Positions 1 through 64,000 are shown, counted from the stretch's first letter. The stretch: DNA of 64,000 nt from a bacterium (GCA_018646105.1 JABGVJ010000109.1:5123-69122); one strand, 5' to 3'. Numbers and translations: made by a program. The notes: generated from the sequence alone by a model not told the origin.

Positions 1-9554: not shown

Positions 9555-10968
9555 TTTCGGTCCCTTTCCCGCGTTTGGTAATTTGCTGATATTTAAGTCC
9601 TAGTTCATCTTTTAAAATAGTCATAATTTTGGCCGTACAAAAAGAGCCATGGCATCTGCCCATCTGAGCTCTAGTATGAAACTTTATTCCATCCAAAGTA
9701 CAGGCGCCACGCTGAATAGCCATTTTAATTTCAGCTTTGGTGACTTCTTCACAACGACAAATGATCTCGCCAAAATCAGGATCCTGTTGAATTAAAGTGT
9801 TTTTCTGATTTAGGGGCAAGTCTCGGAAACGAGGGATTGCCTTTCTTTCTGACTGATAATGTACACGGGTTTTTAGCGGCTGTTTTTTCTCAATAATTTC
9901 TCTCACATGTTCTGCGATAGCTGGTGCTGCAGTAAGTCCTGGGGACTGAATACCAACAAGGTTTACAAAACCAGGCTGGTCTTCTTGAATATAAAAATCA
10001 CCATTTTTTAAAGCTGGTCTTAAGCCGGCAAAAGAAGTAATTACAATAGTTTCCGGAAGCCATTTCACGAGGTTACTGATAGCTTTAAGCACTTTTTCTT
10101 TGCCTGCCTGCGATGTACTCAGATCAGTTTTGTCTTCTATTTCGGTAGCAGTAGGGCCCAACATATAATTACCGTCAACAGTGGGAATAATTAAAACACC
10201 TTTGGTATCTGGCTTTGGTACGGGAAAAATAACGCGTTCTGTCAAATTTTGGATATGCCGATCAAGTAAAAATTCTTCTCCCTTACGAGGAATAATCTTG
10301 GGGCACAAAATACCGGCTAATTGTGAAATCTCGTCTGCGAAAAGGCCAGCGGCATTGATCACATAGCGGGTTTTATAAACGGCTTTTTCCGTAGTAACCT
10401 GCCAAACGGAGTTTTGAGACTGAATAGACAAGACTTTTTCAGAACAATGCAGTTGCGCTTGATTAGCAAGGGCATTTTCCAATAGCGCATATACAGCCTC
10501 GTAAGGATTGATTACCGCGGCAGTAGGGCCTAAAAGAGCGTATTGGATATCCTGGTTAAGATTGGGTTCATGCTGATCGAGCCAGGCGCGATCTACAATT
10601 TGAAGGTCAGGCACGCCTAATTCTTGGCCATTTTTTTGCATTTCCTCAAGTTTAGGTAACTCCTCCTCAAAAGCCACGACCAGTTCCCCGATTTGTTTGA
10701 GCGGTAAATCTAGTTTTTGGGCAAGATCAGAATACAGCTTATTACCACGCACGGCTAATTTACCCTTGAGGCTAGTGGCTGGGGATTGAAACCCTGTATG
10801 GATAATACCGCTATTGGATTTGGAAACCCCGAAAGAAGGTTCGGCCTCTTTTTCCAAAACCAAAATTTCAAGCTCGTATTTAGCTAGTTCATAAGCTATA
10901 GCAGCTCCTACAATGCCCGCGCCAATGATAATAATGTCGTGTGTAATATCGTGAGATTTGATGATCAT
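9544..10968 (-). CDS. FAD-dependent oxidoreductase (glycerol-3-phosphate dehydrogenase/LhgO-like) with C-terminal BFD-like [2Fe-2S] domain
   Basis: N-terminal IIGAGIVGAAIAYELA FAD motif; C-terminal CRCEEVT...CHGSFC cysteine pattern. Confidence 0.7.
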   Translation of the reverse strand: MIIKSHDITHDIIIIGAGIVGAAIAYELAKYELEILVLEKEAEPSFGVSKSNSGIIHTGFQSPATSLKGKLAVRGNKLYSDLAQKLDLPLKQIGELVVAFEEELPKLEEMQKNGQELGVPDLQIVDRAWLDQHEPNLNQDIQYALLGPTAAVINPYEAVYALLENALANQAQLHCSEKVLSIQSQNSVWQVTTEKAVYKTRYVINAAGLFADEISQLAGILCPKIIPRKGEEFLLDRHIQNLTERVIFPVPKPDTKGVLIIPTVDGNYMLGPTATEIEDKTDLSTSQAGKEKVLKAISNLVKWLPETIVITSFAGLRPALKNGDFYIQEDQPGFVNLVGIQSPGLTAAPAIAEHVREIIEKKQPLKTRVHYQSERKAIPRFRDLPLNQKNTLIQQDPDFGEIICRCEEVTKAEIKMAIQRGACTLDGIKFHTRAQMGRCHGSFCTAKIMTILKDELGLKYQQITKRGKGTEIVY

Positions 10969-11010
10969 ATTCCAAATATAAGAAAAAAGTGAAATTTTTG
11001 CAATTCATTT

Positions 11011-11030
11011 AACGATAATTTAATGATAGA
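11011..11030 (+). promoter_or_regulatory. Copy 2 of recurring upstream element (aACGATAATTtAaTGATAGa)
   Basis: Matches the motif family; upstream of LRR gene 11177. Confidence 0.4.
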
Positions 11031-11043
11031 CATAAAAAAATAT

Positions 11044-11127
11044 ATCGATTCGGGTTTAGGATTTAGGCCTCACCTCGGTACTTCGTGCCACCCCGCTCCA
11101 CTTGTGGAGAAGGGTTTAAAGGCTTAA
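11044..11127. repeat. GC-rich MITE/REP-like intergenic element, copy A
   Basis: Blocks atcgatt, ttaggcctcacc, ctccacttgtggag, ttaaggc shared in inverted orientation with 42190-42310. Confidence 0.55.
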
Positions 11128-11176
11128 TATACGTTCTGATTTTGAATAGATACAAAAAAATTAAGGGGAAAAGAAA

Positions 11177-11818
11177 TTGAAAGAACAAAATTTAAAAAAA
11201 ATAGTAGCCACGAGACCGCCATCACCGGAATTTCAGCCTGATAAACAAATCGACTTGAGTCATCATCCAATGCTGAGTGAAGATGCCATTTTGGGGAAAT
11301 TTACAGCAACAAAAAATCCTGAAAATATTCTTTCTGTGAATTTAAGTGGGCTAAAACATGTTAGCCAAAAAGTCGTTGCTATAATAATTCAAACATTTCC
11401 AAATCTAAAATGTTTGAATTTATCTTTTACAAATATTGGGGATAAGGCAGTTACTTTATTAAAAAACAAATTGCATAGCAAAAATTTATCACAGCTAGCA
11501 AAATTATATTTAAATGACCTAAAAATCTCAGCAGACACGTGTACTGCTTTAAAAGCGTGGGCCAAAACTCATCAACATAGTACAACTATATATCTTGATG
11601 ACTCTATTTTCTTTACTGAAACTCCTAGTACTTCGACTGAAAAGCCTCTCGATCCTGACCATCCAGCATATGCTACTTTTGACAATTTTATGGCTATTCG
11701 TACCGGCTTTACTAACCGAACCTTTATAGATTCTACAAAACTCCCACAGCATGATTCCATACAAATAGGCCCCGTAACATTTATTAATACTGGTATAACG
11801 CCTAGTACTCAGAGGTAA
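11177..11818 (+). CDS. Leucine-rich repeat (RNI-like) protein, eukaryotic-like
   Basis: LxxLxLxxNxIGDxxxxxL repeats (NLSGLKHVSQKVV..., LNLSFTNIGDKAVTLL...); TTG start with GGGGA SD. Confidence 0.6.
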   Translation: MKEQNLKKIVATRPPSPEFQPDKQIDLSHHPMLSEDAILGKFTATKNPENILSVNLSGLKHVSQKVVAIIIQTFPNLKCLNLSFTNIGDKAVTLLKNKLHSKNLSQLAKLYLNDLKISADTCTALKAWAKTHQHSTTIYLDDSIFFTETPSTSTEKPLDPDHPAYATFDNFMAIRTGFTNRTFIDSTKLPQHDSIQIGPVTFINTGITPSTQR

Positions 11819-13427
11819 AATGAAAAATTAATTCTGGGTTTTCTTTGATTTCGCGATTGAGACTCCATTTGGTTTCAGCGAGATAAACCAGTCGGCCTTT
11901 AACATCTTTAGCAATTTGTGCATGACGTTTTTTGACAAATTTTTCTAAAATCAGAGGATCTTTACTGATCAGCCAACACGCTTTGAAATAATTTAAAGGA
12001 TCAAAACGACATTTGGCTTTGTATTCATGCTCAAGCCTAAAAGTAATCACGTCAAACTGAAGAGATCCCACAGTACCCACAATGCGTGATGGGCTATTTA
12101 GTTTGGAAAATACCTGGGCTACTCCTTCTTCGCAAAGTTGTTCCAGCCCTTTATTTAATTGTTTGGTTTTCATGGGGTCTAAATTAACGACTGTACGAAA
12201 AATTTCCGGGGAAAAGCTAGGAATACCATGAAAATTGATTTTTTCACCACTGGTTAAAGTATCGCCAATTTTTAAATTACCTGTATCATATAGACCGACA
12301 ATATCGCCGGGATAAGCCGCGTCGATAATTTCTTTGTCTTGCGCCAGAAAAGCCGTAGGGTTTGAATATCTTAAAGCCTTACCAGTTCGCACATGGTGAA
12401 CTTTTTTATTACGTTCAAAAATGCCCGAACATACCCTTAAAAAAGCAATGCGGTCACGATGTTTCGGATCAATATTGGCATGTATTTTAAAAATAAAACC
12501 ACTGAATTTAGGGGAGTCTGCTAATACAGCCCCTTTATCAGTCTGGCCTTCGCGAGGATGCGGGGCAAACTGGATAAAAGCATCCAAGAGTTCCCTCACC
12601 CCAAAATTGTTTAAAGCGCTACCAAAAAAGATCGGTGTTAAATGTCCTTCCAGATAATCCTGTACATTAAATTCAGGATAAACGCTAATCAACTCCAAAT
12701 CTTCCCTTAATTTATCTGCTTGCAATCCTAAGTACTCGTCTAGTTTGGGGTCGTTCAGGTCAGTGATTTCTATAATATCTTTAGTGTTTTGTTTTTGGTG
12801 CGACTTAAAAAGGATCAATCTTTTTTCGTATATACTATATACACCTTTAAAAGTTTTACCCATGCCAATAGGCCAGCTCAGGGGAGTTACGTGAACTTGC
12901 AGTATATCTTCAATCTCATCCAGTAGTTCCACAGGGTCTCTACCTTCTCGATCCAGTTTATTCATAAAGGTCATGGTCGGGATGTTGCGCAGACGACATA
13001 TTTCCATTAATTTTCGGGTACGTGACTCTACGCCTTTGGTGGAATCGATCACCATAATAGAACTATCTACGGCAGTGAGAGTTCTATACGTATCTTCGCT
13101 AAAATCAGCGTGTCCAGGGGTGTCGAGTAAATTGATTTTAATGCCTTTATAATCAAAACCCATGACTGAGGTTGCTACGGATATGCCTCTTTGTTTTTCA
13201 ATTTCCATAAAATCTGAGGTTGCATGTTTAGAAGCCTTTTTGGCTTTAACTGCACCGGCGGTCTGGATCGCGCCCCCAAAAAGCAGGAGCTTTTCGGTAA
13301 GTGTAGTCTTACCCGCGTCAGGGTGACTGATGATACCAAAGGTGCGTCGTCTTTTTATTTCTTTTGTTAAGTCTGTACTCATAGTTTTAATATTATGGGG
13401 AAGCTTAATATTTTCGTCAACTGGCAA
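11802..13427 (-). CDS. prfC: Peptide chain release factor 3
   Basis: RRRTFGIISHPDAGKTT, DTPGHADFSEDTYR; start codon ambiguous (TTG 13427 or ATG 13382). Confidence 0.9.
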   Translation of the reverse strand: MPVDENIKLPHNIKTMSTDLTKEIKRRRTFGIISHPDAGKTTLTEKLLLFGGAIQTAGAVKAKKASKHATSDFMEIEKQRGISVATSVMGFDYKGIKINLLDTPGHADFSEDTYRTLTAVDSSIMVIDSTKGVESRTRKLMEICRLRNIPTMTFMNKLDREGRDPVELLDEIEDILQVHVTPLSWPIGMGKTFKGVYSIYEKRLILFKSHQKQNTKDIIEITDLNDPKLDEYLGLQADKLREDLELISVYPEFNVQDYLEGHLTPIFFGSALNNFGVRELLDAFIQFAPHPREGQTDKGAVLADSPKFSGFIFKIHANIDPKHRDRIAFLRVCSGIFERNKKVHHVRTGKALRYSNPTAFLAQDKEIIDAAYPGDIVGLYDTGNLKIGDTLTSGEKINFHGIPSFSPEIFRTVVNLDPMKTKQLNKGLEQLCEEGVAQVFSKLNSPSRIVGTVGSLQFDVITFRLEHEYKAKCRFDPLNYFKACWLISKDPLILEKFVKKRHAQIAKDVKGRLVYLAETKWSLNREIKENPELIFHFTSEY

Positions 13428-13450
13428 AGTGAAATTTTCTTATAAAACAA

Positions 13451-13466
13451 TACGATAATTATACGG
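13451..13466 (+). promoter_or_regulatory. Copy 3 of recurring upstream element (TACGATAATTATAcgg)
   Basis: ~70 nt upstream of LRR gene 13535. Confidence 0.4.
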
Positions 13467-13534
13467 GGTAAAATAAAATAAACAAAAAAATTATTAGTAT
13501 TACGTCATATTCCCTATCCCAGAATGCAGGTTCC

Positions 13535-14335
13535 TTGTGGCCCCATATTACTTCATATGAAACAATAGATCTATCGGGTCTCACTACTACTTATGACACG
13601 GAAACGCTAGAAAACATTATAGAACCTGCTACGCTTCTAGAAAAACTGGATTTGTCTGGCAATGAATTATCTCCCGAGGCCGTTGCTTATTTAGGCGAGG
13701 TAATTAATGATCCGGAGACAAGATTAATGCGTGTGATTTTGTCAGGAGAAATGTTACAAAATAGCTCAAAAATATCAAAGAAATATATCGAGGAAAAGCA
13801 GGGTACAAGTGTTTCTGAAGGGAACAGTGGGTACCATTTAGACCTTAGCTGCCTTGATAAGGAACTAAAATTTAAAATTTGGAATTTAAAAACTTGGAAT
13901 TCAAAAACCCGGGAATTAAGGAGCTCAATAAAAAATGCAACTGCGATAAATTTATCAGGTAGCTTGTTGGCAATACCATCCATTAAAATCATTGTCAAAA
14001 AGGGTAGGAATGTCGAAGAAATAAATTTGTCTAGAACCTTTATCACCAGCAATACGTTAAGACTATTAATCGATATGTTTAAAAATAAAGAACTCCGAAC
14101 CTTGAATTTATATAAGGATCAATGTCCTTCTTCAGATAAAGTGGCTTTTTCTCAAGGGTTAGCAGACATCTCCAATTTAAGACTACCTAAAAATCTAAAA
14201 ATAACTCTTCCATCTGGCAAAGTTTTAGACATCCCCCATTTACCCCCACTTAGCCCTAAAGTCACTTCTAAAAACCAAAAAAAAACATCTTTATCTTTTT
14301 TACCTTCAGTTGTTCACTCTGTTGGCGCCCGGTAA
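13535..14335 (+). CDS. Leucine-rich repeat (RNI-like) protein, eukaryotic-like (paralog-like of 11177 gene)
   Basis: IDLSGLTT..., LDLSGNELSPEAVAYLGEVI..., INLSGSLL..., INLSRTFITSNTLRLL repeats; TTG start. Confidence 0.55.
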   Translation: MWPHITSYETIDLSGLTTTYDTETLENIIEPATLLEKLDLSGNELSPEAVAYLGEVINDPETRLMRVILSGEMLQNSSKISKKYIEEKQGTSVSEGNSGYHLDLSCLDKELKFKIWNLKTWNSKTRELRSSIKNATAINLSGSLLAIPSIKIIVKKGRNVEEINLSRTFITSNTLRLLIDMFKNKELRTLNLYKDQCPSSDKVAFSQGLADISNLRLPKNLKITLPSGKVLDIPHLPPLSPKVTSKNQKKTSLSFLPSVVHSVGAR

Positions 14336-14391
14336 AAAAAATCTAATAATTAAGCTTGTTTCCCGCCTAAATTTAAACTAAACTTTTAATT

Positions 14392-15144
14392 ATGAAGAAA
14401 TTATGGATGAGCGTTTTTACGATTCTTTTTATTTTAAGCTCTTTTTGTCAGGCTGCTCCACCCACAGTTCAAGAAATCATTCAAAAAATGGATGCGCTTA
14501 TGCGGGGTAAAACCAGCTATTGGGAAATGACCATTATGGTACAAACCGCTCGCTGGGAACGTACCATTAAGTTGCTCAGCTGGGCACAGGGTACAGAAAA
14601 AAGTTTTATCAAAATCACTTATCCAATCAAAGACAAAGGCGTAACTTTTCTCAAAATAAATAACGATATGTGGCAATATATTCCCAAAATTGAAAAAATC
14701 ATTAAGTTCCCACCGTCTATGATGTTGCAGTCTTGGATGGGTACGGACTTTTCTAACGACGACCTGGTCAAAGAAAGCTCTACGGTCCATGATTATACAC
14801 ATGTATTGCTTAGTGAAGATGAAAAAAGCTACGAAATAGAATCTTTACCTAAAGAAGAAGCGGCGGTGGTCTGGGGCAAGATAGTGAGTCGGGTAGACAA
14901 AACGCATTATTACCCTATAAAACAAGAATATTATGATGAAGATAATGCCTTAATCCGTAGATTAACTTATACCAAGGTTATCAAGACTAGCGGAAGATAT
15001 CTCCCCACTGTTTGGACTATGGAACCTATGGATGAAGATAAGGTGGGCAATAAAACTATTTTGAAATTAGATAAAATTGAGTTTGATATACCTCTTGATG
15101 ACAGCCTTTTTTCGTTACGCTCTTTAAGAACCCTATCAAAATGA
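14392..15144 (+). CDS. Outer-membrane lipoprotein-sorting (LolA-like) periplasmic protein
   Basis: Sec signal peptide, ~250 aa, first gene of LolA-like/FtsX/FtsX/ABC cluster. Confidence 0.5.
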   Translation: MKKLWMSVFTILFILSSFCQAAPPTVQEIIQKMDALMRGKTSYWEMTIMVQTARWERTIKLLSWAQGTEKSFIKITYPIKDKGVTFLKINNDMWQYIPKIEKIIKFPPSMMLQSWMGTDFSNDDLVKESSTVHDYTHVLLSEDEKSYEIESLPKEEAAVVWGKIVSRVDKTHYYPIKQEYYDEDNALIRRLTYTKVIKTSGRYLPTVWTMEPMDEDKVGNKTILKLDKIEFDIPLDDSLFSLRSLRTLSK

Positions 15145-15158
15145 GGGTAAAAATCTAA

Positions 15159-16394
15159 ATGTTATTAAAAATCGCGTGGCGCAATGTTTTAGCGCATAAA
15201 AGAAGAGCTATCTTAACCATTATTTTAAGTGCGCTTTGCACCGTATTTCTTGTCTTTGCATATAGCTTTCAACAAGGTGAATACAAAAAAATGATCCGTG
15301 ATGCCGTGGAAGTGTACGCGGGTTATATGGAAGTCACGGGTGCAGGCTATCTGGACAAGCCCGATTATGACCATCTGATTTACAATCTTCCTGAAGTCAA
15401 AAAAATTATCCAAGATCAAGAAGGCGTGGAAAAGTATACTGAAAGAATGCAAACTTTTGCGCTTTTTTCCGGTGAACAGGATTCTGCAGGTGGAATGCTG
15501 GTCGGAATTGTACCGGAAACAGAGCAATATTTGTCCCGCATCAAACAATCCATGGTGGAAGGTGAGTTTTTAACCTCAACTACCCAGCCTTATGCCATCA
15601 TTGGTAAAGACCTGGCTGATAAACTCGAAGTTAAAATAGGAGATAAGTTCACATATCTCTCCACTGCCTTGGATTATTCCATGGCCGCGGACAATTTAGT
15701 CATTAAAGGCATCTTTCAAACAGGATCTCAATTTGACAGTCGTGCGGTTTTTATTTCCAAAAAATATATGGATACCATGTTTTTGTCGCAAGGAGTGGCT
15801 TCGCATTTAATGATTTTACCAACTAAAAAATATCGTACAAACACAACTCCCTTATTAGCTCAATTAAAAGTGAAAATTGATCCTAAGCAAAACCAAGTTG
15901 TTGATTGGCGAACTACAATTAAATATATGGTGCAGCTGATTAAGGTTGATGAAGTTTTTGGTTATTTTACGTTTGCTATTTTGGTAGGCGTGATTTTCTT
16001 GGTTATTATGATTTTCTCGGTGATCAGCATTATGCAACGTACTAAAGAAATAGGGGTTTTAAGAGCTATTGGAACTAAGCCCGGACAGGTTTATGCCATG
16101 CTGCTGGCAGAAAGCTTCATTTTGGGCTTGATCAGCGCTATGATCGGCGGGCTCATTGGTGCGGCTTTGGTGTACTATTATATGGTAAACCCTATCCAAA
16201 TCGAGATGTCACCGGAAATTATGAAACAATATCAACAATGGGGCATTGTGGACCTTAATTTCCCGACCGTGTTTTCTATCAAATACATCTTTAATTTAAG
16301 CTTATTTGTCATTTTCATGAATATTGTTTCTGCACTCTACCCCATCCTTAAAGTAGTTAAATACAAACCTATCGAGGCTATTAATTATGTTTAA
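15159..16394 (+). CDS. ABC transporter permease, FtsX/MacB/LolC-like
   Basis: N-terminal TM, large periplasmic domain, 3 C-terminal TMs. Confidence 0.7.
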   Translation: MLLKIAWRNVLAHKRRAILTIILSALCTVFLVFAYSFQQGEYKKMIRDAVEVYAGYMEVTGAGYLDKPDYDHLIYNLPEVKKIIQDQEGVEKYTERMQTFALFSGEQDSAGGMLVGIVPETEQYLSRIKQSMVEGEFLTSTTQPYAIIGKDLADKLEVKIGDKFTYLSTALDYSMAADNLVIKGIFQTGSQFDSRAVFISKKYMDTMFLSQGVASHLMILPTKKYRTNTTPLLAQLKVKIDPKQNQVVDWRTTIKYMVQLIKVDEVFGYFTFAILVGVIFLVIMIFSVISIMQRTKEIGVLRAIGTKPGQVYAMLLAESFILGLISAMIGGLIGAALVYYYMVNPIQIEMSPEIMKQYQQWGIVDLNFPTVFSIKYIFNLSLFVIFMNIVSALYPILKVVKYKPIEAINYV

Positions 16395-17625
16395 AATAAT
16401 CTTAAAGACAGCCTATTTAAACCTTTGGCGGCGCAAAAGCCGAACTTTTATCCTGATTGTGATGATTTCCTTTGGCTTGGCAGCAATGATTTTTACGCAA
16501 GGCCTCTATGAGGGTATGATGAGCCAAATGATCGATGATGCGCTGCGTACCAGTAGCGGTGATTTTATGATTAGTAAAGAGGGGCATTATAAATCACAAT
16601 TATTATCAGATTACATATATGACACCGAACCCGTCATTTCCGCCTTGAAAAAAAATAATAACGTGGCGCATTTTGTAACCAGAGTAAAAAACGAAGGTAT
16701 GGTTTCTTCAGCTAAATATTCGCAAGGAGCTGAAATTTTAGGGGTCAACCTGGAGCAAGAACAATATTTTATCAATTATAAAAAACCTTTAAGACAAGGC
16801 CGGTTAGAACTGAACGAGAACAAAAAAGAAGCCATCATTGGCCAGGACCTGGCAGATAAATTAAAAGTAAAGATCGGGCGCAAAATCGTGCTTACTGGTC
16901 AGGCTTTGGATAAAGAATTAGTAGCGGGCGCTTTTAGGGTAGTGGGGATTATCCGGACTAATAATCCGGAAATTGATGAGATGTCTGTGATCATTCGCCA
17001 GAAACACATGCAAGAATTATTTAAAATGAATGGACATATTAGCGAGGTCAGCGTTTTAGTTAAAGACAAAAAACAAGCAAAGCAAACTGAAAGTACCATC
17101 AAGGCCTATTTAACGAAAAATTCCTCGCAAAAGTTTGAAGTACTGGGCTGGGAAGAGCTCTATGCTTTACTAGCGATGATGAAATCGATGTTTGTTTATT
17201 TTGTTTATATCAGTTATTTTATTGTGTTTCTGGCTGTGGCTGTTGGTTTTTTCAATATTCTTTTAATTTCCATTCTGGAACGCGTCAAAGAATACGGTAT
17301 TCTTTTGGCTGTGGGGACTTCTTTTAGCATAGTTAAAAAAATGATTTATCTTGAAGCTTTGATTGTGGGGATGTTTGGTTTTGTTTTTGGTAGTTTTTTT
17401 GGAGCTTTACTGCTGATTTATAGCAAATTTTGGGGGATTGATCTGAGCAATTTTGCTACTGGTTTAAACAAAATGGGGATGGCGTCCATAATGTATGCGG
17501 AAATTCATTTTGGTTATTTTGTCTTAGCTTTTGTGGTAGTGCTATTGACTTCATATTTGTCCGCCATTATCCCTGTTTGGAAATTAAAAAAACTAAAGCC
17601 TGTGCAGGCTATAAGATTTGTATAA
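16387..17625 (+). CDS. ABC transporter permease, FtsX/MacB/LolE-like
   Basis: Same architecture as preceding gene; overlaps it by 8 nt. Confidence 0.7.
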   Translation: MFKIILKTAYLNLWRRKSRTFILIVMISFGLAAMIFTQGLYEGMMSQMIDDALRTSSGDFMISKEGHYKSQLLSDYIYDTEPVISALKKNNNVAHFVTRVKNEGMVSSAKYSQGAEILGVNLEQEQYFINYKKPLRQGRLELNENKKEAIIGQDLADKLKVKIGRKIVLTGQALDKELVAGAFRVVGIIRTNNPEIDEMSVIIRQKHMQELFKMNGHISEVSVLVKDKKQAKQTESTIKAYLTKNSSQKFEVLGWEELYALLAMMKSMFVYFVYISYFIVFLAVAVGFFNILLISILERVKEYGILLAVGTSFSIVKKMIYLEALIVGMFGFVFGSFFGALLLIYSKFWGIDLSNFATGLNKMGMASIMYAEIHFGYFVLAFVVVLLTSYLSAIIPVWKLKKLKPVQAIRFV

Positions 17626-17634
17626 GGAGAAAAA

Positions 17635-18321
17635 ATGCCTATTTTAAAATTGAAAAAATTAAGTAAAACCTATACCGAAGGGAAAAATGTAGAAACCCAT
17701 GCGGTACGCCATATTGACCTGGAAATCAAAAAAGGTGAGTTCGTGGTTGTGTCCGGGCCTTCTGGTTCTGGAAAAACTACGCTTCTCAACCTGATCGGCG
17801 GACTGGACGCGCCCACCAGCGGCACAATCATGTTCAATGCCTTCAAAATTAGTCATCTCAAAGAAAAAGACTTGGCGCATGTGCGACTTCATAATATCGG
17901 TTTTATATTTCAGGCCTATAATTTAGTGCCTGTACTAACGGCAAAAGAAAACATTGAATATATTATGACCTTGCAAAAAGTAGCGCCTAAAATCCGGAAT
18001 GAGCGAATCGAAAAAATAGCGCATCACTTGGGGATTTACAATTTATTACACAAAAAACCAAACGAATTAAGCGGTGGGCAGCAGCAAAGGATCGCTGTGG
18101 CTCGGGCTATTGTCAGTAAACCTAAATTAATCTTGGCAGACGAGCCTACGGCCAACTTGGACACCCATAATTCGGAAACGTTATTGGACTTAATGAAAAA
18201 GTTAAATGAAGAAGAAAAAGTAACTTTCATATTTTCAACGCATGATCCGGTTTTAATTGAAAAAGCAAAAAGAAATATCATCTTAAAAGATGGTAAAATA
18301 GATAAAGATATCACAGTTTAA
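17635..18321 (+). CDS. ABC transporter ATP-binding protein (LolD/MacB-type)
   Basis: GPSGSGKTT, LSGGQQQRIAVARA, LADEPT. Confidence 0.85.
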   Translation: MPILKLKKLSKTYTEGKNVETHAVRHIDLEIKKGEFVVVSGPSGSGKTTLLNLIGGLDAPTSGTIMFNAFKISHLKEKDLAHVRLHNIGFIFQAYNLVPVLTAKENIEYIMTLQKVAPKIRNERIEKIAHHLGIYNLLHKKPNELSGGQQQRIAVARAIVSKPKLILADEPTANLDTHNSETLLDLMKKLNEEEKVTFIFSTHDPVLIEKAKRNIILKDGKIDKDITV

Positions 18322-18334
18322 AAAGGAAGTTTTT

Positions 18335-19453
18335 ATGTTTAAACAACTTTATTGGTTGATCTTATTAATATTGTTATTTAATACCAGTATGGCCAATGTA
18401 GAAATAGATTTTGCTAATACTCATATTACGTATTTAAAGAAAAACACCACGGATTTATATTATTATCTAGCTGATTACAATAAATTACGCACGAATGTAT
18501 TTCACACATGGGGCCCATTAAAAAACACCTTGATGGTTGACTGGGAAAATTTTATGGGTAAAGACTATCTGAATTCAGCTTCTTATACCGCTATTAAAAA
18601 CGCAACGTTTAACCTGCCTTTTACACCATACCGCTATCTTTATCAGTCAGATACTGTGGCGGGCAGAGTTTTTCTGCATCGAGCTTACACGGAAATCCAA
18701 AATCAAAACAATACCTTGGCTATAGGGCTACAAAGTATGCCCATGGGCGTTGGTCGTATATGGGCGCCTTTAGATGTATTTAATTTATTTTCCAGCTACC
18801 ATGAAATTGCTGGAGTTCTGGGTATTAAATATACGCATTACTTAAATGACCTTTCTTTTGTAAAATTGGTGACGAATTTCAAAGAGGAGTTTAAGGTAGA
18901 TAAATATGGAGGGTTATGTAAAACTCATGTTTGGGGTTCAGACATGGGCTTAACACTCTTAAATAGTGAAAACTTCATGATTATAGGCGGGGAAATAGAA
19001 GCAAATTTACTAGACACTGGCATAGAGGTACGAGCAGAAGGTGGACGCTTTGATGACAAGACTAGAGACAGTAAATATATCAAATATATTCTCGGTGCTG
19101 ATTATGCATTTCCAAACATGGTCACGCTAGCAATCGAATATTTTTTCAATGGTTTAGGCGGTGATAATTATCATGATTATGATACTAATCTTTGGAGTGA
19201 TGATAACGGATATCTTGCCAAGCATTATTTAGGGTCATCTTTAGGATACGTATATAATCCCTTAATCAATTTCTCAAATACTAATATGGTGAACCTAGTA
19301 GATGGCAGTGTTTACAGCGCCATATCCGCTGGATACAGTTTAAATGATAACGCGTCAGTGGATTTGACTGCGGTATTATTTTATGGGCAAGAAGGTAGTG
19401 AATTCAAGCTTTACAGCAATAGTTATTATCTGAGATGGTCTAATTATTTTTAA
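18335..19453 (+). CDS. Putative outer-membrane beta-barrel protein
   Basis: Signal peptide, alternating aromatic/hydrophilic pattern, C-terminal ...RWSNYF. Confidence 0.5.
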   Translation: MFKQLYWLILLILLFNTSMANVEIDFANTHITYLKKNTTDLYYYLADYNKLRTNVFHTWGPLKNTLMVDWENFMGKDYLNSASYTAIKNATFNLPFTPYRYLYQSDTVAGRVFLHRAYTEIQNQNNTLAIGLQSMPMGVGRIWAPLDVFNLFSSYHEIAGVLGIKYTHYLNDLSFVKLVTNFKEEFKVDKYGGLCKTHVWGSDMGLTLLNSENFMIIGGEIEANLLDTGIEVRAEGGRFDDKTRDSKYIKYILGADYAFPNMVTLAIEYFFNGLGGDNYHDYDTNLWSDDNGYLAKHYLGSSLGYVYNPLINFSNTNMVNLVDGSVYSAISAGYSLNDNASVDLTAVLFYGQEGSEFKLYSNSYYLRWSNYF

Positions 19454-22251
19454 AGAGGCAAAACCCCGCACATGGTCCTAAAATCACAATACTGACAATG
19501 AGACAGCACATCGGTTTGTTTGAAAGGGATTTTTGAATTAAAAAGCTCTTTAAAAATTTCATGTAAATACGCTTCAAATAACGGTATATGCGCCGCGGAC
19601 AGCGATGTTTCCTTGGCCAGACGCAAGGATTGATAGCCTTTAGACCCTTCGGCAAAACTATAAATACAAAGGTTCACACGTGGAGTAGCGGGAGTATTTT
19701 GCCAATAAAGATAAAAATAACATAATAGTTGAAAGGCTTCGCGCAAAAAGCGTGGTCCCTTGGATAAATCAGCTAAATCTTTTAAAGCTAAAGAAGAAAT
19801 GTTCCCTGTTTTATAATCTATAATACGGGTCACCTCTTGAGAGCCCAGAGCATACTGGTCTATACGATCAATAGTGCCTTTGAAATTAAGCGAAAAAGCA
19901 AAGCCAGGCACAGAAATAGTCGTATGATAGGCTTTTTCCAGATTTTTAAGGAGAACTTCTTGTCTAGATTCAAATTTAAAAAACTTATTTAAAAGTATTT
20001 TAATAGTTTCAATATTAAGAAGATTTTTACCTTTATGTAAATATTCAGCCGGCAAATTTTTGATCTCTGCCAAGTATGCTGAGTGGATCGCCCGGGAGAG
20101 CATCTTTTCCCAGTCCACGTCTGTATTTTTTTGATTAAGGTATGGCTCATATAGTTTTCTTAAAACCTGGTGCATAATATTGCCAAAGGCAGCCGGTTCT
20201 AATTCTTCTTGAACAGCAAGTGGTTTTTCTGTTTTTAAAATATCCTGAAAGTAAAATTTTAAAGGACAAGTCAAATATCGGGCCAAGCTGCTAGGTGAAT
20301 AGGTTTTTTGTTGTAATCTTTGTAAAACAGCTGAATCCTTGGCTATGACTATAGGTTTAGTTTGTGGTTTGTGGATAGACAAAGTAATTTTCTCCTGAAT
20401 AATTTCTACACGCGGATTCTTGGTCTGATACTCGATTAAAAGTTGTTCCAAAAAGCGGCTTTTTTCCGTGCTAGCCTGATCACTCAATTTATTACAGTAA
20501 AAAATAGTGACTTCTGAAGCGCGTTTTAAAAGACGATAAAAATTATAGGCGTATAAAGCAGAAAACTCATGGATAGTAGGTAAATCACAGCTTTTTTTTA
20601 TTTCATAAGGAATAAAAGAATGTGGCGGCTTCGGATTTGGTAAAAAGCCTTCATTAGCGGACAAAATAAAAAGATGCTCAAAATCTAAAACACGAGCTTC
20701 TAAAAAACCCATTACCTGAAACCCTTTTAAAGGTTCGCCGCTAAAAGGAAGGGTGAAGCCGGCTAAAATTTCTTTTAATAATTGTGCGAAAATACCATGA
20801 TTTAATTGGATTTGATAATGAGAGATAAGATCCTTGAGTCTTCTGATCAAAGTATAAAAATGATAAATTATTTCTAGATTCAAATCTTTTTTTTGGGTTT
20901 GGCTAGGCATCGAATTTTTAATTTCTATAAAAAGATATTCAAAAAGATCTAAAAAATCAGAAGTGGTCTCTGGTAGAGCAAAAAGCTTTTTAAGAAAATC
21001 GCTATCTTGACCGAGAGTTTTGAGAGGCACATAAATTTGACGGTACTTTTTAATGTTTGCGACCAAAAGATTAATATATTCGTGATCAATGTGTTGTATA
21101 TACAAATGCTGCAACACTGCTAGTACGTCCTGATAATAATATTTTTGTTTTAATTTTAGACGCTGCCTATTGATATGCATATCTAATATTGCTGTCAGCA
21201 GCCCATATAAAGGCGTGCTTTGTAAGCTATAGCCCATAGTAACGTTAACACTAGGAATTTGTGATGGTAAAGAATATAAAAGCGGAAACACTAATTTTTC
21301 ATCGGCTAAAATTACAGCGCTATTTTCTAAAAAAGTTTCTTTATCAGCTTTAGTTTTAGGCGTAAGTATTTGGTCTAGCTGATCACCAAAGATTTTTACT
21401 TGGGCTATTTTCTGAGTAGTTTCAATGATCCTTATTTTTTTAGAACTAGTACTAAGCACGTCATCAACCCATTTTATTTCTGAGGTGTATGGGGCAAACT
21501 GTTTTTGATATTTTCTAAAAAAGAAACCAGCTTCTTGGTTGGGATCATCAACGAAATATTTATCCATATCCCAATAAATCTCTGCCTGTCCTTGTTTGCA
21601 AAAATACTGAAAAATTTGCACTTCCGCCTTGGTCAAAGCATTAAAACCAGCAAAAATAATTTTTGGCCATTGTTGTGTTTTGGCAGCCTGGTATTGAGCA
21701 CAATGCTCAGCGACATCACGAAAAATAAGGCCGAGATATGCTTTTTTCGAATCCAATAAATTAGTTTGTAGCTTTTCGTATATACAACCCAGTTTAACCC
21801 AGTATTTTAAAAACTCGTCTTTATATTTGGAAGGATGGTCTTCCAAATCAGAGGCTTCAATGGTTTGGAATTCTTTTAAAGCCTGAAAAATCCGGGCTGG
21901 ATCAGCCAAATGTTTATCAATCTCTTCAAAATCGGATAAGATCATTTTCCCAAAGGAATAAAACTGAGCAAACGGTTTGGCTTGCTTAGCGAATACTTGT
22001 TGATACACCTGATAAAGCTCAAAAACAAGTTCTAAAGGATCAATTGGGTTAAGATCAGACAGATATGTAATGAAATCGGAAATAGCAAAAATTTCCGGTA
22101 AAAAAACAGGGCGTTTGATTTTGGGGTTTTGTTGGAAATATTTTTGAAAAAACAAACCAGCTCTTCGATTTGGGAAAACTATGACCAGATCAGAAATCTT
22201 GGTTCCGTGTTTCTCTAAAAGATCATCTAATAATTTTTCAATAAAAGTCAT
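19450..22251 (-). CDS. AddB-like PD-(D/E)XK nuclease subunit of helicase-nuclease complex
   Basis: 933 aa, C-terminal Cys cluster (CQYCDFRTMC) typical of AddB-type Fe-S nuclease domain; co-oriented immediately downstream of UvrD-like helicase. Confidence 0.6.
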   Translation of the reverse strand: MTFIEKLLDDLLEKHGTKISDLVIVFPNRRAGLFFQKYFQQNPKIKRPVFLPEIFAISDFITYLSDLNPIDPLELVFELYQVYQQVFAKQAKPFAQFYSFGKMILSDFEEIDKHLADPARIFQALKEFQTIEASDLEDHPSKYKDEFLKYWVKLGCIYEKLQTNLLDSKKAYLGLIFRDVAEHCAQYQAAKTQQWPKIIFAGFNALTKAEVQIFQYFCKQGQAEIYWDMDKYFVDDPNQEAGFFFRKYQKQFAPYTSEIKWVDDVLSTSSKKIRIIETTQKIAQVKIFGDQLDQILTPKTKADKETFLENSAVILADEKLVFPLLYSLPSQIPSVNVTMGYSLQSTPLYGLLTAILDMHINRQRLKLKQKYYYQDVLAVLQHLYIQHIDHEYINLLVANIKKYRQIYVPLKTLGQDSDFLKKLFALPETTSDFLDLFEYLFIEIKNSMPSQTQKKDLNLEIIYHFYTLIRRLKDLISHYQIQLNHGIFAQLLKEILAGFTLPFSGEPLKGFQVMGFLEARVLDFEHLFILSANEGFLPNPKPPHSFIPYEIKKSCDLPTIHEFSALYAYNFYRLLKRASEVTIFYCNKLSDQASTEKSRFLEQLLIEYQTKNPRVEIIQEKITLSIHKPQTKPIVIAKDSAVLQRLQQKTYSPSSLARYLTCPLKFYFQDILKTEKPLAVQEELEPAAFGNIMHQVLRKLYEPYLNQKNTDVDWEKMLSRAIHSAYLAEIKNLPAEYLHKGKNLLNIETIKILLNKFFKFESRQEVLLKNLEKAYHTTISVPGFAFSLNFKGTIDRIDQYALGSQEVTRIIDYKTGNISSLALKDLADLSKGPRFLREAFQLLCYFYLYWQNTPATPRVNLCIYSFAEGSKGYQSLRLAKETSLSAAHIPLFEAYLHEIFKELFNSKIPFKQTDVLSHCQYCDFRTMCGVLPL

Positions 22252-22252
22252 T

Positions 22253-25200
22253 TTAAACTCTTTCTATTTTTTCAGTTTCAAAATACAACAAATAGGTTTG
22301 GGTTTGATAGCCCATTTGCTCTAATGCCTGCTGATATAAACGTAATTGTTTTTGATGCGCTTTTTGCGGTTCGCCGGTTTTGTAATCAATAATAATAGCT
22401 TGCTGATCTTGAAAAATAATTCTATCCGGACGTAACAACCCGGAATCGGTCAGCATGGTGGCTTCGGTTTTAATCTGATATTTTTCGGAAAACCAATCTG
22501 TAACTGTACCAGTTGCGGTTGGTAATTGAAAAAGACGCTCAATTTTTGCTTTTAGGGCGGGGATGTCTGTCTTTAAAATATGACCTTTGCCGATAAGATC
22601 AAACAAGGCTTTGTCCAAATCAGAGGCGTATTTAATTTGAGAAAAAAGCTGGTGAATAATAAGGCCCCATTCCAGACGAGATCCTTGGTTTAAAGACGTC
22701 TCCGTCAAATCCCAAATTTCAGCAGCTTTTTGTTTGATAGTAAGTTTTGCTTGCCAGTTGGCAGATAAATAATGTTCACAAAACTGATATTCTTGTTTTG
22801 ACTCGGCAGCGGTTTTAAGCGTCTTTTGCCCCAAACTGTAAATAAATCTAGAAAACACAGAGGAAGATGTTACATCTCCCTTTTTTTCCTGGCAAACGAA
22901 TTGAGATGAAAGGTCAGAAACTGTCTTTTGTAGGATATACGAAATATCTAGACTGTTTTGTTTTTTAGAAGAATCCAGTTTACTGATCACATAAAGTTGG
23001 GTTTTGGCACGCGTAAAAGCCACATACAAAAGATTAAGATTGTCTAAAAAGGTCAATTCTTGTTCTTGTGCAAACTGAGTAGAAAAAGCTGATTGAGCTA
23101 AATTAGCGTTCTGCGTAATTAAAAACCGGGTGTTCTCCGGAGAGCTAAAATCCTGAGAATCGGTTTGGTTTAGTGAAGTCCATCCTATACTATCTCTTTT
23201 AGGTCTAGTATCCCAAAAAGTAAAAGGCATAATCACGGTAGAGAATTCTAGTCCTTTAGCTTGATGAATAGTCATGATTTTGAGGCTGTTTTGGTCTTCG
23301 GGTAAAGTCACGGCAAATTTATGAGCATTGTCTGTCCACCAATTTAAAAAGGCGGGAATAGTATCTTGGTTTTTATGAGAAAAATCTAAAATAATTTCCA
23401 GAAAATTTTGTAAAAAACCTAAAAAACCCGGAACCTGGTGTAGCTCAAAAATACGGATGATTTCTTCTACACACTGATATAAAGGTAGTTTCTGTAAAGA
23501 AATTTTGGTTTCAAAAAAACCGTTGGGCAAATATGAGGTTAAATCAGTAGAAGCGATAGGCGTTTTCAGATGAATAAAATCTTGTAAACAATTTAGCGAT
23601 TTTTTTTGAACATATGTTTGATAAAAATAGGCAATTTGGAATAAGTAAAAAGGTTGCGCATCATTAAAATATTGTAAAACCTGTAAAAGAAAATTAATGA
23701 CCGGAGAGTTTTGCAATAATAAAGAGTCAGGAGACACAAAAGGAATCTGATTTTCAAATAATTTGTCAGCAATCAAGGCGCCCTCACTATTTTTACGAAC
23801 TAAAATAGCTATTTCTCCATACGTATATCCCGCCTCTTTACATTCCTGAATTATTTCTAAGGTACGTTGGCAAGCGTATTCTGTAAAATGGGGAGGATCT
23901 ACATCTTCCGAAACTGCCAAATCATTAAATTCCAGATAAACATAGCCGCCTTTAGCCTGCGGCAAAGGTTTTTGTTCCAAATGCTGATAGACTTGATGCG
24001 ATAAAGTTTGGGGAGGCAAATATTTCTCTGCTACTTCTTGAAAAAAAAGATTATTGAAATGCACAATATTTTGCTGGCTACGATAATTATTTTGCAGATT
24101 AAAGGTTTCCAAAGAAGTCCCAATCCCGGCTAATTTAGCGCCTAGATCTTGTTCCATAATGGCGATATCGGAACCACGCCAACGATAAATAGATTGTTTG
24201 GCATCACCAACTGCTAAATTGCAATATCCATTAGCCAGAGAATTTTCAATTAAAGGCCAAAGGTTTCTCCACTGCAAATCTGAAGTATCCTGAAATTCAT
24301 CTAAAAGGTAATTTTGGTATTTCTCCCCTACCCTAAAATAAATAAAAGGAATACTTTCATTATCAATTAAGTCAGCTACCAATAAATTAAAATCTGCGAT
24401 AGGAATCAGATTATTATCTTTTTTGTATTTGACAAGAACTTCTTCCAAACTTTGTAAAAGGGCCATAGTATAAATGGTCTTTAAAATAAGCTCAGAAGTG
24501 ATGGCATGCGTATAGTTTTGTTCTTCATAAGCAATGATTTCCTGGCGTAAGTTATCCAAAGTTTCGCCTACAACCTGGTCTATACGCGCTTTCAGTTCAG
24601 GCGTTTGTTTTTGGCTATACCAAGTTATATGACCGGATTCATTAGGATAAAAACGTTTTGGGGTTTTCAAGTCTTTTACAGGTAGATGTGCACGCGTTAT
24701 TTTGGAAAAATAACCGGCAAGTCCGCTTTTATCATAAGCAAAATCCTTGGTTTGGAGGTCTGCTGCCTGGATTTTAGTACATGCCAAAATTCCTTTTTGT
24801 TGCATAAATTCCTGGTAACTCTGCACGGTTTTTCTGAGTTCAGGGATCAAGCGTTTAAAATCCAATTTATATAATGCTTTGATCTGATCTGAGTTGGAAG
24901 CTTTAAAGATTTCGTGACCAATTTTGTAAAGGTCGTTGATAATTTTAAAGGATTTGTTTTCGCTTATTTTATAATCTATAAAATTATGAATAATTTCGGT
25001 AACATACGGATCCTCCCCTACTTTGTCCAAAAGTATAGCTACGGTTTTTTCTAACATTTTTTGAGCGTCCATATCCACTTCAAAACTAAGCGATAAATTT
25101 AGATCAAAAGCAAAACTACGCACAATTTTATAAATAAAACTATCAATGGTCATAATAGCAAAATCATTATAATTATGAAGAATTTTAGTTAAAATTTGTT

Positions 25201-25456
25201 GGCTGCTACGCGCAATATTTAAGTTTGGGTAAAAACCCTGCAATTCGCGCGCCAAATCAGGCATTTGGTTTTGAGACAACGCTTTTAAAAACAGCAAAAT
25301 ACGCTCTTTCATTTCTGCGGCGGCTTTATTGGTAAAAGTGATGGCTAGGATAGATTTGAACTGTTCCGGGTTTTGCAAAGCGATTTTTAGATATTCCGTA
25401 ACTAACGTATATGTTTTACCGGAACCAGCGGAAGCTTTATATAGTTTAAAAGGCAT
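22253..25456 (-). CDS. AddA/UvrD-like ATP-dependent helicase
   Basis: N-terminal Walker A YKASAGSGKTYTL; UvrD/Rep motifs (ILAITFTNKAA). Confidence 0.7.
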   Translation of the reverse strand: MPFKLYKASAGSGKTYTLVTEYLKIALQNPEQFKSILAITFTNKAAAEMKERILLFLKALSQNQMPDLARELQGFYPNLNIARSSQQILTKILHNYNDFAIMTIDSFIYKIVRSFAFDLNLSLSFEVDMDAQKMLEKTVAILLDKVGEDPYVTEIIHNFIDYKISENKSFKIINDLYKIGHEIFKASNSDQIKALYKLDFKRLIPELRKTVQSYQEFMQQKGILACTKIQAADLQTKDFAYDKSGLAGYFSKITRAHLPVKDLKTPKRFYPNESGHITWYSQKQTPELKARIDQVVGETLDNLRQEIIAYEEQNYTHAITSELILKTIYTMALLQSLEEVLVKYKKDNNLIPIADFNLLVADLIDNESIPFIYFRVGEKYQNYLLDEFQDTSDLQWRNLWPLIENSLANGYCNLAVGDAKQSIYRWRGSDIAIMEQDLGAKLAGIGTSLETFNLQNNYRSQQNIVHFNNLFFQEVAEKYLPPQTLSHQVYQHLEQKPLPQAKGGYVYLEFNDLAVSEDVDPPHFTEYACQRTLEIIQECKEAGYTYGEIAILVRKNSEGALIADKLFENQIPFVSPDSLLLQNSPVINFLLQVLQYFNDAQPFYLFQIAYFYQTYVQKKSLNCLQDFIHLKTPIASTDLTSYLPNGFFETKISLQKLPLYQCVEEIIRIFELHQVPGFLGFLQNFLEIILDFSHKNQDTIPAFLNWWTDNAHKFAVTLPEDQNSLKIMTIHQAKGLEFSTVIMPFTFWDTRPKRDSIGWTSLNQTDSQDFSSPENTRFLITQNANLAQSAFSTQFAQEQELTFLDNLNLLYVAFTRAKTQLYVISKLDSSKKQNSLDISYILQKTVSDLSSQFVCQEKKGDVTSSSVFSRFIYSLGQKTLKTAAESKQEYQFCEHYLSANWQAKLTIKQKAAEIWDLTETSLNQGSRLEWGLIIHQLFSQIKYASDLDKALFDLIGKGHILKTDIPALKAKIERLFQLPTATGTVTDWFSEKYQIKTEATMLTDSGLLRPDRIIFQDQQAIIIDYKTGEPQKAHQKQLRLYQQALEQMGYQTQTYLLYFETEKIERV

Positions 25457-25652
25457 TGATAATATCCTTCTGTTTTTTTAAGTAAAAATATTATACCAAA
25501 AAAGCTAAAGCCTTCCCACGTTCCGGGGGTAGCACAAAGACTTACGTCTTTGCTATCTCATCAAAAAAAAAGTTAGTTGGTATTTTAATTTCAATGTACC
25601 AAGGGGTAATAACCACTCAACTTTTAGCTAAAATTAAGCTAAAATAATAAAT

Positions 25653-27266
25653 ATGTTAAACAATATTTTTCAAAAAATGATATGGGTGATTTTGGCGGTG
25701 TTTTTAGGCGTGAGTTTGATGACTTTGTGGCAGGCACCGCTACTGCCGGACGATGCCTCCATATATGCTTTAATTATTAAAAACTTTGCGATTTATGGAC
25801 AATGGAGCGCGCAATTCATAACGCCTGGTGATTTCAGCTCGTTTATTGATAAACCTTTGCTAGGGATCTGGTTAATGGGTTTTATACCGAAACTTATGGG
25901 CATATCTGAACTCTCGGTACATATACCTAATTTTGTATATTATTTGGTAATGCTTTTATTGGCTTATCTGGTGATTGGTCGTTTGGCTAATAAACAAATC
26001 GCTTTCTATACCACGTTAGTAATGGCTACGAGCCTTAATTTGATAATTTTTGTACGCACGCCTAAACTGGAAATTATTTTTGCCTTATTTACGTTTATGG
26101 CAAACATGGCTTTATACGCTTATTTGAAAAAAAATAAAGTAGCATATATGTATCTCCTGGCTATTATTTTGGGTTTGGGATTTTTAGTTAAAAGTGGTTT
26201 AATCTTGGTTTTAACAGGTTTAAATATAATTTTGATTATGATGGTCCATAAAAATAGCCGTGACCAAATATGGGGTCTCATGAAAACTCGGCATTTCTGG
26301 GGTACTGGTTTGATATTTCTAGGTATCGTAGGGGGAGTTTTGGGATGGCAGTATGGAAGTTTGGAAAATTATGGGGCCGCTTATCTGAGAAGCTTGGTAT
26401 GGGAAAGTAAATACAATATTGGGTACTTGGGACTGACTTTTAATCTGAATGCTGTGGGATTTTTACTTTTAACTATTTTTCCTTGGACGGCCTTATTTTT
26501 ATCTGAGTTACGGATAAACTTTAAAAAAATCTATACCCCAAACCTAAGTTTATTTAATTTTTGTAAACTCTGGTTTTTAAGTACTTTTGTTTTTTTTCTA
26601 TTGTTTTACAAACAAACTGATTTGAGAAATTTTGTAGTTTTGGTACCTCCTCTAGCCATAATCGGCGGTACCAAAATCATTTTGAGTCAATTTTTGAAAA
26701 AAGCGCGGCCAATGCTGGTGATCCTAAACAATGTTTTGCTCACGCTTTTCACTTTGGCGGCAGTGCTTTTTTTACTGAACCCGGCAAACTTGGAAAATAT
26801 CGATAAATTTTTCTTGAAACTCGTGCTAGCTTTATTTATCTTGGCGCTTTTTTCTTTGGGTAATTTTTATAAAAAACCGTTGCCAAGAAAATTTTTATTA
26901 TCTTTTATAACGGTATGTGTCGCATATACAGCTTTATTCTATTTTGCGCCACCGTTAATCAAATCATCTAACCCTAACCTAAAATGGCCTCAAATAATTA
27001 AGCAATACCAAACGCAAGGTTACAAATTTTACATTTATCGACCACAAGACAGAAACCTATATATGAGCACGGATTTGAGTTATACGGATTTTATAGCAGG
27101 GCCTGCGGATAAATATTTCTGGGAAAAAGACGCGCTTTTAAACGTGCTGGCTACGGAAAATAAAGTCCTGGTTTTAAGTGAAAGTAAAAGCTGGGAAAAG
27201 CTAGGGCTTAATAATTATCAATCCGTAGCACAAGACCAGGAAGCAAGTATTTTTGTCCTAAACTAA
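25653..27266 (+). CDS. Glycosyltransferase family 39 (ArnT/PMT-like) polytopic membrane protein
   Basis: ~12 TM helices, 537 aa, GT-C-like N-terminal loop with DD-like acidic motif. Confidence 0.55.
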   Translation: MLNNIFQKMIWVILAVFLGVSLMTLWQAPLLPDDASIYALIIKNFAIYGQWSAQFITPGDFSSFIDKPLLGIWLMGFIPKLMGISELSVHIPNFVYYLVMLLLAYLVIGRLANKQIAFYTTLVMATSLNLIIFVRTPKLEIIFALFTFMANMALYAYLKKNKVAYMYLLAIILGLGFLVKSGLILVLTGLNIILIMMVHKNSRDQIWGLMKTRHFWGTGLIFLGIVGGVLGWQYGSLENYGAAYLRSLVWESKYNIGYLGLTFNLNAVGFLLLTIFPWTALFLSELRINFKKIYTPNLSLFNFCKLWFLSTFVFFLLFYKQTDLRNFVVLVPPLAIIGGTKIILSQFLKKARPMLVILNNVLLTLFTLAAVLFLLNPANLENIDKFFLKLVLALFILALFSLGNFYKKPLPRKFLLSFITVCVAYTALFYFAPPLIKSSNPNLKWPQIIKQYQTQGYKFYIYRPQDRNLYMSTDLSYTDFIAGPADKYFWEKDALLNVLATENKVLVLSESKSWEKLGLNNYQSVAQDQEASIFVLN

Positions 27267-28637
27267 AGTTAAACAAGCAACCGTCTCAACATGCACGGTT
27301 TGTGGAAACATGTCCACGGGCTGGACATGGGTTAAAGTATAATAATCCTGACAAAGAATTTTCAAGTCCCGAGCCAAAGTTGCGGGATCACAAGATACAT
27401 AAATGATTTTGCGAGGTTTTACTTTGGTCAAAACTTCTAATAAAACTTTTTCGCAACCTTTGCGAGGTGGGTTCAAAACCACCAAATCTGCTTGAAAATC
27501 TTTTTTTTGAGATTCTTGTAAAAAGATTTCTTCGGCTTTACCAACCAAAAAATGTGCGTTTTTTATTTTATTTAATTTGGCATTTTCTTGAGCATCTTTA
27601 ATAGCATCGGGCACAATTTCAATACCATAAACTTTACCGCTACTAGGCGTCACAAGATGGGCTGCCAAATAAAGTGCTATAGTGCCAATACCGCAATAAA
27701 GATCCCAAACAGTTTCGGAACCATCTAGTTCGGCAAAATCTAAAACTTTCTGATAGAGTTTTTCTACTTGTACCGGATTAACTTGGAAAAAGGATAACGG
27801 CGAGATTTTGAATTTGAGACCAGCCATATGTTCCTGAATATATGGTGATCCTTGCAATACTTTGCTGGTAGTTCCTAAAACATTGTTACCTGACGCTAAA
27901 TTATAATTTAAAACCAGGCTTTGGACTTGAGGTAAATCTTTGAAAACAGCGATCAGCTCCTGATCATATGTAAATTCCAAGGAATTTAAAACCAAACAAA
28001 CCATGAGTTCCTGGGTATTGAACCCGACTCTCACGACTAAATAACGAAACAGGCCGGTCTGTTTTTTTTCATCATAAATACTGATTTGAGTTTGTGCTAC
28101 AAAATCCCTGATACGCTTGATAACTTGATTGATGAGCGGATGCATAATAAGGCAGCTAGGCGTATCAACAACCTCATGGGATCTCAAAGTATATAATCCG
28201 GTTTGAAACTGCTGATCTTTGTAATCTACGGCAAATTGAGCTTTATTACGATAATGATATGGTTCGGACATGTCCAAAATAGGGTTGATAGCTAAATCCT
28301 GAAAACCGCCAATTCTAGTTAAATTATCCTTAATCTTTTTTTCTTTGAATCTTAGTTGAGCGCTATAGTCTAAATGCTGTAGCTGGCATCCACCGCATTT
28401 CGGGCTGAGCTCACATTTTGGGACTACTCTATCTGGCGACGGTTTAATAATTTTAATTAATTTAGCAAAACCATAGTTTTTTTTGACTTTAATGATTTTT
28501 ATTTCCAGCTTATCACCAGGAACCCCGCCGTTAATAAACACGGTGAAAGTATCAATTTTGCCAATACCCTCTCCTTTGGTACCGAAATCTATAATATTGA
28601 TAGTAAAATATTGATTTTTTGTAATTTCTAAAAACAT
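27258..28637 (-). CDS. rlmD: 23S rRNA (uracil-5)-methyltransferase RlmD/RumA (TRAM + Fe-S + MTase)
   Basis: TRAM N-terminus, CxxxxxxCGGCQLQH cluster, SAM-binding motifs. Confidence 0.8.
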   Translation of the reverse strand: MFLEITKNQYFTINIIDFGTKGEGIGKIDTFTVFINGGVPGDKLEIKIIKVKKNYGFAKLIKIIKPSPDRVVPKCELSPKCGGCQLQHLDYSAQLRFKEKKIKDNLTRIGGFQDLAINPILDMSEPYHYRNKAQFAVDYKDQQFQTGLYTLRSHEVVDTPSCLIMHPLINQVIKRIRDFVAQTQISIYDEKKQTGLFRYLVVRVGFNTQELMVCLVLNSLEFTYDQELIAVFKDLPQVQSLVLNYNLASGNNVLGTTSKVLQGSPYIQEHMAGLKFKISPLSFFQVNPVQVEKLYQKVLDFAELDGSETVWDLYCGIGTIALYLAAHLVTPSSGKVYGIEIVPDAIKDAQENAKLNKIKNAHFLVGKAEEIFLQESQKKDFQADLVVLNPPRKGCEKVLLEVLTKVKPRKIIYVSCDPATLARDLKILCQDYYTLTHVQPVDMFPQTVHVETVACLTLV

Positions 28638-28705
28638 GGTTTTTTTATTATATCATTTTAAATGCTGGGTGTTAGGTACCGAAAATGAAATCTTTTATTT
28701 TTATA

Positions 28706-28730
28706 TACGATAATTATATAGATAAGATAT
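28706..28730 (+). promoter_or_regulatory. Copy 4 of recurring upstream element (TACGATAATTATATAGATAAGATAT)
   Basis: Best consensus copy; contains two GATAA half-sites 12 bp apart. Confidence 0.45.
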
Positions 28731-28765
28731 AAAATATAATTAAAAAAAAAATAAAAGAGAAGAAA

Positions 28766-29579
28766 ATGTTTATGCGTCCCACATTAAGAGCAGTAGCACG
28801 GGCCTTCACATCAACTGAATGCCGGCCCGAACAAGTCAATTTGCAAAATTTTACTAGATTATTCGAAGACGCCCAAGGGGTAGACGCTAAAAAAGAGGTC
28901 GTAACAAGACTTTTAACTCGCCTAGGTAATCCGGAGATTTCCGAGGAAATATTAAGTGATTATTTATCTAATTTGTCGGATCGTAATTTTAGTACATTCC
29001 TAATAGCTTATTGCGATTTTTTTGTTAAAAAAGGAGTTGCGGGAGAGCCTAAAAATAAGTACGCTAGCAACAGCCGCGCACGATGTTTGGGAGAATCTTT
29101 CACCTGCTAAACAAAAGGCCTTAATAGAGGCTCGGGGTGTGGGTATGCTACCTAAGAATCCGCTGCTCCGCACTGCTGACAGCCCTTTATGCCAGGTAGA
29201 TCCGGTGTTTGATCGTCTTTATAAAAACTTTGCTTTAGGTATCACTATTTTTGACTGTCTAAATAAAGTACGCGAACCCAGGGCTGATTTAGCCCAAGTG
29301 TTAAGCACTGCGGTGTCGCGCCTACCTGAACCTGGGCATATACCCGGAATCCTCACAAAAACCTATAAACAAAAACGCTATGAAGCTTTGGTTGTATTCG
29401 GCCACGCTTTAACTAGGCAAGATCTCTTGTTATCTTTGAAGCAAGAAGATATCGATACAGCGGCAACAAAAGTTTTGATTCCTAGACAGAGCGAGATGGC
29501 AATTACGTGTTGTGATACACTAGCAAGCCTTATTGATTATTCAAGGAGACATCCTGGTAGCTCTATACTAATACGCTGA
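28766..29579 (+). pseudogene. Hypothetical gene in two overlapping frames (28766-29110 and 29022-29579), interrupted at T7/A6 homopolymer tract
   Basis: Two ORFs overlap by 89 nt in +1 relationship; tract gattttttttgttaaaaaagg (29016-29033) contains A_AAA_AAG; elevated GC; could be authentic frameshift, sequencing error or slippage-dependent expression. Confidence 0.45.
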
Positions 29580-29616
29580 ACGTAAAGTCAATAACTGAAA
29601 TTTTTTTCGCCCTATT

Positions 29617-29634
29617 CCCGATAAGTATATAGAT
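29617..29634 (+). promoter_or_regulatory. Copy 5 of recurring upstream element (CCGATAAGTATATAGATG)
   Basis: Abuts ATG of 29633 ORF; GATAAG and GATGAT 12 bp apart. Confidence 0.4.
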
Positions 29635-30547
29635 GATAAAAGTTAAGAATAAAAAAAAGAGAAGAAATTTCCGCGCTAAATACAAAGTAATCGCTAAAAA
29701 AACTTCCCTAAATTGTTTTCCTTTTCGTGAAGCACAAAATAAAATTCTAAACGCTTTTCAAACGGCTCAAAAAAAATTAATCGTGCTGGATTATGACGGA
29801 ACTTTAAGGAAGTTTGAAAAAAATCCGGAAGCTGCAAGCCCTGAAAAAAGTTTAAAAGAATTATTAAATAAATTGGCGGCGAAACCTGGGGTGACTTTGG
29901 CTATCGTCAGTGGCCGTAAGCAAGAAGAATTAGAAAAATGGTTTGGACAACCTAATTTTATTTTAATCGGCGATCACGGTACCATGCTAAAACTGCAGGG
30001 AGCTACAACTTGGCGACCTTTAATTAAATATAAAATTTCTGATAGAGAAAATCTATGGGCTGAATTAGAAGGGCACTATGCTCAAATAGCCGGCGCGGTG
30101 CATCCTAAAAGTTTGTATTTTGAACGAAAACGTTTTTCGTTTGGTCTAAATTACAGATATGCTCTACCAACCTTACAAGCCAGATTACAGCAGACATTGT
30201 TTAGCCCACCATTGCAAAAAAAGCTTGTTCAAAGTGGATTGCAAGTCCAAATGGGGGTTTCTGATCTGGAAATTCTCAATAGAGACATGGTTAAAAAGTC
30301 GCATGCTATTAAATATTTAACCCGTTTAGATAAGTATGACTTTGCGTTCATTACAGGAGATGCCTGGACAGATGAAGATATGTTTGAGGCAGCGCCTCGT
30401 GGAGCTCATACGATCAAGTTAGGGCCAGCGCAAGGAGAAGGCAAGCAAACTAAAGCGTCTTGTTTTTTGGAAGCGCCCGAGGATACGAATAATGAAAAAA
30501 AGGTTGTGCAGTTTTTAGATTTTTTAGGAAAGCTATCTACGATTTAA
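29633..30547 (+). CDS. Trehalose-6-phosphate phosphatase-like HAD hydrolase (OtsB-like) with basic N-terminal extension
   Basis: LIVLDYDGTL, AIVSGR, GDAWTDEDMFE motifs. Confidence 0.6.
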   Translation: MIKVKNKKKRRNFRAKYKVIAKKTSLNCFPFREAQNKILNAFQTAQKKLIVLDYDGTLRKFEKNPEAASPEKSLKELLNKLAAKPGVTLAIVSGRKQEELEKWFGQPNFILIGDHGTMLKLQGATTWRPLIKYKISDRENLWAELEGHYAQIAGAVHPKSLYFERKRFSFGLNYRYALPTLQARLQQTLFSPPLQKKLVQSGLQVQMGVSDLEILNRDMVKKSHAIKYLTRLDKYDFAFITGDAWTDEDMFEAAPRGAHTIKLGPAQGEGKQTKASCFLEAPEDTNNEKKVVQFLDFLGKLSTI

Positions 30548-30596
30548 AATACCAGAAACTTTCCATATAAAACAATGCAAGTTTTTTGTTTTATTT

Positions 30597-40635: not shown

Positions 40636-41151
40636 ATGGTTCAGGAAGGAAATTTGACGCTAATGCAGAATTTTAAAATTAATTTAAAAAAAGAAACTTT
40701 TAATTTTGCCGCTGCTCATCTCATTACCTACGGAGCTAAAACCTGTGAAAAACTGCATGGTCACAATTATCGAGTCAGCGTAATGCTGACCGGGGAGTTG
40801 GACCCGGAAAATGGGTATGTTTACGATTTTGTATTTATAAAACCAATCATTAAAAAAATTGTAGATAAATTAGATCATTGTGTACTTTTGGCCCAGTACA
40901 ATAAATTTCTAAAAATCAAAGAAGAAAAAGGACAAATCAAACTTTTTTATAAGTCTAAAGAATATTTTTTTCCTCGCTCTGATGTGGTTTTATTACCGAT
41001 AGAAAATACTACCGTAGAACTTTTGGCTCAATATATTAATACCCAATTATATCAGGAACTACAAGTTTCGAAGCACGGTCAAATCACGGTTCTTGAAATA
41101 GAAGTAGAGGAATCCTTTGGCCAATCCGCCTCTTTTCGCAAGGAATATTAA
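40636..41151 (+). CDS. queD: 6-carboxytetrahydropterin synthase QueD / 6-pyruvoyl-tetrahydropterin synthase
   Basis: CEKLHGHNY motif, ~160 aa; probable start ATG 40666. Confidence 0.75.
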   Translation: MVQEGNLTLMQNFKINLKKETFNFAAAHLITYGAKTCEKLHGHNYRVSVMLTGELDPENGYVYDFVFIKPIIKKIVDKLDHCVLLAQYNKFLKIKEEKGQIKLFYKSKEYFFPRSDVVLLPIENTTVELLAQYINTQLYQELQVSKHGQITVLEIEVEESFGQSASFRKEY

Positions 41152-41207
41152 AGGGATCTAGCTGGCGGTATAACTCCATTACCTAGAAATAAAAAAAGCG
41201 ATTAATC

Positions 41208-42101
41208 CTAGCGAGAGCAATCTTTTATCATTTGGGTCATCCTCAAATTCAGAGGGGTGACCACGCCAACCTCTTTACCTAGCTCTACAATCTTACCATT
41301 CAGAAAATCAATTTCTGTTTGCTTGCCTTTTCGCATATCCTGCAACATAGAATTTGTGTTTTTTGCGGTATTTTCCACTACCGCGATAGCTTGTTCTAGC
41401 ATATCATCCGGTACTTTAAGACCTTTAGCTTTCCCTACGTTGACAGCCTCGTCTATTAATTTTATAAACATAGTTTTTAATTTTGTTTGTTTAATTACTT
41501 CCCCATTTTTAACTCCAGCAATAGTAGCTAAAGCATTAATTCCGACATTGATAATAAGTTTTTGAAAAATATCCTCTTTAATCTGATCAGAAACCTTGGT
41601 TTTCAAACCTGCTTTTTTGAATACTTTTTGTATTTTAAAAACAAATTCATCATTAACGGCATTATAATTACCGATAGTGGTTAACCCAGCCGCGTGATAA
41701 ACAATATGCCCGACCTTCGTATATGTCACGCCATTACTAGTAACTCCACCCACTACATGTTTGCTATATTGAGCTATAATTTCCTCATTACCCAAACCAT
41801 TTTGGATACTCAGAATACGGGTCTCTGGCTTTAGTATAGGCGCTATTTGTTCCATAGCTTTTTGAGTATCATAAGCTTTTGTGGCCAGGATAATAAGGTC
41901 TATATCTTTGACTTGTTCAAGGTTCGTATATGCGGGTATTTTGAGAGTGTCTTGGATTACCCCTTCCATACGCAACCCATATGCATTTATCGCCGCTACA
42001 TGTTCAGAACGACCGACCAAAACCGTATTGAAATCAGCTTTTACCAATAACCCGGCAAATAAAGAGCCTATCGCCCCTGCCCCAAAAACCAAGATTTTCA
42101 T
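41208..42101 (-). CDS. panE: 2-dehydropantoate 2-reductase
   Basis: MKILVFGAGAIGSLFAG Rossmann; ApbA/PanE length and C-terminal domain. Confidence 0.75.
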   Translation of the reverse strand: MKILVFGAGAIGSLFAGLLVKADFNTVLVGRSEHVAAINAYGLRMEGVIQDTLKIPAYTNLEQVKDIDLIILATKAYDTQKAMEQIAPILKPETRILSIQNGLGNEEIIAQYSKHVVGGVTSNGVTYTKVGHIVYHAAGLTTIGNYNAVNDEFVFKIQKVFKKAGLKTKVSDQIKEDIFQKLIINVGINALATIAGVKNGEVIKQTKLKTMFIKLIDEAVNVGKAKGLKVPDDMLEQAIAVVENTAKNTNSMLQDMRKGKQTEIDFLNGKIVELGKEVGVVTPLNLRMTQMIKDCSR

Positions 42102-42189
42102 TTTTTTTCTCCAGGATAATATTCTTTAGCCTGAGTTTTTTTTAACATGGACCTTTGTTTTTGTCTACTGGTCAGAGCATTCAGGTTTA

Positions 42190-42310
42190 GGGCGTATCTT
42201 TAAACCCCAATCTAAAGGCTATCTACAAATTTAAGGGAATAATGCCTTAATTCCCCCTCTACACTTGTGGAGAGGGGGTTAGGGGGTGAGGCCTAAAAAA
42301 TCGATACCGC
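42190..42310. repeat. GC-rich MITE/REP-like intergenic element, copy B (inverted relative to copy A)
   Basis: ccccctctacacttgtggagaggggg hairpin, ggtgaggcctaa, tcgat blocks matching reverse complement of 11044-11127. Confidence 0.55.
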
Positions 42311-42380
42311 AGAGAGCGGCTGTTTTGTTAAAGAATTCTGTTATAATAAAAAATATAAATTTCTAAAAAGGAGCGTCACT

Positions 42381-42866
42381 ATGTATATACTTATCTTTAC
42401 AGCCTTAACCATCCTTTTCTCGCTTGGTCATATTTTACTCAAAAAAACACCTAAACCTCAAATGCCTTTGATTATTTTAATGTATTTATTAGTTTTTATG
42501 GCTGGCTTTAGCAGTTTTTATGCTGGTTTGGGGCATTTGTTTCGTAGTGATTATGTAGCGCATTATATTGGGTGGCCAGCGGGCAACTTGTTTCAGTGGG
42601 AAATAGCTTATGCCAATTTTGCTTTGGGGTTGCTAGGAGTCTTGTGTTTTTGGTTTAGGGATCGGTTTATGCTGGCCACTAGTCTTGCTTATACTGTTTT
42701 TTTGTTTGGGGCTGCACATACGCACCTTTATGATATTTTTGCCCGCGGAAATTATGCGCCCGGGAATGCGGGTATAGTTTTATATGCCGATATTTTAATC
42801 CCTATTATTATTATCAGTTTATTAATCCTAAATAAGATTTCAACTAAAAAATACACGAAAGAGTAA
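42381..42866 (+). CDS. Hypothetical integral membrane protein (4-5 TM)
   Basis: Hydrophobic segments; AAGGAG SD. Confidence 0.5.
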   Translation: MYILIFTALTILFSLGHILLKKTPKPQMPLIILMYLLVFMAGFSSFYAGLGHLFRSDYVAHYIGWPAGNLFQWEIAYANFALGLLGVLCFWFRDRFMLATSLAYTVFLFGAAHTHLYDIFARGNYAPGNAGIVLYADILIPIIIISLLILNKISTKKYTKE

Positions 42867-42879
42867 TTATTTTAATCAT

Positions 42880-43560
42880 ATGCAAAATTTAGGTATTATA
42901 GCTGCCCTAAAAGATGAAGTGAAAAATATTTTGGAAAACCCATTTTTTAATTGGCAGGAGATTAAACCCAATGTTTTTCATTCACTGCAATATAAACTTT
43001 ATCTAGTCATCACAGGTGTTGGTAAAGCAAATGCGGTTTATGGCCTTTCCAAAATAATTGATAAAGTCCCTAGAATATTTATATTGGGTACTTCTGGCGG
43101 TTTGAATGCTGAAAAGATCGGCGCCCTTTATTTATCCCTAGAATTTGTAGAGCATGATATGGACGCTTCTGGCCTGGGTTTCCCTAAAGGGGTAACTCCT
43201 TTTGATGACATAAAAGATGTAGTCATAAGTAATTATTCCCGCCAAACCGTAACGCAAATAAAAAATATTTGTCAGAAATTAAACTTGGCGCTGAATTTTG
43301 GTCGGACGATTAGTGGTGATCAATTTTTGGCCAATCCTGTTCTTTCCACGCAAAAAAGAACGGCTTTCGAAGCACAATTGGTTGATATGGAGTCCGCAGC
43401 CATTGCCAAAATTTGTAAAAAAGAAGGTAAAAAAGTTCTAGCGTTACGCTATATCGCGGATAATGCCAACCATGATTCGTGTATCAGCTGGACTGAAAAT
43501 GTCCAGACCTCTTCTGAAATTTTTAATCAAATCCTAGAAGGATTGTGCGTTAAATCATGA
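42880..43560 (+). CDS. mtnN: 5'-methylthioadenosine/S-adenosylhomocysteine nucleosidase
   Basis: PNP_UDP_1 fold motifs (GIIAALKDE..., GVGKANAV, SGDQF, ESAAIAK). Confidence 0.75.
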   Translation: MQNLGIIAALKDEVKNILENPFFNWQEIKPNVFHSLQYKLYLVITGVGKANAVYGLSKIIDKVPRIFILGTSGGLNAEKIGALYLSLEFVEHDMDASGLGFPKGVTPFDDIKDVVISNYSRQTVTQIKNICQKLNLALNFGRTISGDQFLANPVLSTQKRTAFEAQLVDMESAAIAKICKKEGKKVLALRYIADNANHDSCISWTENVQTSSEIFNQILEGLCVKS

Positions 43561-44057
43561 AAAACGCCACCTATTGGATTGAAAAATTAGGTCTGCAAAA
43601 ACATCCGGAAGGCGGGTATTACAAAGAAATATATAAATCCAAAGAATTTATCGCTAAAAACGCCTTGCCCGCACGCTTTTCAGGAAAGCGCGCTTTTTCC
43701 ACCAGTATTTACTTTTTATTAAATAAAAAAGAGGTCTCCGCCTTTCATCGTATCAAGCAAGATGAAATATGGCATTTTTATGCCGGGTCTTCTTTAACTA
43801 TTCATATCATAGATCAGCAAGGCAAATATTCTATCGCTCAACTTGGCAGACATTTTGAAAAAGGCGCGTCATTTCAAGTCGTGATTCCTGCCGGCAGTTA
43901 CTTTGCTGCCGCGGTCCATAATCCAGCTTCTTATTCCTTAATGGGCTGCACCGTAGCTCCTGGTTTTGATTTTGCGGATTTTGAAATGCCGTCTCAATCT
44001 AAATTACTCAAATTATTTCCGCAACATGCGGCTCTTATCAAACGATTTTCCCATTAA
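43557..44057 (+). CDS. Cupin (DUF985 / cupin_5) family protein
   Basis: N-terminal WIEKLGLQKHPEGGYYKE signature. Confidence 0.7.
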   Translation: MKNATYWIEKLGLQKHPEGGYYKEIYKSKEFIAKNALPARFSGKRAFSTSIYFLLNKKEVSAFHRIKQDEIWHFYAGSSLTIHIIDQQGKYSIAQLGRHFEKGASFQVVIPAGSYFAAAVHNPASYSLMGCTVAPGFDFADFEMPSQSKLLKLFPQHAALIKRFSH

Positions 44058-44199
44058 ACACCTGAAAACTTTTTTTAGGGAAACCAAGTTCATTAGCTAT
44101 GTGCACTTACAAAGAGCATTGATACGAGAGCCTATTGGCTAAAATCCAAAAAAATAATGTGCTCCAAAAAAAATAAAGTGAAATTTTTTTTAAAACAAA

Positions 44200-44219
44200 G
44201 CCGATAATTAATTAGATCT
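44200..44219 (+). promoter_or_regulatory. Copy 7 of recurring upstream element (gCCGATAATTAATTAGATCT)
   Basis: ~35 nt upstream of TTG start of 44254 ORF. Confidence 0.4.
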
Positions 44220-44253
44220 AGTAATTTTATTAAAAAAAAAGGGGTGGGGCATA

Positions 44254-45528
44254 TTGGCACGTGTACAACACGGAAAGATAACACATTATTCACAAGGTCA
44301 ACTAAGGCGGGCTCCTAGCCCCACTGATACAATAAGGACCAGAACTCTTACTACGGCAGTAGATGAACCGGAATTCCCGAAAACAAATGCATTAATCGAT
44401 CAACTAAAAGACGTAGGCAAAACCGCCCAAAAAGAATTTGAGACATTATTTAAAACATTAAAGGATTGCAAAATAGAAATTGGGTGGGTATTAAAAAATC
44501 CAGAAGAAGCCAAAAAACGCTGTTTACGCAAAAGAACCTCTTTTCAAGATCAACTCAACAGTATGAAGGGCCAAATTAAACATTTAGAGCTGAGCCTAGC
44601 CTCTGATCAACGTCTAAAAATTGAACGTGGTTTTTTTAATGCTCGTAATATAACTCTAGCGACAATAGATCTTGATTTAAAAGACTGGTATAACCAAGAA
44701 TATGAAAAATATGAAAAAGAATTTAAAGAGGCATCAAAAAATGTTAGAGCCTGCATTAAAGAGCTACAAAAAGACACCCTGAATCCCAAGAGAGATATGC
44801 TCCGCGCAACACTCAGGGTTAAATATAGTGGGCATTCGGGCAGGGCCCTATTTATAAAAGATCGACAAGATAAGGTAAAAAAAACTTTCGCGTATTGTCT
44901 AGAGCCGTATGACGAAAATATTGGAGTCTCCCTAAAAAGAGAAGCGGAAAAAATATTAACGGCAAGCTTACAAGAAAGAATAAAACTAAAAAAAAGACAA
45001 AAAAAAAGACAAAAATCACCCCCCAAAACGTTCCCTGGTTTAGACAGGGCCATAAGTAGCGCTATATGGCAACGAACTTCAGATCTAGCTTCAAAGTTTA
45101 TTGCTTCCCTAAACCCGTCATCACATCTGCGCCAATTCAGTTTAAATCGTACTCAACGAGACCAATTGACATTGTCCCATAAATCCCTTCAACTATCTGC
45201 TCTTTTAGGGGGTCTTAGGGAGGATCTGGACAAGGCCTTAGACAATGCCTTAGCAGAGTTATCCGCTCAACAAGATCTTTTTCATGGCCCAGGATTTAGA
45301 CAAAAACGAAAAGATTTTCCCAGATGGACTGACGAAGAATGGGCCGAGGTAAGAGCACGTAAAGAAGAACATGATAAAGCCCGTAAACAAAAATATGAGG
45401 CGGCACAAAGAGCTAGCCTTAAGATAGAAACTGTCGCAGCCACAAAACCCCCTGCGCCACAGGTTGGAAAGCCCACCGACGCGGTGTCGTTTAGACAGAT
45501 AGCGGTGATAGTGCCGTCCGGGGCATAA
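44254..45528 (+). CDS. K/R/E-rich coiled-coil hypothetical protein with NLS-like KKRQKKRQK stretch (effector candidate)
   Basis: TTG start with AGGGGTGGGG SD; ~40% GC; low complexity, no catalytic motif. Confidence 0.45.
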   Translation: MARVQHGKITHYSQGQLRRAPSPTDTIRTRTLTTAVDEPEFPKTNALIDQLKDVGKTAQKEFETLFKTLKDCKIEIGWVLKNPEEAKKRCLRKRTSFQDQLNSMKGQIKHLELSLASDQRLKIERGFFNARNITLATIDLDLKDWYNQEYEKYEKEFKEASKNVRACIKELQKDTLNPKRDMLRATLRVKYSGHSGRALFIKDRQDKVKKTFAYCLEPYDENIGVSLKREAEKILTASLQERIKLKKRQKKRQKSPPKTFPGLDRAISSAIWQRTSDLASKFIASLNPSSHLRQFSLNRTQRDQLTLSHKSLQLSALLGGLREDLDKALDNALAELSAQQDLFHGPGFRQKRKDFPRWTDEEWAEVRARKEEHDKARKQKYEAAQRASLKIETVAATKPPAPQVGKPTDAVSFRQIAVIVPSGA

Positions 45529-45644
45529 CGCCCTCAAAACCGCCGTGGTAATTACTCTTCACCGCCAAAAGCCAGGGCTTGAATTCTAATCACTTCTATG
45601 TTAATTTATTATTTACTTCAAACAGAGTAATCGGTTGAAACAGA

Positions 45645-45672
45645 AAGTGGGATTTTCCCACTTTTTTCTTTT
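45645..45672 (+). terminator. Rho-independent terminator (aagtggga ttt tcccactt + T-run)
   Basis: 8-bp stem, 3-nt loop, followed by ttttttcttttc. Confidence 0.6.
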
Positions 45673-45711
45673 CAGGCGAAGAAAAAAAAACATATAAACA
45701 GAGGGAATAAG

Positions 45712-46893
45712 ATGATATTAATAGATAATTTTGCTCAAGTTGCCGCTCAAATCGAAACTGAGCGCGGCATTTCTAAAGAGGAAATACAAGAAGCTATTGA
45801 GTTAGCCTTGGTTTCGGCCTGTCGTAAAAAATTTCCAGAATCGGCCATCTTAGTTGCTGAGCTAGACAACAACAGCGGCGAAGTAAAAATCTATCAAAAA
45901 AAGACTGCTGTAAAAAAAGTAGAAGATGAAGCTATCGAACTATTAACCAAAGAAGCAAAAAAACTTGACCCGGCAGCTAAACTAGGGACAGAAATAAAAA
46001 TAGAAGTAACCCCTTCAAATTTTGGACGCATTGCCGCACAAACGGCGAAACAAGTTATTATTCAAAGAATAAGAGAAGCCGAAAAAAATAATATTTTTGA
46101 AGAATTCCAAAAAAAGATTGGGCAAATTATTGTAGGGTCTGTGCAAAGAATTGAAAACAATAATTATCTTATTAATTTAGGTCGAATTGAAGCCTTGTTA
46201 AGATATAAAGATCAAATACCGGAAGAAACTTATCGTGCTAAAGATAAAATAAGAGTATTTATTTCTGATATTATAAAAACGCCACGCGGCCCGATGGTCC
46301 AAATTTCTAGAACTCATCCAAATTTTCTTAAAAAATTAATGGAATTAGAAGTTCCTGAAATCACAGAAGGACTAATTGAAATCATCAAAATAGCGCGTGA
46401 GCCAGGAAAAAGAGCTAAAATCGCGGTTAAAAGTAATCATGCTTCAATAAGCGCGGTTGGTACTTGCGTAGGCCCTATGGGAGGACGCATCCAATCTGTA
46501 ATTAGAGAACTTCATAATGAGAAAATAGATGTGATTGAATGGGATGATAATCCAGCTACTTTTATTGCCAGTTCTCTTAAACCAGCGATTATTCAACAAG
46601 TCGTCGTCACTAATGAGGACGAAAAAGAGGCTATTGTAGTAGTAAAAAAAGATCAATTATCTTTAGCCATTGGAAAGCATGGCATTAATATAAGATTAGC
46701 GGTAAAATTAAGTGGCTGGAAATTGGAAATTATTGATGCGGAAGAATTTGCGGATAAAAAAACGGAGATATCTTCAAAAACACCTATTTCGTTTGCGGAT
46801 AAAATAAAAAAATCAAAAGAAGAAGAAAAAGAAGCGGAGGCAGAAGAAGCTGCCGCAGAAGAAGCGGTTGCAGAAGAAGCTCAGTCTGATTAG
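45712..46893 (+). CDS. nusA: Transcription termination/antitermination factor NusA (with acidic C-terminal tail)
   Basis: S1/KH architecture, conserved N-terminus, C-terminal EEAEAEEAAAEEAVAEEA. Confidence 0.9.
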   Translation: MILIDNFAQVAAQIETERGISKEEIQEAIELALVSACRKKFPESAILVAELDNNSGEVKIYQKKTAVKKVEDEAIELLTKEAKKLDPAAKLGTEIKIEVTPSNFGRIAAQTAKQVIIQRIREAEKNNIFEEFQKKIGQIIVGSVQRIENNNYLINLGRIEALLRYKDQIPEETYRAKDKIRVFISDIIKTPRGPMVQISRTHPNFLKKLMELEVPEITEGLIEIIKIAREPGKRAKIAVKSNHASISAVGTCVGPMGGRIQSVIRELHNEKIDVIEWDDNPATFIASSLKPAIIQQVVVTNEDEKEAIVVVKKDQLSLAIGKHGINIRLAVKLSGWKLEIIDAEEFADKKTEISSKTPISFADKIKKSKEEEKEAEAEEAAAEEAVAEEAQSD

Positions 46894-46916
46894 TATACTA
46901 AAAGGAGAGTTTAAGA

Positions 46917-48899
46917 TTGAAAGTATTAGAATTAGCTAAAAAATTAAGAATCCCGGTACAAGAATTAATATTATTCTTAAAAGATGTTGATGTAAAAGTA
47001 AAATCCCCAACCAGTAAGCTAGATGACAAAACAGTCTCAACCGTCAAAGAGCTATGGGCTGACAATAGAGCAGAAAAAGCAGAAAAAGCAGCGGCAGAAA
47101 AAGCGGAAAAAGACCAAAACAATGAACAGAAAGAAGTCCAGCTTAATGAACCCACGATTACCGTAGCTAAATTAGCTCAACTTCTAGACCTAAAACTAGC
47201 TCAAGTAATGAAAATCTTTCTACAAAAAGGTTTGTTAGTAAATCTTAATTCGGAGATTGATTCTGAAACAGCTATTTTAATAGCTAAAGAAGCTGACATA
47301 AACTTAAAATTCGAAAAAAAAGAAAAAAATGATCAAAAAATAAAAAATCACTTAACTAAAATCGAAGAGGCGGAGTTAGAAGACAATCTTGACGAATTAG
47401 AAGCCCGCCCTCCATTAGTAACTATTATGGGACATGTGGATCACGGGAAAACTTTGCTGTTAGACGCGATTCGTCAAACTAATGTTGTAGCTAAAGAAGC
47501 TGGCGGCATAACTCAGCATATTGGGGCGTATCAAGTAAAAATCAAAAAACGCAAAATAACTTTTTTGGACACACCTGGTCATGAAGCTTTTACGGCGTTA
47601 AGACTGCGAGGGGCCCAAGTTACGGATATTGCCATTTTGGTAGTGGCTGCTGATGAAGGTATCAAACCGCAAACCGTAGAAGCTCTAAACCATGCTAAAG
47701 CAGCTAAGATCCCTATTATTGTAGCTATTAACAAGATAGATCGTCCAGAAGCCAATATTGATCAGTGTAAACAACAACTGGCACAATATGATTTACTCGC
47801 AGAAGACTGGGGAGGTAAAACCGTAATGGTTCCGGTCTCCGCTAAAACCAAAGTCGGGATTGATGACTTATTAGAAATGATTTTAATTGTAGCTGACATG
47901 CTAGAATTAAAAGCAAATAAAAAATGTCCGGCACAAGGCATAATTATTGAATCTCGTCTTTCAAAACAAAAAGGTCCTGTAGCAACACTCCTTGTTAAAA
48001 CAGGAACCTTGAAAACAGGAGATTGTTTTATCATCGGCACCAAAATAGGTAAAGTCCGAGCCTTATTCAATGATTTGGGTAAGCCTATCAAATCTGCAGA
48101 ACCTGGTATGCCTGTAGAAATACTGGGTATTGATGGAGTTCCCGAACCCGGAGAAATGCTGAAAGTTTATATCTCTGAAAAAGCGGCACGTGAGGCGGCT
48201 GAAAAAAAATTAAGTGTGGCTAAAGCTAGCAAAAAATTGTCTTCAGTTTCATTGGAAACCCTATCAAAACAGATAGAAGAAGGCGATATTAAAAATCTAA
48301 ATTTAATTATTAAAGCAGATGTTAATGGTTCTTTGGATGCAATTATTGCTTCTATTAAACAAATACCTGCTGAAGAAGTAAATATCAATATTTTACATGC
48401 GGCGACAGGCGGAATTAATGAAAATGATATTATGTTAGCCAAAGCCTCGCAAGCGTTAGTACTAGGATTTGGCATAAAGGCCAGTTTGCCTGCGCAAAAA
48501 ATAGCAGAAGAAGAAAACATTACGATTAAAACTTATAAAATAATATACAAAATTATTGAAGATGTTGAAAAAGTAGTAAAAGGTATGTTCAAAATAGAAT
48601 ATGAAATCGTAGAAATCGGAAAAGCCGAAATCAGACAATTATTTCATTATTCGAAAGTCGGACAAATAGCGGGTTCTTATATCACAGAAGGTAAATTAAT
48701 ACGTAACTTTATGGTTAAAATCTTAAGAGATGGAAAAGAAATCGGGGAAACAAAAATTGATTCTTTAAAACGTTTCAAAGAAGATATACGCGAAGTAGCC
48801 AACGGATTTGAGTGTGGCGTAGTCCTAGAAAAATCGGACATTTTAAAAGAGGGAGATATTATAGTATGTTTGGAAAAACGACAAAAAAATATCCTCTAG
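46917..48899 (+). CDS. infB: Translation initiation factor IF-2
   Basis: [25 protein letters not shown]-domain motifs; TTG start with AAAGGAGAG SD. Confidence 0.9.
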
Positions 48900-48942
48900 T
48901 CATCTCTAATACCGACCGTTCCTCTCTGAAAGTGTAAAAAAT

Positions 48943-49293
48943 ATGTCTAGAAAAGACCGCGTAGAATCTTTACTAAAAAACGAAATCGCCAAAATCGTAC
49001 AAACCAAATTAACTAATAATGAAAAAATTGGTTTTATTAGTATCACGCGGGTTGAATTAAACTCTGATCTTTCTTTAGCAAAAGTATTTTATAGTCAAAT
49101 AGGAAATGAGCAAGCAAAACAGGACACAATAAAAGCTTTAATGAAGACTACAAAATTCGTAAAATATGAAATAGGAAAAAACTTACGTTTAAAAAGAATC
49201 CCGAACATCCGATTTCTTTTTGACGAGAATCTAGAGAAAAGTTTTGAAGTTATTAATACTTTAAATAGGTTAAATGAAGAACAAAACAATTAA
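48943..49293 (+). CDS. rbfA: Ribosome-binding factor A
   Basis: 116 aa, conserved position after infB. Confidence 0.85.
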   Translation: MSRKDRVESLLKNEIAKIVQTKLTNNEKIGFISITRVELNSDLSLAKVFYSQIGNEQAKQDTIKALMKTTKFVKYEIGKNLRLKRIPNIRFLFDENLEKSFEVINTLNRLNEEQNN

Positions 49294-50221
49294 TTTAAAG
49301 CAAATTTTAAAAAACAAAAACACCAAGTTTTTGATCACAACACATGAAGACCCTGACTTTGATGGAGTAGGGTCTGCTTTAGCTTTAGCTATTCAATTAA
49401 ATTTTTTGGGATTTGAAACTAAAGTATGGCTTGTTGACGCTCTAATAGAAAATTTTGATTTTTTACCTACCCGTTCTCATATTTATCGTGAAATCCCAGA
49501 AAATTTTGATTATGATGTCTTGATGGTAGTAGATGCTTCGGATATTACACGTGTTAAAAAGCATGCATTATTAGCTAAAAATAAATTAATCATTAATATA
49601 GACCATCATGGGGATAATAGTAATTTTGGCAAAATTAATATTGTACAAAAAGACACATCCTCTACCGGTGAGATCATATACGAACTTTTCAGACAAATGG
49701 AATGGAAAATAACTAAAGACATCGCTATTAATCTTTATACTGCTATTTGTTTTGATACGGGACAGTTTAAATATAGTAATGTTACAGCATTAACCTTTTT
49801 AGCTGCTGCTGATTTAGTTACTAAAGGAGCAGCCCCTGACTATATCTCACAAAAAATATTTGAAAATAATTCTTTAGAGTTATTTGATATCTTAAAAAAA
49901 GCTTTAGACAACCTTAAAATTAACTCTAAATTAAAGTACGTATATTCTACCTTACCGGAATGTTCTGCACAAAACAGCCATGAGGTTTTAAACTTTATCC
50001 GATCTTTAAAAGAGGCGGAAATAATCTTGCTTTTCAAACTTAATGAAGAGGGTGAGATTAAAATTAATTTAAGATCTAAAAATGATTTTGATGTAGCTAA
50101 ATTCGCGGCCTTGTTTGGCGGCGGCGGGCATCGAAAAGCAGCTGGCATCAAAATAAAAGGCGAGTTGGAACATATAAAACAAACAGTTATCGCCAGGTTA
50201 AATGCAGAGCTTACAAAATAA
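49274..50221 (+). CDS. nrnA: DHH/DHHA1 phosphoesterase (NrnA-like oligoribonuclease/pAp phosphatase)
   Basis: DHH motif (NIDHHGDN) and DHHA1 GGGHRKAAG. Confidence 0.7.
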   Translation: MKNKTINLKQILKNKNTKFLITTHEDPDFDGVGSALALAIQLNFLGFETKVWLVDALIENFDFLPTRSHIYREIPENFDYDVLMVVDASDITRVKKHALLAKNKLIINIDHHGDNSNFGKINIVQKDTSSTGEIIYELFRQMEWKITKDIAINLYTAICFDTGQFKYSNVTALTFLAAADLVTKGAAPDYISQKIFENNSLELFDILKKALDNLKINSKLKYVYSTLPECSAQNSHEVLNFIRSLKEAEIILLFKLNEEGEIKINLRSKNDFDVAKFAALFGGGGHRKAAGIKIKGELEHIKQTVIARLNAELTK

Positions 50222-50918
50222 TCAAGCAGAGCCCGTAGCGGGCTTTCTTTTAGTAAGAAAACCCGTAGGCATAACTTCCTTTCAAATCGTCCGCAAATTA
50301 AGATATATTACTCAGGTAAAAAAAATCGGACACGCGGGCACTTTAGACCCCTTTGCTTCAGGTCTAGTTATACTGGCGATTGGCAAGCAATACACGCGCT
50401 TAATCACTAATTTTTTAAATGCTTCTAAAGAATATCGCGCCACCTTGGTTCTAGGGATTGAAACGGATAGCTATGATTGTGACGGTAAAAGCATACAAGC
50501 AGAAAAAAAGACTTGGGACATTTCTGAAATCGAACGAGCTGTACTCAGTTTTAAAGGAAACTATGCTCAAACACCTCCCGCTTTTTCCGCCAAAAAAATT
50601 AAGGGAAAAAAAGCTTATGAACTAGCCAGAAAAGGGGAACCCGTGAAATTAAAACCACAACTGGTAACTATTTTTGAAATAGAAATTAAAAGAATTAATA
50701 ATAATATTCCTTATCCTGTAGTAGAATTCATAGTGAAGTGTGCCAAAGGTACTTATATAAGATCCTTAGCCAGAGATATCGGCGTAAAACTAGGATCCGT
50801 AGCTTATCTAAAAGATTTATGCCGTACAAAAATAGCAGATCATGCTTTAAAAGATGCTTTAGATTATAAGGATTTAAATATAGAATCTATAAAGAAAAAA
50901 ATATGGAATATAAAATAA
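50202..50918 (+). CDS. truB: tRNA pseudouridine(55) synthase
   Basis: GHAGTLDPFASGLV catalytic Asp motif. Confidence 0.85.
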   Translation: MQSLQNNQAEPVAGFLLVRKPVGITSFQIVRKLRYITQVKKIGHAGTLDPFASGLVILAIGKQYTRLITNFLNASKEYRATLVLGIETDSYDCDGKSIQAEKKTWDISEIERAVLSFKGNYAQTPPAFSAKKIKGKKAYELARKGEPVKLKPQLVTIFEIEIKRINNNIPYPVVEFIVKCAKGTYIRSLARDIGVKLGSVAYLKDLCRTKIADHALKDALDYKDLNIESIKKKIWNIK

Positions 50919-51799
50919 CGGGGTTACAAAACATAAAAAAAATTCCTAGCCTAGGTATAGGGGTATTTGATGGGCTGCATATAGGTCATCAACAAATAGC
51001 TAAAAGATGTACGCATCTCCTTTCTTTTTATCCGCATCCGGATATAGTCTTAAGTAAAAATAAAAAGCTAAAAATGTTAACTACGTTAAGAGAACTCAGG
51101 TTTCATAAAAAAAATCTTTTAGTAGTACATTTCTCAAAAAAAATAGCTAAACTACCGGCTGATCTTTTTTTAGAAAAAATTATCGGCGCCCTAAAACCAC
51201 AAAAAATAGTAGTAGGATATGATTTCAAATTTGGATTTAAAAAAGAAGGTGATTTTGAAACTTTGCAAAAATGGGCCTTGAAAAATAAAATCCAAGTAAA
51301 AAAAATTGAGCCTATAAAAGCTGGCCCGGAAATTGTTAAAAGTTCTAAAATAAGAACTTTAATTGAACATGACAACCTAAATAAGGCGATCACGTATTTA
51401 GGGCATCCTTATCTTATAATTGGTACTGTTATAAAAGGAGACGGACGTGGAAGCTCTATAGGTTTCCCTACCGCCAACATTCTTGTCCCGCCAAAAAAAT
51501 TAGTGCCCGCGCATGGCGTGTACAAAGGAAAGATACTTTATGGTAATCAGTATTTAAAAGCCATGATCTATATAGGTAAAAGAAGTACTTTCAACAAAAA
51601 AGACTGGACTTTAGAGGTGCATATTTTAGATTATCAAAAAAATATTTATGGGAAACAACTGAAAATATTTGTGGAAAAAAAATTAAGGGATGACCGTAAA
51701 TTCAATAATGCTGACGAACTTATCCGACAAATCAAACAAGACATCCGAAATGCGAAGTTTTCTAAAAAAACTATTCCGCAGCTCCCTTATCTTCAATAA
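50903..51799 (+). CDS. ribF: Bifunctional riboflavin kinase / FMN adenylyltransferase
   Basis: GVFDGLHIGHQ FAD synthetase motif; C-terminal riboflavin kinase (GDGRGSSIGFPTAN). Confidence 0.85.
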   Translation: MEYKITGLQNIKKIPSLGIGVFDGLHIGHQQIAKRCTHLLSFYPHPDIVLSKNKKLKMLTTLRELRFHKKNLLVVHFSKKIAKLPADLFLEKIIGALKPQKIVVGYDFKFGFKKEGDFETLQKWALKNKIQVKKIEPIKAGPEIVKSSKIRTLIEHDNLNKAITYLGHPYLIIGTVIKGDGRGSSIGFPTANILVPPKKLVPAHGVYKGKILYGNQYLKAMIYIGKRSTFNKKDWTLEVHILDYQKNIYGKQLKIFVEKKLRDDRKFNNADELIRQIKQDIRNAKFSKKTIPQLPYLQ

Positions 51800-52277
51800 C
51801 TTCTCTTTTGCGACGAATATAGCCAATTGTAGCTATATCATCTAGAGATTTGGTTTGTTCTTTGGCTAAAACTTTTTTCCAGACTTCTTTTTTATTTTCT
51901 TTGTCTTTTTCAATTATTTTTTCATTCTTAACTGCTGCCACTAATTTTACTCTTTGGTCGTCACGTTTTTCTTCAGCTTCTTCTCGGATTTTTTCCTGCC
52001 CATCCACCTTTTCTTTTAATAATTCTAGATGTGATTTACGAAGTAAAACATGTTGAAAGTTTTCAATGGTAGATCCGGCTTCCATCATTTCACGTAACTC
52101 ATTGTATTTTTGTTTTTGGAAATCTTTTAGTTCTTCTTCTTTACGCTTTTCTTCTCTTAAACGGAGCTGTGCTTTATTAAACTGTTCCTCTTCTTGTTTT
52201 TTACGAATATTCCGCACTCTAAGTACGGAGTCCAAATTATACTCGAATTTTTTATTTTTGCGTTCTTGTTGCGACAT
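51771..52277 (-). CDS. fliJ: Flagellar/T3SS export chaperone-stalk protein FliJ (SctO-like)
   Basis: Coiled-coil 168 aa with FliJ N-terminal pattern (LDSVLRVRNIRKKQEEEQF...), directly downstream of fliI. Confidence 0.6.
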   Translation of the reverse strand: MSQQERKNKKFEYNLDSVLRVRNIRKKQEEEQFNKAQLRLREEKRKEEELKDFQKQKYNELREMMEAGSTIENFQHVLLRKSHLELLKEKVDGQEKIREEAEEKRDDQRVKLVAAVKNEKIIEKDKENKKEVWKKVLAKEQTKSLDDIATIGYIRRKREVIEDKGAAE

Positions 52278-52279
52278 AA

Positions 52280-53587
52280 TTAAGTTTCAAAAATATTAAT
52301 AAGTTCTTTAATAGTTTCGTCAAAAGGAACATTTTCATGGGTACCTTGAATCAAAAAAGTGTTGATGGCATCTATTTTTTCAATAGCATGATCTATTTTA
52401 GGGTTACTCCCTTGAACATACGCACCAATATTAATAAGATCTTCTGCTTCCCGATATTTAGCCAAAACCTCTCTTAATTTACCCGCTGCTTTTTTATGTT
52501 CATCAGAGCTTACGGACGGAAATAAACGACTTACACTATGGTTAATATCAATACAAGGATAATGATTTTTGGCTGCCAGATCGCGGCTTAAAACCATATG
52601 GCCGTCTAAAATACTTCTCGAAGTATCGGCAATAGGCTCGTCCATATCTCCACCTTCGACTAGTACAGTGTAAATAGCGGTAATAATGCCTTTTTCTGAG
52701 GTGCCCGCCCTTTCCATTAGACGAGGCAATAAAGCGAATACAGACGGGGTATAGCCCTTGGTGGTCGGCGGTTCTCCAGTAGCCAACCCTATTTCTCTTT
52801 GCGCCATAGCAAACCTGGTAACCGAATCCATCATAAACAAAACGTTTTTCCCTTGATCTCTAAAATATTCCGCTATGGCCGTACCAACTAAGGCGCCTTT
52901 CATTCTAATAAGCGGCGGCGTGTCTGAAGTAGCACATATCACAACGGATTTTTTCAAACCTTCTTCACCAAGTGATTCTTCAATAAAATCTTTAACTTCA
53001 CGACCTCTTTCCCCAATAAGACTAATAACATTAACATCTGCTTCACAGTTTCTGGCCAACATTCCCAAAAGAGTACTTTTACCAACGCCAGAACCGGCAA
53101 AAATACCTATTCTCTGCCCGCGTCCTAAAGTTAATAGCCCGTCAACAGCTTTTACGCCTGCCTTGAACACCTTGTTGATACGAGGCCGCATTACTGGATC
53201 TGGGGGTATTCTATCGACGCTATATTTTTCCTGATAAATAAGTTCGCCTTTTTGATCGATAGGCCGGCCAAGTCCGTCTAAAATCCTACCTAGCAAACCA
53301 TCTCCTACCTTCACCTGAATAGGATATCCTGTAGCTGATATTTTACTGCCTGGTTTAATGCCGCCTGTCGTACCTAAAGGCATCAACAATACTCGTCCTT
53401 CTTTAAAACCGACAACTTCTGCTTGAATATTATGCGTTTCGTCCAACTCTATATTACAAAGTTCGCCAACAGATACACCTTGAACCTGGGCCTCAACTAC
53501 CAGTCCCACTACTTTTACAACCTTACCAATAACTTGAACCAAATCAGCGTTGTCGATAGCGCGAAAATATCTATTGATATCGATCAT
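52280..53587 (-). CDS. fliI: Flagellum-/T3SS-specific export ATPase FliI (SctN family)
   Basis: Walker A GSGVGKSTLLG, Walker B, F1-ATPase beta-like fold. Confidence 0.85.
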   Translation of the reverse strand: MIDINRYFRAIDNADLVQVIGKVVKVVGLVVEAQVQGVSVGELCNIELDETHNIQAEVVGFKEGRVLLMPLGTTGGIKPGSKISATGYPIQVKVGDGLLGRILDGLGRPIDQKGELIYQEKYSVDRIPPDPVMRPRINKVFKAGVKAVDGLLTLGRGQRIGIFAGSGVGKSTLLGMLARNCEADVNVISLIGERGREVKDFIEESLGEEGLKKSVVICATSDTPPLIRMKGALVGTAIAEYFRDQGKNVLFMMDSVTRFAMAQREIGLATGEPPTTKGYTPSVFALLPRLMERAGTSEKGIITAIYTVLVEGGDMDEPIADTSRSILDGHMVLSRDLAAKNHYPCIDINHSVSRLFPSVSSDEHKKAAGKLREVLAKYREAEDLINIGAYVQGSNPKIDHAIEKIDAINTFLIQGTHENVPFDETIKELINIFET

Positions 53588-54447
53588 TGAGTAGTCTCGC
53601 TTTCGTGCTGCTCTTCTTCATATACTTGATAAATAGCTTTTTTAATACTATCTAGTTTAGCGGCAATGGTAGAATCTATATAACCTAAATTAGTTTCTAT
53701 AATACAACCACCTTGATCCACACGATAATCTTCTTGAATAATAAGATTTTTAATACCGCCCAGCTGTTTATCTATACGATCCCTATTAGCTTTTACAAAA
53801 TCCAAATCAGCTCTATTAACACGCACAATAACTCTGTCCTTATCCGTGATTTTACCTAAAGCTTCGGCTACGATATTAACGCAAACAGCCTGATTTAAGG
53901 AAATCTCACTTTTAATAATCTGTTCCGCAATTTTTAAAGATAAATTTAAAATTTCTCCTCTGGCCTTTTTTAAAATTTTATTTTTTTCAGAAACTGCTTC
54001 ACCAATGGTTTTTAGTAATTCCTGACTTTGAGAGGTATATTTTTCCGCGCCTTTTTTTTCAGCGGTCTGGGCTCCTTGCTGATAACCTTCTTGATACGCT
54101 TTATCTAAAATCTGTTTTTTTTCTATTTCTAGATCTTTAAGATATTGTTGTTTATAATCTTTTACTTCTTGTTCCATTTGCTTTTTGCTTGGAGCAGCGA
54201 CAACAGGCTCTGAAGCAGTAAAAATGGCAGAAGCGGGTTTTGAAGTTATTTTTGGCTGACGCTTGATTACTTTGGAATCTAGCTGGATTTTTTTCTTGAT
54301 ATTAGATATTCCTTTAATAACTGGTTTCGGGGCCTTTTTGTTTTCTTCTGTATCCTCCTCAAAAAAATAAGCCGTTGAACCCATAGTTTCTATGGCAGAC
54401 TGAGTCTTCGCTGGATGCTTTTTAATAATACCCATAATTTTCTCCAT
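53584..54447 (-). CDS. fliH: Export ATPase regulator FliH (SctL family)
   Basis: C-terminal GGCIIETNLGYIDSTI signature; overlaps fliI start by 4 nt. Confidence 0.65.
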   Translation of the reverse strand: MEKIMGIIKKHPAKTQSAIETMGSTAYFFEEDTEENKKAPKPVIKGISNIKKKIQLDSKVIKRQPKITSKPASAIFTASEPVVAAPSKKQMEQEVKDYKQQYLKDLEIEKKQILDKAYQEGYQQGAQTAEKKGAEKYTSQSQELLKTIGEAVSEKNKILKKARGEILNLSLKIAEQIIKSEISLNQAVCVNIVAEALGKITDKDRVIVRVNRADLDFVKANRDRIDKQLGGIKNLIIQEDYRVDQGGCIIETNLGYIDSTIAAKLDSIKKAIYQVYEEEQHESETTQ

Positions 54448-54523
54448 TGTTTGTTAAGTAATAATGGCTTTATAATAATATATTATAGGTTTTTTGTTAA
54501 CTAAGGAATAAAAATTAAAAACA

Positions 54524-55300
54524 ATGTTGCCATACCCAAATATTGATCCGGTATTTTTAAAAATAGGCCCTTTGGAATTTAGATGGTACGGCTTAATGTA
54601 TGTATTGGGCCTTACTCTCGGATTTTGGTATTTAAAAAATAAGTTAAAAACTTCTCTAAAATTAAACAATGACCTTATCTGGAATTTAATGTCTTATATC
54701 ACCATAGGCGTTATTCTCGGTGGGCGCCTGGGTTATGTTTTGTTTTACAACCTACCCTACTACTGGCAACATCCTTTAACTATCTTTGCGGTATGGGAAG
54801 GAGGGATGTCGTTTCACGGGGGCGGGTTGGGCTGTGTTTTGGCAATCCTTATTTTTAGTCTGGTTTATAAAACAAATTTTTATTTAGTCTTGGATTTTTT
54901 GGCACTAGGCTCAACTATAGGCATTGGACTGGGTCGTCTCGCAAATTTTATTAATGGGGAGCTCTATGGAAGAGTCACCAATTTACCTTGGGGCATGATA
55001 TTCCCTAATGGAGGGGAGCATATAAGACATCCATCCCAATTGTATGAAGCGTTTTTTGAAGGACTCGTTTTGTTTTTAATCCTAAATTTTCTTTTAAAAA
55101 AACAGATCTTAAAACCAGGTCAGCTTTTTGCCTGGTTTTTAATTAATTACGGAATTTTCCGCTTTTTCATTGAATTTCTAAGAGAGCCCGATTCTCAAAT
55201 AGGTTTGTTTTTTAATTTTCTGTCTATGGGACAACTATTGAGCGGTTTAATGATAGCCGGTGGTGGCCTGTTCTTTTTCTGGCGCAATAAAGGGCACTAA
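54524..55300 (+). CDS. lgt: Prolipoprotein diacylglyceryl transferase
   Basis: FRWYGLMYVLG, FHGGGLG signature. Confidence 0.85.
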   Translation: MLPYPNIDPVFLKIGPLEFRWYGLMYVLGLTLGFWYLKNKLKTSLKLNNDLIWNLMSYITIGVILGGRLGYVLFYNLPYYWQHPLTIFAVWEGGMSFHGGGLGCVLAILIFSLVYKTNFYLVLDFLALGSTIGIGLGRLANFINGELYGRVTNLPWGMIFPNGGEHIRHPSQLYEAFFEGLVLFLILNFLLKKQILKPGQLFAWFLINYGIFRFFIEFLREPDSQIGLFFNFLSMGQLLSGLMIAGGGLFFFWRNKGH

Positions 55301-55394
55301 CCCCAGGGCAAGCCTCTGGGTATTATTATACTTTAAACTTTCGTGTTTTTTAGTGTGTTATTATTTAAAAAAATGAAATTTTTTTGACCAAATA

Positions 55395-55418
55395 TACGAT
55401 AATTATATATAGAAAGAT
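55395..55418 (+). promoter_or_regulatory. Copy 8 of recurring upstream element (TACGATAATTATATATAGAAAGAT)
   Basis: Upstream of YD-repeat ORF; near-identical to copy 4. Confidence 0.45.
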
Positions 55419-55450
55419 AAAAAAAACATAAAATTTCAATACATAATCAT

Positions 55451-56386
55451 TTGTGTTTGTGGGAATATAGATTAATAGAGGCAAAAAAAACGCTAGCTCT
55501 AAGGAGGAAATTAATTGTGGGAGGCTTACAAAGTTTAGGAAAAAAATTTATTTATAGTGCTAGAGACTTAGGACTTAATGTTGGACATGGACAAAGAGAT
55601 GCTGCACTAGACTCGGGGCTCAGCTGCTTAAGACAAATGGAAACAAGAGGCGATTCGCCTCCTTATGACACGCTCAGGGAGAGCATAGCTACCATTGGCA
55701 CTAATTATCTGGGTGATTCGCCACAAAAACAAGTAAAATTTGAGGCTTTTATGTCGGGACTACGCGCTACGAGAAGCACGTTTGATTTCCCATCTAGGGA
55801 TGCTATGTTAAATTTTTTGGATTGTGTAGAGTTACAAGTAGCTACAGATGCTAAATTAACTTTAAGCAAAAAGATGTCAACGGCCAGGAGAACCGTACGC
55901 AATGCAACATACACTGAAATTGAAGACGGGCAGTTTGATGACAGAGGAAATCTTGTAGCTGGCACTAGAACCTTTGACCCTCATGGTCCAGACGGGTTAA
56001 AAAAAGCAACCCTTACACAGACCGAGGATGGGCTGGGGGGTATGATACGCAATACGACAAGCGACTATACTGATCGCAGCGATGGGCTGGTTAGAAAAAA
56101 ATCGATTGATGCTGGATCATTTGTGATAGAACACTACGAAGGTCGTATCGACGGGCTATGTACGAAAGAGACAAACTCTGAAGAAGTAACAACCGAATAC
56201 TATGATGCGACGCGTCGGGAAGATGGGCTGCTCAACAAAAAATACCAAAGAGATAATCCCGAAATATATGAACTAAAATATATTGATGGAAGTATCGAAA
56301 AGGTTGGACATAGCCAGACTGGAGATATAGAGAATATAGTAGCTATTGTTAAAAAGCAAGCCGAAGGGCCGATTACGGCTGCTTAG
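55451..56386 (+). CDS. Hypothetical protein with degenerate YD/Rhs-like repeats; probable true start GTG 55517 (AAGGAGG SD)
   Basis: Repeated Y-x-D-x-x-DGL units (YTDRSDGLV, YEGRIDGLC, YYDATRREDGLL, KYIDGSIEKV); ~43% GC. Confidence 0.45.
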   Translation: MCLWEYRLIEAKKTLALRRKLIVGGLQSLGKKFIYSARDLGLNVGHGQRDAALDSGLSCLRQMETRGDSPPYDTLRESIATIGTNYLGDSPQKQVKFEAFMSGLRATRSTFDFPSRDAMLNFLDCVELQVATDAKLTLSKKMSTARRTVRNATYTEIEDGQFDDRGNLVAGTRTFDPHGPDGLKKATLTQTEDGLGGMIRNTTSDYTDRSDGLVRKKSIDAGSFVIEHYEGRIDGLCTKETNSEEVTTEYYDATRREDGLLNKKYQRDNPEIYELKYIDGSIEKVGHSQTGDIENIVAIVKKQAEGPITAA

Positions 56387-56591
56387 GACAAGAACTACAC
56401 GGTGAGGATGAGTTTTTGCTGTCATTGCTATAAAAACCTGACCCTTTAAAGGCAATACCTACATTTTTACTAATCAGACGAAAAACTTCGCCTTTGCATT
56501 TAGGGCATTTTTTCAAAGGAGGATCTACCATTCTCTGCTCTTTTTCAAAACGAGTTCCGCATTTTTTGCATTTATATTCGTATGTTGGCAT
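56373..56591 (-). CDS. FmdB-family zinc-ribbon protein
   Basis: MPTYEYKCKKCG...CPKCKG CxxC...CxxC. Confidence 0.7.
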   Translation of the reverse strand: MPTYEYKCKKCGTRFEKEQRMVDPPLKKCPKCKGEVFRLISKNVGIAFKGSGFYSNDSKNSSSPCSSCPKQP

Positions 56592-56610
56592 ATTTATTTC
56601 TCACTTAAAA

Positions 56611-59391
56611 TTAATTTGTATTAGTAAATTTCCCCAGTTTACCAATTAATTGATCGATATTTTTCCAGCTTTGACCTAAATCCAGCCAGTTGCTTTTTTT
56701 AGCGGCTCCTTTAAGCTGTTGATATTCATTAATAAGTTTATGCAATATTTTTTTCAACGCTGGGTTTGTGTCCTTAGCGGTGCTACCTGGGGAAGGCGAA
56801 TAAGATTGTTTTTGATCTGATTGGTAGTTGCTAAAAACACTTTGGATAGACTGGCTTAAATTTTCCCGCATGACAATATCATCGTTATAGGCAAAAATGA
56901 CTCTTTTAAGTTCAGGCAATTTGCTAACTGTAGCCTGCAAATAAACCGGTTCTATATAAATCAAAGATTCTTCAATCGGAATTACCATGAGATTGCCACG
57001 AATAACCCGCGAACCAACTTGCCCCCAGAGCGTTAGTTTTTGCGATATGTCCGTATTTTGATCGATGCGCGACTCTATTTGCATTGGACCATAAATAGTG
57101 CGGTCTTTAGGAAACCGGTATGCTAACAGACGGCCATATTCATCCGGATCACATTTTGCGCTCATCCAAGCAATCATATTGCTTTTTTTGGTAGGAGTTA
57201 AAGGCAACATCAAAATAAAACTTTCTTGTTTGGTTTGAGGTAATCTAGTAACCATATAATATGGTTCCATCAATTTTTCTTTTTCATCATAGGTTTCATA
57301 AGGGATTTCCCACAAATCTTCTTTGTTATAAAAAACTTGGGGATCAGTCATATGATAAGTACTGTACATAGCTACTTGAACTGAAAACAAATCTTTAGGG
57401 TAGCGAATATGCTGCTTAATATCTTGAGGCATCGCACTCAAAGGTTTAAACAAATTTTGATAAATTTTAGCATATGCGGCAATTATCGGGTCTTGCTCGT
57501 CAGCAATGTAAAAATTTGTGCTGCCGTTATAGGCATCAATAACTATTTTAACGGAGTTTCTTATATAATTAATATGCGTACCTTTGTATGGTTCTGAATA
57601 GGGGTACATAGACGAAGATGTATAGGCGTCTAGCATCCATACGAAACGTCCCTTTTCGGTAATTACCAAATAAGGATCTCTATCATAAATCAAAAACGGG
57701 GCGATTTGTTGTGCTATATAGCGAATATCGCGATCATATAAAACACGAGTTTGTGGCGTAATAAGTGAACTAATAAGAATTTTCATATCAGAAAATTTCA
57801 GAGCATAGATTAATCTTTTCCAAATACTGTTTAAGGCAATTCCGCCCTGTCCTTGATATTGAGTGTACTCATTAGTTTCACCTTTTGGATAGTTAAACTC
57901 ATCTTGTTTAGTATTAACCAAAATATAATCTATGGTTTTTTCACCAAAATAAATTTCCGGACGCGTAATATTTAATCCTACCGAACTTTTAGGTGGGAAA
58001 TCTTTTAAATAAAAATAAGGTAAGCCCTCTGTGGTGACCTCGTTTACGGGAGACATAACCGCTCCATAACCATGGGTGTAAACTAAATGCTTATTTACCC
58101 AGCTTTGAGCGCGTGCCGGCAAGGCTGCGGTTTCTAGCTCTCTGGCAGAGAGCATTACTTGCTGCATATGATTGTTAATCATATAACGATCAACATCAAT
58201 ATTAACAAACTCATAATACGGTCTGATTTCTTGTAATTGGATGAAAGTTTGTTTTAAAGGTTCTTGATTCCATAAACGGACATTATTAATAGTATTGGCA
58301 TTAGCTTCAATATCTTTCGTGGTTAGATTGTATTTTACCGGATATTCTTGAACCGCTATTTTATCTAAACCAAACGCTTGTCTGGTATAACTGATATTAT
58401 GTTCAATATAGGGCTTTTCTTTACCTAGTTCATTAGGCGTTACAATATAATTTTGCATAAATGAAGGATAAAACTTACCGCCTAACAACCAAAAAAGCAT
58501 GATAAACCCCAAAAAATAAATAGGGGTTAAAAATTTTGTACGAAAAGCCCAAATTAATAATAAAACAGCCTCCACAATAAAAAGTATACATAAAACACTT
58601 AAAGCAAATTTTTGAGCGTTAATATCAGTATAACCAGCCCCAAAAATAATGCCTCGTTTTGAATAGAGCAAATTTTGAATACTTAGCCAAATTTTAAAAG
58701 CATTACTTAAACATAAAAGAGACAGCAAAATAAAAACATGTTTTTTAATTCCGGTATTTTTACTGTTAGCAAAAACAAAAAGAAGAATGTTTTGCAAAAA
58801 ATAGATCCAACAAACAATTAATAAACTCATGAAAGCTAAACCGGACAATATAAATTGAATTTTTTGAAAAAAAGGTAATGAAAAAACATAAAAACTAATA
58901 TCCCTAAAAAAAACAGGGTCTGTAATTTGAAACCCTACCTGGTTAAAATATAAATAAATTTGTTCCCACCAAGATTTAGCAAGTAGTCCAAAAATTAAAG
59001 CTATAAAAACAAGGCCTAGCTTAAACAAAATATCAAACGCTCGGGAAGAGACGGCTAAAGCTGTACTGTCTTCTCTGATCGCGGTTATTTTTTGAGCCCA
59101 CTGATTTAGAAATTGAAATGGAGGTTTAAAATAAACAAGTTCAGCTTGGGCTTTGATTTTTCTGGAAACACTTTTGGCGATTTTATAATTAGCATAAAGA
59201 AAAATAAAAGAAGCGATAAAAACAGTAAAAAAAGCGATAAATTTAGCTTTAAATACAAACAACCAAATATGCTGATAATTAAAAGAAGAATACCAAAGCA
59301 ATTGCGGATAAAATTTTAAAAGGAAATAAACTAGAAAAACAAAAAAAACAGTAATCAAAGCTATAAAAGAAAGCTTGAAGGAACGTATCAT
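56611..59391 (-). CDS. UPF0182 family large membrane protein
   Basis: 926 aa, N-terminal multi-TM region plus large extracytoplasmic domain; architecture of UPF0182. Confidence 0.6.
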   Translation of the reverse strand: MIRSFKLSFIALITVFFVFLVYFLLKFYPQLLWYSSFNYQHIWLFVFKAKFIAFFTVFIASFIFLYANYKIAKSVSRKIKAQAELVYFKPPFQFLNQWAQKITAIREDSTALAVSSRAFDILFKLGLVFIALIFGLLAKSWWEQIYLYFNQVGFQITDPVFFRDISFYVFSLPFFQKIQFILSGLAFMSLLIVCWIYFLQNILLFVFANSKNTGIKKHVFILLSLLCLSNAFKIWLSIQNLLYSKRGIIFGAGYTDINAQKFALSVLCILFIVEAVLLLIWAFRTKFLTPIYFLGFIMLFWLLGGKFYPSFMQNYIVTPNELGKEKPYIEHNISYTRQAFGLDKIAVQEYPVKYNLTTKDIEANANTINNVRLWNQEPLKQTFIQLQEIRPYYEFVNIDVDRYMINNHMQQVMLSARELETAALPARAQSWVNKHLVYTHGYGAVMSPVNEVTTEGLPYFYLKDFPPKSSVGLNITRPEIYFGEKTIDYILVNTKQDEFNYPKGETNEYTQYQGQGGIALNSIWKRLIYALKFSDMKILISSLITPQTRVLYDRDIRYIAQQIAPFLIYDRDPYLVITEKGRFVWMLDAYTSSSMYPYSEPYKGTHINYIRNSVKIVIDAYNGSTNFYIADEQDPIIAAYAKIYQNLFKPLSAMPQDIKQHIRYPKDLFSVQVAMYSTYHMTDPQVFYNKEDLWEIPYETYDEKEKLMEPYYMVTRLPQTKQESFILMLPLTPTKKSNMIAWMSAKCDPDEYGRLLAYRFPKDRTIYGPMQIESRIDQNTDISQKLTLWGQVGSRVIRGNLMVIPIEESLIYIEPVYLQATVSKLPELKRVIFAYNDDIVMRENLSQSIQSVFSNYQSDQKQSYSPSPGSTAKDTNPALKKILHKLINEYQQLKGAAKKSNWLDLGQSWKNIDQLIGKLGKFTNTN

Positions 59392-59413
59392 AGGATTCTC
59401 CCTTTAACAGATT

Positions 59414-59490
59414 TGGTAGCGGCGACTGGAATCGAACCAGTGACGCCACGGGTATGAGCCGTGTGCTCTAACCATCTGAGCTACGCCGCC
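59414..59490 (-). tRNA. tRNA with CAT anticodon (Met elongator or Ile-lysidine; not initiator-like), CCA encoded
   Basis: Manual fold: GGCGGCG acceptor (G1.U72), D-arm TAGCTCAGATGGTTAGAGC, anticodon loop CTCATAC, T-arm CTGGTTCGATTCCAG. Confidence 0.75.
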
Positions 59491-59503
59491 ATAGAGTAGA
59501 TTT

Positions 59504-59578
59504 TGGTCCAAGGGGTAGGAGTTGAACCTACGTAAAACGGTTTTACAGACCGCCGCATAACCCTTCTGCCACCCTTGG
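59504..59578 (-). tRNA. tRNA-Tyr (anticodon GTA); apparently class I (5-nt variable loop) with C1-G72
   Basis: Manual fold: CCAAGGG/CCCTTGG acceptor, anticodon stem GCGGT/ACCGT with loop CTGTAAA, T-arm GTAGGTTCAACTCCTAC, ACCA 3' end; total 75 nt. Confidence 0.6.
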
Positions 59579-59721
59579 AAAAAATATGATATAAGAGTAA
59601 ATTATATAGGGGTTAATTGTCAATGCTGCGCTTAGAATTAGCTAAGTTCCCGCTTGCGCAAAAAGCGGCGCCAAAGACTGACTGCTGAAATTAAAAATAT
59701 GTCATGTTATACTAAACGCTC

Positions 59722-60927
59722 ATGAGCTATAACTATCAACAAACCATAAAATGTTTACAAAACCGAGTTTATAGAAAAGGGATTAACTACAACTTAGATA
59801 ATTTATTAAACTTTTTAAAAACATTAGGATCCCCACAAAAAAAACTAAAAAATATTATCCATATTGCAGGCACCAATGGTAAAGGGTCCACACTCACTTT
59901 TATAGCATCTGCCTTAAAAGAGGCGGGATTTCGAGTCGGTACTTTTACTTCCCCTCACATTTTGGATTATACCGAAAGAATCGCGCTTAATTTTAAACCT
60001 ATCTCGAAAAATGATTTTTCAAAATTTTTTAACCAAATCAAAAATATACCGAGTTTTACGGTTTTATCAGAATTTGAAATTTTAACAATTATTTCTATCT
60101 TGTATTTTATAGAACAAAAACCGGATTTTATAATTTATGAGGTTGGGCTAGGCGGACGGCTGGATGCCACCAATATTTTCAGTCCCATCTTGACTATTAT
60201 AACTAAGATCGGGCTGGATCATCAGGAAATTTTAGGAAAAACTTTATTAGAAATCACTAAAGACAAGGCTGGTATTATTAAATCCGCCATACCTTTGATC
60301 ACGATAAAACAAGCGCCAAAAGTGTTATCTTGCCTTAAAAAGATAGCCCAACAAAATAACGTTCCTATGACGGTGGTAAAAAACCCAGGGACTATACCTA
60401 AAGGATATCTTTTGACAGGTTTGTTTCAGAAAGAAAATTTAGCGCTAGCCAAACAAGCAATACAAACTATAAAAGGAATAAAAGGTTCGCATATGCAATG
60501 TGTCAAACCTGAAGTTTGGGAAAACGGCTTTAAGAAAGCCTTTATTTGGGGTCGCTATTTAATGCTGGAAAAAAATAAACAAACTATGATCATAGATTCT
60601 GCGCACAATGCTTTGGGCATCAAAAAGTTGGTAGCGAGTTTAAAAAAAGATTATCCAGCACAAAAGCTGACCTTTTTGATTGGAATTAAATCCGATAAAG
60701 ATATTTCGTATATGCTGAACAAAATCAGGCTTGTCGCCACTAAGATTTATTATTGTGATTGGCAACCAGGTTTTTCTTATCCTTTTACAAAGGCTAAAAA
60801 AGCCACGAAACAAGTTGAATTAGAAGAAATAAGATTGGACCACATCTCGAAACTCCCGAAAGATACTCCTTTAGTAATAACCGGGTCTATTTATTTTATT
60901 TCGCATATAAAGCCTTATTTAGATTAA
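59722..60927 (+). CDS. folC: Folylpolyglutamate synthase / dihydrofolate synthase
   Basis: P-loop HIAGTNGKGS, Mur-ligase family organisation. Confidence 0.8.
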   Translation: MSYNYQQTIKCLQNRVYRKGINYNLDNLLNFLKTLGSPQKKLKNIIHIAGTNGKGSTLTFIASALKEAGFRVGTFTSPHILDYTERIALNFKPISKNDFSKFFNQIKNIPSFTVLSEFEILTIISILYFIEQKPDFIIYEVGLGGRLDATNIFSPILTIITKIGLDHQEILGKTLLEITKDKAGIIKSAIPLITIKQAPKVLSCLKKIAQQNNVPMTVVKNPGTIPKGYLLTGLFQKENLALAKQAIQTIKGIKGSHMQCVKPEVWENGFKKAFIWGRYLMLEKNKQTMIIDSAHNALGIKKLVASLKKDYPAQKLTFLIGIKSDKDISYMLNKIRLVATKIYYCDWQPGFSYPFTKAKKATKQVELEEIRLDHISKLPKDTPLVITGSIYFISHIKPYLD

Positions 60928-60973
60928 ACCGCTGCTGTTTAAAAAAAGGCCTAGGATATAAAATATTAATTAT

Positions 60974-61900
60974 TTATTTATCAGAAATCTGATAAATAAT
61001 ATATTTAGGATATATATTGGTCTTTTTTGCTTTGATTCCCTTTAAAATAATTTCACTTTTGTATTTCGTAGCTGTGAGCATCAACTTTTCAAATGGCTCA
61101 TCATAAATAATTTTATTGGGGGCGCCAACATCTTGAGTGCCCCTCTCAAAATTAAGTATATATTTTTCTGATAAATAAACAGCATTTTCAGAATCTATTT
61201 CTTGCTTTGCAATTTTTATAAAAAGTTTTATTTTATACGCATCATTGCTTTTAATGAATAAATAGTTTGTGAGTTTATCATTCTCTTCTATCTTGCTCAT
61301 AGGGAGCAACAACTCATTGGTAGCAAACGTAGCACTACAAATACTATTTGTCTTAAAAGTAAATTTTACTTCGATGGCATTAAGAAACTGATAATTTGAA
61401 AGATCACCAGAGTACAATAATATATTCACAGTATCGGTATATTCCCCTGGCAAGACCATTTGGCCTGGCTTAATACCTAAATAATATTTCCCAAGGTATG
61501 TCGAAGTATCAGGGTCTGGTGATTGCGTCAAAATAATTACATTTTCACTAATGGCAGAATCCGCCAACTCTTTTAAACCATCTGGGGAAAACTGGCTGTT
61601 ATACAAATTATATTCTAATAATTGGCTATTCTGTTCTGCTTTTCTGGGGTACGAATTTGAGTGTCCTTTGGAGATGGTGAAAAAAAAATCACTACCAGCT
61701 AAACTATCTGGTTCAATGCTAAATTCTATCTCTGCAATTTTTTCTTCTTCTAAAAAGGGATTGTAAATAAGTTCCTGATAATTTGACCAATGAACATCTC
61801 TGATAAGTATATTTGACACCATTTGTGCAGTGAGCATAACAGATAAATATACCAATAGAATACTTGTTAAAAAAAATACTTTTAGCCAGTTAGTTTTCAT
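60974..61900 (-). CDS. Hypothetical exported protein (signal peptide), co-transcribed with upstream 701-aa gene
   Basis: N-terminal hydrophobic signal; no recognisable catalytic motif. Confidence 0.4.
   Translation of the reverse strand: MKTNWLKVFFLTSILLVYLSVMLTAQMVSNILIRDVHWSNYQELIYNPFLEEEKIAEIEFSIEPDSLAGSDFFFTISKGHSNSYPRKAEQNSQLLEYNLYNSQFSPDGLKELADSAISENVIILTQSPDPDTSTYLGKYYLGIKPGQMVLPGEYTDTVNILLYSGDLSNYQFLNAIEVKFTFKTNSICSATFATNELLLPMSKIEENDKLTNYLFIKSNDAYKIKLFIKIAKQEIDSENAVYLSEKYILNFERGTQDVGAPNKIIYDEPFEKLMLTATKYKSEIILKGIKAKKTNIYPKYIIYQISDK

Positions 61901-64000: not shown

Follow-up and report, generated by a model that had tools for sequence, protein, structure and literature searches.

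Three genes resembling fliH, fliI and fliJ lie by themselves between ribF and lgt in a 64,000-nucleotide stretch of bacterial DNA (GCA_018646105.1 JABGVJ010000109.1:5123-69122, hereafter the window), raising the question of which export machine their ATPase serves. An earlier note had offered two readings of this isolated set, a dispersed type III export apparatus or a repurposed ATPase, and had drawn an analogy with Chlamydiae. Our analysis suggests that fliHIJ very probably encode the ATPase complex of the flagellar type III export apparatus, relocated within the dispersed flagellar gene set of marine Marinamargulisbacteria.

Organization of the fliHIJ locus

The three ORFs are located on the minus strand at 51771–54447, exactly where the earlier note had placed them. 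The first, fliH (53584..54447), encodes a 287-aa protein, the putative stator/regulator subunit of the flagellar export ATPase complex; fliI (52280..53587) encodes the 435-aa flagellar type III export ATPase, and fliJ (51771..52277) a 168-aa protein, the putative central-stalk/chaperone-escort subunit. Of the two 4-nt overlaps that had been described, the one between the fliH stop and the fliI start (ATGA) is present, while fliI and fliJ do not overlap, being separated by 2 nt (TAAttATG). Both flanking genes were found as described: ribF (50903–51799, plus strand) is convergent with fliJ, their 3′ ends overlapping by 29 nt, and lgt (54524–55300, plus strand) is divergent from fliH, from which it is separated by a 76-bp spacer. 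The genes neighbouring fliHIJ are housekeeping genes.

That the 64 kb contain no further flagellar or injectisome genes, as reported, was confirmed by a Pfam search of nearly all ORFs of 120 aa or more and by two phmmer searches against all six reading frames of the window. Margulisbacteria FlgG, FlgA, FlgH, FlgI, FlgB, FlgC, FliA, FliE, FliF and FlhG-like queries gave no match beyond FliH and FliI, and these two were also the sole matches to the E. coli proteins FliE through FliQ.

The lgt–fliH spacer contains a candidate sigma-70-type promoter for fliHIJ (TTAACA-17-TATTAT, 54472..54500, minus strand), identified by consensus match in a promoter scan (10 of 12 positions). We regard it as weak, since promoter-like sites in the lgt–fliH region as a whole are no more numerous than in shuffled sequence. 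A sigma-28 promoter would have connected fliHIJ with the FliA regulon, but no sigma-28-like motif was present upstream of fliH in the window or in nine relatives; a loose sigma-28 pattern was not enriched in flagellar clusters either. Across 10 independent assemblies the fliH and fliI DNA is 100% identical and fliJ shows 1–5 differences, making population-level dN/dS uninformative.

Identity of FliH, FliI and FliJ

Pfam analysis of FliI revealed the domains ATP-synt_ab_N (PF02874), ATP-synt_ab (PF00006, E = 2.3e-88) and T3SS_ATPase_C (PF18269), and the protein retains an intact Walker A motif (GSGVGKS, residues 165–171), the GERGRE motif (192–197) and an intact Walker B motif (LFMMDS, 250–255). 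This three-domain architecture together with the intact Walker motifs identifies it as a member of the FliI family. The best-scoring model was NCBIfam TIGR03497 (FliI_clade2), with 652.2 bits against a cut-off of 629.8, while the SctN model TIGR02546 gave a lower score, marginally above its own cut-off (606.9 against 604.75). Four NCBI MAGs contain the exact protein under the annotation 'flagellar protein export ATPase FliI'. It is 68–80% identical to Margulisbacteria FliI, 54–57% identical to YscN and about 48% identical to E. coli FliI, and its best PDB matches include chains named 'Type 3 secretion system ATPase'. From its sequence by itself, this FliI is not clearly distinguishable from Ysc-type SctN.

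In a neighbour-joining tree (200 bootstraps, reference sequences taken from plasmids and from E. coli), the window FliI fell inside the Margulisbacteria FliI clade in 176 of the 200 bootstraps (88%), nested among FliI proteins of flagellar loci. The split from Ysc/Hrc/Rhc-type SctN was unstable, fewer than five FliI references lying between the window FliI and an SctN in 58 of the 200 bootstraps. As this tree did not settle the deep relationship between FliI and SctN, we relied on gene context instead.

FliH carries the domain PF02108 at residues 141–267 (E = 3.9e-20, 72.5 bits against a gathering cut-off of 24.1), and its N-terminal ~90 aa are poorly conserved. Its best NCBIfam match was the FliH equivalog, with 136.6 bits under a cut-off of 200, and no NCBIfam equivalog cut-off was reached. 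In every Margulisbacteria locus examined an orthologue likewise precedes fliI, and the window protein was accepted as FliH on its domain, which scores above the Pfam gathering cut-off, combined with the position of its gene immediately upstream of fliI. For FliJ, none of the models passed a curated FliJ/YscO family threshold: PF02050 gave E = 3.7e-5 (24.4 bits, gathering score 28.4), the YscO-like PF16789 gave E = 1.3e-4 (22.5 bits, threshold 27) and TIGR02473 gave E = 4e-7 (30.5 bits, cut-off 50.45). Since these matches were weak, the assignment is based on the size of the protein, its high charge, its predicted coiled coil and its place directly after fliI, which is conserved in relatives. 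A profile built from 13 Margulisbacteria FliJ orthologues had a single PDB match, the chlamydial SctO protein CdsO (6wa9, E = 0.009). The JGI annotation of the window gene is FliJ.

Gene context in Margulisbacteria

The nearest relatives of the window FliI belong to Marinamargulisbacteria and Termititenax, and on this sequence evidence the host is an uncultured marine Candidatus Marinamargulisbacteria. In three Termititenax loci, and in the related loci L016 and L018–L021, Pfam and phmmer revealed the order flgG-flgA-flgH-flgI-x-fliA-flgB-flgC-fliE-fliF-X, followed directly by fliH-fliI. The gene X after fliF encodes a short FliG, whose profile matches residues 10–180 of FliG 3hjl (E = 1.2e-8). 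In six loci from marine Marinamargulisbacteria the short fliG is the last gene of the cluster and unrelated genes come next, and fliHIJ is found beside lgt, as in the window, in at least 12 species-level relatives. Within the L018–L021 sublineage fliI is not followed by fliJ, and FliI has an acidic C-terminal tail. A gene of about 400 aa is conserved after fliJ in seven relatives and is missing from this species; a 424-aa ORF without a family assignment at 44254–45528 was considered as its homologue and rejected, as the two are not homologous.

These arrangements suggest that an ancestral Margulisbacteria cluster, ...flgB-flgC-fliE-fliF-(short fliG)-fliH-fliI-fliJ, would have been broken precisely at the junction of the short fliG with fliH, leaving fliHIJ divergently oriented beside lgt and the other flagellar loci elsewhere on the chromosome. 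The earlier note had allowed that rearrangement might simply have split an ordinary set of flagellar genes, or that FliI might belong to a flagellar clade of flagellated relatives, and this is essentially what emerged, members of the Margulisbacteria FliI clade being located inside canonical flagellar clusters. By analogy with Salmonella, FliI would form the hexameric ATPase, dimers of FliH would anchor it both at the export gate (FlhA) and at the C-ring (FliN), with FliJ acting as the central stalk coupling the ATPase to FlhA. Together, the three proteins would load substrates of the rod, hook and filament type and switch on the proton-driven gate.

The same proteins could instead be SctL, SctN and SctO of an injectisome, a non-flagellar type III secretion system whose other parts are dispersed as in Chlamydiae. 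Such an origin would fit the SctN score of FliI, its type 3 secretion matches in the PDB, its higher identity to YscN than to E. coli FliI and the CdsO match of FliJ, but the top curated model is FliI_clade2, FliH is closest to the flagellar family, and the orthologues lie in relatives between fliF/fliG and genes for the flagellar rod, L ring and P ring. In addition, no secretin, sctV, sctJ, needle or gatekeeper family was detected by Pfam in the window or in ~30 related Margulisbacteria loci, and no translocon or effector-chaperone family in the window or any related locus examined; nor is the host a chlamydia. We consider an injectisome highly improbable. The link to an 'effector-like regulon' suggested earlier finds no support either, the neighbourhood consisting of housekeeping genes with no effector, chaperone, secretin or sct gene among them.

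Flagellar loci elsewhere in the genomes of relatives

Three relatives with the lgt|fliHIJ arrangement carry further flagellar loci elsewhere in the same assembly, encoding rods, L/P rings, the MS ring, fliA, the short fliG, a FliG-C protein and motAB; fliK, a flhB-C-like gene, flgF/G/A/H/I, flgB/C, fliE and fliF were also present in relatives of this type. In GCA_050250935.1, one 576-kb contig carries both loci: the longest contig of both FliI P0182 (78% identical to the window FliI) and FlgI P0317 is 576,121 bp, the flg cluster is located at 309–330 kb of JBFWNS010000001.1, and the tetranucleotide distance between it and the fliHIJ locus is 7.8, a within-genome level. In GCA_002716485.1, lgt|fliHIJ is on PBBE01000045 and fliK...fliF-short fliG on PBBE01000005. 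In GCA_042576685.1, JBHPEX010000101 carries lgt|fliH-fliI-fliJ-399aa-TPR-FliG_M/C protein-motA-motB, and JBHPEX010000003 carries flgA-flgH-flgI...fliF-short fliG. Of the two readings originally offered, these loci uphold the dispersed flagellar export apparatus and not the repurposed ATPase. From these relatives we infer that this species also has the other flagellar loci; the 'orphan' status of fliHIJ applies to the 64-kb window and would not extend to the genome.

To place a flagellar cluster in this species, the accession blocks of FlgI matches were compared with those of the window FliH, FliI, FliJ, lgt and ribF. Two FlgI searches revealed no FlgI cluster with an NCBI accession near the MAGs holding this FliI among the best 120 of thousands of matches, and a scan of JGI metagenomes with a FlgI alignment returned mostly other phyla, with no contig attributable to this species among the matches listed. 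One cluster from a marine relative (P0067), which shares the BioProject, the JGI metagenome 3300072015 and the ENA studies, was rejected as belonging to another species, its GC content being 41% against 36.5% and its tetranucleotide distance 26–34 against ~10 within a genome.

That the FlgI cluster of this exact species was not found among the best 120 matches counts against a relocated flagellar complex, and would be expected if the rest of the flagellar genes had been lost from this species, leaving FliHIJ repurposed or decaying. The failure to link a FlgI to any one of the five NCBI MAGs with this locus, the lack of further flagellar genes within 64 kb and the missing ~400-aa gene after fliJ all agree with such a loss. 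Nevertheless, the FlgI result is weak evidence of absence, since it covers the best 120 of thousands of matches; the three ORFs are intact, with preserved catalytic motifs and identical sequences across many samples; and the same arrangement coexists with full basal-body loci in three relatives. Nor is any FliI-family ATPase known to work without an export gate. Taken together, these results make the loss of the remaining flagellar genes quite unlikely and favour a relocated flagellar export ATPase.

An apparently reduced and split flagellar gene set

Published data on flagella of Marinamargulisbacteria were found only in a supplement, with no main-text treatment in the literature searched (PMC6349859 Supplementary Data 2, based on KEGG HMMs). 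It lists FlhA, FlhB, FliO/P/Q/R, FliN, FliF and FlgC/F/H/I/A/E for the single-cell genome AA1A, and in three Marinamargulisbacteria single-cell genomes FliM, FlgK, FlgL, FliD, FlgM, FlgN, FliS, FlhF/G and the chemotaxis genes are scored absent and FliG is scored 'check_length' (PMC6349859). These absences are unreliable, because FliH, FliI, FliJ, FliE and FlgB are scored absent there too, and FliC in every genome covered (PMC6349859). Flagellin, FlgK/L, FliD and FliM were found in none of the loci that we fetched.

The short fliG beside fliF encodes FliG_N and half of FliG_M in 160–225 aa. In GCA_042576685.1 a 481-aa protein with FliG_M and FliG_C (E = 1.7e-17), which matches Thermotoga FliG 3ajc (E = 5e-17), is encoded 3 kb downstream of fliJ and is followed by motA and motB. 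FliG of Marinamargulisbacteria seems to exist in two parts, a short piece adjacent to FliF and a predicted membrane-anchored M/C-domain protein beside the stator genes.

The absences of FliM, FlgK/L, FliD, FlgM/N, FlhF/G and che in the supplementary table count against a full motile flagellum in the clade. Together with the 'check_length' score and the truncated fliG, they raise the prospect of a basal-body-only apparatus without a motile filament, in which FliHIJ would energise a flagellum-derived machine that is now a secretion device or a structural relic. Against this, the 481-aa FliG_M/FliG_C protein with motA and motB in GCA_042576685.1 favours a motor that generates torque, genes for FlgE and a FliK-like protein occur, and the absences themselves are unreliable, so that we regard a filament-less apparatus as unlikely. 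A comparable one has been proposed for Buchnera. In such a case the machine may comprise the export gate, FliHIJ, the MS ring, rods, L/P rings, the short FliG and a separate membrane-anchored FliG-M/C protein by MotAB, and may lack FliM, the hook–filament junction, the cap and the chemotaxis genes. We give only a small chance to the idea that marine Marinamargulisbacteria, including this species, have a reduced, re-engineered flagellar machine in which FliHIJ powers no canonical swimming flagellum.

Comparison with known systems

The fliFGHIJK operon of Salmonella and E. coli (2dpy, 5b0o) contains the same three genes in the same order. The window FliI shares its three-domain architecture and Walker motifs with Salmonella FliI, which it matches over residues 16–434 (E = 1.8e-118), and the FliH domain is conserved. 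In contrast to these species, fliHIJ is here detached from fliF/fliG and placed by lgt, FliH has a poorly conserved N-terminal extension, and FliJ is too divergent for the curated thresholds. Closer counterparts are the clusters of Candidatus Termititenax persephonae, Candidatus Termititenax aidoneus and related MAGs, which belong to the same phylum and have a FliI 68–73% identical to that of the window and orthologous FliH and FliJ; there, fliHI(J) directly follows flgBC-fliE-fliF-short fliG, whereas here it is relocated.

Scattered flagellar genes are commonplace. Helicobacter and Campylobacter have dispersed flagellar regulons, with small units scattered among housekeeping genes, and as in these genera fliH, fliI and fliJ are not found beside export-gate genes, although the phylum is another and the breakpoints here are lineage-specific. 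With the FliI, FlhA and FliF 'orphans' that Chlamydiae hold beside their injectisome, the locus shares a FliI-family ATPase gene without neighbouring basal-body genes. The analogy goes no further: Chlamydiae have a separate injectisome and none of the rods, rings and motor, while the relatives of this marinamargulisbacterium encode rods, L/P rings, an MS ring, fliA, a FliG-C protein and motAB, and no injectisome genes were seen.

Public records already annotate these genes correctly as the flagellar export ATPase, and the finding itself matters little; its useful outcome is negative, nothing here pointing to an orphan ATPase, to a hidden injectisome or to an effector system. Marinamargulisbacteria, a sister group of the Cyanobacteria lineage, are uncultured and abundant in the ocean, and their flagellar genes have hardly been described. 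The only unusual points of the lineage are the split FliG, which may interest flagellar-motor specialists, and the apparently reduced list of flagellar genes. If the machine were indeed reduced and re-engineered, FliHIJ would drive a secretion device or a motor of novel rotor architecture.

The fliHIJ module in the window

The module lies on the reverse strand between ribF and lgt and comprises fliH (54447..53584, 287 aa; Pfam FliH, E = 3.9e-20, above the cut-off), fliI (53587..52280, 435 aa; three type III secretion ATPase domains) and fliJ (52277..51771, 168 aa; weak FliJ and YscO-like matches, below the curated thresholds). The best curated model for FliI was NCBIfam FliI_clade2 (652.2 bits versus a cut-off of 629.8), and its motifs, as read from the sequence, are intact (Walker A GSGVGKS, 165–171; GERGRE, 192–197; Walker B LFMMDS, 250–255). 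Public records already annotate this product as FliI. Of the 4-nt overlaps described in the earlier note, only the one at the fliH/fliI junction (ATGA) was confirmed; a 2-nt gap lies between fliI and fliJ. ribF is convergent with fliJ, their 3' ends overlapping by 29 nt, and the 76-bp spacer between fliH and the divergent lgt contains a sigma-70-like site (TTAACA-17-TATTAT), a consensus match only.

Three kinds of search concur with the claim that no other flagellar or injectisome genes occur within the 64 kb; fliHIJ is alone in the window. Pfam analysis (scans made here plus precomputed families for public gene calls) found no further flagellar or injectisome family among essentially all window ORFs of at least 120 aa, and six-frame phmmer searches of the window, with Margulisbacteria FlgG/A/H/I/B/C and FliA/E/F queries or with E. 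coli FliE-through-FliQ queries, matched FliH and FliI only. The neighbours are housekeeping genes or lack a known family (nusA-infB-rbfA-DHH-truB-ribF, lgt, UPF0182, folC, addAB, an ABC/MacB transporter and others), and the secretion-effector system hinted at in the earlier note is unsupported.

Several other ORFs were recorded. Next to lgt, a 311-aa ORF without a Pfam family (55451–56386, +; 289 or 311 aa depending on the assembly) carries a repeated DGL motif (EDGLGG, SDGLVRKK, IDGLCTKE, EDGLLNKK); it could be the gene previously called effector-like, and nothing ties it to secretion. Two adjoining large ORFs at 60974–63995 (−; 308 and ≥701 aa, the latter 800–851 aa in full contigs) gave only faint matches (SCPU, E = 0.002; CarboxypepD_reg, E = 1.6e-5) and are possibly surface or fibre proteins. 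A protein with a Bro-N domain (283 aa), which is characteristic of phages and mobile elements, is encoded beside tRNA-Ser(GGA) (39352–40525, the tRNA at 40436–40525), and the pair may be the remnant of an integrated element. ORFs without a Pfam family were also present on the forward strand at 592–2439 (615 aa), 13535–14335 (266 aa), 18335–19453 (372 aa), 30664–31482 (272 aa) and 44254–45528 (424 aa), the last immediately preceding nusA and retained in every assembly of the window's species.

Distribution and arrangement of fliHIJ in relatives

An identical FliI protein was found on at least 22 contigs; it is carried by four annotated NCBI MAGs, including GCA_018644845.1 and GCA_018657345.1 (product name 'flagellar protein export ATPase FliI [bacterium]'), and by marine assemblies in ENA, JGI and Logan, with Saanich Inlet among their sources. 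In a one-genome-per-species scan, the closest FliI proteins (68–76% identical) belonged to Candidatus Termititenax and to MAGs or single-cell genomes of Candidatus Marinamargulisbacteria; FliI of flagellated phyla came next (53–61%). A protein search returned more than 100 Marinamargulisbacteria FliI clusters with 74–80% identity. MAGs containing the window are labelled 'bacterium' only, and public records misname several Marinamargulisbacteria MAGs as Rickettsiales bacterium, Actinomycetota/Actinobacteria bacterium or Thermoproteota archaeon (NZFK01, locus L011; PBBE01, L015 and L194; JBHPEX01, L199 and L200).

Two arrangements were observed. In Termititenax persephonae, T. aidoneus, a sulfidic-cave Termititenax sp., L016 and three MAGs labelled Marinamargulisbacteria, fliH-fliI (Pfam) directly follow flgG-flgA-(panD)-flgH-flgI-x-fliA-flgB-flgC-fliE-fliF and a short fliG. 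In the marine clade that includes the window, fliH-fliI-fliJ is instead divergent beside lgt (L007–L009, L011–L015, L103, L200), and the ribF-truB-nrnA-rbfA-infB-nusA side is common to the window, L008 and L014. The remaining cluster of this clade, read from L089, L090, L091, L105, L194 and L199, contains fliK-like, FlhB-C-like, flgF, flgG, flgA, flgH, flgI, x, fliA, flgB, flgC, fliE, fliF and short fliG genes and stops straight after the latter, the next genes being wza/wzz, lnt or trxB-like. Since fliHI occupy this position in the clustered relatives, the breakpoint is the exact former site of fliHIJ.

In the L018–L021 sublineage, FliI (e.g. L020:9980-11425) has an acidic C-terminal extension of ~45 aa (…DDDLLGGDLDFDDIDFDDF), and fliI is followed not by fliJ but by an opposite-strand GNAT acetyltransferase and a MinD/FlhG-like ATPase; in L020, panD sits between flgA and flgH. 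Directly after fliJ, seven species of Marinamargulisbacteria have a gene for a conserved ~400-aa protein without a Pfam family (phmmer E = 1e-73 to 1e-86; L200:4245-5444, L013:11791-13041, L007:13701-14885, L015:9623-10819, L009:11696-12973, L022:2966-4147, L024:1667-2902). This protein, perhaps a flagellar component not yet described, has no gene in the window, whose fliJ is adjoined by ribF.

Co-occurrence with other flagellar loci

Three relatives with fliHIJ divergent from lgt also carry other flagellar loci in the same assembly. In GCA_050250935.1, FliI (cluster P0182, 78% identical to that of the window) and FlgI (P0317) each have a longest contig of 576,121 bp (NCBI), with the flg cluster at 309–330 kb of JBFWNS010000001.1; the tetranucleotide distance between the two loci was 7.8, a within-genome level as compared with 15–50 between species. 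The Logan twin of this FliI locus has the same lgt arrangement, and 10 kb around it hold no further flagellar genes. GCA_002716485.1 has fliHIJ beside lgt on PBBE01000045 (L015) and a flg…fliF-short fliG cluster on PBBE01000005 (L194). In GCA_042576685.1 the cluster is on JBHPEX010000003 (L199), while on JBHPEX010000101 (L200) fliH-fliI-fliJ, divergent from lgt, is followed by genes for a conserved 399-aa protein, a TPR protein and a 481-aa membrane-anchored protein, and by motA and motB.

The flagellar cluster of the window's exact species was not found among the FlgI and metagenome matches listed: same-project FlgI candidates had accession blocks different from those of the window-carrying MAGs, and the best candidate flg contig was rejected as belonging to a different species. 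From the three relatives, and because the genes are intact and conserved, we infer that the window's species also has other flagellar loci. The earlier suggestion of a dispersed flagellar export apparatus is supported; an orphan or repurposed ATPase and a likeness to Chlamydiae are not.

To place FliI relative to its injectisome counterpart SctN, we built a neighbour-joining tree of five SctN, the FliI of E. coli and of Azospirillum, 15 Margulisbacteria FliI and 20 more encoded in flagellar loci of other phyla, with AtpD as outgroup. The window's FliI fell within a Margulisbacteria clade (176/200 bootstraps) amid flagellar FliI, while the deep placement relative to Ysc/Hrc/Rhc-type SctN was unstable. 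As YscN is also closer to it (54–57% identity) than E. coli FliI (48%), sequence alone is not decisive, and the deciding evidence for a flagellar FliI is the flagellar context of its orthologues.

FliG and the flagellar gene set of the clade

The protein at the fliG position is 160–225 aa long in all Margulisbacteria examined, its gene either separating fliF from fliH or closing the cluster (L020:8472-8996, L017:8443-8949, L089:15293-15817, L105:15354-16001, L194:13714-14391, L199:6711-7376). A profile of ten orthologues matched residues 10–180 of Aquifex FliG (3hjl, E = 1.2e-8), hhalign covered residues 4–157 of E. coli FliG, and Pfam found FliG_N and FliG_M in two members. Judged from these matches, it is a truncated FliG, with FliG_N and the first half of FliG_M, without the torque-generating C-terminal domain. 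The 481-aa protein of GCA_042576685.1, encoded ~3 kb downstream of fliJ and followed by motA and motB (L200:6742-9662, JBHPEX010000101.1), has FliG_M and FliG_C (PF01706, E = 1.7e-17; Thermotoga FliG 3ajc, E = 5e-17), N-terminal transmembrane segments and a weak FliF-C-like stretch. With a short FliG near fliF and a separate FliG_M/C protein before motAB, FliG seems divided between two genes, with one of the products membrane-anchored; we know of no described precedent for this.

In Supplementary Data 2 of Matheus Carnevali et al. (PMC6349859), the Marinamargulisbacteria single-cell genome AA1A (GC 35.9%, 82% complete) is scored as having FlhA, FlhB, FliO/P/Q/R, FliN, FliF and FlgC/F/H/I/A/E, with FliG marked 'check_length', and as lacking FliM, FlgK/L, FliD, FlgM/N, FlhF/G, FliL and chemotaxis genes. 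The KEGG-HMM table of that study credits none of the three Marinamargulisbacteria single-cell genomes with FliH, FliI (K02412) or FliJ, nor the marine genomes with FliE or FlgB, and it records FliC in no genome that it covers. Since it misses FliI despite the many clusters found here, and detects FliC nowhere, its absences (FliM, FlgK/L, FliD, FliC) are unreliable. FlgV homologues, co-conserved with flagellar genes, have been reported in Margulisbacteria (PMC11607428), and flagellins have been listed from 'Candidatus Margulisbacteria' (PMC7018530). What stays new lies outside the window, at the level of the clade: a FliG that seems to be split and, possibly, a reduced flagellar gene set.
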